This document shows positions 1-64,000 of a DNA stretch of 64,000 nucleotides, in pieces; positions within the stretch are counted from its first letter, which is position 1; each line of letters opens with the position of its first letter. This DNA comes from Gemmatimonadota bacterium (GTDB lineage: Bacteria > Gemmatimonadota > Gemmatimonadetes > Gemmatimonadales > GWC2-71-9). The DNA is taken from the NCBI GenBank assembly GCA_039590195.1, contig JBDHFY010000002.1:4660-68659 (forward strand). Direction: 5' to 3'. Both the position numbers and the translations under genes were made by a program. Under the pieces are notes generated by a model. The model was given only the letters and a program-made list of their open reading frames with translations. It searched no databases and was not told where the DNA came from.

Positions 1-1
1 G

Positions 2-364
2 GTTGCCAGTCTCGGATCACCGGACCGCGAGCTGCGCCGAGCTATCGTGCTGATGCATCTCACGCATCGAGTCGGTTCGAGCGACGAGGCCTTGGCGGAC
101 TATTTAGCGCAGCAGTCGGCGGAGTCGGTCCGGACTGTGCTGGGAACGTTGGAGCGCGTTCTCTCCGGCGCTGAAGCGGTCGGCACCGCGCCATCCGTCG
201 ACGTGGCCAAACGCCTCCTCGAGAGGCCTGTGGCCACGGAAGCGCCTGTGTTCAGCGGACGGGAAACTGGTACGCCCGTACCGCTGAGTGGCGTCAACAG
301 CCGTGAGAAGATGGTGTGGGACTGGATCGACCCGGAGGAGCGTCTCGTTGAGGATGCGACATAA
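2..364 (+). CDS. AAA+ ATPase C-terminal fragment, DnaA/Hda-like (5' end lies outside the window)
   Basis: The frame is open from base 2 with no stop before the first listed start at 47. The sequence ..PDRELRRAIVLMHLTHRVGSSDEALADYLAQQSAESVRTVLGTLERVL.. resembles the end of DnaA domain III/Hda (P-D-x-E-x-R-x-A-I, then 'l..ev..yla......R.l.g.L.rl'). Confidence 0.35.
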   Translation, partial: VASLGSPDRELRRAIVLMHLTHRVGSSDEALADYLAQQSAESVRTVLGTLERVLSGAEAVGTAPSVDVAKRLLERPVATEAPVFSGRETGTPVPLSGVNSREKMVWDWIDPEERLVEDAT

Positions 365-1980
365 TGGCGATCAAGGGTAGCCTTCGGGAAGCGTCACTGC
401 CCGACGTGCTTCAGCTCCTCGCGCTAGGGCAAAAGGCCGGCCGCTTGTCGCTCTCGGATCGCAACAGCCTCGGGTATATCTTCTTCGACAATGGACGGAT
501 CACCTACGCGTCCATCGTCAACCGACGCGATCGGTTGGGCGATATCCTGTCGAACAAGGGCAAGATCACCAAGGAGCAGCTGGACGCCGCTATCAGCAAG
601 CAGAGTCTCGACCGGGACAAGAGGCTTGGGCAGCACCTCGTTGAAGGCGGTGCGATCAGCCAGGCGGATCTCGAGGAGTTCGTACGCATCCAGGTCGAGG
701 AGGCAGTGTTCTATCTCTTCACGTGGACGCGCGGAAGCTTCCACTTCGAGGCCGGCGTGGAGCCCGAGGAACAGGACGTACGCGTCTCGATCAATCCGGA
801 ATCGGTCCTGCTCGAAGGTGCGAGGCGCATTGATGAATGGAGTCTGATTGAGAAGAAGATTCCCTCCTTCGACGTCGTTTTTTCCGTTGACAGGGACCGG
901 CTGCAGGCAAGCGGTGTCGAACTCTCCCAGGAGCAGCAGCGGATCCTCCAGCTGATCGACGGCGAGCGAGATGTTGCGCAGATCGTGGAGGAGTCCGGCC
1001 TCGTCGAGTTTGACGTGGGCAAGGCACTGTACGGACTCATCACGGCGGGGTTTGCCCGCCGCGTGCGCAAGAGCGATATGCGTGCCCGCATGGTGGTGGA
1101 CGCACAGGTCGCCGAGCACCGAAACTTGGGTGTGGCCTTCTACAAGACCGGAATGATCGATGAGGCCGCGCGGGAGTTCCGCCGTGTCGTCGAGCTTATG
1201 AACACCGACGCCACCGCCCACTTCTTTCTCGGCCTCGTGAGCGGCAAAGGCGGTAAGTGGAGTGAGGCAATAGGGGAGTTCAAACGTTGCCTCGAATTGG
1301 AGGGTCCCCGGCCCAACGCCCTCCACAATCTCGCCCTCAGCCTCGAGCAGCTCGGACGTCTGAAGGATGCCGAGGCGGCCTACGGCGAGGCGGCGACGCG
1401 GGCGCGTCACGACGGCCGCATCTTGACGGCGTGGGGGGTCGTCGCTCTCAAGCAGCGTAACTTCGAAGTCGCCCAGGGGAGGCTCGACCGAGCACGGGAA
1501 GTTTCGGAGAGCCAGGCGCTCTCCGACGTGTGGTTCTGGGCGCAGTCCCTCGTCTTGGTGAACCGTGACGACTTTGCGGAGGCGGAGGTAGTACTGCGAG
1601 CCGGCGTCGAGCAATACCCCCAAAGCGCCGCCCTCCGCAACAATCTGGCGGTCGTGCTCGAGGTCGTGGGCCGGCTCGAGGACGCGGAGGAAACACTGCG
1701 AGGGGCGGCAGGTGAGGGCTTGGTCATCCCCCAGCTCTTCAAGAACCTGGGAGACATCCTCTATCGGACGGGACGATACGACGATGCCTGGGAGGCCTAC
1801 GAGCGGGCGATCAAACTCGATCCAGAGCTCGGTGACGACGTCTATTTCAAGTTGGGCAACATTGCGTATCGGCGCATGGATCACGAAAAGGCGTCGGCCA
1901 TGTGGCGAATGACGCTCCAGCTGAACCCCGATCACCAGCTGGCCCGAACGAACATCGAGACGATGAACGCCCTCACATGA
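364..1980 (+). CDS. DUF4388/PATAN-domain protein with C-terminal TPR repeats
   Basis: The N-terminus GSLREASLPDVLQLLALGQKAGRLSL..GYIFFDNGRITYA is the DUF4388 signature. The C-terminal half has repeated A..Y..A..L.P TPR-like units. The start overlaps the upstream stop (TAATG). Confidence 0.7.
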   Translation: MAIKGSLREASLPDVLQLLALGQKAGRLSLSDRNSLGYIFFDNGRITYASIVNRRDRLGDILSNKGKITKEQLDAAISKQSLDRDKRLGQHLVEGGAISQADLEEFVRIQVEEAVFYLFTWTRGSFHFEAGVEPEEQDVRVSINPESVLLEGARRIDEWSLIEKKIPSFDVVFSVDRDRLQASGVELSQEQQRILQLIDGERDVAQIVEESGLVEFDVGKALYGLITAGFARRVRKSDMRARMVVDAQVAEHRNLGVAFYKTGMIDEAAREFRRVVELMNTDATAHFFLGLVSGKGGKWSEAIGEFKRCLELEGPRPNALHNLALSLEQLGRLKDAEAAYGEAATRARHDGRILTAWGVVALKQRNFEVAQGRLDRAREVSESQALSDVWFWAQSLVLVNRDDFAEAEVVLRAGVEQYPQSAALRNNLAVVLEVVGRLEDAEETLRGAAGEGLVIPQLFKNLGDILYRTGRYDDAWEAYERAIKLDPELGDDVYFKLGNIAYRRMDHEKASAMWRMTLQLNPDHQLARTNIETMNALT

Positions 1981-2044
1981 GGTCGTGGCGTAGCATCGGG
2001 CTAGGCGGATCACCCGCCAGGGCGGCGAGCGTCAGGTCCCGGAC

Positions 2045-2614
2045 GTGGGGGTCGGTGCCATTGCCATGGGGGCCGCGCGCCCCGTCGGGTCATCCGCATA
2101 CGCTGCCAGTCCGCCGGGTGCCGGGGGGGCGGGCATTTGCCGGGGAGCGTCGGTGAGCGACCAGGATAATGGCGCGAAGCGCCCGGTGAGCGGTTATCTT
2201 CTCGTGCGAACCGATGGAACCCGGTACGGGCTGCCCATCGACGGTGTGGTGGAAGTGGTCGACGGGGCCACGCCGGTTCCGGTGCCGGCAGCGCAACGTT
2301 CCGTTCGCGGAGCGGCCAACCTGCGTGGCCGCATGGTCCCGGTCGTCCATCTCGGCGCCTTGCTGGCCGGCAGTGATCCGCCACAGCAGTACTCCAACAC
2401 GGTGGTGCTCGTGAGATGCCTCGACAAGCCCGTCGCCTTTGAAGTGGACGATGCGGATGAAGTCGTGCGGGAGGAGCCGACACCGATGCCGCCCGGGCGA
2501 CGGCTCCCATGGGCATCCGGGATCGCGAATCAAGACGATGCCCTGGTTCCCATCCTCGACCTCGACGCTCTCGGCGAGCGACTCTCCCTCGCCGATGGGG
2601 ACACGGAGCAGTGA
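2045..2614 (+). CDS. CheW-like coupling protein (start uncertain; GTG 2045 or a later GTG near 2154)
   Basis: YLLVRTDGTRYGLPIDGVVEVVD..PVPAAQRSVRGAANLRGRMVPVVHLGALL is a CheW-domain pattern in a single-domain-size protein. Confidence 0.7.
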   Translation: MGVGAIAMGAARPVGSSAYAASPPGAGGAGICRGASVSDQDNGAKRPVSGYLLVRTDGTRYGLPIDGVVEVVDGATPVPVPAAQRSVRGAANLRGRMVPVVHLGALLAGSDPPQQYSNTVVLVRCLDKPVAFEVDDADEVVREEPTPMPPGRRLPWASGIANQDDALVPILDLDALGERLSLADGDTEQ

Positions 2615-3087
2615 GAGGCGAAGACGAGATCCAACTCGTCGTCTTCCGCCTGGGGGGGCAGCAGTTTGCGTTCGGCATTCTGGAGGTCGAGCGCATCTTG
2701 CGCTATGAGGCGCCCGTGCCTCTCCCGAAGGCACCAGCCTTTCTCGAGGGCGTGCTCGCCTACGGTGGCCGGTCCGTCCCAGTGGTCGATCTGAGAAAGC
2801 GGCTCGATGTCGCGGCGGAGAACCGGGACGAAACGCGTTTGATGGTGCTGGAATGGGAGCAGGGGAAAATCGGGGTGGTCGTTGACGCCGTCGTGGAACT
2901 CCTCACGGTGGCCGCGGAGGAGGTGACATCTCCTCCGCCGATTGTGCGAGGGCTTGCGGCCAAGTACATCAGTGGAATTATAGCCAGGGAGGACCGAACG
3001 ATCGTCGTGCTAGCCGTGGCGAAGATCCTCACGTCGAAGGAGCGTCTGGCACTGGACTCGCTGACCGTGGAGCCGGCTCATGGGTAA
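2611..3087 (+). CDS. cheW: CheW chemotaxis coupling protein
   Basis: GTG at 2611 overlaps the upstream stop (GTGA). LVVFRLGGQQFAFGILEVERILRYE..APAFLEGVLAYGGRSVPVVDLRKRL is a classic CheW core. The 2509 start in the track is an over-extension. Confidence 0.8.
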   Translation: MRGEDEIQLVVFRLGGQQFAFGILEVERILRYEAPVPLPKAPAFLEGVLAYGGRSVPVVDLRKRLDVAAENRDETRLMVLEWEQGKIGVVVDAVVELLTVAAEEVTSPPPIVRGLAAKYISGIIAREDRTIVVLAVAKILTSKERLALDSLTVEPAHG

Positions 3088-3949
3088 TGGAGACATGATT
3101 CCCCCGCTCCGAAAGCGATTCGACGAGATCTTGATGCGGCTCGAAACCAGTCCCACCGGCGAGGCGCGCGAGGTCGTCAAACGCGATATCATCGCCCTGT
3201 TCAAGACCGTGGATCAGGCCATTGCCGATCTGAACGGCTTGAAGGACGACATCCGTGGTCTGGTCGACAAGTACAAGGAACTCGCGCAAAGTGAAGCGAG
3301 TGACCAGGCGCCGAAGTTCACCGGGGCCGTTCCAACGGCGGTTCTGCAGGATCATATCGGCGCGTCGACGTTCGTGGAGAAGGGCTGGAACCTCCTCTCG
3401 CTCGGGGATTACGACGGCGCGATCAAAGCGCTGGGCAAAGCACTCGAGCTCTCCCCGAATGATATCCAAGCCCAATCTCAGCTTGGATGGGCCCAAATGC
3501 TCAAGGGGGACTACGATAACGCCCTTTCCACGTTCCAGCAGGTCCTGATCAGGGAACCGGCGAATTCCCTGGCACGGATCAACGTGGGATACATATGCCT
3601 CAAAAAGCGCATCTTCGGTGAGTCGATCGAACATCTCTCTAAAGCCATCCGGCTGGACAACGATCGCAAGGCCACCCTGTACGCGCATTTCTATCTCGGC
3701 CTCGTCTACTTCGAGCGTGAGATGTACGAAGACGCACAAACGTTCTTCGAGAAGACGCTCAGGCTTGGACCGAACCTCATCGAAGCATACTATGAACTGG
3801 GGCGCGCCCAGTGGTTCGCCGGCGATCGCGAGACGGCGCGGGCCACTTGGGCACAGGGATTCAAGGCGAACAGGTTCAATCCCTGGGGCAAGCGCTGCAG
3901 TGAAGTGCTGCAAACGGTCGAACAGGGACAGGAGCCACCGAAGTCGTAA
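3080..3949 (+). CDS. Tetratricopeptide-repeat protein with N-terminal coiled-coil-like segment
   Basis: TPR units are present (GDYDGAIKALGKALELSPND, GDYDNALSTFQQVLIREPAN, EDAQTFFEKTLRLGPN). It overlaps the cheW stop by 8 nt. Confidence 0.7.
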   Translation: MGNGDMIPPLRKRFDEILMRLETSPTGEAREVVKRDIIALFKTVDQAIADLNGLKDDIRGLVDKYKELAQSEASDQAPKFTGAVPTAVLQDHIGASTFVEKGWNLLSLGDYDGAIKALGKALELSPNDIQAQSQLGWAQMLKGDYDNALSTFQQVLIREPANSLARINVGYICLKKRIFGESIEHLSKAIRLDNDRKATLYAHFYLGLVYFEREMYEDAQTFFEKTLRLGPNLIEAYYELGRAQWFAGDRETARATWAQGFKANRFNPWGKRCSEVLQTVEQGQEPPKS

Positions 3950-3954
3950 CGCTA

Positions 3955-4803
3955 TTGCTCATGGTGCTCGTGGCTCAGGCCCCGAACGCCGTGCGGGTCG
4001 GCCGAGTCGCGGTGGTCCACTGGCCCGGCGACGGGGGGGCCGCGACGGCGCTGGCGGAGATGGCCGATCGCTTGACGGCCTGGCCTGGCATCCCGGCTCA
4101 GGCTCGGTTCCCGATGCGCCTCATCCTGGCGCCCAACCGGGTGATCTTCGACTCCATCACGGCAGGGCGCCTTCCCCCGTGGGGCTCGGGCGCCGCGTTT
4201 CCGGGTACTAACACTATTGTCCTGATTCTGGACGGCAGCGTCCATCAGGTGCTGCGCCACGAGCTTGCCCACCTGGCCCTCCGAAGCGCCGTCAGGCGCG
4301 TGCCCCTCTGGTTCGACGAGGGATACGCCAGCCGCGCCGCCCAGGAGTGGGGTCGTCTCGATGCCCTGCGGGTCAATTGGGCGCTGGTCCTGGGGCGGGC
4401 CCCCGGGTTCGTGGCGCTCAACCGGGACCTGCGCGCCGGGGCCACGCGGAGTACCGCTGCCTACGCCCTCGCAACGACCACGGTGGCCCTGCTCGAGCGA
4501 CTGGGAGGGGAGCGGGGGCTCGAACCCCTCATCACTTCCCTCGGCACGACTTCGGACTTCGACCAGGCCCTCCGGCGGACGTATGTCATGACCCTGGACC
4601 AGTTCGAAGCGATGTGGCACAAGGATCTCCGCCGGCGATATGGCTGGCTCCTGTTTGCCACGTCTTTCTCGGTGTTCTGGACCGTGGTGGGGGGCTTCGT
4701 TGTAGTAATTTGGGCCCGCAGACGGCGGCGAGACCGCATCCGCCGGGCTGCCCTCGACGAGGGTTGGGTCGTTCCGACGGATGGAGAGGGAGGGCCTTCT
4801 TGA
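3955..4803 (+). CDS. Membrane-anchored putative zinc metallopeptidase (HExxH, peptidase-MA-like)
   Basis: HELAH followed by FDEGYA is a gluzincin-like arrangement. A C-terminal TM helix (LLFATSFSVFWTVVGGFVVVIW) is followed by an RRRRR stop-transfer sequence. Confidence 0.5.
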   Translation: MLMVLVAQAPNAVRVGRVAVVHWPGDGGAATALAEMADRLTAWPGIPAQARFPMRLILAPNRVIFDSITAGRLPPWGSGAAFPGTNTIVLILDGSVHQVLRHELAHLALRSAVRRVPLWFDEGYASRAAQEWGRLDALRVNWALVLGRAPGFVALNRDLRAGATRSTAAYALATTTVALLERLGGERGLEPLITSLGTTSDFDQALRRTYVMTLDQFEAMWHKDLRRRYGWLLFATSFSVFWTVVGGFVVVIWARRRRRDRIRRAALDEGWVVPTDGEGGPS

Positions 4804-4836
4804 CGGCCAAGGGGTTCACCGTTACGCTAAGCCCTT

Positions 4837-5022
4837 ATGCCACAAAAGGGAGCATCATCAGCCAGGCTCAGGTTCGGCCCCAAGAACACCGTGCTGCTGA
4901 GTTCGGCCGTCCTTTCGCTGGCGATCGGCTATTTGCTCCTGGCTGGAGGATCGACCACGCTGGCTCCGGTCTTGCTTGTTCTGGGCTACTGCGTGCTGTT
5001 TCCATTGGGATTGGCCCTATAA
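4837..5022 (+). CDS. Small two-TM membrane protein (DUF3098-like)
   Basis: A 61-aa ORF with a basic N-terminus and two hydrophobic helices (LLSSAVLSLAIGYLLLAG / LAPVLLVLGYCVLFPLGLAL). It is short, so support is moderate. Confidence 0.45.
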   Translation: MPQKGASSARLRFGPKNTVLLSSAVLSLAIGYLLLAGGSTTLAPVLLVLGYCVLFPLGLAL

Positions 5023-5034
5023 AGGCCGACCCCG

Positions 5035-5109
5035 GGGCGAATAGCTCAGCTGGTCCAGAGCGCCTGCTTTACACGCAGGAAGTCGGGGGTTCGAATCCCT
5101 CTTCGCCCA
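5035..5109 (+). tRNA. tRNA-Val (anticodon TAC)
   Basis: The cloverleaf was folded by hand. The acceptor stem is GGGCGAA/TTCGCCC, the D arm GCTC..GAGC, the anticodon stem CCTGC/GCAGG with loop TTTACAC, and the T arm GGGGG-TTCGAAT-CCCTC. The discriminator is A and no CCA is encoded. Confidence 0.9.
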
Positions 5110-5199
5110 TCGGGGTACAATACATTAATAAGACGTTAATTTGGGGGAGGCGTGGCTCCCTCAAGAGCTAGTCAAAGTTCGGAGGAAAGATCAGTGCGT

Positions 5200-6951
5200 A
5201 TGTCTCGTTTGGCTCTCAAGGTCGTATCCCTCGCCGTGTTCGCCGCCTGGGGGCTATTGCTAGATGCCGTGCCCGCGCAGGCACAGCGGGGCCGGCAGCA
5301 AAGTAACCTGGAGCGGGTGTTGATCCTTCCAGCCGTTCCGGCCAATCCTGAAGCTGATTCAGCGTTCACGATCGAGCTCGCCGATGAGATGCGGGGTCGT
5401 CTCTCCGGTCGGGTCCGCAACCAGGTACACGTCATTACCACCGATCAGTATTGTGAAGCCTTGCTGGCGTCCGGCTTTGCGTGCGAGGCGTTGCTCGACG
5501 ACAACTCCGCAGAGCAACTGGCGCGGTTCCTTCGGGCGGATTCCTACATCACCGGTCGCCTGTCGAGAAACTCCGCACCAGGGATAACGCTGCACATGGT
5601 GGACATCGGACGTTCGGGCATCGCCGGCTGGGTTTCCGTCCTCGGTGAGGCGGGCCAGCAGGCCAAGGATTTCGCCAACCTCGTCAGCGACTCCCTCAGG
5701 AACCAGGTTCGTGTCGCGCAGGAGGCCCGCGAGTGCTCGGATCGGCGCGACCGGAGCGACTTCAGGGGGGCCCGTGAGCGTGTCGATCGAGCCTTCCAAC
5801 TCTACCCGAACCATCCGGCAGCGGCCCTCTGTTTGGCGTACGTGTTCGAAGCGACCCAACAGCCGGCAGACAGCCTGATTTGGGCGTATGAGCAGGCCGT
5901 GCGGGGCGACTCTCTCTTCGAGCGGGGCTGGGACCGCCTCGGTGTGCTGTACCTCCAAGCCGGCGACACAGTGAAGGCTGTGGAAGCGTATCAGTCTCAA
6001 CTGCAGTCCAAGCCCAGCAACGTGCAGCTGCGCCAGAGCGTGGCCGCGATGTGGATCGAGCTGGACGAATTCGAGAAGGCGCTCTCTGTTGTGGAAGCGG
6101 GGTTGGCCCGAACGCCGGAGGAATTGTCCCTGCTCGTCTACAAGGCTCGGGCGTGCGTCGACGGAGAGATGTGGGCGTGTGCCCTCGAGGGACTCTCCGC
6201 ACAGTACGATCTCGATACGGCCCTGGTGGGCGACACGGTCTTCTACATGCAGATCATTGGGGCAGCGGGCTTCGTTCCGGATACCGCGGCTGCCCTCATG
6301 TGGACTGGGGAGGCGGTACAACATACCCCGAACTCGGCGGCGTTTTGGACGGTGCGGGCACAATGGCTCAATAATGCCGGTGACAAAGAGGCCGCTCTGG
6401 ACGCCTACGGGCGGTTGACCGAGATGCTGCCCAACGACTTCCGGGCTCCGCTCTCGGCAGCTCAGATTCTCTTGGACGGATTGGTGATCGACTCGACGGT
6501 CCCGTTGGACACCACAGCCATGGCGCAAGCGGACTCGCTCCTCATGACGGCCATCGACCGTGCGGGCGGCAACGCAGCTGTGATTCAGAATGTCTCGGTG
6601 ATGTATTTTACGCCGGGCATGAATCTAGCACGGGCCCAGTACCGCCCCGATTATGCGCTACGGTGGCTCGAAAAGGCGCTCGAGTACGATGTGGGCCAGC
6701 GACTCACGGCCCAGGGCAACTTCTTCCTCGGTTTTGCGACCTTCTTCTACCTGCAAGGTTTCTTCGAGGAGGTGCGCAACTCGCAGTCGTGCGACATGGT
6801 CAACCAGTACGCGGCGGTCGTTGCTCGAGGAAAAGAGGCGATGAACCTCGGAATGAGCGTCTCCGAGCAAGGTGCCCAACAGATCCTTGGAGGTTTGCAG
6901 CAATACGAGGACCTCGTTCCGGCGTTCCGCCAGAACTTCGAATGCCCCTAG
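5200..6951 (+). CDS. Secreted hypothetical protein with TPR-like repeats
   Basis: ATG 5200 sits 14 nt after GGAGGA. The signal peptide is MSRLALKVVSLAVFAAWGLLLDAVPAQAQ. TPR-like helices follow (GDTVKAVEAYQSQLQSKPSN, DEFEKALSVVEAGLARTPEE). The 5152 start in the track is probably an over-extension. Confidence 0.55.
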   Translation: MSRLALKVVSLAVFAAWGLLLDAVPAQAQRGRQQSNLERVLILPAVPANPEADSAFTIELADEMRGRLSGRVRNQVHVITTDQYCEALLASGFACEALLDDNSAEQLARFLRADSYITGRLSRNSAPGITLHMVDIGRSGIAGWVSVLGEAGQQAKDFANLVSDSLRNQVRVAQEARECSDRRDRSDFRGARERVDRAFQLYPNHPAAALCLAYVFEATQQPADSLIWAYEQAVRGDSLFERGWDRLGVLYLQAGDTVKAVEAYQSQLQSKPSNVQLRQSVAAMWIELDEFEKALSVVEAGLARTPEELSLLVYKARACVDGEMWACALEGLSAQYDLDTALVGDTVFYMQIIGAAGFVPDTAAALMWTGEAVQHTPNSAAFWTVRAQWLNNAGDKEAALDAYGRLTEMLPNDFRAPLSAAQILLDGLVIDSTVPLDTTAMAQADSLLMTAIDRAGGNAAVIQNVSVMYFTPGMNLARAQYRPDYALRWLEKALEYDVGQRLTAQGNFFLGFATFFYLQGFFEEVRNSQSCDMVNQYAAVVARGKEAMNLGMSVSEQGAQQILGGLQQYEDLVPAFRQNFECP

Positions 6952-7044
6952 GCTGAGACGGATTGAGCCGCTGCACGGGCGGCGGCCAGCGGGCTCTTGA
7001 TGTGGGGGTGTGGGAGTGGGTACATTGCGCGGCCTATCTCGGGA

Positions 7045-7119
7045 GGGGCTGTAGCTCAGTTTGGTTAGAGTGCCGGTCTGTCACACCGGAGGCCGCGGGT
7101 TCGAGTCCCGTCAGCCCCG
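7045..7119 (+). tRNA. tRNA-Asp (anticodon GTC)
   Basis: The acceptor stem is GGGGCTG/CAGCCCC, the anticodon stem CCGGT/ACCGG with loop CTGTCAC, and the T arm GCGGG-TTCGAGT-CCCGT. The discriminator is G. Confidence 0.9.
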
Positions 7120-7137
7120 CTTTCGTCAGTACGACTG

Positions 7138-7175
7138 AGCCCTGCTTGATCTTCAAGCGGGGCTTTTGTTTTTTT
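7138..7175 (+). terminator. Rho-independent terminator after tRNA-Asp
   Basis: A 12-bp stem agccctgcttga / tcaagcggggct (one G-T pair) has a 3-nt loop and is followed by TTTTGTTTTTTT. Confidence 0.8.
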
Positions 7176-7180
7176 CCAGC

Positions 7181-8095
7181 GTGGGGGTGCCCATCTTTCA
7201 CGAACCCGTGCTTGCAGAACGCGTGGAGCGCCTCGCCGTTGGACGGATGCGCGCGGTCGATTGTACGGCCGGAGGAGGGGGACACACGGAAGCGTTTGTG
7301 CAGGCAGGTCTCGAGGTCATGGCGATCGACCGAGATCCGGACGCCATCGCAACCGTGCGATCCCGCGTGGGTGCGGCGGCCACGTTTGTTTGTGGGAGTT
7401 TCGCCGATCGGGATGTCCTCCTGGCCATCGAGCAATTCCAGCCCGACCTCGCGTTCTTCGACCTCGGGGTTTCCTCACATCAGCTCGACCAGGATGCCCG
7501 GGGCTTCACTTTCCGGCGTGGAGCACCCCTGGACATGCGCATGGATGCCGCCCTAAGCATGTCGGCCGCCGACGTGCTCAACGAGTACCGTGAGGGTGAT
7601 CTCGTTCGCGTGTTTCGGGACTTCGGAGACGAGCCGCGCGCGCGCCGACTGGCTCGCGAGATCGTGAGGCGTCGCGCGCGAGAGCGCATGGCCACGAGCG
7701 ATGATCTCGTCAATGCCATCCGCGCCGCTCTTGGTCCTCAAACCGGACCCGCGGCCTTTGCCCGCTTGTTCCAGGCCGTGCGGATAGAGGTCAACACCGA
7801 GCTCGCCGAGCTCGAGCGCGCACTTCCAGTGGTGCTGGAGGCCCTGTGTCCCGGCGGTGACCTCGCGGCTATCACCTACCATTCCGGGGAAGACCGTATT
7901 GTCAAACACCTCTTCCGCGAATGGGCCCGCGCGTGCGTTTGCCCTCCTCACCAGCCCATTTGTGCGTGTCGCGGAGTCGCTTTGGGGGCTGTCTTGACCA
8001 AGAGACCGCAGGTGCCGGCGGAAGAAGAGATCGTCGCCAACTCCCGCGCTCGCAGCGCGAAGCTGCGCGTGTTCCGCAAGCTCGATGCTTCGTAG
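7181..8095 (+). CDS. rsmH: 16S rRNA (cytosine1402-N4)-methyltransferase RsmH (MraW)
   Basis: HEPVL..VDCTAGGGGHTEA..DLGVSSHQLD..RGFTF and ITYHSGEDRIVK motifs are present. The start was moved to GTG 7181 because TTG 7166 lies inside the terminator T-tract. It is the first gene of the dcw cluster. Confidence 0.85.
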   Translation: MGVPIFHEPVLAERVERLAVGRMRAVDCTAGGGGHTEAFVQAGLEVMAIDRDPDAIATVRSRVGAAATFVCGSFADRDVLLAIEQFQPDLAFFDLGVSSHQLDQDARGFTFRRGAPLDMRMDAALSMSAADVLNEYREGDLVRVFRDFGDEPRARRLAREIVRRRARERMATSDDLVNAIRAALGPQTGPAAFARLFQAVRIEVNTELAELERALPVVLEALCPGGDLAAITYHSGEDRIVKHLFREWARACVCPPHQPICACRGVALGAVLTKRPQVPAEEEIVANSRARSAKLRVFRKLDAS

Positions 8096-8375
8096 AGGTC
8101 GAAGCTGGGTGGCGCTCGGGCTCTTCTTCTTCCTCGGCGTGCTGACCTGGGTGGTCACCAGACAGACGTCATCGGTCGTGGCGGCGACGAATCTCAGGGA
8201 GCTCAATCTCGAACGCTCGACTCTTGAGGCGCAAAAGACCGAGCTGCTCAGGAGAATCCGCAAGGCTCGAAGCCGGGTGACGCTCATTCCGCGCGCCGAG
8301 TCGTTGGGTCTTCGTCTGGCCGCCGATAGCGAGATCGTGATCCTGCAGATTCCCAGCGAAGGAAACGAACGGTGA
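8085..8375 (+). CDS. ftsL: Cell division protein FtsL
   Basis: A 96-aa bitopic protein (TM helix WVALGLFFFLGVLTWVV followed by a coiled coil), in the canonical position between rsmH and ftsI. Confidence 0.65.
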   Translation: MLRRGRSWVALGLFFFLGVLTWVVTRQTSSVVAATNLRELNLERSTLEAQKTELLRRIRKARSRVTLIPRAESLGLRLAADSEIVILQIPSEGNER

Positions 8376-10306
8376 GCATGGCACGCCCTGCTCTACGGCT
8401 GCGCGCGGTTCAGATCGCGTTTGCACTCGCCATCGGCACGCTCATCGTTCGTGCGGCACAGGTCCAACTCGTTCGCGGAGCCCGGTATCAGGCAGCGGCC
8501 CGGGAGCAGCGGACCGAAGAGGTGGAGCTTCCTGCCAGCCGGGGGGCGATCTACGATCGCAATGGCGTCCCACTGGCGCTGACACAGGAGATTTTCCACA
8601 TCGGCTTCGCTCCGCTGGAGCTGCGGGACGGTGGCCGTGACGTTCCCGTCCTCGCACGAAGCCTCGGCCTCTCCGGCCGAGAGATGGCAAGGGCGCTGGG
8701 CAAGGATTACGTGTACTTGCACGGGCCGTTCACGCTGCTCCAGGTGGCGGGCCTCCGCGAAATGCGGGGCGTTCATCTCACCAGCGAGTTCACCCGATTC
8801 CACCCCGATCGAGCGTTTGCCCGGGCAGTGCTCGGCATGCCGGCGGCTCCAGGTCGCCCCGCCAGCGGCATTGAGCGCGTCCTCGACACGTTGCTCTCCG
8901 GGAAACCGGGACGCGCCGTGGTCCTCCGAGACCAGTTCGGCCGCCGTTACGAATCTCCTTCGCGGCTCGATCTGTTTCCGGTGCCCGGTCACGATGCGTA
9001 CCTGACCCTCGACTCTGAGCTGCAGGATATCGTCGAGCGGGCCCTCTCCGACGCCGTCGCACGGTTCGAGGCCATCGGAGGGGATGTCGTGGTCCTCGAT
9101 CCAAAAACCGGCGAGCTCCTCGCGCTTGCCTCCCGGCGAGCAGACGGGACTACGCCACCCAGCGTCTTCACGTCGGCCTTCGAGCCGGGATCGACGGCGA
9201 AACTCTTCGCCGCGGCTGCCCTGCTGCTTCACGACCGTGTGGAGCTGACGGATTCGGTCTGGGGTGAGGAAGGCGAGCTCGTTCTCGGCGGCCGGACCAT
9301 CACGGATGAACATCCTGAAGGATGGATGACATTGCGGGATGTCCTCCGGCGGTCGAGTAACGTGGGGATGGCGAAATTCGTCCGTCGCCTCGACCCCGAG
9401 CAGCAGTACATGATGCTGCGAGATTTCGGATTTGGCACACCGAGCGGTGTCGAATACCCGTCGGAGTCCGGTGGCTTGCTGCGCCCTCCGGCGCAATGGA
9501 GCGGTGCGAGCGCCCCGAGCCTGGCTATGGGCTACGAGATCGCGGTGACCGTGCTGCAGCTTGCTCAGGCCTATGCCGCCATCGCCAATGACGGGCTCAT
9601 GCTCGAGCCAACACTGGTCTCCCGGATCGTCGCGCCTGACGGGCGGGAGGTGTATCGCCACGCTCCGGAACCGGTCCGCCGGGTCGTGAGTGCCGAGGTG
9701 GCCCGAGAGCTTCGGGCCATGTTGCGTGACGTGGTGTACGATGGGGGGACAGGGGTATCGGCCGCCCTCGCGAGTTACGAAGTGGCCGGCAAAACCGGAA
9801 CCGCGCGGCGCTTCGGACCGGACGGGTATCTGCCCGGAGCCTCGACCGCCAGCTTCGCATCCCTGTTCCCCGCAGACGATCCGCAGCTGGTTATGGTGGT
9901 GAAACTCGACGACCCCGCAGGGAGCTACGCTCAGCTCAGTGCCGCGCCGCTCACCCGTTCCGTGTTGGAGCAGGTGCTGGCGGCGCAGACTTCGGCGCTC
10001 GACCGCTCCCGGCTGGAGGGGACGCCCTCGGCACCCGGTGTGCCTCCTGCGATCGATGCCGGCGTGGTGCCGTACGTCGTTAGTTGGCCTCTCGAGCCCC
10101 GCCGCGCCGACTCTGCTCTGCAAACGGTGCCCGCCGTGGTCGGCCTCGCAGTGCGCGCTGCCGTGCGTCGATTGCACGAGAGCGGGCTGCAAGTGCTCGT
10201 CGATGGGTGGGGCACCATCACCCATGCCGATCCGAGGACCGGCTCGACGGTGGCCGCCGGGACTCTCGTTCGGCTCACGGCGACAGAAGACGCCAAACCC
10301 CGGTGA
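8372..10306 (+). CDS. ftsI: Peptidoglycan D,D-transpeptidase FtsI (class B PBP) with C-terminal PASTA-like domain
   Basis: It has an N-terminal TM helix, a PBP dimerisation region, the transpeptidase motifs STAK (..PGSTAKLF..), SSN (RRSSNVG) and KTGT (AGKTGTA), and a C-terminal PASTA-like tail. The GTGA overlap with ftsL sets the start. Confidence 0.85.
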   Translation: MSMARPALRLRAVQIAFALAIGTLIVRAAQVQLVRGARYQAAAREQRTEEVELPASRGAIYDRNGVPLALTQEIFHIGFAPLELRDGGRDVPVLARSLGLSGREMARALGKDYVYLHGPFTLLQVAGLREMRGVHLTSEFTRFHPDRAFARAVLGMPAAPGRPASGIERVLDTLLSGKPGRAVVLRDQFGRRYESPSRLDLFPVPGHDAYLTLDSELQDIVERALSDAVARFEAIGGDVVVLDPKTGELLALASRRADGTTPPSVFTSAFEPGSTAKLFAAAALLLHDRVELTDSVWGEEGELVLGGRTITDEHPEGWMTLRDVLRRSSNVGMAKFVRRLDPEQQYMMLRDFGFGTPSGVEYPSESGGLLRPPAQWSGASAPSLAMGYEIAVTVLQLAQAYAAIANDGLMLEPTLVSRIVAPDGREVYRHAPEPVRRVVSAEVARELRAMLRDVVYDGGTGVSAALASYEVAGKTGTARRFGPDGYLPGASTASFASLFPADDPQLVMVVKLDDPAGSYAQLSAAPLTRSVLEQVLAAQTSALDRSRLEGTPSAPGVPPAIDAGVVPYVVSWPLEPRRADSALQTVPAVVGLAVRAAVRRLHESGLQVLVDGWGTITHADPRTGSTVAAGTLVRLTATEDAKPR

Positions 10307-11766
10307 GCGCATTCGCACGAATCATTCGGGCGTTGGAGGCGGCGGGTCATCTCGTCTCGTCGCCAGATACGCCCCCCTCACCAATCACGGGGATCGCCGA
10401 CGATTCCCGGCAGGTAGAGCCAGGTTTTCTGTTTTGCGCCGTGGAAGGTACGGTGGACGACGGTCATCGGTATCTGCCGGATGCTGTCCGGCGCGGAGCG
10501 GCGGCCGCCCTCGTCACGAGGAGAGTGGAGCAGCCAATTCCGCAGGTCGTGGTCGACGACAGCAGGTCGGCCGTCGCGGATGCGGCGGCCGAGTGGTACG
10601 GCCGACCGGGCGACGCGCTCGAGCTCATCGGCGTGACCGGCACCAATGGCAAATCGACGACGGTTGCGCTGATTCATCACCTCCTGAATTCAGATGGGAG
10701 AGCGGCGGCCATAGGAACGTTGGGAGCGTTCGATGGCGGTGGCGCCGCACTGTACCGCGAGAGATTGACGACGCCGGGCACCGTTGCCCTCCAGGCCACA
10801 CTTGCCGAACTCAAGAAACGGGGGGTGACGACGGTGGCTATGGAGGTGTCGTCGCATGCGCTCGATCAATTGAGGGTCCACGGCCTCAGGTTCCGCGCGG
10901 GCGTGTTCACCAATCTCACCCACGACCATCTGGATTACCACGCGACCTTTGACGAGTATCTGGCCGCCAAGATGCGCTTGGCGGATCATGTCCTGCCGGA
11001 CGGCGTCGTCGCGGCAAACATCGAGGAGGCGGCGTGGCGTCCGTTGGTCGCCCACGGCGCGGACCGTACGGTGACGTACGGGCGGTCCGACGGCGCGGCC
11101 GTCCGGGCATCTGCCGTCGTGTTGCACCCGGATGGCACGGATTTCGTCCTTCAGGTTGCCCAGGCGGAGAGACGGCTGCGACTCCCGCTCATCGGTGAGT
11201 TCAACGTCAGCAACGCTCTGGCGGCGACGGCGACCGTGTGGGGTTTGGGTCACGAGATCGACGAGATCGTCTCCCGCCTGTCAGACGCTCCCCAGGTGGC
11301 GGGACGAATGGAGCGCCTCGACGAGCGTTTCATGATTCTCCGCGACTACGCTCACACCCCAGACGCCCTCGAGCGGGCGATTTGCTCGTTGCGTCCCATC
11401 ACGCAGGGTCGCTTGATTGTGCTGTTTGGCTGTGGCGGCGACCGGGACCGGCGCAAGCGGGCCGTGATGGGGCAGGCGGCCGTGCGGGACGCGGACCTCG
11501 CAATCGTGACCTCAGACAACCCGCGTACCGAGGATCCCGAGCGGATCATCAGCGATATCGAAGTCGGCATGGCAGGCCAGTCCTACATTCGCATCGTGGA
11601 TCGGCGCAAGGCCATTTGCCATGCCGTAGGGCTGCTGGACGAGAACGACTGCCTGCTGTTGGCCGGAAAGGGCCACGAGACCTATCAAGTCATCGGCACC
11701 GAGCGCTTTCCCTTCGACGAGCGCGAGATTGCGCGAGAGGCCATTGCTGGCCTGAACGCCAAATGA
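10303..11766 (+). CDS. murE: UDP-N-acetylmuramoyl-L-alanyl-D-glutamate--2,6-diaminopimelate ligase MurE
   Basis: GTG 10303 overlaps the ftsI stop (GTGA). Motifs include ITGIADDSRQVEPGFLFCA, GVTGTNGKSTT and DNPRTEDP. The 10084 start in the track is an over-extension. Confidence 0.9.
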   Translation: MSAFARIIRALEAAGHLVSSPDTPPSPITGIADDSRQVEPGFLFCAVEGTVDDGHRYLPDAVRRGAAAALVTRRVEQPIPQVVVDDSRSAVADAAAEWYGRPGDALELIGVTGTNGKSTTVALIHHLLNSDGRAAAIGTLGAFDGGGAALYRERLTTPGTVALQATLAELKKRGVTTVAMEVSSHALDQLRVHGLRFRAGVFTNLTHDHLDYHATFDEYLAAKMRLADHVLPDGVVAANIEEAAWRPLVAHGADRTVTYGRSDGAAVRASAVVLHPDGTDFVLQVAQAERRLRLPLIGEFNVSNALAATATVWGLGHEIDEIVSRLSDAPQVAGRMERLDERFMILRDYAHTPDALERAICSLRPITQGRLIVLFGCGGDRDRRKRAVMGQAAVRDADLAIVTSDNPRTEDPERIISDIEVGMAGQSYIRIVDRRKAICHAVGLLDENDCLLLAGKGHETYQVIGTERFPFDEREIAREAIAGLNAK

Positions 11767-13127
11767 CTGCTTGGTCCAGTGAGGAAGTGGCCCGCGTACT
11801 CGACTGCGCCCCCATCGCCGCGCGGACATTTCCGTCCGTCAGTACCGACACCCGAACGCTCGAGTCCGGGGCGCTATTCGTCGCTCTCACCGGTGAGCGG
11901 TTCGAAGGACACCACTTTCTTGCCGAGGCTCTCGCCGCCGGAGCGGTGGCGGCCGTGGTGCGTCGCGGGACGCCGGCTGTGGACGGACTGGAGTTCTTCG
12001 AGGTCGATGAGCCCCTTCACGCCTACGGGCGGCTTGCGCGGGCCAGAAGGAGGCAGATCTCAGGCCCGGCGGTGGCGATCACCGGCACTAACGGCAAAAC
12101 GAGTACGAAGGAGCTGGTCGCCGCCGTTCTGGGCACGCGTTGGCGGGTCCACGCCACCCGGGCCAACCTCAACAACCTGGTGGGCGTCCCGCTCACGATC
12201 CTCGAAGCGCCAGACGACACAGAAGCGCTGGTCGTGGAGGCTGGGTCAAACCTCCCCGGGGAAATCGCGCAACTCCGTGAGATCATCGAGCCCAGCGTCG
12301 GGGTTGTGACCAACGTGTCTGAGGGCCATCTCGAGGGCTTCGGCTCACCGCAAGGAGTGTTGGCGGAAAAGGTATCGTTGCTCCAGGGTGTTCCGTTGGG
12401 CATCGTGGGTACGACGCCGCCGGAACTCGAATCCGCGGCAAAGGCAGCGGCGCAGCGAGTCGTCTGCGCTGGTCTCGAGGAGTCCGCCGATTTCGCACCG
12501 GATCGCTGGCGATTGGACACCGACGGACGGGTGGTGTTGGAGATTCGAGGACATGAGGTGCGATTGGCCTTGTTGGGGCGACACCAGGCGGCGAACGCCG
12601 TGCTTGCGGTGGCGGTGGCGGTGGAGCAGGATCTGGCAATGGAGACCGTGGCGCGAGCGCTTGCCTCTGTCGCGGTCCCGTCGGGTCGTTTGGAGTTGAT
12701 ATACCGCGGGGGGGTGACGATTCTCAACGACACGTACAACTCGAATCCGGCGTCCCTGCGTGCTTCGCTCGAAGTCGCGGCGGATATTCGAGGCGACCGG
12801 CGCCTCGTCGTGATGGTGGGGACAATGCTCGAATTGGGCCCGGATGCTCCGCGCCTCCACGAGGAGATGGCCGAAGCTGTGCTCGCGGCCAAGCCTCATC
12901 TCGTTGGCGCGGTGGGCGATTTTGCTCACGCCTTCGCTAAGGTCCGATCGCGGCTCGATGATCGTCTCGTGGTGGCCGATGACGTGGCGACGCTCGGGAA
13001 GCTGGTTGGATCGCGCCTCACTGGAGACGAACTGGTTCTGCTCAAGGCATCGCGGGGCGTCGGACTGGAGCGCGCCTTGCCGTTTCTCACCCCGGAGTCA
13101 GAGGAGCCGTGCTCTACCATCTCCTAA
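11763..13127 (+). CDS. murF: UDP-N-acetylmuramoyl-tripeptide--D-alanyl-D-alanine ligase MurF
   Basis: ATG 11763 overlaps the murE stop (ATGA). Motifs include VSTDTRTLESGALFVAL.GERF.GH.F and ITGTNGKTSTKE. Confidence 0.9.
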   Translation: MTAWSSEEVARVLDCAPIAARTFPSVSTDTRTLESGALFVALTGERFEGHHFLAEALAAGAVAAVVRRGTPAVDGLEFFEVDEPLHAYGRLARARRRQISGPAVAITGTNGKTSTKELVAAVLGTRWRVHATRANLNNLVGVPLTILEAPDDTEALVVEAGSNLPGEIAQLREIIEPSVGVVTNVSEGHLEGFGSPQGVLAEKVSLLQGVPLGIVGTTPPELESAAKAAAQRVVCAGLEESADFAPDRWRLDTDGRVVLEIRGHEVRLALLGRHQAANAVLAVAVAVEQDLAMETVARALASVAVPSGRLELIYRGGVTILNDTYNSNPASLRASLEVAADIRGDRRLVVMVGTMLELGPDAPRLHEEMAEAVLAAKPHLVGAVGDFAHAFAKVRSRLDDRLVVADDVATLGKLVGSRLTGDELVLLKASRGVGLERALPFLTPESEEPCSTIS

Positions 13128-14221
13128 AAGACAGCTTCTTCGGCTTCAACCTGTTCACCTATATCACGTTTCGGGCGGCGGGCGCGACCGTCACCGCCAT
13201 ATTCCTCTCGTTCGTTGTGGCGCCACCCATCATCCGATTCCTTCAGGCCAGAAACGTCGGTCAGGTCGTACGAGCGGATGGTCCGGCCTCCCATCAAGTA
13301 AAGCGTGGCACGCCGACCATGGGCGGGTTGATCATCCTCCTGTGCGTGATCGTGTCGATCTTGCTGTGGGCCCCCCTTACGAACCGTTACGTCCTTGTGA
13401 CGGCCGTTGCGACGTTGTGGATGGGAGCCATCGGTTTCCTGGACGACTACCTCAAGGTGGTGGAGAATAAACCCCGCGGGCTCGTAGCACGGTACAAGCT
13501 CGCCGGGCAAGTGTCGTTCGGCGTGGCCCTGGGCACGTATCTGTTGCTGGATCCCTTGGCGGGCAACCTCGTTCCCAATGCGACAACTCTGCCGTTCTTC
13601 AAGTACGTCCTGGTGATCCTCCATCCGGCCGTGTACGTCCTGTTCGTCACGTTTATCGTGACCGGCGTCAGTAACGCGGTCAACTTGACGGACGGGCTCG
13701 ATGGGCTGGCCACCGGCCTCACGGTGATTGCCGCTGGAGCGTTTGCGGTCTTCTCGTATCTGTTCGGGCGCTCCGACGCGTCCGAATATCTCCAGATCTT
13801 TTACCTAAGAGGTGCAGGTGAGCTCACGATATTCTGCGCGAGCCTCATGGGGGCGGCCCTCGGTTTCCTGTGGTACAACGCCCATCCCGCTCAGGTGTTC
13901 ATGGGAGATACGGGAAGCCTCGCCATCGGCGGGGCGATCGGAACGACGGCCATTCTGCTCAAATCCGAGTTTCTGTTGCTCATCGTCGGCGGGGTGTTCG
14001 TGGCGGAGGCCAGCTCGGTGCTCATCCAGACGGGGGTGTTCAAGTGGCAGAAGCGGGCTCGGGGTCGTGAGTACGCCGAGCAACATCGCTTCTTCCGCAT
14101 GGCGCCGCTCCACCACCACTTCGAGAAACTCGGATGGGACGAAGCGAAAATCGTCATGCGGTTCTACATCGTGGGGATACTGTGTGCCCTCCTGGCCCTC
14201 GCCACGCTGAAGGTCCGCTAA
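13109..14221 (+). CDS. mraY: Phospho-N-acetylmuramoyl-pentapeptide-transferase MraY
   Basis: GTG 13109 follows GAGGAG. The protein is polytopic, with KRGTPTMGG, NAVNLTDGLDGLA and HHHFE motifs. Confidence 0.9.
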   Translation: MLYHLLKDSFFGFNLFTYITFRAAGATVTAIFLSFVVAPPIIRFLQARNVGQVVRADGPASHQVKRGTPTMGGLIILLCVIVSILLWAPLTNRYVLVTAVATLWMGAIGFLDDYLKVVENKPRGLVARYKLAGQVSFGVALGTYLLLDPLAGNLVPNATTLPFFKYVLVILHPAVYVLFVTFIVTGVSNAVNLTDGLDGLATGLTVIAAGAFAVFSYLFGRSDASEYLQIFYLRGAGELTIFCASLMGAALGFLWYNAHPAQVFMGDTGSLAIGGAIGTTAILLKSEFLLLIVGGVFVAEASSVLIQTGVFKWQKRARGREYAEQHRFFRMAPLHHHFEKLGWDEAKIVMRFYIVGILCALLALATLKVR

Positions 14222-15564
14222 TTCCCGACGGCTGGCGCAGCGGGGAGATCGCCGTTCTCGGTCTGGGCCGCACGGGAATCGCGGTTTCCGAGTGGCTGGC
14301 AGATCAGTCCCTGCGCGTGTATGCGTCCGATGTCGCGGACCGTCCGGATCTCCGCGAGGCGGCTGAGGGTCTCAGGGCGAAGTCGGTGGCGGTGGACTTG
14401 GGAGGGCACGATGTGAAGCGCATTGCCGCTGCCGCTGCGGCGGTAGTGTCCCCGGGCATTCCGCCCGACGTTCCCCCGTTACGGGCAGCCCGGGACGCGG
14501 GCATCGAGATCCTCGCCGAGTTGGATTTGGCGTCCCGGGCCCTCGCCGATGCCGGGCAGATCGTCGTCACCGGAACCAACGGCAAGACCACGACGACCGC
14601 GTTGATTGCTCACATCCTCGCCGCGGCGGGGTATGGGGCGGAAGCCGCAGGCAATATCGGTCGTCCGTTGATTGCCGTGGCCACGGAGCCGCAACGCCCG
14701 GATTGGGTCGTGGTGGAAGCTTCGTCATTCCAGCTTCACGACTCGCCAAGTCTCAATCCCAACATCGGCGTGCTGACGAACCTCGCCGCGGATCATCTGA
14801 ACCGGTACCCGACGGTGGCGGCGTATTACGCCGACAAGAAACTCCTCTTTCGCAATGCGACCGAGGATTCCTGTTGGATCCTCAATGGTGACGATCCGGC
14901 GGTGCGTGAACTGGCGGCAGGAGTGCCGGGGCTCCGCCGACACTGGAGTCTCGAGCAACAGGCGGATGCGTGGTTCCGGCGATCATCAGGTGAGCTGCGA
15001 TTGGTGGACCACGTGCTCTTGGCGCGCGAGCGACTGCCGCTGCTGGGTGACCACAATGTGGCCAATGCCCTCGCGGCGACGCTCGCGGCGATCGCCGTCG
15101 GCGTGGACCCGAGCGCGGTGGCAGCCGCGCTCGAGACGTTCCGTCCTCCCCCTCATCGATTGGAGCCCATTCGGGAACTTGACGGTGTGGTGTGGATCAA
15201 CGATTCCAAGGCCACCAACGTGGCATCGACCCTGGCGGCGCTTCGTTCGATGGAACAGTCATATGTGCTGATCGTTGGGGGAAGGGCGAAAGGAGAAGAT
15301 TTCACCTTGTTGGGCCCTGCACTGGCGCGCCAATGTCGTGCCGTCATGGCGTACGGAGAGGCTGGAGAGACTCTGGAGGATGCCCTGAGTCCCGTGTTAC
15401 CCGTGGAGCGGGTCGCAAGCCTCCAAGATGCCGTGACACGGTGCCGGACGGTGGCGCAGGCCGGCGACGCGGTGCTTCTCTCGCCCGCGTGCACGAGCTT
15501 TGACCAGTTCACGAGCTTCGAGCACAGAGGCGAAGCGTTCAAAGCGCTGGTTGAGGAACTATGA
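14182..15564 (+). CDS. murD: UDP-N-acetylmuramoylalanine--D-glutamate ligase MurD (start uncertain)
   Basis: IAVLGLGRTGIAV..L (Rossmann fold) and VTGTNGKTTTT motifs are present. No canonical start follows the mraY stop, so GTG 14182 was chosen as the nearest in-frame start; ATG 14134 is also possible. Confidence 0.8.
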   Translation: MCPPGPRHAEGPLIPDGWRSGEIAVLGLGRTGIAVSEWLADQSLRVYASDVADRPDLREAAEGLRAKSVAVDLGGHDVKRIAAAAAAVVSPGIPPDVPPLRAARDAGIEILAELDLASRALADAGQIVVTGTNGKTTTTALIAHILAAAGYGAEAAGNIGRPLIAVATEPQRPDWVVVEASSFQLHDSPSLNPNIGVLTNLAADHLNRYPTVAAYYADKKLLFRNATEDSCWILNGDDPAVRELAAGVPGLRRHWSLEQQADAWFRRSSGELRLVDHVLLARERLPLLGDHNVANALAATLAAIAVGVDPSAVAAALETFRPPPHRLEPIRELDGVVWINDSKATNVASTLAALRSMEQSYVLIVGGRAKGEDFTLLGPALARQCRAVMAYGEAGETLEDALSPVLPVERVASLQDAVTRCRTVAQAGDAVLLSPACTSFDQFTSFEHRGEAFKALVEEL

Positions 15565-16703
15565 GAACGGGAAGCCCGACGGCTTCGGGGTCGATGTGGG
15601 AAACCCGGCTCTTGGCTTTGGTCACCGCCGTACTCGTGGTGTTCGGGATTGCCGCGGTCTACGGAGCATCGAGTATCGCTGCGGTGCAGAGTGGCGCGAC
15701 GGGGTCGGCCTTTGCGCTGCGCCAGCTCCTCGGGGCGACGATCGGTGCCGTGGGGATGTGGTTGGCCGCACGCCTGGATTATCACGTGTGGCAGCGCTAT
15801 GCGTGGCCCCTGCTTGGCATCGTCAGCGTAACGCTGCTCGTCCTGCTCCTGCCGTTTGCGGAGCCGATCGTGGTGGAGCGCAACGGAGCTCGACGGTGGC
15901 TGGGCACGTCCCTCATCTCGTTCCAACCAGCCGAATTCGCCAAGTTCGCCGTCGTGGCCTGGACCGCCATGTTGGCCACCAAGAAGAGCGACCGGATACG
16001 GGAGATCAAGCGAGGCGTTCTGCCCTTCGCTGTGATCGTCGGGCCGCTCGCCATGCTCATTGTGTTCGAACCTGCCCTCTCCAACGCGATGCTGGTGTGT
16101 CTCCTTGCGGGGATTGTGCTGTTCACCGCGGGAGCGCGAATCGGGCACTTCATGTTGCTCGCGCTCATTGCCCTGCCGATCCTGTGGCGGGAAATCGCGA
16201 CGGTCCAATACCGCCTGCAACGAATGTTGTCCTTCCTGAGTCCCGGGAGTGACTATCTGGAATCGAGCTGGCAGATCCAGCAGTCCCTCACGGGCATGGG
16301 AGCGGGGCGTACGTTGGGCGTTGGCTTCGGCGAGGGTTTGCAGAAACTGGGATACCTGCCGTACGCGTACTCCGACTTCGTGTTCAGCACGATCGGCGAA
16401 GAGTGGGGGTTTGTCGGCGTTGCGGTGTTGTTGATGATGTTTGCCACGTTCGTTGGAGTCGGTCTGCGCATCTCCCGATTGGCGCCGGACCACTTCGGCA
16501 CGCTGCTCGGGACCGGACTCACGGCGGTGATCGGTGTAACGGCGATTCTGCACATGGCGGTCACGCTTGGAGTGGTGCCGACCACCGGACTGCCGCTTCC
16601 CTTCATCTCGTACGGACGATCGAACTTGATCGTCTCGCTGGTCGCCACCGGCGTCTTGGTCAATATCGGCGAAAGTCGGACGCGCACACGGGCCACTCAG
16701 TGA
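15561..16703 (+). CDS. ftsW: SEDS-family peptidoglycan glycosyltransferase FtsW
   Basis: ATGA overlap with murD. It is a polytopic FtsW/RodA family protein (SFQPAEFAKF.., ..PTTGLPLPFISYGRS). Confidence 0.85.
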   Translation: MRTGSPTASGSMWETRLLALVTAVLVVFGIAAVYGASSIAAVQSGATGSAFALRQLLGATIGAVGMWLAARLDYHVWQRYAWPLLGIVSVTLLVLLLPFAEPIVVERNGARRWLGTSLISFQPAEFAKFAVVAWTAMLATKKSDRIREIKRGVLPFAVIVGPLAMLIVFEPALSNAMLVCLLAGIVLFTAGARIGHFMLLALIALPILWREIATVQYRLQRMLSFLSPGSDYLESSWQIQQSLTGMGAGRTLGVGFGEGLQKLGYLPYAYSDFVFSTIGEEWGFVGVAVLLMMFATFVGVGLRISRLAPDHFGTLLGTGLTAVIGVTAILHMAVTLGVVPTTGLPLPFISYGRSNLIVSLVATGVLVNIGESRTRTRATQ

Positions 16704-17794
16704 GGATCCTCATCGCCGGCGGAGGCACCGGTGGGCATCTCATCCCCGCCATCGTCCTGGCCGACGTCGTGCGCGACCTTCGGCCGGACATCGAGCCCGT
16801 TCTGGTTGGTGCGGAGCGCGGCGTCGAAGCCTCGATCCTGCCGGCGCGGGAACGGTCGCATCGGTACTACCTGCTTCCCGTCGAACCGATCTACCGCCGA
16901 GCGTTGTGGAAGAACCTCAGATGGCTGGGAGCGCTCGGGAGGGTGATGCGGCAGTCCCGCCGAATCATCACCACCGAACGTCCCGCCCTCGCGGTCGGCA
17001 CCGGAGGGTACGCCGCTGGGCCGATCTTGTTCGTCAGCGGTCTCCACGGTGTTCCCGTCGCCCTCCAAGAGCAAAACGCTTTTCCCGGCATCACGACCCG
17101 CCTCCTGGCCCGGCGTGCCCGGCAGATCCACCTGGGGTTCCCCGAAGCGGCGCGTGCCCTTCGCCCGGGGCGCCACACCGAGGTGCTCACGCTCGGCAAT
17201 CCCATCGTTTCGCCGGTCGATCGGACGGATCCCTTGGCCGGACGCCGAGCCCTGGGCATCCCCGACGGCACCCCGGTTTGCCTTGTCATGGGAGGAAGCC
17301 AAGGCGCGTTCACGATCAATGAGGCGGTCTCCGAGCTGCTCGACCAGGGCCGACTCGACGGGGCCGCCTTGTTGTGGAGCACCGGTCACGGCATGTGGGA
17401 TCGCTACCGGCGACACGACGCGCCACCGCTGCGACAAGTTCGACCGTTCTGGGATCCCGTGGCTGGAGCGTATGCCGCGTCGGATCTGGTGATCGCGCGA
17501 TCGGGAGCCATGACCACGGCGGAACTGAGCGCGTGGGGACTCCCGTCCATCCTCATCCCCCTTCCCACGGCCGCCGCCGATCATCAGACGAAGAACGCCG
17601 CCGCCCTCGCCGCCGCGGGGGCGGCCGTGTGTATTCCGGAAACGCAACTTGGCTCGGCGGCACTGGCGGACCGGATCGAGGGCATGTTGGCGGATCGGGC
17701 GACGCTTGCGACAATGTCTGCCGCGGCGGCCAGACGCGGTCGTCCGGATGCCGCCCATCGGATTGTCGAGGCGCTTTTGCGACTCGTCGACTGA
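16700..17794 (+). CDS. murG: UDP-N-acetylglucosamine--LipidI N-acetylglucosaminyltransferase MurG
   Basis: GTG 16700 overlaps the ftsW stop (GTGA). The N-terminus is VRILIAGGGTGGHLIPA, and the motif ..GGSQGA.. is present. Confidence 0.9.
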   Translation: MRILIAGGGTGGHLIPAIVLADVVRDLRPDIEPVLVGAERGVEASILPARERSHRYYLLPVEPIYRRALWKNLRWLGALGRVMRQSRRIITTERPALAVGTGGYAAGPILFVSGLHGVPVALQEQNAFPGITTRLLARRARQIHLGFPEAARALRPGRHTEVLTLGNPIVSPVDRTDPLAGRRALGIPDGTPVCLVMGGSQGAFTINEAVSELLDQGRLDGAALLWSTGHGMWDRYRRHDAPPLRQVRPFWDPVAGAYAASDLVIARSGAMTTAELSAWGLPSILIPLPTAAADHQTKNAAALAAAGAAVCIPETQLGSAALADRIEGMLADRATLATMSAAAARRGRPDAAHRIVEALLRLVD

Positions 17795-17803
17795 GCAAAG
17801 TCT

Positions 17804-17831
17804 TTCGCAAATCTACACTTAGCCTTATATT
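17804..17831 (+). promoter_or_regulatory. Candidate internal sigma70-like promoter upstream of murC (TTCGCA-N16-TATATT)
   Basis: This is the only AT-rich gap inside the dcw cluster (17795-17844). The hexamers were read by eye and there is no experimental or comparative support. Confidence 0.2.
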
Positions 17832-17844
17832 TGCAGCCCAACCG

Positions 17845-19227
17845 ATGAGTCTGTTCGACCCCCAAGATCCCCGACCAATCCACTTCATGGGGATTGCCGG
17901 AGCAGGGATGAGCGCGTTGGCGCTGATTGCCCGACGTCGAGGGGTCGACGTCACTGGATGCGATATCGATTTGCGGAACGCGGCCGATGTGATTCGGGCG
18001 GGCGCCGAAGTGTTCTCGGGACATGACCCGGCACACGTGGCTGAAGCGAGAATGGTGATCCGCAGCTCAGCAGTCGATGAGAATCACCCCGAGCTCGAGG
18101 CGGCATCTGACTTGGGAATCCCCGTTCTGCGTCGCGCTGAGGCGTTGGGCGGGCTCGTGGATGGTGCGCGGGTCGTCGGCGTGTCCGGCACGCACGGGAA
18201 GACCACGGTTACCGCCATGGTCACTGAGGCGCTTGCTGCTGTGGGTCTTCACCCCACTGGCATCGTGGGAGGGCGTGTGGACGCATGGGGTGGCAATGCA
18301 CGCCTCGACGGTGACGAGCTCTTCGTGGTCGAGGCCGACGAATATGACCGCTCGTTCCTTTCGCTGCGCCCGACCGTTGCCGTGGTCAATAACGTCGAGG
18401 CGGATCACCTCGAATGTTATGGGGATCTCACAGCATTGGAGGATGCATTCGTCGAGTTCGCTGGTCGGGCTGAGCATGTGCTGGTCGGGGGCGACGACCG
18501 GGGAGCGATCCAAGTCGCTCAACGATTGAGCGTGCCGGTGTGGCGTGTCGGCACCGGCAAGGACGCCGACATTCGGGTCACCGATGTAGAGCAGACCGGG
18601 AGCGCGACGCGTGCCCGCGTTTCGTTTCCGGATCGTTCACAGGTCGACGTCCGGCTAATTCTGCCCGGCTGGCATAATGTCCGTAACGCGGCGATGACGC
18701 TCGGCGTGGCGCATGTCCTTGGTGTCGATACGAGTTCGGCGGCGGAGGCGCTATCGCAGTTCCGTGGCGTGGAGCGCCGTTTTCAGGTGTTGGGAACGCG
18801 GCGGGGCGTTACCGTAGTGGACGACTACGCACACCACCCCTCGGAGGTCGTGGCAACCCTCGAAGCAGCACGGCAGCGCTTTCCGGGACGACGCCTTGTT
18901 GCCGTGTTCCAGCCCCATCTCTTCACCCGCACGAAACAGCACGGGGAGGCGCTGGGTGAGGCCCTCTCGGCGGCAGACGTGGTGATCGTGACGGACGTCT
19001 ACCCTGCGCGTGAGGAGCCGATTCCCGGCGTGAGCGGTCGGTCCGTTGCCGACGCTGCGGCGCGTGCCGGAGCGCCGGTCGTGGAATGGATTCCGGCCGT
19101 GCAAGACCTCGCTCCCTATCTCATCGCCGTACTCTCCGATGGTGATGCCGTACTCACGCTCGGCGCCGGGGACATCACGGAGGTTGCCACGGATCTTCTG
19201 GATCGCCTGGCGGGTGCCGCGGCGTGA
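17845..19227 (+). CDS. murC: UDP-N-acetylmuramate--L-alanine ligase MurC
   Basis: ATG 17845 gives IHFMGIAGAGMSALA, and GVSGTHGKTT is present. The 17374 start in the track is an over-extension. Confidence 0.9.
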   Translation: MSLFDPQDPRPIHFMGIAGAGMSALALIARRRGVDVTGCDIDLRNAADVIRAGAEVFSGHDPAHVAEARMVIRSSAVDENHPELEAASDLGIPVLRRAEALGGLVDGARVVGVSGTHGKTTVTAMVTEALAAVGLHPTGIVGGRVDAWGGNARLDGDELFVVEADEYDRSFLSLRPTVAVVNNVEADHLECYGDLTALEDAFVEFAGRAEHVLVGGDDRGAIQVAQRLSVPVWRVGTGKDADIRVTDVEQTGSATRARVSFPDRSQVDVRLILPGWHNVRNAAMTLGVAHVLGVDTSSAAEALSQFRGVERRFQVLGTRRGVTVVDDYAHHPSEVVATLEAARQRFPGRRLVAVFQPHLFTRTKQHGEALGEALSAADVVIVTDVYPAREEPIPGVSGRSVADAAARAGAPVVEWIPAVQDLAPYLIAVLSDGDAVLTLGAGDITEVATDLLDRLAGAAA

Positions 19228-19910
19228 AGTGGAACCGGCCGGTACTCGTCCTGCTTGCGGCGGCGGTCGGCGTGTCGCTTGCGGTCCTGGCTTCCCGGCC
19301 GCTCCTGAGACAGCTGGACTTCTTCCGGGTCCGGCAGGTCGAGCTTCTCGGAGTCCGGTACCTCTCTCCAGACGTTTTGCTTGCTGCGCTCGAGTTCGAC
19401 TCCAGTCTGAACGTCTTCGACGATCTCGATGCCGCTGAGGAGCGTGCGCGGTCGCTTTTCGCTGTGGCTGACGCACGATTGGAACGGCGGCTCCCCGGGA
19501 CGTTGCGTGTCATTGTCACCGAGCGGGTTCCGGTGGCCTTCGGGAAGGGGCCGCACGGATTGGTTGCGCTCGACGGCGACGCGAAGCCTCTGCCGTACGA
19601 TCCGGCGCTCAGCGGTCTCGATTTACCCATCGTTGAGCGGACGGACTCCTCGCTCGTGGCCACGCTTGCGATGCTGCGGATGGTGGATTGGGATCTCTAC
19701 CACGCACTGGATGGGGCGCGGTTCGACGGACAACACGGTGTGACACTGGTGCTCGGATCACAGCGACTCATGTTTCGGGGTGTGCCGTCGGTGGACGACA
19801 TTGGGGCCGTGAGCGCCGTTCGGCGCCATCTTATCTCCACGGAAACACCATTCGAAGAACTGGACATGCGATTCGAGGGGTGGGTCACCGTGCGGAGGCC
19901 GCGGGCGTGA
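19224..19910 (+). CDS. ftsQ: Cell division protein FtsQ (POTRA domain)
   Basis: GTGA overlap with murC. It has an N-terminal TM helix followed by a POTRA-like segment (FRVRQVELLGVRYLSPDVLL), and sits in the canonical position before ftsA. Confidence 0.7.
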   Translation: MKWNRPVLVLLAAAVGVSLAVLASRPLLRQLDFFRVRQVELLGVRYLSPDVLLAALEFDSSLNVFDDLDAAEERARSLFAVADARLERRLPGTLRVIVTERVPVAFGKGPHGLVALDGDAKPLPYDPALSGLDLPIVERTDSSLVATLAMLRMVDWDLYHALDGARFDGQHGVTLVLGSQRLMFRGVPSVDDIGAVSAVRRHLISTETPFEELDMRFEGWVTVRRPRA

Positions 19911-21136
19911 AGCGCGAAGGCATCGTCGCCGGACTCGATCTCGGCAGCACCAGAACGTGCGCGGTAGTGGCGGCGGTTACTGGAAACGCGAGACCTCCGG
20001 GCGTGAGAATCCTCGGTGTGGGAGTGGGAAGAGATACTGGAGTACGGGGTGGTGTCGTGCGGGATATCGAGGCGACGACCCAGTCGGTGGTTGAGGCCGT
20101 GCGCGATGCGCAACGCATGGCTGGGGTGCAGATCCCGGCCGTGCACTGTGGTATCGCTGGTGAGCACGTCGAGGTCCGCACGTCGCCCGGTCTGGCGTCG
20201 GTCACGGGCGAAGAGGTCTCGCGTGCGGACGTCGAGCGCGTCGACGAGGTGGCCAAGGCGGTAAGCCTCGGTGGCGACCGGGATCTGTTACACTACATAC
20301 CACAGGAATATCGGGTCGATGCCCAGGGGGGGATCAGCGACCCGGTGGGGATGACGGGGTTGCGGCTCGAGGTGGAGATGTACCTCGTGTCGGTGGAGAG
20401 CGCGGCCGCCCAGAACGTACGAAAGTCCGTCGAGCGGGCGGGGTATCGCGTCGCCCGACTGGTGCTCGACCCGCTGGCCAGCTCCCTGGCGGTGCTCACC
20501 GAGGAAGAGAAGGAACTGGGGTGCGCCCTGGTCGATCTGGGAGGTGGCTCGACAGGGGTGGCGATCTTCCAGGAGGGGAAGATTCGCCATGTCGGCTCGC
20601 TCCAGTTTGCCGGCGGCCACCTCACGAAGGACATCGTACACGGGCTCAGTGTCACGCACGCGGACGCGGAGCGACTCAAGGAGAAGTGGGGGTTGGCCTA
20701 CACGCCCCTCGTCGATCCGGACGAAATGATCGAGCTGCCCAGCACGCCAGGCCAAGGCGTACGGCGGGCAAAACGGGAGTTGCTTGGCCACATTATTCAC
20801 CAGCGACTGGATGAGATATTCGGATTGGTTCAGCAGGAGGTAGAACGGGCGGATTACGCCGGCCACTTGCCGGCCGGTGTGGTCCTGACGGGCGGTGGCG
20901 CCCATTTACCGGGAGTCGTCGAGCTGGCGCGGGAAGTCTTCGCGGCTCCGGCCAGAGCCGGCATCCCGGACCGGGGTCTCACGGGCCTCGTGGACAGTGT
21001 GTCGGCCCCACGTTATGCTGTTCCCGTCGGACTCGTGTTGTACGCGGCGCGTGAGTTCCTGCACGGCGCCAACGGTCGCGGAGGGATGGAAAGGCTCCTC
21101 GGCCCGGTCAAACGCTGGCTGCAAGATTTCTTCTAG
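19907..21136 (+). CDS. ftsA: Cell division protein FtsA
   Basis: GTG 19907 overlaps the ftsQ stop (GTGA). It shows an actin-like fold (IVAGLDLGSTRTCAVV, VDLGGGSTGVAIF, VLTGGGAHLPG). Confidence 0.9.
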   Translation: MKREGIVAGLDLGSTRTCAVVAAVTGNARPPGVRILGVGVGRDTGVRGGVVRDIEATTQSVVEAVRDAQRMAGVQIPAVHCGIAGEHVEVRTSPGLASVTGEEVSRADVERVDEVAKAVSLGGDRDLLHYIPQEYRVDAQGGISDPVGMTGLRLEVEMYLVSVESAAAQNVRKSVERAGYRVARLVLDPLASSLAVLTEEEKELGCALVDLGGGSTGVAIFQEGKIRHVGSLQFAGGHLTKDIVHGLSVTHADAERLKEKWGLAYTPLVDPDEMIELPSTPGQGVRRAKRELLGHIIHQRLDEIFGLVQQEVERADYAGHLPAGVVLTGGGAHLPGVVELAREVFAAPARAGIPDRGLTGLVDSVSAPRYAVPVGLVLYAAREFLHGANGRGGMERLLGPVKRWLQDFF

Positions 21137-21147
21137 AGCCAAAGACA

Positions 21148-22314
21148 ATGACTCGCGAGGGATCCATGGTTTTCGAGCTCGAGGAAGCGGTTTCACAGAA
21201 CGCGCGCATGAAGGTCGTCGGCGTTGGCGGCGGTGGTGGCAACGCGGTCAACCGCATGGTCGACGAGCACTTGATGGGGGTCGAGTTCATTTCGGTGAAT
21301 ACCGACGCCCAAGCGTTGACCAACAACAAGGCCGATGTGAAGGTGCAGATCGGCAAGAAGCTCACTCGGGGGCTTGGTGCGGGAGCGCGGCCCGAGATCG
21401 GCCGCCAGGCCATTGAGGAGAATAAGGACGACGTCCTGCAAGTCCTCGACGGCGCGGATTTGGTATTTGTGACGTGTGGGATGGGTGGTGGCACCGGCAC
21501 CGGTGCGGCGCCGATCATCTCGCAACTCGCGCGCGACGTGGGGGCGCTTTGCGTCGGCATCATCACCAAACCGTTCCTGTTCGAGGGCCGCAAGCGCATG
21601 CATCAAGCCGAAATCGGTATCACGGAGATGCGCAAGCGCGTCGATACGATGATCGTGGTCCCCAACGAACGGCTCCTCGCGGTCGTGGGGAAGAACGTTC
21701 CCTTTCAGGACGCCCTCAAGAAGGCCGACGACGTCCTCCTGCACGCGACCCAGGGCATCTCGACACTGGTGAGCGTGACCGGCCTCGTCAACGTGGACTT
21801 TGCGGACGTGCGCACTGTGATGCAGGACGGTGGGTCAGCGCTGATGGGCATGGGCACCGGCCGCGGCGACGATCGGGCGCTCGAAGCCGCTCAGCAGGCG
21901 ATCACGAGTCCGCTACTCGATGACGTGTCCATCAAGGGCTCCACGGGGGTCCTCGTGAACATCACCGGGGGAGACGATCTCACGCTCGGGGAGGTCAATC
22001 AAATCAGCGAGGTCATCCACGAGGGGGCCGGCGATCAGGCGGAGATCATCTTCGGGGCCGTGAACGACACCGCCATGGAGGGTGAGGTCCGAGTGACGGT
22101 CATTGCCACGGGATTCGACAACGCGTTCCAGGAACAAGATGTGGCCACTCGGCGGCCCGGGACGCGTGGCGTCCTGCAGTTCCCCCAGCATTCGGCGAAA
22201 CCGGTGATACCGGAACCCTTGCCCGGAGGCAACGTCCCGAAACCCCACAGAACGGAGCCCGGTGAGGTTTCCGAAATGGAGATTCCCACGTTCATTCGGC
22301 GGCAGATGGATTGA
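21148..22314 (+). CDS. ftsZ: Cell division GTPase FtsZ
   Basis: KVVGVGGGGGNAVNRM, the tubulin signature GGGTGTGAAP, NTDAQAL, and a C-terminal IPTFIRRQ peptide. Confidence 0.95.
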   Translation: MTREGSMVFELEEAVSQNARMKVVGVGGGGGNAVNRMVDEHLMGVEFISVNTDAQALTNNKADVKVQIGKKLTRGLGAGARPEIGRQAIEENKDDVLQVLDGADLVFVTCGMGGGTGTGAAPIISQLARDVGALCVGIITKPFLFEGRKRMHQAEIGITEMRKRVDTMIVVPNERLLAVVGKNVPFQDALKKADDVLLHATQGISTLVSVTGLVNVDFADVRTVMQDGGSALMGMGTGRGDDRALEAAQQAITSPLLDDVSIKGSTGVLVNITGGDDLTLGEVNQISEVIHEGAGDQAEIIFGAVNDTAMEGEVRVTVIATGFDNAFQEQDVATRRPGTRGVLQFPQHSAKPVIPEPLPGGNVPKPHRTEPGEVSEMEIPTFIRRQMD

Positions 22315-23600
22315 TGGGCCGTGAGCTGAACCAGTTCCAAATCGTTCTCCTCGTTGTCATTGCCGTCGTTGGGGTCTCGCTCACGTGGTCGGCCACAGAG
22401 GCTCGTGGGGGACGCGGCATCCCGGTAGCGCAACCCATCGTCGTGACCACAGCTCACGTGACTCGCTCGGATCGCCTCAAGCGCAACGAGACCCTCACAC
22501 ATCTGTTGGCCCGGCACAGCGTGGACGGTCCAGAACTTCAACGGTTCCTCGAGGCGGCGCGAGAGAAAGGGCTCAACCCGCGTCGGCTCCGCCCGGATAT
22601 GGTGTTCGAGTTCCGATACTCATTGCCGGAGAACACGCCGGACCGTGTGAAGGTGCGACTCGACAGGGATCGGTATCTCAAGCTCGGACGCGAATCCGCG
22701 GGGGGGTGGTGGAGCAAACTGGAGGGCATCACGTGGACGGTCTTCATCGAGCGCGTCGAGGGGACGATCCCGGCTCGTGGATCCCTCGACGGGGCGATTC
22801 ATGCGGCGATCCTGGATTCCGTGCTCCCGTTCGCGGAGCGCCAGCAGCTGATCTGGAATGTCGCCGAAGGCGTGTACGCGTGGGTCATCGATTTCCACCG
22901 GGATCTGCGCCCAGACGATCGCTTCCAGATCCTCTACGAGCGGCTCGTTTCCGATGCGGGCGACGTACACTACGGGCGCCTCTTGGCCGCCAGCATTGAA
23001 ACCGCGGGCCAAGCGAAGATGGCATCCCTGCTCACGGGACAGGGCGGACAAAACCTGTACTACGACGACCAGGGATGGTCGCTGCACCGAGCGTTCCTCG
23101 TCGCCCCCGTGAGATACCGCTACCTCTCGTCCCGATTCGGCAGGCGGTTCCACCCGATCCTTCAGCGGTATCGGGCCCACACGGGATACGACTTCGCGGC
23201 CGATCTCGGGAACCCGATCCAGGCCACGGCAGACGGAGTGATCCAGTCCGCCGGGCGACGGGGAGGATATGGCCTGATGGTGGCAATCCGCCACGTGAAG
23301 AGCATTGAAACGCGCTATGCTCACATGAGCCGGATCGCTCGCGGCATCCGGCCAGGCGTCAGAGTATCTCAGGGAGATATTATCGGCTTCGTGGGGAAGA
23401 GCGGCTTGGCTACCGGTCCCCACGTGCACTACGAGTTCCTCAAGAACGGACGTCAGATCGATTATCGCACCGTGGACTTGGGCGACGGTGAGCCTGTACC
23501 GACGCCGCGCCAAGCGGAATTCGATTCCCTGCGGATCGAGTACGGCCGACTGCTCGAACCCCGTCGCTTTCAGGTCATGGCTCCCCTCGAGTGGGATTGA
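22314..23600 (+). CDS. M23-family peptidoglycan DD-metalloendopeptidase (membrane anchored)
   Basis: HTGYDFAA..G.PI.A.ADG and GLATGPHVHYEF are LytM/M23 metal-binding motifs. An N-terminal TM helix is present. The start abuts the ftsZ stop (TGATG; TTG 22311 is also possible). Confidence 0.8.
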   Translation: MGRELNQFQIVLLVVIAVVGVSLTWSATEARGGRGIPVAQPIVVTTAHVTRSDRLKRNETLTHLLARHSVDGPELQRFLEAAREKGLNPRRLRPDMVFEFRYSLPENTPDRVKVRLDRDRYLKLGRESAGGWWSKLEGITWTVFIERVEGTIPARGSLDGAIHAAILDSVLPFAERQQLIWNVAEGVYAWVIDFHRDLRPDDRFQILYERLVSDAGDVHYGRLLAASIETAGQAKMASLLTGQGGQNLYYDDQGWSLHRAFLVAPVRYRYLSSRFGRRFHPILQRYRAHTGYDFAADLGNPIQATADGVIQSAGRRGGYGLMVAIRHVKSIETRYAHMSRIARGIRPGVRVSQGDIIGFVGKSGLATGPHVHYEFLKNGRQIDYRTVDLGDGEPVPTPRQAEFDSLRIEYGRLLEPRRFQVMAPLEWD

Positions 23601-23611
23601 GACTCGCGAAC

Positions 23612-23629
23612 CGCCAAGCTCTCTTGGCG
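23612..23629 (+). terminator. Hairpin after the dcw/M23 unit (weak terminator candidate)
   Basis: The hairpin is cgccaag-ctct-cttggcg, followed by CTTTC. The stem is short and the T-tract poor. Confidence 0.3.
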
Positions 23630-23764
23630 CTTTCAAGGCCCGCCTTTCAGGTTTTACACTCCACCCTCTAGCTTTCGGGCAATCACCGCATCCGGGTGCC
23701 CGCGCGGCATCCGGGACGGAGCAACGGCCTTGCAGTCCTCCACTCGCCGTAACTGTATGAAACG

Positions 23765-25618
23765 ATGCGCACGGGATCCCACGTGCTCGGTGTGATTCTG
23801 GGGAGTGTTGCCGCCGCTGCCCTCGCGGGCGTCGTCTACTTGGCCCGAGAGCGCCTCGGGGCAGCGGGGCTCGGCATGGCCGCCCTCCGGACGATCGCCT
23901 TCGGAGCGCTGTTGCTCGTGCTCTTCAATCCGGGGAGCGCTCGGAGAGTCGCAGGTGGTCCGGCCACCGTCTTGCTCGACGCCTCGTTGAGCCTCGACGC
24001 CGCCGGTGGCAGGTGGCCGGCCGCGCTGGACACGGCCCGCGCCCTGGCGGGAGATGGCGGGGCCATCCTCCGGTTTGGAGCGCGCGTGGCCCCCTACGAT
24101 AGCTCGCTTCCTACAGAGGGGTCCACTCGCCTCGCTGAGGCGCTGCGGGTGAGTGCGGGATTGAGCCGTGGCGGTGGTCCGGTGATCGTCGTTTCCGATG
24201 GAGAAGTGGAGGACGGTGGCACCGTGCCGCCCAGCCTGTTGGCGGGTGCGGGGATGGTGCTTCTGCCCCGCGATACGGTGCCCGCGGCGGCACTGTTGGA
24301 CGTCGTGGTCTGGGACCGCGTGCTCCGGGACGACACGCTTGCCGCGACCCTCGTCGTCGGCACTTGGGGATCGCTCGACACCGCCAACGCGCTGGTAGAG
24401 ATTCTGCTCGGCGAGAGGAGGATCTTGACCCGCAGCATCTCGCTGCCCCCTTCGCCGGGGACGGCCCGCCGATCGCTCGCCGTCGCGCCGGGCTCCATCC
24501 CGCTGGGCACGCACGTGCTCGATTTCCGCCTCACCGTGCCGGGCGACGCCGAGCCTCGGGACAACCTGCGCCGCCGGGTCGTCACGGTGACGGCGCAGCC
24601 GGCCATTGTCGTCGTCGTGGACCCTGCCGACATCGAAGGGCGGTTTCTCCTGAGCGAGCTTTCGCAAATCGCCGGGACCGGTGTGCGGGGCTACGCTAGG
24701 GTGCAGGCCGGTCAGTGGGTGGACATGCTTACCCAGGGCCTCGTGGATGAGGGTGTCGTCCTGGCCGCGAGGAGAAACGCGGCCTTGGTCATCTTGCGGG
24801 GACCGGGTTCCCAGAACGCCGAGACCAGCACTCCCGTTTGGCACTGGCCGGCCGGGAGCGATCCGACAGCGGAGTTTTTCGATGGCGATTGGTATCCCGC
24901 TGGCGATCTCCCACCGTCTCCCCTTGCCGGCCGGTTGGCCGCTGTGGAGTGGGATTCGCTGCCACCGCTGACGGGCATCGTGCCGGTGATACCGACCGGG
25001 GTCGAGTGGACGGGGTTGACCGGTCGCCTGGCACGGCGGGGTGCCGAGCGGGCGCTCCTCGTGGGCCGGGACTCGAGTCGGCGCCGGCGCCTGACCACCG
25101 CGGGGGCGGGAATGTGGCGTTGGGTGTTGCGCGGGGGGGCGGCGCGCGAAGCCTATCGTGCCCTCGTTGCAGCCGGTACAGACTGGCTCTTGGGGACTGA
25201 CGGGATCAGTCGCGCCGTCCCCATCGTCGCCAATTCGGCTGTGGCGAGAGGCCTCCCGGTCACCTTCCGCTGGACGGGCCCATCCCCGCCGGATTCCCTG
25301 GCCCTGATGATTACCGGGCCAGACTCGACCAGACACCTGACCGTCAGTTTCGATGCTGCGGGCCTGGCCCCGGTGTCGCTGGAACCTGGCGTCTACACGT
25401 GGAGCTTCCCCGAGGTCCGGGCTGCGCAGGGGATCGCGGTGGTTGAAGAGTTCTCGGACGAGTTCCACCCGCGCACCGTGACGCTGGTGGCCGGCGAAGC
25501 CGCTAGCTCTTTTGCGCTCGTCGTACGCCGCGCCCGGGAGAACTGGTGGCTCTTCCTCGTTGCGGCGCTTGCGCTGTTGGGCGAATGGGGTTGGCGACAG
25601 CGGCGCGGATTGCCGTGA
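23765..25618 (+). CDS. Hypothetical membrane protein (N-terminal double TM, large extracytoplasmic region, C-terminal TM anchor)
   Basis: Two N-terminal helices (VLGVILGSVAAAALAGVVYL / LRTIAFGALLLVLFNPG) and a C-terminal helix (WWLFLVAALALLGEWGW) are present. No catalytic motif was recognised. Confidence 0.5.
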   Translation: MRTGSHVLGVILGSVAAAALAGVVYLARERLGAAGLGMAALRTIAFGALLLVLFNPGSARRVAGGPATVLLDASLSLDAAGGRWPAALDTARALAGDGGAILRFGARVAPYDSSLPTEGSTRLAEALRVSAGLSRGGGPVIVVSDGEVEDGGTVPPSLLAGAGMVLLPRDTVPAAALLDVVVWDRVLRDDTLAATLVVGTWGSLDTANALVEILLGERRILTRSISLPPSPGTARRSLAVAPGSIPLGTHVLDFRLTVPGDAEPRDNLRRRVVTVTAQPAIVVVVDPADIEGRFLLSELSQIAGTGVRGYARVQAGQWVDMLTQGLVDEGVVLAARRNAALVILRGPGSQNAETSTPVWHWPAGSDPTAEFFDGDWYPAGDLPPSPLAGRLAAVEWDSLPPLTGIVPVIPTGVEWTGLTGRLARRGAERALLVGRDSSRRRRLTTAGAGMWRWVLRGGAAREAYRALVAAGTDWLLGTDGISRAVPIVANSAVARGLPVTFRWTGPSPPDSLALMITGPDSTRHLTVSFDAAGLAPVSLEPGVYTWSFPEVRAAQGIAVVEEFSDEFHPRTVTLVAGEAASSFALVVRRARENWWLFLVAALALLGEWGWRQRRGLP

Positions 25619-26511
25619 GGCGCGGACTGTGGAACCGGATCAAGACGGTGGCCTTGACCGACGTGGGGGTTCTGGTCAAGGGACTCGATCGCGACGCGCT
25701 GGAGGAGATCGAACGGGTGCTGCTGGAGGCGGATTTTGGGTCGACATCGTTCGATTTGGTGGAAGCGTTGGAGGGAGAACTGCGAAGAGGTGGCCTCACG
25801 ACCGAGGACGCCGTGCGGCGCTGGTTGGTGATGCGCATCGAGGAGATTGTGGGAAACGGGGAACCGCCGGGCCACTTGAATCTGAAAGGAGAGGTGGGTC
25901 CCGCTGTCGTTCTGATGCTCGGCGTGAACGGAGTGGGCAAGACCACGCAGGCTGCCAAACTTGCACACCTACTGCTCGGTCGAGGGAAGACGACTCTCTT
26001 GGCCTGTGCCGACACGTTTCGGGCCGGTGCCGCCACGCAGTTGTCGGTCTGGGCGGAGCGTCTCGGCGTGCCGTGTGTCTCGGGTGAACCGGGCGGCGAT
26101 CCCGCCGCGGTCGCATATGACGCCATCGAATCCGCGACCGCCAAAGCGATCGACGTAGTGATCGTGGATACCGCCGGGCGATTGCACACCCGCGAGGATC
26201 TCATGGGCGAGCTTCGCAAGATTGTGCGTGTGGTCGGCCGTCTCTGCCAGGGCGCTCCCCAGGAAAGCTTCCTGGTGATCGACGGGACGGTAGGGCAGAA
26301 CGCCGTGCAACAGGGAAAGGCGTTCGCCGAGGCCGTTCCGGTGACGGGACTGATCGTCACCAAGTTGGACGGAACCGCCAAGGGGGGAGCGGTGGCATCG
26401 CTTCCCCGAGAGTTCGGGATCCCCATCCGGTTTCTCGGCGTCGGCGAGCGCCTCGAGGACCTCGAAGATTTCGAGCCCCGGCGGTTCGCCGAACGTCTTC
26501 TCGGCGACTGA
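25615..26511 (+). CDS. ftsY: Signal recognition particle receptor FtsY (NG domain only)
   Basis: GTG 25615 overlaps the upstream stop (GTGA). Motifs include GVNGVGKTTQAAKLA, DTAGRLH, TKLDGTAKGG and FLGVGE. Confidence 0.9.
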   Translation: MRRGLWNRIKTVALTDVGVLVKGLDRDALEEIERVLLEADFGSTSFDLVEALEGELRRGGLTTEDAVRRWLVMRIEEIVGNGEPPGHLNLKGEVGPAVVLMLGVNGVGKTTQAAKLAHLLLGRGKTTLLACADTFRAGAATQLSVWAERLGVPCVSGEPGGDPAAVAYDAIESATAKAIDVVIVDTAGRLHTREDLMGELRKIVRVVGRLCQGAPQESFLVIDGTVGQNAVQQGKAFAEAVPVTGLIVTKLDGTAKGGAVASLPREFGIPIRFLGVGERLEDLEDFEPRRFAERLLGD

Positions 26512-28592
26512 TGGGGCTCCGCCTCGACACGCCGGTTCAATATCTCAAGGGGGTTGGACCGCGGAGGGCGGAAGCTTTCGCCCGGGTGGGTGTCGCCACC
26601 GTGGAGGACTTGCTCTACCATCTCCCCCACCGCTACCTCGACGCCACCCTAGTGACCCCCGTGGCCAGAGCCGATGTCGGCACCGAAGTGACGTTGGTTG
26701 GTCGGGTGGTCTCGAAGGGTGTGCTGCCGACCCGACGCCGCCTGCGAATCTTCCGTGCGGTCATCAAAGATGCCTCCGGCCTCATCGAGTGCGCGTGGCC
26801 CGGCCAGGCGTTCCTCGACCGTACTGTTCGGGAGGGACAACTGCTGCTGGTGTCCGGACCGGTCAAGTACTACCACGGCCGCCAGATCGTTCCTCGGGAG
26901 CACATCGTGCTGTCCGAGCCCGACGACGATAGTGGGGAGGAAGAAGAGGAACAGGGCGTAGTGGTTCCCATCTATCCGGCGACGGAGGGTCTCACTCACC
27001 GCCAGATCCGGCGAGTGATCGGTCTTCATCTCGACGACATGCTGGCGTGCGTCGAGGAGTCGACCCCCCGTGTGTTCCTCCGGGGGGTGGAATTGCCGCC
27101 GTTGAAGGAAGCGCTGCTCGCAGTTCACCGGCCCGCATCGGTGGATCAAGCCGAGCGAGGACGACGGCGGTTTGCGTTTGATGAGTTGCTGGATCTCCAA
27201 TTCGTGCTGGCCCGTGCGCGATACCTCGCAAAGCACACGACGGAGGGTGTGCAACACGTAGTGAAGAAGGACCTCACCACCGCCCTCAAGAATGCGCTTC
27301 CGTTTGACCTGACGGCGGGCCAGCGTCGCGCCGTTCGCGAGATCACCGCGGACATGGCCTCCCCTGAACGAATGCACCGCCTGCTCATGGGCGATGTGGG
27401 GTCCGGCAAGACCGTCGTCGCGCTCTTTGCCGTCCTGCTCGCCCTGGAGAACGACCGTCAGGCCGTTTTCATGGCGCCGACGGAGCTGTTGGCCGAGCAA
27501 CACGCTCGGACGATATCCGCGCTGCTCGCACCGCTCGGGCTCGTTCCGGAGGTCCTGCTTGGGCGCTTGCAGCCTTCGGAGAAGGCAGCGATCCGCCGCC
27601 GAATCGCCGACGGCAGCGGAAGGGTCGTGATCGGCACCCACGCCCTCTTTCAGGAGAAGACGGAGTTCGGGAGTCTTGGCCTCGTGGTGATCGACGAGCA
27701 ACACCGCTTTGGGGTGGAGCAACGCGCGGCGCTCATTGCCAAAGGTGAAGCGCCCGACGTGCTGCTCCTCTCGGCCACGCCGATTCCCCGCACATTGGCG
27801 TTTACGCTCTACGGCGACCTCGATATCTCGATGCTCCGGGAAAAGCCGATGGGCCGTTTGCGAGTGAGAACCGGGATCAGGACCAGCCGTGACCGATCGA
27901 AGATCTACGGCTTCCTGAAGGAGCAGTGCGCAGCGGGCCGGCAGGTCTATGTGGTGTATCCTGTCATCGACGAGTCAGAAAAAGTCGATCTCAAGGCCGC
28001 CACAACCATGGCTGGAAAGCTCGCGGAGGAGCTGGCGCCCCTCACGGTTGGGCTCGTACACGGTAACCTGAGTGCGGATGAGCGCGACAATGTGATGCGG
28101 ACTTTTCGTGACGGCGGCATCGACGTACTGGTGGCCACGACGGTCATCGAAGTGGGCATCGACGTCCCGAACGCCACGGTCATGATTGTCGAGCATCCCG
28201 AGCGGTTCGGTCTCGCCCAGCTCCACCAGCTTCGCGGCCGTGTGGGTCGTGGCGCCGAGGAGAGCCATTGTATTCTGATCTCCGACGAAGGCGGTGGGGT
28301 GACCAGAGAACGGCTGCGGCGGTTCGCCCGCACAGCCGATGGCTTCAAGATCGCGGAACTCGATCTGAGGGAGCGAGGCATGGGCGAGCTCGCCGGAGCG
28401 AGGCAGTCCGGTGGGATCACCCTCCGCTACACCGATCTGTCCAAGGACGACGACCTGATCGTGGCAGCACGGAGGGCTGCCTTTGACGTCGTGCAGCGTG
28501 ATCCGACATTGGAAACGCGTGACTACGAACTGCTGCGAAAGCGGATCGAACGCCGCTACGGCAGGGGAATGGAGTTGTTTGCCGTGAGGTAG
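26511..28592 (+). CDS. recG: ATP-dependent DNA helicase RecG
   Basis: It has a wedge/OB N-terminal region, then LTAGQRRA, GDVGSGKT, DEQHRFGV and QLRGRVGRG helicase motifs. The start abuts the ftsY stop (TGATG). Confidence 0.9.
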   Translation: MGLRLDTPVQYLKGVGPRRAEAFARVGVATVEDLLYHLPHRYLDATLVTPVARADVGTEVTLVGRVVSKGVLPTRRRLRIFRAVIKDASGLIECAWPGQAFLDRTVREGQLLLVSGPVKYYHGRQIVPREHIVLSEPDDDSGEEEEEQGVVVPIYPATEGLTHRQIRRVIGLHLDDMLACVEESTPRVFLRGVELPPLKEALLAVHRPASVDQAERGRRRFAFDELLDLQFVLARARYLAKHTTEGVQHVVKKDLTTALKNALPFDLTAGQRRAVREITADMASPERMHRLLMGDVGSGKTVVALFAVLLALENDRQAVFMAPTELLAEQHARTISALLAPLGLVPEVLLGRLQPSEKAAIRRRIADGSGRVVIGTHALFQEKTEFGSLGLVVIDEQHRFGVEQRAALIAKGEAPDVLLLSATPIPRTLAFTLYGDLDISMLREKPMGRLRVRTGIRTSRDRSKIYGFLKEQCAAGRQVYVVYPVIDESEKVDLKAATTMAGKLAEELAPLTVGLVHGNLSADERDNVMRTFRDGGIDVLVATTVIEVGIDVPNATVMIVEHPERFGLAQLHQLRGRVGRGAEESHCILISDEGGGVTRERLRRFARTADGFKIAELDLRERGMGELAGARQSGGITLRYTDLSKDDDLIVAARRAAFDVVQRDPTLETRDYELLRKRIERRYGRGMELFAVR

Positions 28593-28619
28593 GCACGGGC
28601 GCGTTTGCCTGGAATGCCC

Positions 28620-28955
28620 TTACCTCAGCACCTCGTCGCACTTCGCCGCTAGGATGAAGTCGCTTTCCGTCAGCCCGTCGATCTTGTGAGTCCAGATCGT
28701 GATCCTCACCTTTCCCCACGCAAGATAGATGTCGGGATGGTGCTGTTGCTCCTCCGCCAGGGCACCGACCTGGTTGGTGAACTCGAGGGCCTGCACGAAG
28801 TCCTCCAACCGGTACTCCTTGTCGAGGTGATGGTCGTCGATCACTTTCCATTCATTGCCGAGCTTGGCCAGGAGATCCTGAATCGCATCTCCCTCGAGTG
28901 GTGGGACACCTCCTCTACACGGAACGCAGTGCTTGGCAGCGAGTTCGCTGGGCAT
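28620..28955 (-). CDS. phhB: 4a-hydroxytetrahydrobiopterin (pterin-4-alpha-carbinolamine) dehydratase
   Basis: 111 aa with CVPC..G..PL, EEQQHHPD and WTHKI..LTESDFILAAK, as in the PCD/DCoH family. Confidence 0.85.
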   Translation of the reverse strand: MPSELAAKHCVPCRGGVPPLEGDAIQDLLAKLGNEWKVIDDHHLDKEYRLEDFVQALEFTNQVGALAEEQQHHPDIYLAWGKVRITIWTHKIDGLTESDFILAAKCDEVLR

Positions 28956-29043
28956 GGTTACCTCGGTGGACTCGACGGTTCGAGATTTGTGACAGAGGCT
29001 AAGATCCTAAACTGCGGCTCGGATAGCGGCAAGATGTCCAGTC

Positions 29044-29075
29044 GGGCTTGGGGCTTGGGGCTTAGGGCTTGGGGC
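29044..29075. repeat. Tandem 7-nt array GGG(CTTGGGG)2(CTTAGGG)(CTTGGGG)C; left arm of an inverted pair
   Basis: Read directly from the sequence. It overlaps the stop codon and last codons of the 4HB ORF. Confidence 0.95.
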
Positions 29076-29424
29076 GTCCCGGAGCCAGCTCACGACGCCG
29101 CTGCTTGAGCTTCCTAATGAGGGCCGCCAGCATTCGCCCGATCCTCGCGGTTTGGCCGAGCACCTGCTGGACCGTCTGGGCGCCCACGAATCCTAGTCGA
29201 TTCGCTATGAGCATCTGTGTCTCCAGCTCCTTCAACGACCCGTTTGAGATAGACAGGTGCCGTATGTAATCCCCCAATTGGTTTCGCCCATACCCCTCGG
29301 CAATGTTGGAAGGGACCGACACGGCAGCTCGACGAATCTGGGTCACCAAACCGTAGCGCTCACCATCTGGGAATTGCCCTGTGATCTTGTAGCTGTTGAC
29401 GACCAGAGCCATGCCGGCCGCCAA
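29062..29424 (-). CDS. Four-helix-bundle protein (23S rRNA intervening-sequence protein family); apparently frameshifted near its 5' end
   Basis: YKITGQFPDGERYGLVTQIRRAAVSVPSNIAEGYGR...NGSLKELETQ is the family signature. The expected N-terminal YRDLRVW helix lies just upstream in another frame (to ATG 29480); see findings. Confidence 0.8.
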   Translation of the reverse strand: MAAGMALVVNSYKITGQFPDGERYGLVTQIRRAAVSVPSNIAEGYGRNQLGDYIRHLSISNGSLKELETQMLIANRLGFVGAQTVQQVLGQTARIGRMLAALIRKLKQRRRELAPGRPKP

Positions 29425-29604
29425 ACCCGGAGATCCCGGTAACTGAGAATTGGACTGCGTTTGTGGTCAGACTGCGACATGCTCCACCTGCCGTTGAATG
29501 AAGACAACCTATTGCGCAGTCCCGGCTTTCCGTCATCATCTTGACGCACATTGAATCATTTTTATCTATGACCTGTGAGGTAAGTTATCTTCGGGGCCCA
29601 ATTC

Positions 29605-29658
29605 TTAAGCCTTAAGCCTTAAGCCTTAAGCCCTAAGCCCTAAGCCCTAAGCCCCAAG
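29605..29658. repeat. Tandem 7-nt array (TTAAGCC)4(CTAAGCC)3CCAAG; right arm, inverted relative to 29044-29075
   Basis: Read directly from the sequence. It ends 6 nt before the asnS ATG. Confidence 0.95.
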
Positions 29659-29664
29659 TTCTCC

Positions 29665-30963
29665 ATGGACGAACAGCTGCAAATCAAAGATCTGCCAAGT
29701 TGCGTCGGCGACACGGTCACCGTGCGAGGATGGGTGGCCAACACAAGGTCCAGCGGCAAGATCGCGTTCCTCGTCCTCCGGGATGGAACCGGGTTACTGC
29801 AGTGTGTAGTGCCCAAGAACGAGGTGACGGAAGAGGTGTGGGACCGCGTCCGCACCCTCACGCAGGAAACCTCGGTTGCGGCCACAGGATCGATCCGCGC
29901 CGATGCACGGTCGCCCGGCGGTGTGGAACTCGGCCTCGCCAATCTCGCGGTGCTCGGCACGAGCGTTGATTTCCCCATCTCGCCCAAGGAGCACGGCACG
30001 AGCTTTCTCTTCGAGCACCGGCACCTGTGGCTGCGCTCCAAGGGCCAAACCGCCATCATGCGGGTTCGCCACGAAGTCGTTCAGGCGATCCGCGATTTCT
30101 TCTACGAGCGTGATTTCGTGCTCGTGGATACTCCGTTACTCACCGGTGCCATCGGCGAGGAGGCCGCCAACCTCTTCGAGACCGACTATTTCGATCTGGG
30201 GAAAGCTTACCTGGCCCAAACCGGACAACTCTATCTCGAGGCCGCTGCTGCCGCCCTCGGCAAGGTGTACTGCTTCGGTCCCACATTTCGCGCCGAAAAG
30301 TCCAAGACGCGCCGGCACCTCACAGAGTTCTGGATGGTGGAACCGGAGGTGGCATGGTATGACTCCGACGACAACATGCGCCTCCAGGAGGATTTCGTTT
30401 CATACATCGTCGAGCGATGCCTGGCTCGGCGAAAGGACGAGCTGGGGCAACTCGAGCGCGACACGGCGCCACTGGAGCAGGTGCATCCGCCGTTTCACCG
30501 GATCTCGTATACGGATGCGGTGGCCAAGCTGGCGACGTTGGGCCAAGAGATTTCCTGGGGCCAGGACCTCGGCGGTGAGGACGAAACGGTGCTCGCCAAC
30601 GCGTTTGATCGGCCCGTCTTCGTGTATAACTATCCCCGCGAGGTGAAGGCGTTCTACATGAAACGCAATCCGGACGATCCTCGAACGGTGCTGAACAACG
30701 ACTGTTTGGCGCCGGAAGGCTACGGGGAAATCATCGGGGGGAGCCAGCGCGAGGACGACCACGACTTCTTGCTGCAGCGCATCCACGAGGAGGGGCTGCC
30801 GGAGGAGGCGTACGCCTGGTACCTCGATCTACGGAAGTACGGTACCTTCGTGCACTCCGGATTCGGTCTGGGAGTCGAGCGCGTCGTCGCCTGGATTTGC
30901 GGGATTCCCCATGTTCGCGAGGCAATCGCCTTCCCGCGGCAGATGCACCGCCTATATCCTTGA
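29665..30963 (+). CDS. asnS: Asparagine--tRNA ligase
   Basis: It has an OB anticodon-binding N-terminal region (VTVRGWV...R..GKIAFLVLRDGTG) and class II motifs (FGPTFRAE.S.T.RHL.EFWM.E, GFGLG.ER). The 432-aa size is typical of AsnS. Confidence 0.9.
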   Translation: MDEQLQIKDLPSCVGDTVTVRGWVANTRSSGKIAFLVLRDGTGLLQCVVPKNEVTEEVWDRVRTLTQETSVAATGSIRADARSPGGVELGLANLAVLGTSVDFPISPKEHGTSFLFEHRHLWLRSKGQTAIMRVRHEVVQAIRDFFYERDFVLVDTPLLTGAIGEEAANLFETDYFDLGKAYLAQTGQLYLEAAAAALGKVYCFGPTFRAEKSKTRRHLTEFWMVEPEVAWYDSDDNMRLQEDFVSYIVERCLARRKDELGQLERDTAPLEQVHPPFHRISYTDAVAKLATLGQEISWGQDLGGEDETVLANAFDRPVFVYNYPREVKAFYMKRNPDDPRTVLNNDCLAPEGYGEIIGGSQREDDHDFLLQRIHEEGLPEEAYAWYLDLRKYGTFVHSGFGLGVERVVAWICGIPHVREAIAFPRQMHRLYP

Positions 30964-30991
30964 AGGGCGGCCCGACCCGGCATCGACCGCC

Positions 30992-31768
30992 TCAACCACC
31001 TTTTTTTGTTTCCTCCCACAGCGTATCCAACTCCTCGAGTGACGCGCGACCCACGTCGATCGCCCTTGCCGCCGCCAGTTCCTCGACTCGACGGAACCGC
31101 TTCATGAACTGCTCGTTGGCCCGCTCGAGCGCTGCTCGCGGGTCGCACCGAACCTTCCGCGCAAGATTGACCACCGAGAAAAGGAGGTCGCCGATTTCCG
31201 CCTCCACCCGCCGGGGGTCGGTGTCGGCGTCGAGTTCAGCGTCCAGTTCTGCCAGTTCTTCGGAGACCTTCTTCCGTGGTCCCTCGGCATCTGGCCAATC
31301 GAATCCCACACCCGCCGCCCGCTCCTGGAGGCGATAGGCCATGAGCAGCGCAGGAAGGGTGGGAGGCAGCCCGTCGAGAACGCTGCGGGGTTCTCGGTTG
31401 GATTCGTTCGTCTCCTTGAGCTTGTGACGCTCCCAACTCTCGGGGGCAGTGCCCTGCCCAAAGAGATGGGGGTGCCGGCGCCACATCTTGGTCTCGATGG
31501 CCCGGGTAACGTCTTCCGCGCCAAACGCCCCGCTTTCCTCACCCAGCACAATCTGGAAGGCCAGGTGCAGTAAGAGATCTCCCAGCTCGTGCGTGATTTC
31601 TTCGCGCGTCCCGGCCGCCAGGGCCTGATCGAGTTCGAGGACTTCTTCGACCAAGTAGGGCCGCAGCGTCTGTGGGGTTTGTGCGGCGTCCCAGGGACAG
31701 CGCTTGCGCAAATCCCTCACCAGCTCGACAATGCGGCCAAGCACCGATGGTTCTTGCATTTGCGGCAT
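30992..31768 (-). CDS. mazG: Nucleoside triphosphate pyrophosphohydrolase MazG
   Basis: LR..CPWD..QT...L..YL.EE..E and two EE.GD MazG repeats are present. The start was moved to ATG 31768 so that it does not overlap the divergent alr gene. Confidence 0.85.
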   Translation of the reverse strand: MPQMQEPSVLGRIVELVRDLRKRCPWDAAQTPQTLRPYLVEEVLELDQALAAGTREEITHELGDLLLHLAFQIVLGEESGAFGAEDVTRAIETKMWRRHPHLFGQGTAPESWERHKLKETNESNREPRSVLDGLPPTLPALLMAYRLQERAAGVGFDWPDAEGPRKKVSEELAELDAELDADTDPRRVEAEIGDLLFSVVNLARKVRCDPRAALERANEQFMKRFRRVEELAAARAIDVGRASLEELDTLWEETKKGG

Positions 31769-31800
31769 GAGGCCGATACAATATCCGCTTGGCTGTGAGC

Positions 31801-32886
31801 ATGTCAACGCGCCTGGAGTTGGAGCGGGCATGGGTTGAAGTCAGCCTCATCAATCTGGTGGCCAACGCCCGAACGGTGAGTGAGCAGGCCGCCGGTGCGG
31901 GGTTGCTTCCAATGGTGAAGGCAGATGGATACGGGCTTGGGGCTTGCCGCGTTGTTGCCGCCCTCGATGCCGTGAATCCATGGGGCTTCGGCGTCGCTAC
32001 TGTTGAAGAGGGGATCGAGTTGCGAGAGGCCGGTGTCAACCGGCCCATTGTTGTTTTTACCCCTGCGGACGCCGAACAGCTGCCGTTTTACCGCGAGCAC
32101 GATCTGCAGGCCGTGCTCGACGACGTGGACACGGCGGCGGCGTGGGATCTTCCCTATCACCTCGAGATCGACACCGGGATGGGCCGGGCCGGTGTGCGTT
32201 GGTCGGATGGCCCGCGCTTCGCGCAGGTCGCCGGTCCCGATGTGGTCAATCCTCCCGAGGGCGCGTTCACTCACTTCCACTCCGCCGATGTTGCCGCCGA
32301 CTCGGTCGAGCGACAGTGGAAGCGGTTCCACGACGCGCTACGCCACTTTCACCGTCGCCCACCCCTCGTCCACGCTGCCAATAGTGCCGGCGTTTGGCGT
32401 ATCGGGGAGGCCCTCGATCTGGTTCGACCCGGGATCTTCCTCTACGGAGGGCGCGTGGGAAACGATCTGCCGACGCCAGCTCCCGTCGCTCAGGTGCGCG
32501 CCCGGATCGTGAGCCTCCGCCGATTGGAAGCAGGGGACACGGTGAGCTACGGCGCTGAGTGGACCGCGCCCTCGGCGACATGGGTGGCCACGCTCGGCAT
32601 CGGTTACGCGGACGGCGTTCCCCGATCCGTGCAGCATCGGGCAGCGGTGCTGTTGGATGGGAAGCGGTACCCCGTGGTAGGTCGCGTGACGATGGACATG
32701 ACCGTGGTGAATCTGGGGCCCGCCGGGCGTGAAGGAAGCCGCACCGGCGACGTGGTGACCATCATCGGCCGAGATCGCGACGAAGAGATAACCGTCGACG
32801 AGTATGCGGACTGGGCCGGAACGATCTCGCACGAGATCCTCGTGGGCCTGGGATCGCGGCTCCGCCGGGTGTACTCTGAGCTGTGA
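31801..32886 (+). CDS. alr: Alanine racemase
   Basis: AWVEVSL..L..N, the PLP-lysine context PMVKADGYGLG, and the VSYG motif are present. ATG 31801 is preferred; TTG 31789 is also possible. Confidence 0.85.
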   Translation: MSTRLELERAWVEVSLINLVANARTVSEQAAGAGLLPMVKADGYGLGACRVVAALDAVNPWGFGVATVEEGIELREAGVNRPIVVFTPADAEQLPFYREHDLQAVLDDVDTAAAWDLPYHLEIDTGMGRAGVRWSDGPRFAQVAGPDVVNPPEGAFTHFHSADVAADSVERQWKRFHDALRHFHRRPPLVHAANSAGVWRIGEALDLVRPGIFLYGGRVGNDLPTPAPVAQVRARIVSLRRLEAGDTVSYGAEWTAPSATWVATLGIGYADGVPRSVQHRAAVLLDGKRYPVVGRVTMDMTVVNLGPAGREGSRTGDVVTIIGRDRDEEITVDEYADWAGTISHEILVGLGSRLRRVYSEL

Positions 32887-34049
32887 TCGGCCGGCTGGCG
32901 GTGATCGTGCTGGACGGCGTCGGCATCGGCGCCGCGCCCGACGCGGCCGCATATGGTGACGAGGGTAGTGACACGCTCGGCAACCTCGCGCGTGCGGTCG
33001 GTGGGCTGCGCTTGCCGTATCTCGAATCTCTGGGTCTCGGCTGCTGCCGCCCGCTCCAGGGGATGCGCTGCTGCGACCCGCAGGGGGCGCACGGGGTTGC
33101 CCTGCCTCGGTCCAAGGGGAAGGACAGCACGACGGGACACTGGGAGATCTGTGGGCTGCTCCTCGACCGGCCCTTCCCCACGTACCCCAATGGATTCCCG
33201 AAGCACCTCATTGAACGGTTCCAGACGGCCACGGGCCGTCCGGTGCTCGGGAACGTGGCAGCATCCGGCACGGCCATCATCGAACAGTACGGTCGGGAGC
33301 ACCTCCAGACGGGAGCCTGGATCGTCTATACCTCGGCGGACAGCGTCTTTCAGATCGCCGCGCACGAGGAGAAGATCGCCTTGAGCGAACTGCAGGCGGC
33401 CGCGCACACGGCGCGGCAGATGCTGACGGGCGATCACACGGTGTCGCGGGTCATCACGAGGCCGTTTGTCGGAGTTCCGGGCGGCTTCGTGCGTACAGCC
33501 AACCGCCGTGACTTCTCAGTGGAGCCTCTGGCTCCGACGCTGCTCGATCGCTTGGCGGACGCGGCCGTCGAACGGGTGGGCGTCGGGAAGGTGGATGACC
33601 TCTTTGCCAGCCGGAATATCTCCAGCCGGCACACGTCCCGGAATGCGGATGCGTACCGGCTCATCGCGGATGCGCTCGCTACGATGGAGGTGGGATTCCT
33701 GTTCGCCAACGTGATCGAGTTCGATCAGAGCTGGGGGCACAGGAACGATGCTGTGGGGTTTTACCGTGGACTGGAAGAGCTGGATGCTTCGCTTCCTGCT
33801 CTCGTCGGGTTGCTTCGCAGGGATGATCTGATGATCCTGACTGCGGACCACGGCAACGACCCGACCACTACCTCCACCGACCACTCGCGGGAGGCGGTCC
33901 CGGTCCTGGCCATCGGTTCCAGGGTGAAACCCGGGTCGGTGGGCACTCGGTCAACCTTTGCCGATATCGGTGCCACGGTGGGAGAGTACTTTGGCGTCGA
34001 GCTGTCGACCGGGGAGTCGTTCCTCTCGCAGGTCCTGGAACCGGAGTGA
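32883..34049 (+). CDS. deoB: Phosphopentomutase
   Basis: GTGA overlap with alr. Motifs include VIVLDGVGIGAAPDA..YGDEGSDTLG, ..DSTTGHWE.., ..TADHGNDPT.. and ..TDHSRE.VP... Confidence 0.85.
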   Translation: MIGRLAVIVLDGVGIGAAPDAAAYGDEGSDTLGNLARAVGGLRLPYLESLGLGCCRPLQGMRCCDPQGAHGVALPRSKGKDSTTGHWEICGLLLDRPFPTYPNGFPKHLIERFQTATGRPVLGNVAASGTAIIEQYGREHLQTGAWIVYTSADSVFQIAAHEEKIALSELQAAAHTARQMLTGDHTVSRVITRPFVGVPGGFVRTANRRDFSVEPLAPTLLDRLADAAVERVGVGKVDDLFASRNISSRHTSRNADAYRLIADALATMEVGFLFANVIEFDQSWGHRNDAVGFYRGLEELDASLPALVGLLRRDDLMILTADHGNDPTTTSTDHSREAVPVLAIGSRVKPGSVGTRSTFADIGATVGEYFGVELSTGESFLSQVLEPE

Positions 34050-34055
34050 CACCCG

Positions 34056-34445
34056 GTGAGTGATTCAGTGGTGGCGGCCGCGCGCGAGGCCCAGGCGAAC
34101 GCGCATGCGCCGTACAGCGGGTTCAAGGTCGGTGCGGCGCTCGAAGCCGAGGACGGACGTATCTTTGTAGGGGCGAACCTGGAAAACGCGTCGTACGGCC
34201 TCACCAACTGTGCGGAGCGTGTTGCCCTGGGAGCCGCCGTCACAGGGGGTGCGCGAGCGTTCGTGCGTATCGTGGTGGTGACTGATGCCACTCCACCGGC
34301 GGCGCCGTGCGGTGCCTGCCGGCAGGCGTTGAGCGAGTTTGGCACGGCTCTCACTGTGGAGGCGGTGGGGCCTGACGGTTCCCGCAGCTGGATGCTGGCT
34401 GATTTGTTACCGGATAACTTTGGGCCGGAGGATCTCGCAACGTGA
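34056..34445 (+). CDS. cdd: Cytidine deaminase
   Basis: CAERVAL (zinc/catalytic Glu) and PCGACRQ are present, and the 129-aa size fits the homotetrameric type. Confidence 0.85.
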   Translation: MSDSVVAAAREAQANAHAPYSGFKVGAALEAEDGRIFVGANLENASYGLTNCAERVALGAAVTGGARAFVRIVVVTDATPPAAPCGACRQALSEFGTALTVEAVGPDGSRSWMLADLLPDNFGPEDLAT

Positions 34446-34729
34446 AACTTGGAAAGGTCATCGGCTCGGTTGTGGCGACCAGAAAGGATCCCTCACTCGA
34501 AGGAGTGAAATTCCTGATCGTCCAGAATCTCACTCTCGACTTGGAGCCGGACGGGAGTTACGTGATTGCGGTCGACGCGGTGGGGGCCGGGGCCAGAGAG
34601 GTGGTGCTGTACGCTTCGGGATCATCCGCACGGCAGACAAGGATGACCAAAGACCGGCCGGTGGATGCCGTGATCATGGCGATAGTGGACTCGTTCGACG
34701 CAGATGGCAAAACCGTTCGCCTTACTTAG
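34442..34729 (+). CDS. eutN: EutN/CcmL-family bacterial microcompartment vertex (BMC-P) protein
   Basis: GTG 34442 overlaps the cdd stop (GTGA). MKLGKVIGSVVATRKDPSLEGVKFLIVQ...AVDAVGAG..EVVLYASGSSAR......PVDAVIMAIVDS matches the PF03319 pattern across its whole length. Confidence 0.8.
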   Translation: MKLGKVIGSVVATRKDPSLEGVKFLIVQNLTLDLEPDGSYVIAVDAVGAGAREVVLYASGSSARQTRMTKDRPVDAVIMAIVDSFDADGKTVRLT

Positions 34730-35906
34730 TTCGTTGGTCTTTATCACGCTCGCGTGCGAGGAGTCGATCACGGCACCCGGCGCGTGTCCGGAGTATTGCG
34801 CCCCCGGCGTCATCGGAGTGCTCGACACCGTCTTGATGGGCAGCGTCGAGCGAGACAGCGCCTTTCAGGGGTACGTCCAGGCGTTTGAGGCGCCGGGGAT
34901 GCAGGTGTCGGGCGCCGGCGCCTCTGTCGAGAGCCGCGCCGTGATCCGCTTTCGTCCATTCTCCGACACGGTCGTGAGCGAAACCGGCACCGGCCTGCCG
35001 GTTGTGCAGATCGATTCGTTTGGTCTTGCTCTCAACTTGATCGACCGGACGGCCGACGTATCGGGAATCGAGATCGTCATTCATCGAATCCCCGCGACTG
35101 TCGATTCCTCGACCACCTTCGCCGATCTCGACCCCTACTTCGCCGACAGTACGATCATCGCGTTGATTGCCGTGCACGACACTGCCGTGAGGGACAGCTT
35201 GCGCGGCACGCTCCCCAGTGACGCCTTTCCCGCGGCCGCGGGAGACAGTCTGCGGGCGGCGATCGGCATCTCGGTGCGGGCGGACGCTCCAGCGTTTGTG
35301 TCCCTCGCGGCGGACGAGTTCGGTCTGGGTGCGGCTCTCACCCGCTTTGTCCAGGCCGACTCCGCGGATGGCGAGCTGGCTGCTCGGAGCGATGTGATGG
35401 GACCTGATTTCGATTCGTTCGTGCGGCCGCTGGAGGCGCCGCTCGTGGAGGGAACGCTGGCTGTAGGCGGGCTGCCCTCCACCAGATCCCTGCTCAGGTT
35501 CACCCTGCCGTCTGCCATCATCGACTCTTCGACCGTGGTTGGCGCAACCCTCTTTCTCGTGCCTGTTGAACCAGCGATAGGGGCGCCCGGTGCCTCCTTA
35601 CAGGTGGTTCCCGCTGCGCTGGGGGCCGACTTCGGGCCAAAATCTCCGGTCATCTTGGAGGCTCCCGATAGCCTGATCGCTCCGGGGACCACCGTGGACG
35701 TCGGAGCGGCGGATACAATCGCCGTTGATCTCACGGATATCGTCGCACAATGGCAGGACAACGAGTCGCTGCCCCATTCGATCATGCTGCGTATTGGGCC
35801 TGAGGGCTCGACTCTGGGCGAGGTTCGGTTCGGGTCGAGTCTCCACGACACTGCCAGGCCGTCCCTGCACATCACGTTCGTTCCACCGCTGGATCTGAAG
35901 CCGTAA
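34704..35906 (+). CDS. Hypothetical lipoprotein (the C-terminal part resembles DNRLRE-type carbohydrate-binding domains)
   Basis: The signal peptide plus lipobox is MAKPFALLSSLVFITLAC. The segment ..VDLTDIVAQWQDNESLPHSIMLR.. resembles DNRLRE-domain proteins. It overlaps the eutN end by 26 nt. Confidence 0.45.
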   Translation: MAKPFALLSSLVFITLACEESITAPGACPEYCAPGVIGVLDTVLMGSVERDSAFQGYVQAFEAPGMQVSGAGASVESRAVIRFRPFSDTVVSETGTGLPVVQIDSFGLALNLIDRTADVSGIEIVIHRIPATVDSSTTFADLDPYFADSTIIALIAVHDTAVRDSLRGTLPSDAFPAAAGDSLRAAIGISVRADAPAFVSLAADEFGLGAALTRFVQADSADGELAARSDVMGPDFDSFVRPLEAPLVEGTLAVGGLPSTRSLLRFTLPSAIIDSSTVVGATLFLVPVEPAIGAPGASLQVVPAALGADFGPKSPVILEAPDSLIAPGTTVDVGAADTIAVDLTDIVAQWQDNESLPHSIMLRIGPEGSTLGEVRFGSSLHDTARPSLHITFVPPLDLKP

Positions 35907-35908
35907 TC

Positions 35909-37042
35909 ATGAGAAGAGTGGCGGCGTTTTTGGCGCTTACCGTGCTGGCCCCCGGTGCCCTCGAGGGGCAAAACTCCGTGTACGGGAGTCGTGGAGTGGG
36001 GTTTCCCGGTCGTTCTGTGAGCCTTCGGGCTCGATCGATGGGCGGTGGATGGGCGCTGTTCGACCACGGCTCGGCCGTCAATCCGGCCACGGCCGCCAAC
36101 TACATCGCGTTGGCGGCAAGCGGGCACTCGGGCACCACGCTTCGGAAATACACGGCGAACGCCACAGACGTCTCGGGCCTGCGGGAAACACGGTTCCCGT
36201 TCGCCGTCCTGGGTGGGGGGATGGGGCGGCTGCCGTTCTCCTTTGCCATCAGCTACGCCACGTACGCCGAGCAGACCTTCGACTTCACGACCACGGGCAC
36301 CGAAGAGGTCGCCGGCGTTCCGGTGAGTGTGAGCGATCGTATCTCCTCCAACGGGGGGGTCATCGATATCCGGGGTGCGGTGGGGTGGCGGGGGTCGGGT
36401 CGGCGACTGATGTTGGGTGGGGCGTTCCACATGATCGGTGGCTCGTCCAAAATCGAAGCATCGCGGGAATTTCCCAACGAGGAGTTCCGGCGGTACCGGG
36501 AATCCGGTGACATTGTGTTCTCCGCGGTGGGCGTGTCAACCGGCCTCCTGTGGCAGTTCCGGCGCAGCGCATTCGTCGCCGCGGCCGTTCGATACGACGG
36601 CTCCATGTCGCGCAAGTTCGAGGGTCGCCCGCAGGGAAACGTGGATCTTCCCGTGTCGGTGAGCGGCGGCCTGTACTTGCCGCTCTTCAGGGAGACGAGG
36701 TGGTCTACCACTGCCACGTGGCGGTCCTGGGGCAAGGCCGACGACGATCTCGATCCAGACCTTGGAGGATCCGCGTTCGACACCTGGGAGGTGGGGTCGG
36801 GCATGGAGATCGGTTCGCCGGCCGCGAGCTTCCCCTTACGGTTTGGCGTACGATACGCCACGCTCCCGTTCAGTCCCATGACCGATCAACCCCACGAGTG
36901 GAGCGTGGCCGTCGGCAGCGGCGTCGCATTGGCCAATGGACGAGCCCTTCTCGACTTCACCCTCGAGCGGCTCATGCGCGACGGCGCGGGGGCAACGGAG
37001 CGGGGCTGGTTCATCGGTGTGGGTCTGACTGTCGAACCCTAG
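35909..37042 (+). CDS. Putative outer-membrane beta-barrel protein (PorV/FadL-like N-terminal motif)
   Basis: It has a signal peptide (MRRVAAFLALTVLAPGALEGQ), a motif ARSMGGGWALFDHGSAVNPA resembling the GxRxxGMGGA...NPA motif of PorV/FadL-type barrels, and alternating beta-strand-like composition to the C-terminus. Confidence 0.45.
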   Translation: MRRVAAFLALTVLAPGALEGQNSVYGSRGVGFPGRSVSLRARSMGGGWALFDHGSAVNPATAANYIALAASGHSGTTLRKYTANATDVSGLRETRFPFAVLGGGMGRLPFSFAISYATYAEQTFDFTTTGTEEVAGVPVSVSDRISSNGGVIDIRGAVGWRGSGRRLMLGGAFHMIGGSSKIEASREFPNEEFRRYRESGDIVFSAVGVSTGLLWQFRRSAFVAAAVRYDGSMSRKFEGRPQGNVDLPVSVSGGLYLPLFRETRWSTTATWRSWGKADDDLDPDLGGSAFDTWEVGSGMEIGSPAASFPLRFGVRYATLPFSPMTDQPHEWSVAVGSGVALANGRALLDFTLERLMRDGAGATERGWFIGVGLTVEP

Positions 37043-38283
37043 TGCGCGTCTACTTCCACACTTTCGGCTGCAAGGCCAACCAATACGACACAGAGGTCGT
37101 CCGCCAGGCGCTGGAGACGGCTGGCGCCGTGGCCGTCGACCGTCCGGAAGACGCCGACGCGGCAGTCGTCAACTCCTGTACGGTTACCCACGTGGGTGAG
37201 GCCAAGATGCGGTCGCTCGTGCGGCGCCTCGCCCGCCGGCAACCGCATATTCAAACCGTGGTGATGGGGTGCGCGGCCGCCTTGGATGGCGGAATCATTG
37301 CGTCCCTGCCGCAAGTGCGCGCGGTCGTCGGAGGCGCTGACCCCCTGGCCGTCGCGAGCGCATTGGGCGTGCAGCCAACCGACATCGATCCCGTGCTGCG
37401 AAGCTTCGCCGGCGGCACCCGGGCCTGGCTCAAGATCCAAGACGGCTGCGATGAACATTGCACCTTCTGCGCAACGACGACGGCCAGGGGCGCGAATCGT
37501 TCCCGTTCGATGGAAGAGATCTTGATGGAGGCGCGAGCGCTCGCCCGCCACCATCACGAGATCGTGCTTACCGGGGTGCACATCGGGACCTACGGTAGGG
37601 ACCTGGACGGAAACGTCACGCTAGGACACCTCGTCGACAGACTCGTCACCGAAGTCGACGGACCGCGGTACCGGCTCTCCTCCGTCGAGGCCACAGAGGT
37701 GTGCGACCGGCTTCGAGAGTTGATGGTCGCGGCGCCAGACCGGCTCGTTCCCCACCTCCACGCCCCACTGCAATCCGGCAGCGATGTCATCCTCAAGCGG
37801 ATGGGTCGACACTGGTACACGGCGGCGACGTACCGAGAGCGCTGCGAGTCATTGGCGGCCAGCCTGCCCTTGCTTGGGCTAGGGGCGGACGTGATGGTGG
37901 GATTCCCCGGCGAGACGGATGCCGACTTTGCCGCCACGCAGTCGCTGGTGGAAGTGCTACCCTTCACGTATCTGCACGTGTTTCCCTACTCGCCACGCCC
38001 GAGCGCTGCCGCAAGGAGAATCGGTCCGGCGGTGCCGCCGGGTATTGCCCAAGCTCGCTCGGAGCAGTTGCGGGCACTCGCCGACGAGAAGCAGGCAGTC
38101 CACCGCCAGCGCCGCGCCGGTGCGCGGGCGGATGTAGTCGTGCTCGGCCGCCACGGCGGGCGCTACCAGGGGCTGACGGAGGACTATCTGGACGTCTATC
38201 TTCCGTGCCTGAAGGTCGCCCCCCCCAGGTTTAGTGGGATGCTTGGGCTCTCCAACGGAACCCTCGTGGCGGAGCTTTCGTAG
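37042..38283 (+). CDS. mtaB: MiaB-like radical-SAM methylthiotransferase (MtaB type)
   Basis: GTG 37042 abuts the upstream stop (TAGTG). The N-terminal UPF0004 region is VYFHTFGCKANQYD, and the radical SAM motif is GCDEHCTFC. The 36550 start in the track is an over-extension. Confidence 0.75.
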   Translation: MRVYFHTFGCKANQYDTEVVRQALETAGAVAVDRPEDADAAVVNSCTVTHVGEAKMRSLVRRLARRQPHIQTVVMGCAAALDGGIIASLPQVRAVVGGADPLAVASALGVQPTDIDPVLRSFAGGTRAWLKIQDGCDEHCTFCATTTARGANRSRSMEEILMEARALARHHHEIVLTGVHIGTYGRDLDGNVTLGHLVDRLVTEVDGPRYRLSSVEATEVCDRLRELMVAAPDRLVPHLHAPLQSGSDVILKRMGRHWYTAATYRERCESLAASLPLLGLGADVMVGFPGETDADFAATQSLVEVLPFTYLHVFPYSPRPSAAARRIGPAVPPGIAQARSEQLRALADEKQAVHRQRRAGARADVVVLGRHGGRYQGLTEDYLDVYLPCLKVAPPRFSGMLGLSNGTLVAELS

Positions 38284-38288
38284 CGCAC

Positions 38289-39608
38289 ATGAAGCGGGTT
38301 TACGTCGAAACCTACGGCTGTCAGATGAATGTGGCCGACACGGATCTCGTCCTCGGGTTGCTCACTCGGGAGGGGTACGAAGTGACGATGAATCCCGAGG
38401 ACGCCAACCTGATTCTGGTAAACACCTGCGCCGTGCGGGAAAAGGCCGAGCAACGGGTGTACGGTCGCGTCGGCGACCTCAAGCGTTTCAAGCGGGCGGG
38501 CGATGTCCTGGGTGTCCTGGGTTGCATGGGGCAGCGGCTCGGATCGGGGCTCCTCGATGAAGTGCCCCATGTGGACCTCGTGGTCGGTCCCGATGCGTAC
38601 CGGGCACTGCCCGAACTCATCGCACGCGCGCGGGATGGAGATCGTGCCGCCGACGTCGCCTTCAAACCCTGGGAGCACTACGAGGACGTGCCACCCGTCG
38701 AGTCCGATCGAGTGAGCGCCTTCGTCACGGTACAGCGGGGCTGCGATTATCGGTGCACGTTCTGCGTTGTTCCGATGACGAGGGGACCGGAACGAAGTCG
38801 TAAATTGGCCGATGTCGTTCGTGAAGTTGAGCGCCTGGCCGCGGGCGGCGTCACCGAGGTGACGCTACTCGGCCAAACGGTCAATAGCTACCACGATGGA
38901 AGGCACGATTTTGCGGATCTGCTCATGGCGGTGGGCGCGGTCGGCGGCGTTCGGCGCGTGCGGTTCACGAGTCCGCACCCCAACGATTTCAGCGATAAGG
39001 TCATCGAAGCGATGGCCACCGTGCCCGAGGTGTGCGAGCACGTACACCTGCCGGTGCAGAGCGGTTCGACTCGAGTGCTCAAGCGCATGCTCCGCCGCTA
39101 CAACCGCGAGGGTTTTCTGGAGTGCGTGGCCCGCCTGCGCTCAGCCGTGGCAGACCTCGCCATTACCACCGACATCATCGTCGGATTTCCAGGGGAGACG
39201 GAAGAGGATTTTCTGGCCACTGAGAGCCTCGTCCGTGAGGTGGGGTTCGACGACGCCTTTACTTTCAAGTATTCGATTCGCGAGGGCACTCCGGCGGTCA
39301 AGATCCCAAACCAAGTGCCCGAAGCCGTGGCCGGCGACCGACTCGAGCGGCTCATCGACACCGTTAGGACCGTCGCGCGGCGAAGAAACATGGCACTCGT
39401 GGGGACGACCCACGAAGTCCTCGTGGAGAAGGTGGCCCGGCGCGGCGGGGTGTTGCAGAGCCGGACCCGCACCAATCGCGTGGTGCTCGTGGATGGGCCG
39501 GAAGCCTGGATCGGCAGCTATCGCCGCGTCCGGCTCAGCGGCACCAGCGGTTCGACATTCACCGGCACACCTGGTGTGCCGCAACGTCAATTGGCGCTCT
39601 TGGGATGA
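38289..39608 (+). CDS. miaB: tRNA-2-methylthio-N6-dimethylallyladenosine synthase MiaB
   Basis: VYVETYGCQMNVADTD, the radical SAM motif GCDYRCTFCVVP, and a C-terminal TRAM-like domain are present. Confidence 0.9.
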   Translation: MKRVYVETYGCQMNVADTDLVLGLLTREGYEVTMNPEDANLILVNTCAVREKAEQRVYGRVGDLKRFKRAGDVLGVLGCMGQRLGSGLLDEVPHVDLVVGPDAYRALPELIARARDGDRAADVAFKPWEHYEDVPPVESDRVSAFVTVQRGCDYRCTFCVVPMTRGPERSRKLADVVREVERLAAGGVTEVTLLGQTVNSYHDGRHDFADLLMAVGAVGGVRRVRFTSPHPNDFSDKVIEAMATVPEVCEHVHLPVQSGSTRVLKRMLRRYNREGFLECVARLRSAVADLAITTDIIVGFPGETEEDFLATESLVREVGFDDAFTFKYSIREGTPAVKIPNQVPEAVAGDRLERLIDTVRTVARRRNMALVGTTHEVLVEKVARRGGVLQSRTRTNRVVLVDGPEAWIGSYRRVRLSGTSGSTFTGTPGVPQRQLALLG

Positions 39609-39883
39609 GAAACATTACCGAAGAAGTCGTCGCTCGAGAATTCGAGCGGATCCAGACCACCGTCGAGAGCTTCTGCGGTTGCGAGCAGTGTCGCGACGAC
39701 GTGATGGTCTACGCCCTCAACCGGCTCAAGCCCCATTACGTGACGAGCCGCGAGGGCCAAGTCATCACGAATATCGAACTGGAGAGCGAGCAGGAGCGAT
39801 CCGAAGTGTCGGTGGTGTTGATGGCTGGCTTCCGCCGCGTGCAGGGCAATCCGAGACACGGCCGGCCGAGAGCCTCGACGTAG
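39605..39883 (+). CDS. comFB: ComFB-family (late competence development) protein
   Basis: ATGA overlap with miaB. The motif CGCEQCRDDVMVYALNRLKPHYV is typical of ComFB (PF10719). Confidence 0.65.
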   Translation: MRNITEEVVAREFERIQTTVESFCGCEQCRDDVMVYALNRLKPHYVTSREGQVITNIELESEQERSEVSVVLMAGFRRVQGNPRHGRPRAST

Positions 39884-39904
39884 GGTTCATAGGGTAGGCG
39901 GCGT

Positions 39905-42217
39905 GTGCGGCCGCCTGTCGTGTATTTCGCGGTCATGTACGGGGCCGGCTTATGGGCCGGCCTCGCTCTTCTTCCTCCATCGACGTCTTCCGTTCTCGCA
40001 CCCGCCATTGCGGCCACCACGATACTGCTGGCAAGATGGATGGGTTGGAGGGCTGTACTCGTGGCCGCGGCGGCGGTCGGGGCGACCGTGGGTTCCGGCG
40101 CCGCCACGCGGCGCGCGCGCTGGTGTGCGGCGCGTTGGCCCAGCGGGGACCGAGCGGTTGTTCTCCGCCTCCACGACGCTCCGGGTTCGAGAGGTCTCAC
40201 GAGTGCCACGGTTCTTCACGCGCCCGAGGGGTGCGGTGGGGTGCTTCGCGTTAGGCTCGACTCGGGCGCCGCCCGAAGCGGGGCGACCGTCGTTGCCGTC
40301 GGCGTTTCCCGAGCGAACGGACTGCTCCGCATCCAGTGGCTCCGGATCCTGCGCCGACAGGCTCCGCTGCGCTACCGTCTTCGCGACCTCATCCGGCGAC
40401 GCATCGAGCGCCTCTACGGCGTTCGCGCCCCCCTCGTGGAAGCCGTGGTGCTGGGGATCCGGGGCGATCTGGATCCTGATCTGAGAGACCAATTCGCGGC
40501 AGGTGGGCTCGCCCACCTGCTGGCGATCTCCGGGCTGCATGTGGGGATCGTGGCGGGATGGCTGTTGCTGGTGCTCCGGTTGGTCGGACTGCGTCGCCAG
40601 GCGTGGCTCGTGAGCGCGGCTGGGACCTGGGCGTATGTGGTTCTCTTGGGATTTCCCCCACCCGCAACCAGGGCCGCGGCGTTCGTGGCCATCAATGCAG
40701 TCGGGTGGATTCGGGCACGACGCCCGCCTCCAGAGGCCGTGCTCGCGGTTGCTCTGTTGGTGGTCCTCACCATCGATCCCGAAGCCAGCGGACAGTGGGG
40801 AACCTGGCTCTCCGCTGCTGCCGTCTGGGGCGTTGCCACCGCCGGTCGGATCATCCCGGTCCGTGGACGATTGGCCCCGGCCGGAAGACTCCTCGTCGCC
40901 TCCGTTGGCGCTACCGTCGCTACGGCACCGTTGACGGCCTTGGCCTTCGGGAGCGTAGCGCCGGTGGGTGTGCTGGCCAACCTCGCTGCTGTGCCGTTGG
41001 CCGCCGTGGCGGTACCGGGAATCTTCGCGAGTCTGGGAGTCGGAGGCATCTTGGCTGCGGGAGCTGGTTTGGCACTGGCGGGCCTCGAGACGGTCTCCCG
41101 GCTGGCGGCGGGCTTTCCCGGAGGTCACCTGGAGGGACCGCCGGGTGTCCGGTTTGCGTTTCCGTGGGGCTTGGCACTGGCGGCAGCCACTTGGGCGAGT
41201 TGGCGGCGCCCCACGTGGCTCGTGGCGCGGAGGCGGTTACTGGCCTCCGCGGCGACCGTGGTCTGGGCGTGCCTCGTCGTACCGTCCATGGGACTCCCCA
41301 ATGACGCTGGCGACCTGCGAATCCACGTCTTGAGCGTCGGTCAGGGGGACGCGATCGCGATTGGGACGCCCAGGGGCCGCTGGATCTTGATCGACGGCGG
41401 CCCTCGTTTTGGCAACCGCGACGCTGGCGAGCAGGTGGTCGTCCCCTTCTTCCGACGGCGTCAGGCGGATAAGCTGGATCTCGTCATCGTCTCGCACGGC
41501 GACGCGGACCACCTCGGGGGGGTGCCTGCGGTCATCGATGCTCTTCGGCCTGGCCTAGTGCTGGAGCCGGGCCAGGCATTGGGCTCCGCCCTCTACCTCG
41601 AGTTCCTGGGCTCCGTCGATGCCTCCGGTGCGAGGTGGAGACCGGCCAGAGCCGGTGACACGATTGTTGTCGATTCCGTGACCCTGGCGATTCTGCACCC
41701 CGCCAGTCAGTGGCTGAACGGTCGCCTGGACCCGAATGAGAACTCGCTGGTGGTGCACCTGCGCTACGGAGCCTTCGACGCCCTGTTCACCGGAGACATC
41801 GGATGGCCGGCGGAGTCGGCTCTCGTCGGCCTCGTTGCCGGTGTGGAGCTTCTCAAGGTGGGTCATCACGGCTCTGCCGGGAGCAGTACCGGGCCCTGGC
41901 TCGACGCCCTGCGACCGCGGGTGGGAGTGATTAGCGTTGGGGAGAACAACCGCTACGGCCATCCGGCGCGAGAGGCCCTCCGGCGCCTTGGAGAACGCGA
42001 GATCGAGATCTACCGCACCGATGAAGGCGGGACGGTGACGATTCGCTCGAACGGTCATTATTTTCAGGTTATGCAGAACGAAACACTCAGATTCCTGGAG
42101 CGGATCCAGTGCTTACTTCGGAAGTCGTTACCATCGAACGGTTTATCATGGAAGAGGAGCGCCTGCACCCGCATGCGACAGGCGAGCTCTCGAACGTTCT
42201 CTACGATATCGCCCTAG
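39905..42217 (+). CDS. comEC: DNA internalization competence protein ComEC/Rec2 (competence domain plus metallo-beta-lactamase domain)
   Basis: The polytopic core carries ..[14 protein letters not shown].., and the C-terminal MBL domain carries [16 protein letters not shown] and VGHHGS. The 3' end runs about 110 nt into fbp. Confidence 0.8.
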
Positions 42218-43054
42218 CGGCGAAGATCATCTCCCAATACGTGCGGCGCGCCGGGCTGGCCGACGTGCTGGGTACGGCCGGTGCCGTCAACATTCAGGGC
42301 GAAGAGCAGCAAAAGCTCGACGTGCTGGCCAACGATTCCCATCTCGGAGGAACACCACCCCGGCAAATACGTGCTGATGTTCGATCCGGTGGACGGCTCC
42401 TCGAACATCGATGTCAATGTGTCCATCGGCACGATCTTCTCGATTTACCTGCGAAAGTCGAAGCGAGGGCCGGGTGACCTGATTGACTGTCTGCGGCCCG
42501 GTCGGCAGCAGGTTGCGGCCGGCTATGTGATTTACGGATCCAGCACCGTGCTGGTCTACACCGTAGGGCAGGGGGTACACGGATTCACTCTCGATCCCAC
42601 GATCGGTGAGTTCCTGCTCGTGAACCCCAACCTGAAGACACCGCCTGTCGGGAAGTACTACAGCGTCAACGAGAGCAACTACTCCCGGTGGGACCAGGGG
42701 TATCGGCGGGTCGTCACGATCCTCAAAGGCGTTGAGGATCCGGCAACCCGAAAGAATGCCAGGTACATCGGGTCGCTGGTGGCGGACTTCCACCGGAACC
42801 TCCTCGCGGGCGGAGTCTTCATGTATCCCGCGGACACCAGGTGCCCCGAGGGTAAGCTGCGGCTTCTTTACGAAGCGGCGCCGCTCGGTTTTGTGGCCGA
42901 ACAGGCTGGTGGAAGCGCTTCGGACGGGGCCAACCGGATTCTGGATATTCAGCCCGAGAAGCTGCATCAACGCACGCCGCTGGTCATCGGAAGCCGGGAC
43001 GACGTCGCGTTTGTAGAGCGAACGCTCTCACAGGTGGAGGCCGGCGTCGCGTGA
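42109..43054 (+). pseudogene. fbp: Fructose-1,6-bisphosphatase class 1, disrupted (frameshift plus internal deletion near 42334-42346)
   Basis: The N-terminal part (frame of 42109) reads [21 protein letters not shown]...[16 protein letters not shown]. The C-terminal part (frame of 42281) reads [38 protein letters not shown]...[19 protein letters not shown]. The segment normally between them, including the ASEE metal-binding motif, is missing. Confidence 0.7.
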
Positions 43055-44616
43055 CGGTTGGTAAACACTCCCCCTCAGGGATTCCGGTGGATCGGGTGTA
43101 CCGGCAAGCAAGCGAGGCCCGGGATTCGACTGAGGACCCGGGCGAATTTCCGTTCACCCGCGGGATCCATCCCGACATGTATCGCCGCCGCGTGTGGACG
43201 ATGCGGCAGTACGCCGGCTTCGGAACGGCACAAGAGACGAATCGTCGCTTTCGCCAGTTGCTGGACGCGGGACAGACAGGTCTCTCGGTAGCATTCGATC
43301 TGCCAACGCAGATGGGGCTCGATTCCGATTACCCCCGCGCCGAAGCGGAGGTGGGACGTGCGGGAGTGGCGATCGATACGGTGGAGGATTTCGCGGTGGT
43401 GTTCGACGGGATTCCGCTCGATGAGGTATCTACGTCGATGACCATCAACGCGACCGCGGCGATTCTCTTGGCGATGTACGTAGTTGTCGCCGAAGAGCGT
43501 GGCATCCCACGTAGCAAGCTCCGGGGGACGGTTCAAAATGACGTGCTCAAGGAGTACGTGGCCCGCGGCACGTACATCTACCCGTTGAAACCTTCGCTCA
43601 GGCTCGTCACTGATATCTTCGCCTTCGTGGTCGACGAAGAGATGCCGTTCAATCCCATCTCCATCAGTGGCTATCACATGAGGGAAGCAGGCGCCACGGC
43701 CGTGCAGGAGATCGCCTTCACCTTCGCCAATGCGATAGAGTATCTCGACCGTGCGGTGGATGGCGGACTGTCGATCGATGCCATTGCACCGCGGATCTCC
43801 TTCTTCTTTGCGGCGCACAACGACCTATTCGAGGAGGTGGCCAAGTTCCGCACCGCTCGCCGCCTGTGGGCGCGGCTTGTCCGAGAGCGCTACGGCGGCA
43901 ATGACAAGAGCTGTCGGCTGCGTTTTCACACCCAGACAGGCGGTTCCACCCTCACCGCACAGCAGCCCTTGAACAATGTCGTACGCGTGACTGTGCAAGC
44001 GCTCGCCTCCGTGCTTGGTGGCACACAGTCGTTGCATACGAACGGATATGATGAGGCGCTGGCGCTTCCGACGGAGGAAGCCGCACGCTTGGCGCTACGG
44101 ACACAGCAGGTGTTGGCGTGCGAATCGGGCGTCGCGCGAACGGTGGATCCGCTGGGTGGATCGTACTTTGTCGAACACCTCACCGACGAGATCGAGAAGG
44201 CGGCACGGTCCCTCCTCGACCAAGTGGCCGAACGAGGTGGTGCCGCTCGGGCGATCGAGGAGGGTTACTTCCAGGATGCGATCAGCAGAGTCGCCCATCA
44301 GCACCAACTCGCGCTCGAGAGCCAGGAGGCCGTAGTAGTCGGTGTGAACCGTTTCGAGCTGGACGAGAGCCAGCCGAGAATCGCCGCCCCAGACTACTCC
44401 GCGCTCGAGAGACAACAACGCGCTCATGTGCGGGATGTCAGGTCCAAGCGGGACGAGGAACAGTGGCGCTCAGCCCTCGACCGCCTGGAGACGACGGGCC
44501 GCGAATGTGAGTCGCTCATGCCGGCGATCATCGGCGCCGTGCGCGCACGGGCGACGGTTGGGGAGATCAGTGATACCCTGCGCGGTGTTTGGGGGACGTT
44601 TCAGCCCACCGCTTGA
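43051..44616 (+). CDS. Methylmalonyl-CoA mutase family protein, catalytic (large, N-terminal) subunit without a B12-binding domain
   Basis: GTGA overlap with fbp. Motifs include [11 protein letters not shown]...[38 protein letters not shown]. The 521-aa size is typical of split acyl-CoA mutases. Confidence 0.85.
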
Positions 44617-44672
44617 CCCAGTGAGTGGTGGAAGCTAGCATCCTCACGCAGTTTTCAGCCCAGGATTGTCAC

Positions 44673-44966
44673 ATGCCCACGTACGGGTATCGGTGTCCGA
44701 CCTGCGGATACGAATACGAGAAGTTTCAGAAGATCACTGACCGCTCGCGCAAACGCTGCCCTAAATGCGGTGGCCTCGGAGAGCGGGTGATCTCCGGGGG
44801 GGCCGGTATCGTCTTCAAGGGCTCCGGGTTCTATGCCACCGACTACGCGGGCGCCGGCAAGGAGAAGAAAGAGTCCGAATCGTCCAAGGAAGAGGCGAGC
44901 GAAAAGAAGAGCGAGACGTCGAGTAAGAAGCCTGCCAAGAAACCCGCTGACGGGGACTCGTCCTGA
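44673..44966 (+). CDS. FmdB-family zinc-ribbon putative regulatory protein
   Basis: It begins [23 protein letters not shown]....CPKCGG (CxxC...CxxC) and has a Lys/Glu/Ser-rich tail. The 44625 start in the track is an over-extension. Confidence 0.75.
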
Positions 44967-45150
44967 CCCCTGAGGCCCAGCTCCTAGCAGAGGCCCTGCG
45001 ACGGGCGCTCGAAGACCTTGGCGTCGCCGAGGCGGAGATCACCCTCGAACCCCACAAGTATCCGACCTGGCGCTTACCCGAGCTGCGTTGGTCGTGTTGG
45101 CGAACGCCTTGAACCTCATGGGGATTTCCGCCCCGGAACGGATGTGAAAC

Positions 45151-46086
45151 ATGACGCTATTGGTGGTCGGCAGCATCGCGCTCGATTCGGTGCACACGCC
45201 GTTTGGGTCCACCAGCGACGCCCTCGGAGGATCCGCCGTCTACTTCGGTTGTGCGGCGGCACTGCTCAATCCCGTGCAGGTCGTGGGGGTGATCGGCGAT
45301 GACTATCCGGTTGAAGAGCTTGAGCGCCTGGCGCAGCGGGGCCTCGATCTGTCCGGTGTGGAGCGGGTGAGCGGGGAGAGCTTTCGCTGGAAGGGGCGGT
45401 ATTCCTACGATCTCCAGAACCGCGAGACGCTCGAAACCCGACTCGGTGTTTTTGGGGACTTCACGCCGCGGATTCCCGAAGCGTTTCGCGACGCCAAGCT
45501 GCTGTTCCTGGGCAATATCGATCCGGCGCTGCAGCTCATCGTCCTCGACCAGGTGGACGATCCGGGTTTCGTCGTATGTGATACCATGAATTACTGGATT
45601 CAAGGAAAGCGTGATGTACTCCTGCGTCTGTTTGATCGCATCGATGTCTTGATGGTGAACGATGCGGAGGCTCGTGAGCTCTCTGGTGAATGGAACGTCT
45701 ACCGGGCCGCGCGCTGGATCCTCGAGCGCGGCCCCCGCATCGTCGTGATCAAGCAGGGCGAGTATGGCGCGGTCTTGGTGGAGCCGGGCAACAAAGTCTT
45801 TTACGTACCGGCGTTTCCGCTCGAGGAGATCTTCGATCCCACGGGTGCCGGAGACGCGTTTGCAGGTGGGTTCATGGGCCATCTGGCGCGGAGCGATGAC
45901 CTGTCCGGCGGAAGCCTCCGGCGCGCGATGGTACTCGGAGCCACCATGGGATCATTCGCCGTGGAGCGGTTCTCGGTGGATCGCTTTCGGGAGATCGGCC
46001 CTGCCGAGGTGACCGCGCGAGCCCGGGAGTTCTCCCAACTCGTCCACTTTGAAATCGACCATGCCTGGGAACACGCCGAAAGCTGA
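45151..46086 (+). CDS. PfkB/ribokinase-family sugar or nucleoside kinase
   Basis: It begins LLVVGSIALD and carries the C-terminal signature DPTGAGDAFAGGF. Confidence 0.75.
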   Translation: MTLLVVGSIALDSVHTPFGSTSDALGGSAVYFGCAAALLNPVQVVGVIGDDYPVEELERLAQRGLDLSGVERVSGESFRWKGRYSYDLQNRETLETRLGVFGDFTPRIPEAFRDAKLLFLGNIDPALQLIVLDQVDDPGFVVCDTMNYWIQGKRDVLLRLFDRIDVLMVNDAEARELSGEWNVYRAARWILERGPRIVVIKQGEYGAVLVEPGNKVFYVPAFPLEEIFDPTGAGDAFAGGFMGHLARSDDLSGGSLRRAMVLGATMGSFAVERFSVDRFREIGPAEVTARAREFSQLVHFEIDHAWEHAES

Positions 46087-47095
46087 GCGATACCGAGCCG
46101 CCGGCGTCGATCTCGATGCCGCTGACGCCGCCACGAGCCGCATTCAACAAGCCGTGGCCGGCGCCCGCAGCGCGTTGGCCCGGGGGAAGCTGGGAGCGTT
46201 CGGGGGGATGGTGTCGCTTCCCTCCGACGTGCCGGACCCGGTTCTCGTGCTCAGCACGGACGGCGTTGGGACCAAGGTGCTCGTGGCGATCCGTGCCGGC
46301 CGCCACGACACCATCGGCGAGGACCTCGTGAATCATTGTGTGAACGACATTCTCGTCCACGGTGCCCGCCCGATCGCATTCCAGGATTACCTCGCCATGG
46401 GTGCCATACAGGCCGAGACGGTGGTGGCCCTGGTGGAGGGGGTCGCTCGGGCCTGTCGCGCCCACGACATGACCTTGGCGGGAGGTGAGACGGCTGAAAT
46501 GCCGGATCTCTATCACCCGGGGCACTATGATCTGGCCGGAACGATCGTCGGCGTCGTGTCGGAGGGGCAAGCGCTTCACGGCGAGCGGGTGGGGGCTGGC
46601 GATGTGCTGGTCGGCTACGCCTCCACCGGTCTCCACACCAACGGGTACACGCTTGCTCGTCGGATCGTGTTCGACGAGCTCGGCCTCGAAGCCGACGGCA
46701 AGGTGCCCGAACTTGGCGTGACGGTGGCCGACGCTCTCCTGGCCGTCCATCGCAGCTATGCAGCCGTCGTGACACCGGTCCTCGATACGGTCAAGGCGCT
46801 CGCGCACGTGACAGGTGGTGGAATCCCGGGGAACCTCGAGCGATCCCTTCCGACGGGGTTGGGGGCGACGGTCGACCCCGAAAGCTGGCCCACTCCTCCC
46901 CTGTTTACATTTCTTCAGGAAGCTGGCCGCGTGGAGCGCGAGGAGATGTTTCGCGTGTTCAATATGGGGATCGGATTGATTGCCGTGGTGCCGCGCGATG
47001 CCACGGGAGATCTCCAGGAGGCGGCGCAGGCTATGGACGTGACGACGTGGGTTATCGGAGAGGTCGTCGCCGGAAAAGGAGTGCAGATAGGGTAG
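46061..47095 (+). CDS. purM: Phosphoribosylformylglycinamidine cyclo-ligase (AIR synthetase) PurM
   Basis: YRAAGVDLDA, DGVGTK, DLVNHCVNDI and GGETAEMP motifs are present. The start is ATG 46061 or TTG 46049; both overlap the pfkB end. Confidence 0.9.
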   Translation: MPGNTPKAERYRAAGVDLDAADAATSRIQQAVAGARSALARGKLGAFGGMVSLPSDVPDPVLVLSTDGVGTKVLVAIRAGRHDTIGEDLVNHCVNDILVHGARPIAFQDYLAMGAIQAETVVALVEGVARACRAHDMTLAGGETAEMPDLYHPGHYDLAGTIVGVVSEGQALHGERVGAGDVLVGYASTGLHTNGYTLARRIVFDELGLEADGKVPELGVTVADALLAVHRSYAAVVTPVLDTVKALAHVTGGGIPGNLERSLPTGLGATVDPESWPTPPLFTFLQEAGRVEREEMFRVFNMGIGLIAVVPRDATGDLQEAAQAMDVTTWVIGEVVAGKGVQIG

Positions 47096-47102
47096 GCGTG
47101 TC

Positions 47103-48188
47103 GTGACCGAACGCGAGGCAATGCGACGGGCGCTCGAGCTCGCGCTGCGCGGGTGGGGACGGGTGGCCCCCAATCCTCTCGTGGGGGCGCTGCTACTGCG
47201 GGACGGCGCCCCCGTTGCGGAGGGGTTTCACGCGGAGTTCGGTGGTCCGCATGCCGAGGTGGTCGCCCTGGAAGCGTGCCCGGACGCCCGGGCCGCCACG
47301 TGCGTCGTGACCCTCGAGCCGTGTTCTCACCAAGGGAAGACGCCTCCATGCGACTCGGCGCTCCTGCAGGCTGGAGTGAGACGGGTCGTCGCGGCCGTGC
47401 ACGACCCGAATCCGGAGGCCGGGGGAGCGCTCGAGCGGTTGCGCCGAGCTGGGGTGGAGGTCGAGGTCGGCCTGCTCCAAGAAGAAGCGGCGGCACTCAA
47501 TGCACGATTCCTTTGGAATGTGGCTCGTGCCAACCGCCCGTTTGTGGCCCTCAAACTCGCCAGCTCCCTCGATGGCTTCATCGCTGACACGGACGGCCGC
47601 TCGCGGTGGATCTCGTCAGCCGAGGCCGGAGAGTTCGTGCATTGGCTGCGGGCGGGATTCGATGCCATCGGGGTGGGCCGCCGGACAGCCGCCGGGGACG
47701 ACCCGCAATTGACCGTGCGGGGAGCCATCCGACCAAGGGTCGTCCCGACGAGGGTCATCTTTAGCGCCTCGGGAAGCATCCCTCCGACGCTTCGCATGCT
47801 CGCGTCGACGGCGGAAGCTCCGACGACCGTGGTGGTGAGGCCGCAGCAAGCTGCCTCGGTGAAAGCGGCCCTCGAGTCCACGGGTGCGCGGGTGCTCGCG
47901 GCAGACGGTCTTGGGGAGGCGCTCGAGGCCCTGCGCGCGGCAGGCCTCGGATCGATCCTGATCGAGGGCGGAGGCCGGCTCGCCGGAGCATTGCTCGAGG
48001 CCGAGCTGGTAGACCGAGTCTATTGGATTCAAGCGCCCATCTGGCTCGGGTCCGGGACGCCGGCGTTCGGAACAGGTCCCGCCGCGAGCCTGGATAACGC
48101 GGAGGCGTGGACGGTCACGGACCGTCGGAGCCTGGGGCGCGATACCTTATTGGTGGTGGATCGCAGATTATGTTTACAGGGATCGTAA
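47103..48188 (+). CDS. ribD: Bifunctional riboflavin biosynthesis protein RibD (deaminase/reductase)
   Basis: The deaminase zinc site is HAE....TLEPCSH.GKTPPC, and a reductase domain follows (LKLASSLDG.IA). Confidence 0.9.
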   Translation: MTEREAMRRALELALRGWGRVAPNPLVGALLLRDGAPVAEGFHAEFGGPHAEVVALEACPDARAATCVVTLEPCSHQGKTPPCDSALLQAGVRRVVAAVHDPNPEAGGALERLRRAGVEVEVGLLQEEAAALNARFLWNVARANRPFVALKLASSLDGFIADTDGRSRWISSAEAGEFVHWLRAGFDAIGVGRRTAAGDDPQLTVRGAIRPRVVPTRVIFSASGSIPPTLRMLASTAEAPTTVVVRPQQAASVKAALESTGARVLAADGLGEALEALRAAGLGSILIEGGGRLAGALLEAELVDRVYWIQAPIWLGSGTPAFGTGPAASLDNAEAWTVTDRRSLGRDTLLVVDRRLCLQGS

Positions 48189-48763
48189 CGGATGTCGGCA
48201 GGGTCTCTGACGTGGAGGCCGGCGGCGATCGTCTCAAGCTGACGATCGAAACGTCGTATGTCGATCTGGCCGAGGGAGAGAGCCTTGCGATCAGCGGGGC
48301 TTGTCTGACGATCGTGTCTGCGGAGGCAGGGCGGTTTGCAGTCGAGGTGATTCACACGACCCGCGGTCGAACGACCCTCGCGGATCTCTCGGTGGGCGAC
48401 CCCGTCAACCTCGAGCGGGCCATGTCGACCAACGACCGTTTCGGTGGCCACATCGTGCAGGGTCACGTCGATGGCGTGGCGGAGGTCGTAGGCGTCGCGC
48501 GGCAAGCGGATGCGCTCCTCATTGACCTTCGGGTGGAGGAGGAAATCGCAGAGTTGTGTGTGCCCCACGGCTCCATCGCCGTGGACGGCGTGAGCATGAC
48601 GGTCAATGCGCTGCCATGCCCTGGGACGGTGCAAATTGCATTGATCCCCTATACGATCGAGCACACCACGTTGGGTGCCTTGCAGGTGGGCGATCGAGCG
48701 CACGTGGAGGGAGACATCATCGGAAAGTTCGTGCGTCGGCTGGTGGAGGCTCGCCAGGCGTAG
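48170..48763 (+). CDS. ribE: Riboflavin synthase (alpha chain)
   Basis: ATG 48170 gives [12 protein letters not shown]. The lumazine-binding repeat is duplicated (GDPVNLER / GDRAHVEGD). Confidence 0.9.
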
Positions 48764-48783
48764 GCAGCACGGTGGAGGTCTTG

Positions 48784-49989
48784 ATGCCATTTGGCACCAT
48801 AGAGCGGGCGATTGAGGATATCAGGGAAGGCCGCATCGTCATCGTGGCCGACAATGAAGATCGCGAGAACGAAGGCGATCTGGTGGTGGGGGCGGAGAAG
48901 GTGACGCCCGAGACCATCAATTTCATGACGAAATTCGGCCGGGGGCTCATCTGTCTCACGTTGACGCCGGAGCGGTGCGGCGCCCTCGGCCTTCAGCAGA
49001 TGGCCGAACACAACACTGAAGCTCAGGAGACGGCGTTTACGGTCAGTGTCGATGCCGCGAAGCGGTTCGGGGTCACGACCGGCATCTCGGCGTGGGATCG
49101 AGCCACCACCGTGCAGGTTGCGATCGATGCCGGCACCTCGCCGTCCGACCTGCGGCGCCCCGGGCATATTTTTCCCCTGCGGGCGCGGCCGGGCGGTGTG
49201 TTGCAGCGTGTGGGACAAACCGAGGCCAGTGTGGATCTCGCGCGGCTCGCAGGTCTTTATCCGGCCGGGGTGATTTGCGAAGTGCTGGCGGAAGACGGCA
49301 CGATGATGCGCCGACCCCAGCTCGAGCTGTTTGCCAAGGAGCACAACCTCACGTTCGTGACGGTCGCCCAGCTCGTGGCCTACCGTCTCAGACATGAACG
49401 CCTGGTCCATTCGGTGGCGGAGGCCCGGCTGCCGACGCCGTACGGAGAGTTTCGCGTCGTTGGGTATTCCAACGATGTCGACGCGCGCGAGCACGTCGCC
49501 TTGGTATACGGTGATGTGGGGGACAAGGAGGATGTGCTCGTCCGCATGCATTCGAAATGTCTGACCGGTGACGTCTTCGGTTCGGAGCGTTGCGATTGTG
49601 GTTGGCAGCTTCGCTCCGCGATGCGGATGATCGGCAAGGCAGGGGCCGGCGCGATCGTGTATCTCGATCAGGAGGGGCGGGGCATCGGCCTCCTCAACAA
49701 GCTCAAGGCGTACGAGCTGCAGGATGCCGGGCACGATACGGTTGAGGCCAACAAGCGGCTGGGGTTCCCTCCGGATCTTCGCGACTACGGGATCGGCGCC
49801 CAGATCCTGATCGATCTCGGGTTGAGTTCGATTCGAATCCTGACGAACAACCCGCGCAAGTTGGTCGGCCTCGAGGGATATGGACTCACGATCGTGGAGC
49901 GCGTGGCGATCGAACCGGATCCGACTGACGAGAACCGTAGCTACCTGAAGGCCAAGCGCGACAAGCTTGGTCACCTTCTTTCTCGCTAG
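48784..49989 (+). CDS. ribBA: Bifunctional 3,4-dihydroxy-2-butanone-4-phosphate synthase / GTP cyclohydrolase II RibBA
   Basis: ATG 48784. Motifs are [12 protein letters not shown] (DHBPS) and [20 protein letters not shown] (GCH II). Confidence 0.9.
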
Positions 49990-49990
49990 C

Positions 49991-50470
49991 GTGGCTCCTC
50001 CTCCATCCAGCGACAACCCACGCGGCGCTCGTGCGGTCGTGGTGGTGAGTCGTTTCAACGAGAGCGTGACCCGCCGCCTCCTCGACGGTGCCCTCGAAGC
50101 GTTGGGGCAGCAGGGGTTCCCGGAGGATACGGTGGATGTGGTGTGGGTGCCTGGCGCCTTCGAACTGCCTGTGGCCGTGCGTCGCGCCCTGGAAACGGGG
50201 CTGTACCGGTTCGCGGTCGCACTCGGCGCGGTCATTCGGGGTGAGACGTCGCACTTCGAGTACATCTCGGCCGAGGCAACGCGAGGGCTGGGAGAGACCG
50301 CGCGAGTGACCGGCATACCGGTGGGGTTTGGCGTGCTCACCTGTGACACCTTGCAGCAGGCCCTGGCCCGGGCGGGCGGCGAGGCGGGCAACAAAGGGGC
50401 GGAGGCGGCAGAGAGCGCGCTGGAAACCGCCAGGGCGCTGGAGGCTTTGAGCCGGCGTGCTGAGGGCTGA
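49991..50470 (+). CDS. ribH: 6,7-dimethyl-8-ribityllumazine synthase
   Basis: VVVSRFNE.VT..LL.GA...L, VWVPGAFE.P and G.VIRGET.HFEY motifs are present. GTG 49991 lies directly after the ribBA stop; TTG 49967 is also possible. Confidence 0.9.
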   Translation: MAPPPSSDNPRGARAVVVVSRFNESVTRRLLDGALEALGQQGFPEDTVDVVWVPGAFELPVAVRRALETGLYRFAVALGAVIRGETSHFEYISAEATRGLGETARVTGIPVGFGVLTCDTLQQALARAGGEAGNKGAEAAESALETARALEALSRRAEG

Positions 50471-50870
50471 ATCCAAGGTCAGAGCACGGGCGCTTCAACT
50501 GCTCTACGCGTGGGAGGTATGTGGCCGTCCTCCCCTGGCGGGGGTCGCGAGCGCGTTGAGCCATTGTGGCGGCGGCGAGTTATTCGCCGCGGAGGGACCC
50601 GAAGAACTGGCTAGTGCGGTGGCATCCGACGCGGACCGGCTCGACGCCGAGATCGAAGCAGCGGTCGATGAGTGGCGCCTCTCACGACTCGGTACCGTTG
50701 AACACAATATTCTGCGCCTGGCGCTCCACGAGTTGCTCGTGCAGACGGCGCCGCCTCGCGTGGTGATCAACGAAGCGGTTCGGCTGGCGCATTGGTTCGC
50801 GGGGCTGAAGGCCCCCGCGTTCATCAACGGGGTGTTGGATGCTCTCGCCCGCCGCCACGGTCGTCTGTGA
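50457..50870 (+). CDS. nusB: Transcription antitermination factor NusB
   Basis: RARALQLLYAWE and NILRLALHELL...P..V.INEAV.LA motifs are present, and it sits in the canonical position after ribH. Confidence 0.85.
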   Translation: MLRAESKVRARALQLLYAWEVCGRPPLAGVASALSHCGGGELFAAEGPEELASAVASDADRLDAEIEAAVDEWRLSRLGTVEHNILRLALHELLVQTAPPRVVINEAVRLAHWFAGLKAPAFINGVLDALARRHGRL

Positions 50871-52000
50871 GAATTCTCGCGGTCAACTGGCTCGATATTG
50901 AAAACCCCCAGGCCGGTGGGGCGGAGATCCATTTCTTTGAGATCTTCAAACGGTTGGCCGCGCGCGGGGATGAGGTGACCCTGATCTGTTCGGGTTGGAA
51001 GGGAGGAGCAGATCGGGCAACGGTTGACGGCATCGACGTGCGGCGTATCGCCGACCGCTATTCCTTTGCGCTGCAGGGACGGAAAGGTGTGCGCCAGGCG
51101 CTGCGGGAACGGGCCTACGATGTCGTTGTCGAGGACATCAACAAATTGCCGCTATATGTCCCGACGCTCACCGCGCTTCCGACGTATATCATCATCCCCC
51201 ACTTGTTCGGCGCAACGGCGTTTCATGGTGCGGCGTGGCCGATTGCCGTGATCGTGTGGCTCGCCGAGCAGCCGATCCCGCGGATCTACAGGCGCTCGAC
51301 GTTTCATGCGATCAGCAACAGCACGCAGGACGATCTGGTGCGGCGCGGCATCGCCAGGGACCAGATCCGTGTGATTCCCCCCGGCGTGGATTGTGACCAC
51401 TTCACTCCCGATCCCGCGACGATGCGCTATCCAACCCCGACGTTCCTGTACGTCGGACGGCTCAAGCGTTATAAAGGGATTGACATCGCGGTGCGAGCGC
51501 TGGCACTCGTGAGAAGAGCGGTTCCCGAGGCCGCGCTCGCGATCGTTGGAGAGGGCGACGACCGGGCGCGGCTGGCGCGCATTGCTGCACGTAGCGGAGT
51601 CTCCGACGCGGTGCGGTTTCTCGGGTACGTCAGTGAGGAGGAGAAGCGGATGCGCCTACGCCGGTCGTGGGCGCTTATCTTTCCTTCCGCCAAGGAAGGG
51701 TGGGGGATCGCCAACGTGGAGTCGGCAGCCTGCGGCACTCCTACCATCGCCTCGGACAGCCCCGGGTTGCGCGAGTCGATGGTGGATGGCGAGACTGGCC
51801 TCCTTGTGCCACACGGGGATTACGCGGCCCTCGCCGAGGCTATGATCAGGGTGGCGACAGAACCGGACCTCGTCGACCGGCTGGGATCCGCCGGGCGGCG
51901 GTTCGCCACTGGTTTCTCGTGGAGCGACGCGGCCGCATCCACCCGTGATCACATTCGTGAAACCGTTCGTGCGACAACGTGCGACCAGAGAAAGGAGTAA
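50867..52000 (+). CDS. Glycosyltransferase family 4
   Basis: GTG 50867 overlaps the nusB stop (GTGA). It begins VRILAVNW and carries the E..G....E..A.G.P..ASD..G..E GT4 signature (KEGWGIANVESAACGTPTIASDSPGLRE). Confidence 0.8.
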   Translation: MRILAVNWLDIENPQAGGAEIHFFEIFKRLAARGDEVTLICSGWKGGADRATVDGIDVRRIADRYSFALQGRKGVRQALRERAYDVVVEDINKLPLYVPTLTALPTYIIIPHLFGATAFHGAAWPIAVIVWLAEQPIPRIYRRSTFHAISNSTQDDLVRRGIARDQIRVIPPGVDCDHFTPDPATMRYPTPTFLYVGRLKRYKGIDIAVRALALVRRAVPEAALAIVGEGDDRARLARIAARSGVSDAVRFLGYVSEEEKRMRLRRSWALIFPSAKEGWGIANVESAACGTPTIASDSPGLRESMVDGETGLLVPHGDYAALAEAMIRVATEPDLVDRLGSAGRRFATGFSWSDAAASTRDHIRETVRATTCDQRKE

Positions 52001-52004
52001 TTCG

Positions 52005-52310
52005 TTGCTCAAGACGAGAGTATCGGCACGCCACTGCGAGATTCCCGACGAGCTGCGGGATCGGGCGCTAGAGCTGGTAAGGAAGATTGCCACGAGAGCG
52101 AACCGGCCGCACCGGGCTGAGATCATCTTCGACAATGATCATGGTCGGAAGGTCGTCGAGTTGCACCTCTACCTACCCCGTGGCCAGGCAAAGATCTGCT
52201 CGGCTGAGGCAGACGATTTCCGGACGGCGCTCGACCGCGCGATATCCAAGTTGCGCAGGCAGCTCGACAAACCCTTCGAACGCGAACCGCGGGGCGCAAC
52301 GGTGGAGTAG
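52005..52310 (+). CDS. hpf: Ribosome hibernation promoting factor / RaiA (short form)
   Basis: TTG 52005 sits 8 nt after AAAGGAG. The motif ..ELRDRALELVRKI......AEIIF......KVVELHLYLP.G......AEADDFRTALDRAISKLRRQL is typical of the sigma54-modulation/HPF family. Confidence 0.8.
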   Translation: MLKTRVSARHCEIPDELRDRALELVRKIATRANRPHRAEIIFDNDHGRKVVELHLYLPRGQAKICSAEADDFRTALDRAISKLRRQLDKPFEREPRGATVE

Positions 52311-52311
52311 T

Positions 52312-53280
52312 ATGGCAGCTCTCACGGTCCGCGATCTCTTCGCCCGGAAGAGCGAAGCGCTGCAACTCGAACTCCTCACCGGCGACATCGGGTTGGACCG
52401 TCCGATTACGGTGCCGGAGATCTCGAGTCCCGGCCTGGTGCTGGCCGGGTTCACCAAGCGGTTTCTCGGCAAGCGGCTCCATGTGTTGGGCGAGACGGAG
52501 CTGGTCTACTTGAGGTCGCTGAAGCCGGAGCAACAACGCGCGTCAATCGAAACGTTGATGGGCTTTGAGTTGCCGTGCGTGTTCGTGACGAAGGGCCAGG
52601 CGGTGCCCAAGCTGCTGGTGTCCATTGCCAAAGAGCGAGGGATACCGGTCCTGAGGTCCAAGCTGAAAACATCGGAGTTCTACCGCCGCATTACTCCGTA
52701 CGTTGCGGAGATCTTCGCCGAGACGACGACGCTGCACGGATCGCTCGCCGACATCTATGGTGTGGGGTTGTTGTTCGTCGGCCGGTCCGGCATCGGCAAG
52801 AGCGAGTGCGTGCTCGACCTGGTGGAGCGCGGACACCGTCTCGTCGCTGACGATGTCGTCCACATCACTCAGCGGGGCGCCGACATGCTGATCGGAACGG
52901 CGCACGAACTGTCCCATCGGTACATGGAGATCCGCGGGGTGGGCATCGTCGATGTCTCGGCGCTCTTCGGAGTGCATGCGGTTCGTCAACAGAAGCGTAT
53001 CGAAGTGGTCGTGCAACTCACCGATTGGGACAGCGCGGAAGAGGTCGATCGCACCGGACTAGATCACCAGACCACGACCATCCTCGACGTGGAACTGCCC
53101 AGGGTCGTGGTGCCGCTCAACCCGGGTAAGAACATCACCGTGATCTCCGAGGTGGTCGCCATGAATCACCTGTTGCGCTACAGTGGTGTCGATCCCGCCA
53201 AGGAATTCAACAAACGACTGCTGGGACGTCTCGCCAAACAGCGCGAGCTCCGGGAATACCTGTCGGAAGACTATGAGTGA
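52312..53280 (+). CDS. hprK: HPr(Ser) kinase/phosphorylase
   Basis: ATG 52312. The motifs are P-loop GRSGIGKSE, LVADD and MEIRG.GIVD. The 52087 start in the track is an over-extension. Confidence 0.9.
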   Translation: MAALTVRDLFARKSEALQLELLTGDIGLDRPITVPEISSPGLVLAGFTKRFLGKRLHVLGETELVYLRSLKPEQQRASIETLMGFELPCVFVTKGQAVPKLLVSIAKERGIPVLRSKLKTSEFYRRITPYVAEIFAETTTLHGSLADIYGVGLLFVGRSGIGKSECVLDLVERGHRLVADDVVHITQRGADMLIGTAHELSHRYMEIRGVGIVDVSALFGVHAVRQQKRIEVVVQLTDWDSAEEVDRTGLDHQTTTILDVELPRVVVPLNPGKNITVISEVVAMNHLLRYSGVDPAKEFNKRLLGRLAKQRELREYLSEDYE

Positions 53281-53653
53281 GCCTCTCATCGGCGTGGTGG
53301 TCACCCACAGTGCCATGGGGGCGGCGTTGGTGGAAGCGGTCCGTTGCATTACCGGCGAAACGGAACCCTTCGTTGCCGTCAGCAACGAAGGGTGTAATCG
53401 GCAGGCGTTGATCGATCGCCTTCAAACGGCCATCGGGGAAGCCCAGGGCGTCGTGTTCGTCGACCTCCCGGGTGGAAGCTGCTACCAAGCGGCCGCCCAG
53501 CTCGAGCACACTCGTGACGGCTTGAAGGTCGTTGCGGGTGTCAACCTGGCTATGCTCCTCGATTTTGTGTACCACCGCGACTGCACGCCCGACGTGGCCG
53601 CCGCGCGGGCAGTGAAAACGGGGATGCGTGCCATCCGGACGGTGGGATCCTGA
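53273..53653 (+). CDS. PTS mannose-family EIIA component
   Basis: ATG 53273. IGVVVTHSAMGAAL carries the phosphorylatable His in the EIIA-Man context. The size is about 126 aa. Confidence 0.8.
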   Translation: MSEPLIGVVVTHSAMGAALVEAVRCITGETEPFVAVSNEGCNRQALIDRLQTAIGEAQGVVFVDLPGGSCYQAAAQLEHTRDGLKVVAGVNLAMLLDFVYHRDCTPDVAAARAVKTGMRAIRTVGS

Positions 53654-53658
53654 GCCTG

Positions 53659-54123
53659 GTGCTGGTGCGCATCGACGACCGCTTGATCCATGGCCAGGTG
53701 GTGGTGGGGTGGGCACAGGCGCTCTCACCCGACCGGCTGGTGCTCGCCGACGACACGGTGGCCGCCAGCGAGTGGGAGCGTGAACTGTACGCCACCGGGG
53801 TTCCCCCAGAGCTGGACCTCGAGTTCGTCTCGGTGGACGAAGCGGCCGGTCGGCTCGACGATTGGGACGGTTCTTCCCAGCGGACGATCCTGCTTGTCGG
53901 CGATGTCGACTCCCTCGCACGGCTGTGCGAGCATTCATCGCAGATCCGCAAAGTGAACCTGGGGGGCATCCATCGGGAAGGTCAGCGCGAAGAGCGCCTC
54001 CCCTACGTCTTTCTCACTGACGACGAGCTGGCGAAACTGAGGGCCCTGAGCAGTCGAGGCGTGGAGATTACGGCCCAGGACGTCCCGACCGCCTCCGAAA
54101 TCCCCTTGGGTGAGATCCTCTGA
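53659..54123 (+). CDS. PTS mannose/fructose/sorbose-family EIIB component
   Basis: VRIDDRLIHGQV is the EIIB-sorbose active-site motif. Confidence 0.8.
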   Translation: MLVRIDDRLIHGQVVVGWAQALSPDRLVLADDTVAASEWERELYATGVPPELDLEFVSVDEAAGRLDDWDGSSQRTILLVGDVDSLARLCEHSSQIRKVNLGGIHREGQREERLPYVFLTDDELAKLRALSSRGVEITAQDVPTASEIPLGEIL

Positions 54124-54794
54124 TGGAGTGGACCGTGATCGCCCTGCTCCTCGCGTGGAGCCTCGCGGTGGGGCTCGACCTCGTGAGCCTCGGCCAGTTC
54201 ATGCTGGCCCGCCCGCTCGTGGCCGGTCCCGTGGCGGGATGGATCCTGGGCGACCCGGCGACCGGGATGATGGTGGGAGTCATCCTCGAGCTCTTCGCGC
54301 TGGAGGTGCTTCCCCTCGGAGCGGCCCGCTACGCGGATTATGGGTTGGGCGCCGTGGCCGGCGCGGCTACGGCCGGTGGATCCCCTGGAGTTCTCGGAAT
54401 CGGACTCGGGATTGGGGTGGCGCTGTTGGTGGCTTGGTTGGGTGACCTGAGCATTTACGCAGTCCGTAGGGCGAACTCTGCCGACGTCAAACGGTGCCGT
54501 GGGGCCCTCGATGCAGGGGACATGAACACGATCACCGGGCTCCACTTTCGCGGCCTGTTGCGAGACGCTGTCAGGGCTCTGGCAGTGACCGCCGTGGGAC
54601 TGCTGCTGGCCCACGGCGTCCGTCGGTGGTCGCCGGTCGGCCTCGAAGAGGCGGTGCTTGTGAGTGTCGTGACCATAGGGGTGGCGCTGGCCACGGCGGG
54701 GACCGCCGGGCTGCGACTCTCGCGCGGGGGTCGCGGGATCGGGTGGTTGGCAGCCGGCGTCGCCGCCGGCACGCTCTGGCTGGTCGTCTGGTGA
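54123..54794 (+). CDS. PTS mannose-family EIIC membrane component (short)
   Basis: It is a polytopic protein in the canonical position between IIB and IID. The N-terminus LDLVSLGQFMLARPLVAGP resembles the ManY/EIIC family. The start abuts the EIIB stop (TGATG). Confidence 0.7.
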   Translation: MEWTVIALLLAWSLAVGLDLVSLGQFMLARPLVAGPVAGWILGDPATGMMVGVILELFALEVLPLGAARYADYGLGAVAGAATAGGSPGVLGIGLGIGVALLVAWLGDLSIYAVRRANSADVKRCRGALDAGDMNTITGLHFRGLLRDAVRALAVTAVGLLLAHGVRRWSPVGLEEAVLVSVVTIGVALATAGTAGLRLSRGGRGIGWLAAGVAAGTLWLVVW

Positions 54795-55531
54795 AGCAGG
54801 GCATGCTGACCGCGGCCGCCCGGCTCTTTGCCGTCCAGGGATCGTGGAATTACGAGCGACTTCAGGGAATTGGCGCGGCTGTGGCCATCGAGCCGCTCCT
54901 CCGCGATCTTCCAGGGGGGGTCGGCGGCGAGGCATATCGCAGCGCCATGCGACGGGCGGCGGAGTTCTTCAACACGCACCCGTACCTGGCGGGGCTGGCC
55001 CTGGGGGCCGTCGCCCGGGCCGAGCACACCGGCGTCGCGGGGAAGCAAATTGAGAGGCTGCGGTCGATCCTGAAGGGGCCGCTGGGCTCCGTCGGTGATC
55101 GGCTGGTGTGGGTCGGCGCGCTACCCATCGCGTCGGCGCTGGGGGTGTCGCTGGTGGCGCTGGGACGCCCCCTGGTCGGCGTCTTGGTCTTCCTCGGGGC
55201 GTTCAATGCGGTCCATCTCGGGATTCGGTTCTGGGGCCTTGGGACCGGATGGCGCCTGGGGGTCTCGGTAGCCCGTGCCCTTTCGACCCCGGCGTTTCAC
55301 TTTGGAATGAAGTACGCGGGCCCGATCGCCGCCCTCGCCGTGGGCTTCGCGCTCCCCCTGGTGGCGGTGTGGCTCACGGCGGGATTCGCACTCAATGCGA
55401 AGATCGGGGTCGCCGGTGTGGTGGTGGTAGGGGCCATACTCGCCAGGTGGATCGTACCGCGTCTGGGGGCCGCCCGGTTCGGGCTCGGGGCCATCGTGCT
55501 GACGTTGCTGGGAGGGGCTATTTGGCCGTGA
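54791..55531 (+). CDS. PTS mannose-family EIID membrane component (short)
   Basis: GTG 54791 overlaps the EIIC stop (GTGA). FAVQGSWNYERLQG.G....EP and FFNTHPYLA are EIID hallmarks. Confidence 0.75.
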   Translation: MKQGMLTAAARLFAVQGSWNYERLQGIGAAVAIEPLLRDLPGGVGGEAYRSAMRRAAEFFNTHPYLAGLALGAVARAEHTGVAGKQIERLRSILKGPLGSVGDRLVWVGALPIASALGVSLVALGRPLVGVLVFLGAFNAVHLGIRFWGLGTGWRLGVSVARALSTPAFHFGMKYAGPIAALAVGFALPLVAVWLTAGFALNAKIGVAGVVVVGAILARWIVPRLGAARFGLGAIVLTLLGGAIWP

Positions 55532-55794
55532 TCGAGCGCCGGATGAAGATCGTGAATCAGGCTGGGCTCCACGCTAGGCCGGCAGCTGAGTTCGTTAAGC
55601 TCACGGCCCGCTTCACATCGGATATTACCGTCACCAACGGTGACATGTCCGTGAACGGAAAGAGCATCTTGGGGGTGATGACCCTGGCCGCCGAGTGCGG
55701 AACCCTGTTGACGGTCCGGGCCGCCGGCGACGACGCGGAAGAAGCCATCGTCGCCGTGGAGAAGCTGATCGCCCGGGGATTTGAGGAGGAATGA
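55528..55794 (+). CDS. ptsH: Phosphocarrier protein HPr
   Basis: GTG 55528 overlaps the EIID stop (GTGA). It carries GLHARPA (His-15 context) and NGKSILGVM (Ser-46 context), and is 88 aa long. Confidence 0.85.
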   Translation: MIERRMKIVNQAGLHARPAAEFVKLTARFTSDITVTNGDMSVNGKSILGVMTLAAECGTLLTVRAAGDDAEEAIVAVEKLIARGFEEE

Positions 55795-57593
55795 GCGATC
55801 CCAGAATATTGACCGGACTCGGCGTGTCGCCGGGGTATGTCGTGGGCCGGGCCTACGTCATTCCCTGGGGGCTGCCCGACGTGCCTCACCGAGTGATCTC
55901 CCAGAGGGAGATCACGAGTGAGATCGATCGCCTCCAGGGGGCCGTCGATGCCGTCCGCCGGCACCTGGAGGGCTTCCGGGAACGTACCGCCCACCGGGCA
56001 GGTCCCTCGGAGGCGAAGATCTTCGACGCCCAGATCCTGATGCTCGAGGACGTCGAGTTCATGTCGGAGGTCGAGCGACTCATACGAGAGAACCAGCTCT
56101 CCGCGGAGCGCGCCTTCGAGTTCAAGGCTCTGGAGGTCCGAGCGCTCTGGGCGCAATCGGGCAGCCCGGTGCTGCGGCAACGCCAGGCGGATCTGGCCGG
56201 AATCAGTGTACGGGTGCTCCATCAGTTGCTTGGCCACTCGCTCGACGAACTCCTCGATCAGCCAGACGAGCCGGTGATCGTCTTCACTCAGCAGCTCACA
56301 CCAGACCTGACCGTCGAGTTTGACAGAGACCAGGTCATCGGGTTTGCGAGCGTGCAGGGGACGCGCACTTCGCACGCCGCCATCCTCGCCCACAGCCTGG
56401 GGATTCCGTGCGTCATGGGTCTCGTGGGAGGCCTCGAAAAGATCGAGCACGGCATGTCCGTCATTTTGGACGGCACCCACGGCACGGTCCTGCTGGAGCC
56501 CAGTATCGAGGAGGTGGCCGAGGCCAACGCCAAGGAACAGAGGCTCCAGGCCCTCGAGCGCGAGCTCGAGCGAGTGGTGGGCCAACCGGGAGTCACCGCT
56601 GACGGGGTGTTGATCTCGTTGCGCGGCAACGTGGATCTGCCTGAGGAGCTGAATCAGGCTGTAGAACATGGGGCAGAGGGGGTCGGGCTCGTCCGGACCG
56701 AGTTTCTCATCGTGGGGCGAACCGAGCTTCCGCAGGAGGACGAGCAGGCGCGGTACTTCGAGCTGGTGGCCTCGCGGTTTCCGGACCAGCCGGTGGTAAT
56801 CCGGAGCTACGACCTGGGTGGCGACACCTTCCCGGCCCCCTTCCGGGCCCCCGCGGAGGCGAACCCCTTCCTCGGGTGGCGGGCGATTCGCGTCTGCCTC
56901 GACCATCCGGATGTGCTGCGAACCCAGATTCGGGCGATTCTCCGGGCTCGGGCCGCCGGTGACGTCCAATTGATGCTTCCTCTGATCACACAGGTCGAGG
57001 AGCTCGATGCGGCCCGGGAAGTTGTCGAGCAGGCACGGGAGGAGCTGGTGCGGGAGGGGGTGAGGGCCGGGTCGGACCTGCCCGTCGGTGTGATGATCGA
57101 AACCCCAGCGGCCGTGTATCTCGCCGAGGAGTTGGCGAAGCGGAGCGATTTTCTGAGCGTGGGCACTAACGACCTGACTCAGTACATCCTGGCGGTCGAC
57201 CGGAGCAACGCCCGGCTAGCCCACCGGTTCACGCCGTTTCACCCTGCCGTCGTCAGAGCACTGAAGATCATCGCCGACGCGGGGACTCGTGAGGGACGGG
57301 CGGTGAGCGTGTGTGGGGAAATGGCATCGGAACCTCTCGCAGCGTTTCTGTTGCTCGGTCTGGGGTACCGCGTGTTGAGTGTGTCCCCACCGCGACTTCC
57401 CCTTGTTCGTTGGCTCATTCGGCAGATTGACGTGAGCGCGGCGAAGCAGGCCGGCGAGAGTGTCTTGCAAGCTGCGACGACGCAAGAGATCACCGCGATT
57501 TTGACCGAGGGTATCGTGGAGTTCATTGACCTCGGACTCCTCGAAGCAGGGCAGTTGCCCGCCGCTCGTGCGCCTACTACCTTGAACAGCTAA
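55791..57593 (+). CDS. ptsI: Phosphoenolpyruvate--protein phosphotransferase (PTS Enzyme I)
   Basis: ATGA overlap with ptsH. Motifs are GTRTSHAAILA (active-site His), GLVRTEF and SVGTNDLTQY. Confidence 0.9.
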   Translation: MSDPRILTGLGVSPGYVVGRAYVIPWGLPDVPHRVISQREITSEIDRLQGAVDAVRRHLEGFRERTAHRAGPSEAKIFDAQILMLEDVEFMSEVERLIRENQLSAERAFEFKALEVRALWAQSGSPVLRQRQADLAGISVRVLHQLLGHSLDELLDQPDEPVIVFTQQLTPDLTVEFDRDQVIGFASVQGTRTSHAAILAHSLGIPCVMGLVGGLEKIEHGMSVILDGTHGTVLLEPSIEEVAEANAKEQRLQALERELERVVGQPGVTADGVLISLRGNVDLPEELNQAVEHGAEGVGLVRTEFLIVGRTELPQEDEQARYFELVASRFPDQPVVIRSYDLGGDTFPAPFRAPAEANPFLGWRAIRVCLDHPDVLRTQIRAILRARAAGDVQLMLPLITQVEELDAAREVVEQAREELVREGVRAGSDLPVGVMIETPAAVYLAEELAKRSDFLSVGTNDLTQYILAVDRSNARLAHRFTPFHPAVVRALKIIADAGTREGRAVSVCGEMASEPLAAFLLLGLGYRVLSVSPPRLPLVRWLIRQIDVSAAKQAGESVLQAATTQEITAILTEGIVEFIDLGLLEAGQLPAARAPTTLNS

Positions 57594-57650
57594 CGCACAG
57601 CCGCCGAAAAGGTGTGCCCCCGCCGGGTGACACCCACCGTTTGGAGCGTT

Positions 57651-58856
<1,206 letters not shown>

Positions 58857-58889
58857 AGGGTCACCCGAGATACGAAAAGCGATTGGAAG

Positions 58890-60422
58890 ATGGTGAAAAC
58901 AGCCGAAGCGGTCGAACCCGCTGTCGATTCCGTCGACGGTGATGTGGATACCCCTGGTGCGGCGACCAAGCGTGCCGTTGGACCCAACGACTCTTATGAA
59001 GTCGCGGATCTGAGCCTCGCCGATTTCGGGAGGCGGGAGATCAGTCTCGCCGAGCATGAGATGCCGGGATTGATGGCCCTACGCAAGCGATATGCCGGAC
59101 AAAACCCGCTCGCGGGGGCAAAGGTATCCGGCAGTCTTCACATGACGGTGCAGACCGCCGTATTGATCGAGACTTTGGTGGACCTCGGCGCCGATGTGCG
59201 GTGGGCGAGCTGCAACATCTTTTCCACTCAGGACCACGCCGCGGCCGCCGTTGCCGTAGGACGCAACGGTACCCCGGACAATCCCAAGGGCACCGCCGTC
59301 TTTGCCTGGAAAGGCGAGACGCTCGAGGAGTACTGGTTGTGCGCTGAGCGGGCCCTTCGTTGGCCTGACGGCTCGGCCCCCGACCTGCTCGTAGACGACG
59401 GCGGAGACGCCACACTTCTCGTTCATCGCGGAGCGGAGTTCGAGGCTGCCGGGAGCATCCCCGACTTCGACCCGGAGAACGAGCCCGAGGAGTGGGGTGT
59501 GATTCTGGAGCTGCTTCGCAGCGAACATGCGAAGCGTTCGGGAAGATGGACCGCGGCGGCCAAGAGCATCAGGGGGGTGAGTGAGGAAACGACGACGGGT
59601 GTGCATCGACTCTACCAAATGGCAGAGGCGGGAACACTGCAATTCCCGGCGATTAACGTCAATGACTCGGTGACGAAGAGCAAGTTCGACAACATCTACG
59701 GCTGTCGTCATTCGCTCCTCGATGGCCTCGCGCGGGCGACCGACGTGATGTTGGGCGGTAAGGTCGCTGTCGTCTGCGGCTATGGCGAGGTCGGCAAAGG
59801 CTGCGCGCAGGCGCTTCGCGGGCAGGGGTGTCGTGTGGTGGTCACGGAGATCGATCCGGTCTGTGCCTTGCAGGCGGCGATGGAGGGTTATGAGGTCACG
59901 ACCCTCGAGAGCGTGATGGAGAGCGCCGACATCTTCGTTACGGCGACCGGCAATTATCATATCATCACCGCCGAGCACATGCGGCGGATGAAGGACAAGG
60001 CCATTGTCGGTAACATCGGTCATTTCGATAACGAGATCGACATGGCCGGCCTGAAGAAGGTGTCAGGTATCGAAAAGCGCAACATCAAGCCCCAGTACGA
60101 CGAGTGGATCTTCCCGGACGGTCACAGCGTGATGATCCTGGCCGAGGGCCGTCTGCTGAATCTCGGGTGCGCCACGGGCCATCCGAGTTTTGTGATGTCT
60201 GCATCGTTCACTAATCAGGTGCTTGCCCAACTCGAATTGTGGCAGCATGCGGATAAGTACGAAAAGAAAGTGTACATGCTCCCGAAGACGCTGGATGAAG
60301 AAGTGGCGAGGCTGCATCTCGACCACATCGGTGTCGAGCTGACGAAGCTCACCAAGGAGCAGGCTGATTACATCGGGGTACCGGTGGAGGGACCCTACAA
60401 ACCTGACCACTACCGGTATTAG
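58890..60422 (+). CDS. ahcY: Adenosylhomocysteinase
   Basis: The motifs are [23 protein letters not shown], the NAD site GYG.VGKG and GHFDNEID, ending in the tail ..YKPDHYRY. Confidence 0.95.
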
Positions 60423-60492
60423 TGGGAAGATCGATCAGCTTGCGCATGCTCACTTGCTTCCCCTTGGTGTTGCCCACTCGATTCAGTTTGTC

Positions 60493-60525
60493 GCTGGCAG
60501 CTGGCAGCTGGCAGCTGGCGGCTGG
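60493..60525. repeat. Tandem 7-nt array (GCTGGCA)3 GCTGGCG GCTGG
   Basis: Read directly from the sequence. It lies 22 nt upstream of the nuclease start and just before the GAGGGGAGGGGGGAAG purine run. Confidence 0.95.
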
Positions 60526-60546
60526 TGAAGAGGGGAGGGGGGAAGC

Positions 60547-61044
60547 ATGATCGAAGTGACCGTCGCCCACTTGGGATTGGATCAGAAGACCAATACGCCA
60601 GTCGTGATCCTGCAGGAGAAGGGTGGGGAGCGTGTACTCTCGATCTGGATTGGTCCGGCAGAGGCGAGCGCGATCGCCATGGAACTCGCCGGCATCAAAT
60701 TCGCGCGTCCGCTCACCCACGATCTCCTCCGGCAGGTAGTCGTCGGACTCGGAGCGGAGCTGGACCGTGTTGTGATCACGCGTGTGAAAGACAACACGTA
60801 TTACGCTGAGCTGCATATCCACCGGGACGACCACGTGGTACAGATCGATGCCCGGCCGTCGGACAGCATTGCCGTCGCGTTGCGGTTGAAATCGCCGATC
60901 TTCACGAGCGAGGAACTCCTGAACAGCAGTGAATCGATTGATGCTGTCGATCCGACGCAACAGCCCGGTCCGCTCGACGCCGACCAGCTCAAGAACTACC
61001 TCCAGAATCTGGATCCTGAAGATTTCGGCAAGTTCACTCCGTAA
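60547..61044 (+). CDS. Bifunctional nuclease family protein (DUF151)
   Basis: PVVILQEKGGERVLSIWIG..EA.AIA......KF.RPLTHDL and Y.AEL are typical of the DUF151/BFN family. Confidence 0.75.
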   Translation: MIEVTVAHLGLDQKTNTPVVILQEKGGERVLSIWIGPAEASAIAMELAGIKFARPLTHDLLRQVVVGLGAELDRVVITRVKDNTYYAELHIHRDDHVVQIDARPSDSIAVALRLKSPIFTSEELLNSSESIDAVDPTQQPGPLDADQLKNYLQNLDPEDFGKFTP

Positions 61045-62167
61045 GGGGAGCTTCGTAGCGCTGATTGCCCTGAGCCTGCCGGCAGCCGCCGCAGCTCAGG
61101 GCTTTCGTTTGAGTGGGCGGGTTTTCCTTCCTAGCGACGCCGACACCGTCCCGTTGGTGAATCACTGGGTCGTGCTGCATCAGGTGAAGGCCCAGGGCGG
61201 TGACGCTGTGGATTCCAGCCGCACGGACCGGTTTGGCGTTTATCAGCTGCGCGCGCCGGAGCGCGACACCGCGGCGGTTTACCTGGCCAGTGTCAGATAT
61301 AGGGGCATAGCCTACTTCTCGGTGCCGGTGCATGCCATCGGGATTACGACGGATACCGCCTCCACGCTCTTCGTGTACGACACCTCGAGCGTGGAACCAC
61401 TCGTCACGACCGCCCAGCGGCAGATCGTCGTACGCGCCCCGGAGTCCAACGGCACTCGCTCCGTCCTCGAGTTGATCGTGTTACGCAACCAGGGAACCCT
61501 CACCCGAATCACCAATGACACTGCCCATCCGGTATGGCAAAGCGCCATCCCGCCCGGCGCGGTGAATCTTCAAGCTGGAGACAGTGACATCAGCGCGGCG
61601 GCCGTGTACCGCCGCGGGGACTCGGTAGCCGTGCTGGCACCCGTCGAGCCCGGCGAGAAGCGAATTGTCTTCAGCTACCTGCTGCCGCCCGCGACATCGA
61701 GGGTGTCCTTTCCCATCGACCAGGCTGTGGGACGACTGCAGGTGTTGATCGAGGATACAACTGCGATCGTTGAGGAGGGCCCGGTTGCCTACCTGGGGGT
61801 GGAGGCGGTGGAGAGGTTGCGGCTTGCGAACTTCGAAGGCCTCACCGTTCCCATGGGCTCCACCGTCGTGTTCCGGTTGTCCAATCCGGGTTTTGCGATG
61901 ACCGAGCTTGCGCCGTTCGTCGTGGTGGTGGCGGCACTGGCGCTGTTTGGGGGTCTGTGGTGGTGGTGGCGGCGCCGCGCTCCCGTTGCGGCGGTGTTGG
62001 GCGACGATCCTGACGTGCTGGCAGGACAGATCGCCCTGCTGGACGACGCGATCGAGGCGAGAGCGGCCTCTGCGACTGATGCCGAACAGGCGGCCTACGC
62101 CAAGCGGCGAGCCGAGCTCAAAGCTCAACTTGTGGCCGCTCTTGCGCGGCGCGGTCCTCAAAGCTAG
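60929..62167 (+). CDS. Hypothetical exported protein with C-terminal TM anchor (start unresolved)
   Basis: It has a signal-like segment (SFVALIALSLPAAAAAQG), a beta-rich body and a TM helix (LAPFVVVVAALALFGGLWWWW). No canonical start codon lies between the nuclease stop and the signal peptide, so the listed start gives a 116-nt overlap. Confidence 0.4.
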   Translation: MNRLMLSIRRNSPVRSTPTSSRTTSRIWILKISASSLRKGSFVALIALSLPAAAAAQGFRLSGRVFLPSDADTVPLVNHWVVLHQVKAQGGDAVDSSRTDRFGVYQLRAPERDTAAVYLASVRYRGIAYFSVPVHAIGITTDTASTLFVYDTSSVEPLVTTAQRQIVVRAPESNGTRSVLELIVLRNQGTLTRITNDTAHPVWQSAIPPGAVNLQAGDSDISAAAVYRRGDSVAVLAPVEPGEKRIVFSYLLPPATSRVSFPIDQAVGRLQVLIEDTTAIVEEGPVAYLGVEAVERLRLANFEGLTVPMGSTVVFRLSNPGFAMTELAPFVVVVAALALFGGLWWWWRRRAPVAAVLGDDPDVLAGQIALLDDAIEARAASATDAEQAAYAKRRAELKAQLVAALARRGPQS

Positions 62168-62174
62168 GGTATCC

Positions 62175-62345
62175 AGTAGAGAAAAAATCGGTGCCTGTAG
62201 CGAACGGGGGAGACGGAAGCCGGTGTGAGACCGGCGCGGCCCCGCCACTGTAACGGGCAAGAATCGGCCGGCTCATTAGCCACTGGGAAAACCGGGAAGG
62301 CGAGTCGGCGGCCCGAAGCCAGGAGACGTCTTCGTTCGCACCACC
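62175..62345 (+). promoter_or_regulatory. Cobalamin (B12) riboswitch
   Basis: Conserved blocks read in order are GGTGCC, GGGGAGACGGAAGCCGGTGTGAGACCGGCGCGGCCCCGCCACTGTAACGGG, GCCACTGGGAAAACCGGGAAGGCG, and the B12 box GAAGCCAGGAGACG. It lies immediately upstream of a BtuF/BtuC-type operon. The boundaries are approximate. Confidence 0.8.
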
Positions 62346-62374
62346 TCGAGGTCCCTCGTGGGAGGGATGGTGGA

Positions 62375-63313
62375 ATGAGTCGATCACTCCTGTCTTCCGA
62401 ACGCGCTCGCGACTTTCCTGAAGCGGAAAGCGTGAGCGTTTTGCGTTGCTGCGTTCTCGCGGTCGTCATCGGTCTCGGCGCGTGCGCTTCCGAAGAGTCT
62501 CAACAACGAGAAGGCGTCTTCGACGATCTCGGCCGGTTCGTTACCCTCGACCGTCCGGCCCAACGCATCGTTTCCCTCTCGCCTGCCACCACGGAGCTAC
62601 TCTTCGCCATCGGCGCCGGGGATCTGATGGTGGGTCGCACACGCTGGGCGGAATACCCTCCCGCAGCACTCGACGTGCCGAACGTGGGTGACGGTCTCGA
62701 CCCCAACGTCGAGTTGATTGCCGCACAGCAGCCGGATCTGGTCGTATTCTATGCCTCCCCCTCGAACGCACAGGCGATCGAGTTGCTGGATCGGCTCGGG
62801 ATCGCGTCGGTCAATGTCCGTATGGATAGCCTGGGTAGCGTTCCCCGCGCCGCGCGTCTGCTGGGTGGACTCAGCGGCACCGGCTCGCGAGCCGACAGCA
62901 TGGCCAACGCGTTCCAGGTACGACTCGATTCCGCCCGCGGTGCGTCCGGGATCGGCAGTGGGCCGCGAGTCATGATTCTGAGTTGGGACAACCCACCGAT
63001 CATCATCGGCGCGCTCAGTTTCTTGAGCCAGTTGTTGGGACTCGCCGGTGCCATGAACGTCTTCGCCGATGTGGAGCGTCCCTCAGCGACGGTGACCATG
63101 GAGACGATTGCCGAGCGCAACCCGGAACTCGTGTTGCTGGTCGGCGGCAACGAGCTCCCCGAGTTTGCGGAGCGACCCGAGTGGCAGGTCGTCCGGGCCG
63201 TGCGCGAGCGCCGCTTCGTGCGCGTCGAAGGAAGCGAGTTCAGTTGGCCCACGTTCCGGGCTTTGGAAGCAGTCGGACGCCTCCGCGCCGCCCTAGTGGC
63301 GGCGAGACAATGA
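62375..63313 (+). CDS. ABC transporter periplasmic substrate-binding lipoprotein, BtuF/FecB-like (cobalamin/siderophore class)
   Basis: ATG 62375 follows the riboswitch, whereas the 62225 start in the track lies inside it. The lipobox is VIGLGAC. RIVSLSPATTELLFAIGAGD..VG is the cluster-A/TroA-BtuF pattern. Confidence 0.75.
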   Translation: MSRSLLSSERARDFPEAESVSVLRCCVLAVVIGLGACASEESQQREGVFDDLGRFVTLDRPAQRIVSLSPATTELLFAIGAGDLMVGRTRWAEYPPAALDVPNVGDGLDPNVELIAAQQPDLVVFYASPSNAQAIELLDRLGIASVNVRMDSLGSVPRAARLLGGLSGTGSRADSMANAFQVRLDSARGASGIGSGPRVMILSWDNPPIIIGALSFLSQLLGLAGAMNVFADVERPSATVTMETIAERNPELVLLVGGNELPEFAERPEWQVVRAVRERRFVRVEGSEFSWPTFRALEAVGRLRAALVAARQ

Positions 63314-64000
63314 TGCGTTGGGTCGTCCTTGGCGTTAGCGCTCTGCTGGTAATTGCCCTGGCCGTTGCCGTAGGTCCGGCCCGCATTCCCATCGCCACCG
63401 TTGCGGAGAACCTCGTGGGACGCGGCGACTCCACGTCACTCGCCATCGTGCGCGAACTGCGACTGCCGAGGGCGCTCCTGGCGTTTGCCGTGGGAGGGTG
63501 CCTGGCGGTCACAGGGGCCGTGCTCCAGGCGTTAGTGCGAAATCCCCTCGCCGACCCCTACCTCCTCGGTCTCTCGGGAGGTGCCGGTCTCGCCGCCGTG
63601 CTGGCGATTGCCTTTCGTCTCGGCGGAGCGTGGGCGATACCCGCGGCGGCGTTCGTCGGTGCTCTGGCCGCCATCACCCTCGTCTATCGCCTGGCGCTGG
63701 TGTCCGGCGCCGTGCTCGATACCCGCGTGCTGATTCTGGCGGGAGTGGTGGTGAGCGCGTTTACCGGAGCGCTACTCGGTGCCGCCGCATCGCTCTCTTC
63801 CGCGGCGGAGCTGCGCAACGCGATGCTCTGGTTGCTCGGCGGCTTTGACGCCGCGTCGTGGCGCGCTTTCAGAGTCTTCGTCGTGTACGCGGTTGTACCG
63901 TTGGGGTTGCTCTTCTACTGGAGCCGACCTCTCGATCTCCTCTCTCTTGGCGAGGAGCCGGCGCAGTTTCTGGGCGCCGACGTGGAGCGGTTAAAGCGAT
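63310..64000 (+). CDS. FecCD-family ABC permease, BtuC-like (3' end lies outside the window)
   Basis: This ORF is not in the supplied track because no stop is reached. My own translation from ATG 63310 (ATGA overlap) gives MMRWVVLGVSALLVIALAVAVGPARIP...LRLPRALLAFAVGGCLAVTGAVLQALVRNPLADPYLLGLSGGA, the FecCD signature. Confidence 0.85.
   Translation, partial: MMRWVVLGVSALLVIALAVAVGPARIPIATVAENLVGRGDSTSLAIVRELRLPRALLAFAVGGCLAVTGAVLQALVRNPLADPYLLGLSGGAGLAAVLAIAFRLGGAWAIPAAAFVGALAAITLVYRLALVSGAVLDTRVLILAGVVVSAFTGALLGAAASLSSAAELRNAMLWLLGGFDAASWRAFRVFVVYAVVPLGLLFYWSRPLDLLSLGEEPAQFLGADVERLKR

Follow-up and report, generated by a model that had tools for sequence, protein, structure and literature searches.

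Four-helix-bundle (4HB) proteins of the PF05635/TIGR02436 family have, to our knowledge, a solved structure and no known function. We know likewise of no explanation for the heptamer repeats of bacteria, nor of any means of spread for the intervening sequences (IVSs) of rRNA, after more than 30 years. Heptamer repeats of the STRR type were reportedly first described in Nostoc, Calothrix and Anabaena taxa. In Coxiella, the 23S rRNA IVS carries two to three tandem heptamers (GACAGAT) before its S23p ORF, in a copy number that varies between strains; the ORF lies sense to the host transcript, the ends form a 28-bp terminal stem, and RNase III cuts where the first repeat begins (PMC4990558). Such cleavage has been demonstrated for rRNA-borne copies only (PMC4990558). 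Heptamer arrays as such are a known and abundant class of intergenic repeats (PMC4692102, PMC4679880), heptamers ranking first among the long SSR classes of bacteria (Mrazek 2007, cited in PMC4692102 and PMC4679880). Xanthomonas genomes have amplified the unit GGGAATC about 186 times, with 70-75 convergent inverted pairs per genome, and its arrays form G-quadruplexes (PMC4692102); in Beggiatoaceae, TAACTGA arrays stand directly upstream of start codons (PMC4679880).

The window analysed here is a stretch of 64,000 nt from a Gemmatimonadota bacterium. A sequence-only reading had proposed that at 29044-29658 inverted arrays of a 7-nt repeat enclose a 4HB gene, between phhB and asnS, and TRF together with an inverted-repeat match confirmed this arrangement. 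The left array (29044..29075; period 7, 4.6 copies) serves as the cassette's downstream arm and, read on the minus strand like the gene, is rich in C (GCCCCAAGCCCTAAGCCCCAAGCCCCAAGCCC). The right array, or upstream arm (29604..29658), was called by TRF at 29604-29653 (period 7, 7.1 copies) and runs on to 29658, the asnS ATG following only 6 nt past its end; on the gene's strand it is G-rich and reads CTTGGGG (CTTAGGG)3 (CTTAAGG)3 CTTAAG. Both are made of tandem head-to-tail 7-nt units with 92-97% matches (TRF), as in heptameric SSRs or STRRs. Positions 29047-29075 and 29630-29658 are inverted over 29 nt with 93% complementarity, and the terminal inverted repeats detected (I1-I4) span 29-32 nt with 88-93% complementarity, as in the long stem of an IVS. 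Matches to CTTRGGGCTTRGGG numbered 10 in the window against 1.08 expected, 9 of them within the two arrays. An assembly artefact is excluded, since an independent assembly carries the identical sequence and arrays. No direct repeat suggestive of a target-site duplication was evident beside the arms at this locus. The cassette is not inserted in helix 25 or 45 of 23S rRNA: its neighbours are phhB and asnS, and an Rfam search of 28000-31000 at E<=1 returned no match.

For the two arms alone, the predicted 32-bp RNA duplex has an energy of −70.3 kcal/mol on the plus strand and −56.8 kcal/mol on the minus strand, compared to −27.6 +/− 3.8 kcal/mol for shuffled arms. Folding of a 636-nt RNA closed the terminal stem on either strand (z of −4.6 on plus, −3.3 on minus). 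Folding supports the long stem suggested earlier; it is doubtful that any one transcript runs across both arms at this divergent site. The two arm mismatches, said to be G-U-compatible, are so only in plus-strand RNA, which is antisense to the 4HB gene, whereas in RNA of the gene's strand they become C·A.

The 4HB gene (23S_rRNA_IVP / S23p / Avd-like) occupies 29062..29481 on the minus strand. Profile matches to PF05635 (1e-30; 106.4 bits, cut-off 33.8) and TIGR02436 (2e-32; 111.8 bits, cut-off 24) place its product in the family, as had been proposed, but the ORF first listed, with a TTG start at 29424, turned out to be the 3′ part of a gene frameshifted through the loss of one nucleotide. 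Its true start lies at an ATG, 29481-29479, which gives the canonical N-terminus MSQSDHKRSPILSYRDLRVW. Aligned to the sibling contig L308, the window lacks a base between 29420 and 29419, so that the N-terminus, and with it helix 1, is out of frame in the window copy. The window and the sibling assembly differ at three places, every one of them within a 27-nt stretch (about 29397-29431), and the frameshift may be either real or an error of the consensus. The intact allele of the sibling assembly encodes 139 aa, and protein P0001, also of 139 aa, is 99% identical. A contig look-up by the exact window ORF gave no match because that ORF is frameshifted. The TAA stop (29064-29062) and the last residues (..PKP) are indeed encoded by the left array. 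The core motif RxxxSxxxNxxE, defined for the family in PMC3936711, is present as RAAVSVPSNIAE, and the closest solved structure is PDB 2GSC (Xcc0516; E 1e-27, aligned over residues 13-128). Matches on the Avd side were bAvd PF22296 (2.8e-6), NF033474 (1.2e-5) and the PHROG 'Avd protein of DGR' (2e-11), with bit scores under the cut-off for NF033474 (25.6, cut-off 80) and PF22296 (28.2, cut-off 40). Matches of the protein in Pfam, NCBIfam and PHROG were to IVP/Avd families only, and a PADLOC defence-system search with it found none. The family is large, with at least 7771 relatives at E<=1e-10 among the 8000 candidates that a first search covered.

From the upstream arm to the start codon extends an AT-richer leader (29482..29603, minus strand). 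GC content is 0.45-0.49 over 29440-29680, against 0.58-0.67 around. An AT-rich stretch of about 180 nt had been pointed out: the drop in GC is real, but with the true start at 29481 the non-coding leader measures about 122 nt, and the rest belongs to the frameshifted gene. One leader motif, AAGATGATGACGG (minus strand, about 29525-29537), is common to the Gemmatimonadales cassettes of the window, L081, L085, L086 and L394.

On the downstream side, a spacer (28956..29043, minus strand) separates the cassette from phhB (pterin-4a-carbinolamine dehydratase; 28620..28955, minus strand like the 4HB gene; PF01329, 1.5e-31). A relaxed scan found in it a candidate phhB promoter, TTGCCG (29032-29027), 17 nt, TAGGAT (29009-29004), with an equivalent TTGCCA-N17-TAGCAT in the relative L394; the spacer lies in the tract that differs from L394 (see below), with an identity of 0.42-0.47. 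The divergent upstream neighbour is asnS (asparagine--tRNA ligase; 29665..30963, plus strand; NF003037, 1.7e-166). In relatives it has a promoter TTGAC-N17-TAnnAT whose end lies about 9 nt ahead of the ATG; none of this type is present in the window. Sigma-70 and terminator scans of 28900-29720 gave no site; the relaxed scan gave the phhB candidate alone and none for asnS or the 4HB gene, and neither found a promoter for a transcript spanning both arms at the locus. The genes around the cassette are asnS, phhB, recG and an SRP54-family gene; a transposase, integrase or reverse transcriptase was not found among them, which bears out the absence of transposase and integrase remarked on earlier. 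The window copy is thus atypical and partly decayed: it sits in a divergent promoter site, the asnS promoter is displaced and the gene is frameshifted in the assembly.

An empty phhB/asnS site, proposed as a check on insertion, was found in eight related genomes (L001, L002, L003, L007, L009, L021, L022 and L029), where the gap between the two genes is 49-150 nt and holds no 4HB gene, versus 709 nt in the window. Judged by this comparison, the cassette is an insertion relative to these eight genomes, whose AsnS is only 79-81% identical, too distant to place the junctions. Since the empty sites also lack arrays, arrays and gene arrived together.

Two other genomes, L394 and L396, have the gene order of the window, mazG-asnS/4HB/phhB-recG. 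Sliding identity against L394 delimits an exchanged block at 28965..29750, comprising the whole intergenic region and about the first 60-90 nt of asnS: this tract is only 42-78% identical, whereas its flanks are at 92-100%. The L394 4HB protein is 65-68% identical to that of the window at the amino acid level, and its arrays are made of GGGTGTA. In L394, then, the whole intergenic block looks to have been replaced by a different cassette allele, between flanks about 95% identical. The divergent tract is not bounded by the arrays and reaches past them into asnS, which fits crossovers in the flanks. Instead of allelic exchange, the difference could also stem from a favoured site having received insertions twice, independently.

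Among 150 4HB loci, inverted arms of at least 16 paired nt were present in 131 (about 87%; 30/35, 40/44 and 61/71 per sample). The score threshold was reached by 75% of the real loci, against 0.75% of displaced control windows from the same loci. In the two samples scored for it, the best period was 7 in 36/40 and 52/61 loci, and period-7 arrays were found at 2.2 per kb beside 4HB genes versus 0.19 per kb in the rest of these loci. The polarity is fixed: the upstream arm has more G than C in 121 loci and is C-rich in 8 (26:3, 38:1 and 57:4 per sample). Neighbour orientation, scored at 125 loci, was sense (++) in 79 cases and antisense (−−) in 15 between same-strand neighbours. Arrays begin within a few nt of the stop codon of the upstream gene and abut the stop or start codons of the neighbours. 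Cassettes of the class normally stand tight between conserved housekeeping genes, sense to the host operon. The layout spans many bacterial phyla, including low-GC Bacteroidota, CPR bacteria, Clostridia and cyanobacterial plasmids; in Xanthomonas vasicola the orthologue of Xcc0516 shows it inside accB/accC, with GGGAATC arrays as arms. The window cassette belongs to a widespread and apparently undescribed class of small cassettes: as had been surmised, literature searches found no description of an architecture made of a 4HB gene and inverted heptamer arms.

The converse association is weak. Gemmatimonadales DNA totalling about 711 kb (80 asnS loci and the window) contains many period-7/8 arrays, often as short-loop hairpins, and its 4HB genes are limited to the window's own. 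Arrays follow recG and asnS in many relatives that have no 4HB gene. The sequence-only reading had named commonly occurring, unpaired arrays unrelated to 4HB genes as a ground against its own proposal, and this is partly what was found: of 120 (CTTRGGG)n loci elsewhere, only 2 have a 4HB gene next to them, and in 61 the array has no pairing partner. The strong association thus runs from 4HB genes toward arrays, most arrays lying far from any 4HB gene. These counts, together with the rank of heptamers among long bacterial SSRs (Mrazek 2007, cited in PMC4692102 and PMC4679880), are what one would expect if the arrays were ordinary slippage-prone microsatellites or terminator-like hairpins, with an unrelated 4HB gene lying between two of them by chance. 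Such a coincidence is already disfavoured, and in our opinion very improbable, in view of the paired arms at 4HB loci and their rarity in displaced windows, the local excess of period-7 arrays, the 121:8 polarity, the persistence of the layout across distant phyla and the joint absence of gene and arrays from the empty phhB/asnS sites.

We compared loci for the identity of the repeat unit. One and the same site can hold cassettes built of different units, their arms still complementary, as seen at nuoC/nuoD (L084, L091), hisA/hisF (L092, L093, L095, L087) and accB/accC (L309, L310). Reciprocally, GGGTGTA flanks distant proteins in L394 and Calothrix (47% identity), and CTTAGGG is found in the window and in L136 and L198, whose proteins are 46-48% identical. 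A unit that tracks protein relatedness, as under sequence-specific recognition, was ruled out by this comparison; the protein apparently does not specify the unit, because unrelated proteins share units and same-site relatives differ.

Some Gemmatimonadales cassettes have 79-nt inverted ends identical at 77 of 79 positions, loop included. Tested against direct ends, as from a target duplication, in these hairpin-ended cassettes, the inverted alignment scored clearly better in L247 (74 versus 44.5) and L246 (51.5 versus 29); it was just marginally better in L235, L241, L251, L083 and L086, and the direct one slightly better in L085.

Resemblance of such ends to true terminal inverted repeats raises the possibility of a DNA-level mobile element of the REP/RAYT or MITE pattern, in which the arrays would be terminal repeats working as DNA (hairpins or cruciforms on single strands) that the pentameric 4HB protein, acting in trans, binds, spreads or maintains, array hairpins devoid of a gene included. 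Inverted array pairs with no gene between them are frequent in these genomes, 70-75 in Xanthomonas (PMC4692102), and the unit on both sides of the Xcc0516 orthologue, GGGAATC, is the one amplified some 186-fold there. Candidatus Ribeiella danica similarly has several CTTRGGG-type arrays and a 4HB gene, one of its own several, flanked by that unit, and among plasmids, 4HB genes are concentrated in those of Nostoc, Calothrix and Anabaena, the taxa of the heptamer STRRs. Arm mismatches showed no sense-strand G·U bias, the signature of RNA pairing (21 versus 32; 40 versus 47 of 188), so nothing marks arm pairing as RNA-level rather than DNA-level. We nevertheless consider such an element possible but unlikely: no nuclease or recombinase motif is known in the 4HB fold, the protein matching IVP/Avd families only and nothing in PADLOC; the same unit surrounds unrelated proteins and different units surround same-site relatives; a single 9-kb Gemmatimonadales stretch (L025) holds many different units; and the exchanged tract at the locus overruns its arrays.

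The composition of the arms could point to a role in expression. Upstream arms carry 2.2 sense-strand stop triplets each, downstream arms 1.26 and shuffles 1.43 +/− 0.07, and a period of 7 or 8 moves the reading frame unit by unit. Upstream arms are 40% G and 16% C, 33 of 135 being G4-capable, and GGGAATC arrays do form G-quadruplexes (PMC4692102). In L097 and L112 the arms, of period 8, resemble Shine-Dalgarno and anti-Shine-Dalgarno sequences, and the contact of arrays with the neighbours' stop and start codons recalls TAACTGA before Beggiatoaceae start codons (PMC4679880). The cassette might on these grounds be an expression insulator, its arms affecting chiefly the adjacent genes and its own expression, the G-rich upstream arm providing stops in several frames, a G-quadruplex or a Shine-Dalgarno-like sequence, the C-rich downstream arm masking it, and no excision taking place; within an operon it would be insulated in both translation and transcription. 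A three-frame stop in every upstream unit is only partly true, however, with all three frames covered in 37 of 135 upstream arms and no stop at all in 21, and G-quadruplex potential was rejected as a universal feature, 66 of 135 lacking a G3 tract. As the surplus, about one stop for each arm, may come simply from the neighbour's stop codon falling inside the arm, and the need for complementary arms is left unexplained, we find an insulator unlikely.

We favour, at a probability of roughly one half, the view that 29044-29658 is an IVS-like selfish cassette outside rRNA, exchanged by recombination in its flanks, whose arms make a stem cut by RNase III. Cassettes of this class, each with a PF05635 (S23p/Avd-like) gene of about 120-140 aa, a short leader and inverted arrays of 7-nt, sometimes 8-nt, units, would be the free-standing counterparts of ORF-bearing 23S rRNA intervening sequences. 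Having no mobility enzyme of their own, they may spread and be exchanged by homologous recombination through highly conserved flanking genes. In any transcript crossing the cassette the arms would pair into a duplex of about 30 bp, probably an RNase III-type stem by analogy with the rRNA versions; the cut would loop the insert out, free the 4HB message and leave the insertion harmless to host genes. The tandem-repeat arms would change by slippage and conversion, yet stay complementary. Several observations sit uneasily with this view: of the two strands, it is the one antisense to the gene that gives the more stable stem; a plain dsRNA model leaves the G-rich/C-rich polarity unexplained; the locus yielded no promoter for a both-arm transcript, and the arms no G·U bias. 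Finally, the arms could predate the gene, because gene-less array hairpins are common (PMC4692102).

Typical arms have 4-5 units, about one unit per subunit of a pentamer. It has some appeal, though it is quite improbable, that 4HB proteins are a trans-acting partner of heptamer repeats, their pentameric, nucleic-acid-binding ring binding, stabilising or propagating 7-nt arrays; if so, the long-noted excess of heptameric SSRs (cyanobacterial STRR, Xanthomonas GGGAATC, array hairpins of Gemmatimonadales) and the ORF-bearing rRNA IVSs would both be expressions of a single selfish system.

The frequency of inverted arms, their fixed polarity, the sense placement and the block swap tie together 4HB genes, heptamer repeats and rRNA IVSs. 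Cassettes can displace promoters, that of asnS being an instance here, and they inflate lists of 'CRISPR-associated' genes, for example through 23S_rRNA_IVP genes between cmr genes (PMC3936711). They probably also break short-read assemblies, because several arrays sit at contig ends. Culturable carriers for experiments are Xanthomonas (Xcc0516, accBC operon), Nostoc and Calothrix.

Among known systems, Xcc0516 of Xanthomonas campestris (PDB 2GSC) is a homopentamer of four-helix bundles, and differs from the window protein in sequence (about 45-50% identity), in its unit, GGGAATC, and in its host site. Avd of diversity-generating retroelements shares the fold and superfamily, but the 4HB protein scores below the Avd cut-offs and there is no reverse transcriptase gene among the neighbours. 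RAYTs are HUH/Y1 transposases with catalytic motifs that act on a genome-specific REP sequence. REP/RAYT elements (REPINs) share with the cassette a small gene between inverted short repeats and a repeat also scattered as gene-less hairpin pairs, whereas the 4HB protein has no catalytic motif, only IVP/Avd profiles and no HUH/Y1 (IS200/IS605-like) transposase matching it, and the heptamer unit varies by locus, independently of protein relatedness. Heptameric SSRs (cyanobacterial STRR, Xanthomonas GGGAATC, Beggiatoaceae TAACTGA) have in common with the arms a 7-nt unit, an intergenic position, a variable copy number, a composition that is often G-rich and G4-capable, and contact with start or stop codons; they are described as gene-less arrays by Rehm et al. 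2015 (PMC4692102) and MacGregor 2015 (PMC4679880), where S23p/4HB is not mentioned (0 occurrences), whereas the array pair of the cassette encloses a conserved gene with fixed polarity. Since no rRNA-embedded copy was found among 20 loci (CPR bacteria and one archaeon included), the comparison with 23S rRNA IVSs is drawn from PMC4990558. The IVS-like character first proposed is upheld by the common protein family, 23S_rRNA_IVP, and by the heptamers and RNase III cut of the Coxiella IVS (PMC4990558). The cassette differs in lying outside rRNA, between protein-coding genes and here in a divergent promoter, and in having arms made wholly of heptamer arrays on both sides; with the IVSs of Leptospira, Coxiella burnetii and Brucella it shares a homologous PF05635 ORF, often decaying, a length in the range of 430-760 nt, a stem of about 28 bp and the absence of a mobility gene (PMC4990558).

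The two arrays were recovered by TRF with a period of 7, the left one at 29044-29075 (unit GGGCTTG, 4.6 copies) and the right one at 29604-29653, running on to 29658 (unit CTTAAGC, 7.1 copies). Positions 29047-29075 and 29630-29658 align as inverted repeats over 29 nt with 93% complementarity, and longer registers pair likewise because these arms are periodic; the inverted heptamer arrays that the sequence-only reading had placed around a four-helix-bundle (4HB) gene are thus as first described. A two-unit pattern matched 10 times in the window, against 1.08 expected, and nine of these matches lay inside the two arrays. As RNA, the arms alone were predicted to pair over 32 bp, with -70.3 kcal/mol for the + strand and -56.8 kcal/mol for the - strand, compared to -27.6 +/- 3.8 for shuffled arms, and a folded 636-nt RNA closed the anticipated terminal stem on both strands. 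The two arm mismatches had been taken for G·U pairs: this is right for + strand RNA, which is antisense to the 4HB gene, but not for the gene's own - strand. The AT-richer interior was also retrieved, GC content falling to 0.45-0.49 inside the cassette. Elsewhere in the window, a second, unpaired period-7 array is present at 60493-60525 ((GCTGGCA)x4.7), closely followed by a stretch that is G-rich and Shine-Dalgarno-like and by an ATG at 60548; it resembles the start-codon-proximal heptamer arrays of Beggiatoaceae, where TAACTGA arrays abut start codons (PMC4679880).

The enclosed ORF matches the PF05635/TIGR02436 profiles, and its last codons and stop are encoded within the left array, so that both the family and the 3' end first proposed stood. 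Its extent did not: the ORF as listed is frameshifted, and the N-terminus of the family (..SYRDLRVW..) lies in another frame, from an ATG at 29481. With this start, the leader, initially read as ~180 nt of non-coding interior, shortens to ~122 nt. A 139-aa protein 99% identical to the window 4HB protein (P0001) is encoded on another contig, L308 (GCA_039587735.1), where the order asnS, 4HB, phhB, recG is the same. Over ~790 nt that take in both arrays, the two loci differ at just three places, all within 27 nt in the 5' part of the gene (29397-29431, - strand, 4HB codons ~17-28): a T/C change, a 1-nt deletion and a C/A change. Alignment to L308 places the base absent from the window between 29420 and 29419. 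This cluster could correspond to real mutations, to differing strains merged into a single consensus, or to a local assembly error. The motif AAGATGATGACGG occurs in the window leader (~29525-29537, - strand) and in the leaders of four other Gemmatimonadales cassettes (L081, L085, L086 and L394); it is a candidate promoter element, uORF or operator.

The cassette lies between phhB (- strand) and asnS (+ strand), with recG and mazG further out, in a member of the Gemmatimonadales whose AsnS is at best 81% identical to those of species representatives. None of the 80 Gemmatimonadales loci retrieved via AsnS has a 4HB gene at the phhB-asnS position. In the eight of them where the two genes adjoin, the spacer measures 49-150 nt, compared to 709 nt in the window; by comparison with these eight empty sites the cassette is demonstrably an insertion, as had been proposed. 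Its closest protein relatives (P0002 and P0004, 65-68% identity) occupy the identical locus. L394, a locus with AsnS and PhhB 95% and 96% identical to those of the window and flanking DNA 92-100% identical, shares just 42-78% identity with window 28965-29750, and its arrays are GGGTGTA and CCCTACA, compared to CTTRGGG in the window. The host of L396 is more distant (PhhB 89%), yet it carries an L394-type cassette (78% protein identity, same unit as L394), so that cassette and host relationships disagree. Three versions of the site can be told apart: one without a cassette, one with a type A cassette (window, L308) and one with a type B cassette (L394, L396). We conclude from these alignments that the cassette has been exchanged as a block between genomes. 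The tract divergent from L394 overruns the arrays, covering on one side the 88-nt spacer that holds a candidate phhB promoter and on the other about 60-90 nt at the start of asnS; because it ends outside the arrays, crossovers in the conserved flanks would fit better than array-bounded transposition.

In the eight empty-site relatives, the spacer contains a TTGAC-N17-TAnnAT promoter ending ~9 nt before the asnS ATG, a leaderless-type layout, and L394 keeps this promoter. It is absent from window 29600-29667, where the array ends 6 nt before the ATG, and no alternative + strand promoter for asnS, presumably an essential gene, was found in the region scanned. The window cassette has displaced the promoter retained in L394 and the empty-site relatives. 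One may speculate that asnS is transcribed by + strand read-through across the cassette, via the + strand stem, the better of the two and tolerant of G·U; no transcript spanning both arms was evident from promoter scans of the window locus.

Three independent samples of loci encoding 4HB relatives (33-83% identity) were scored for arms of at least 16 paired nt. Arms were found in 30 of 35 genomic loci retrieved with the window ORF (the window itself included), 40 of 44 metagenomic loci, and 61 of 71 genomic loci retrieved with Xcc0516, the Xanthomonas campestris 4HB protein of PDB entry 2GSC. The upstream arm, 5' of the gene, held more G than C in 26, 38 and 57 cases respectively, and more C than G in 3, 1 and 4. 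The best period, unscored in the first sample, was 7 for 36/40 and 52/61 loci in the other two. Arms are ~30 nt each and ~445 nt apart, with a unit sequence that varies between loci. A coincidence of arrays and 4HB gene is disfavoured by these statistics: the score threshold was reached by 75% of real loci, against 0.75% of displaced control windows from the same loci, and outside Gemmatimonadales period-7 arrays number 2.2 per kb beside 4HB genes, against 0.19 per kb over the remainder of these loci. The layout extends over Gemmatimonadota, Planctomycetota, Acidobacteriota, Alpha-, Beta- and Gammaproteobacteria, Bacteroidota, Fibrobacterota, Verrucomicrobiota, Clostridia, CPR bacteria and cyanobacteria; cultured examples, from among plasmid-collection replicons, come from Calothrix brevissima, Gemmatirosa kalamazoonensis and Riemerella anatipestifer.

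Upstream arms average 40% G, 16% C, 22% A and 22% T, and their sense strand contains 2.2 stop triplets per arm (135 pooled upstream arms), compared to 1.26 downstream and 1.43 in shuffles. This enrichment, together with G4 potential in a quarter of the arms, possibly contributes to arm polarity. The first unit at several loci incorporates the stop codon of the neighbouring gene (L084 CAGTAG, L091 CAGTGA), a hint that local sequence may seed the units. Period-8 arms were seen in L097 (2309-2452 and 2873-2905) and L112 (2255-2385 and 2844-2868); the upstream ones resemble tandem Shine-Dalgarno sequences (GGAGGTGA/C), the downstream ones are anti-Shine-Dalgarno-like (CACCTCCT). Nostoc sp. PCC 7120 has identical 4HB genes on plasmids gamma (L389) and alpha (L390), both with the downstream array (CTTCTGC/CCTCTGC units) but lacking the upstream one. 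Each is immediately preceded by a transposase gene, which shares the strand of the 4HB gene in L389 (ISL3 family) and is on the other strand in L390. This arrangement suggests that an IS insertion truncated the cassettes and that they are mobilised together with the IS.

Cassettes sit tightly between housekeeping genes (nuoC and nuoD, hisA and hisF, PDH E1b and E2, CoA-transferase A and B, accB and accC) or directly after ssrA, the upstream array often starting no more than a few nt from the preceding stop codon. Both neighbours could be assessed at 125 loci: 79 cassettes are sense to both, 15 antisense to both, 24 convergent with the downstream gene and 7 arranged like the window copy, which is of a rare divergent type, its gene being broken in this assembly. 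Same-site cassettes of related genomes have different units and still complementary arms (L084/L091; L092/L093/L095/L087; L309/L310; window/L394), and copy number differs on both arms between close strains. Such co-variation argues in favour of pairing, at the RNA or the DNA level alike. The Xcc0516 orthologue of X. vasicola (L309) separates accB from accC and has inverted GGGAATC-type arrays on either side (~1960-2000 and ~2370-2415). In L309 the two arms mismatch at the seventh base of each unit, and in Pseudoxanthomonas (L310) the orthologue is likewise inserted between accB and accC within inverted GGGAATC-type arrays. A Gemmatimonadales subfamily lies immediately 3' of the tmRNA gene ssrA (L083 454-1462; L251 1906-2262 onward; L247, L246, L235, L241), with 79-nt inverted ends, each itself a G-array/loop/C-array hairpin; those of L247 are identical at 77/79 positions, loop included.

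The arrays are not specific to 4HB cassettes. In ~711 kb of Gemmatimonadales DNA (80 asnS loci and the window), many period-7/8 arrays were found, many of them short-loop inverted hairpins after recG or asnS, and no 4HB gene besides the window's own. Gene-less hairpins after recG or asnS stops include L018 92-220, L028 2250-2349, L030 2249-2320, L042 2279-2347, L059 2382-2482, L060 1910-1971 and 2381-2444, L072 3914-3982 and L079 5290-5422; their unit at one orthologous site varies between genomes and is sometimes common to related ones. (CTTRGGG)n arrays of at least three units occurred on more than 120 contigs from many phyla. Two of them adjoin a 4HB gene, each showing the expected polarity and a ~380-nt loop; 18 are short-loop hairpins and 61 are unpaired. 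A 4HB gene comes with arrays at a probability of ~0.87, while an array comes with a 4HB gene at one of a few per cent. Some (CTTRGGG)n arrays lie at extreme contig ends (among L125, L178, L187, L192, L200 and L225), and a Bifidobacteriaceae MAG, Candidatus Ribeiella danica and a Vicinamibacterales MAG have the same unit at many loci, which suggests that a unit becomes amplified in particular genomes and that assemblies break at arrays. Among the long SSRs of bacteria, heptamers are the most frequent (PMC4692102, PMC4679880); Xanthomonas has ~186 GGGAATC arrays, 70-75 convergent pairs among them, studied as G-quadruplex-forming SSRs (PMC4692102). Neither paper mentions S23p or 4HB.

With insertion, block exchange, family-wide inverted heptamer arms, their polarity and co-variation, and sense orientation within operons established, we propose homologous recombination in the very conserved flanks as the route by which cassettes spread: long homology arms would be available in rRNA, tmRNA and core operons to a cassette devoid of a mobility gene. 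In read-through transcripts the arms would form a duplex, processed by RNase III as in rRNA, which would render the insertion harmless to the host and free the 4HB message. This RNA model has three weak points: arm mismatches showed no G·U strand bias, the model does not account for the arm polarity, and a spanning transcript is not evident at the window locus. Alternatively, a DNA-level, REP/RAYT-like system may operate with 4HB as trans factor, as the unit matches in Xanthomonas and Ribeiella, the inverted ends of 79 nt and an overlap in taxa with the STRR-bearing cyanobacteria would suggest, but the heptamer unit does not track the 4HB protein, which has no catalytic motif. The arms might also act as an expression insulator.

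The components are known: rRNA intervening sequences (IVSs) that carry S23p, and heptamer SSRs, including those in inverted pairs. A literature search of incomplete coverage, which makes an earlier description possible, yielded no account of free-standing 4HB genes being bracketed by inverted heptamer arrays in a systematic and polar manner, or of such cassettes being exchanged as blocks, in line with the novelty first claimed for the architecture. No rRNA was found around 20 cassette loci, so the comparison of the cassettes with IVSs rests on the Coxiella burnetii description (PMC4990558). There, a 428-nt IVS in helix 45 has ends forming a 28-bp stem, cut by RNase III at the start of the first repeat, and contains a decaying S23p ORF, sense to the rRNA transcript and preceded by two to three GACAGAT copies, in strain-variable number. 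All sequence-level features of that description are common to the Coxiella IVS and the free-standing cassettes.
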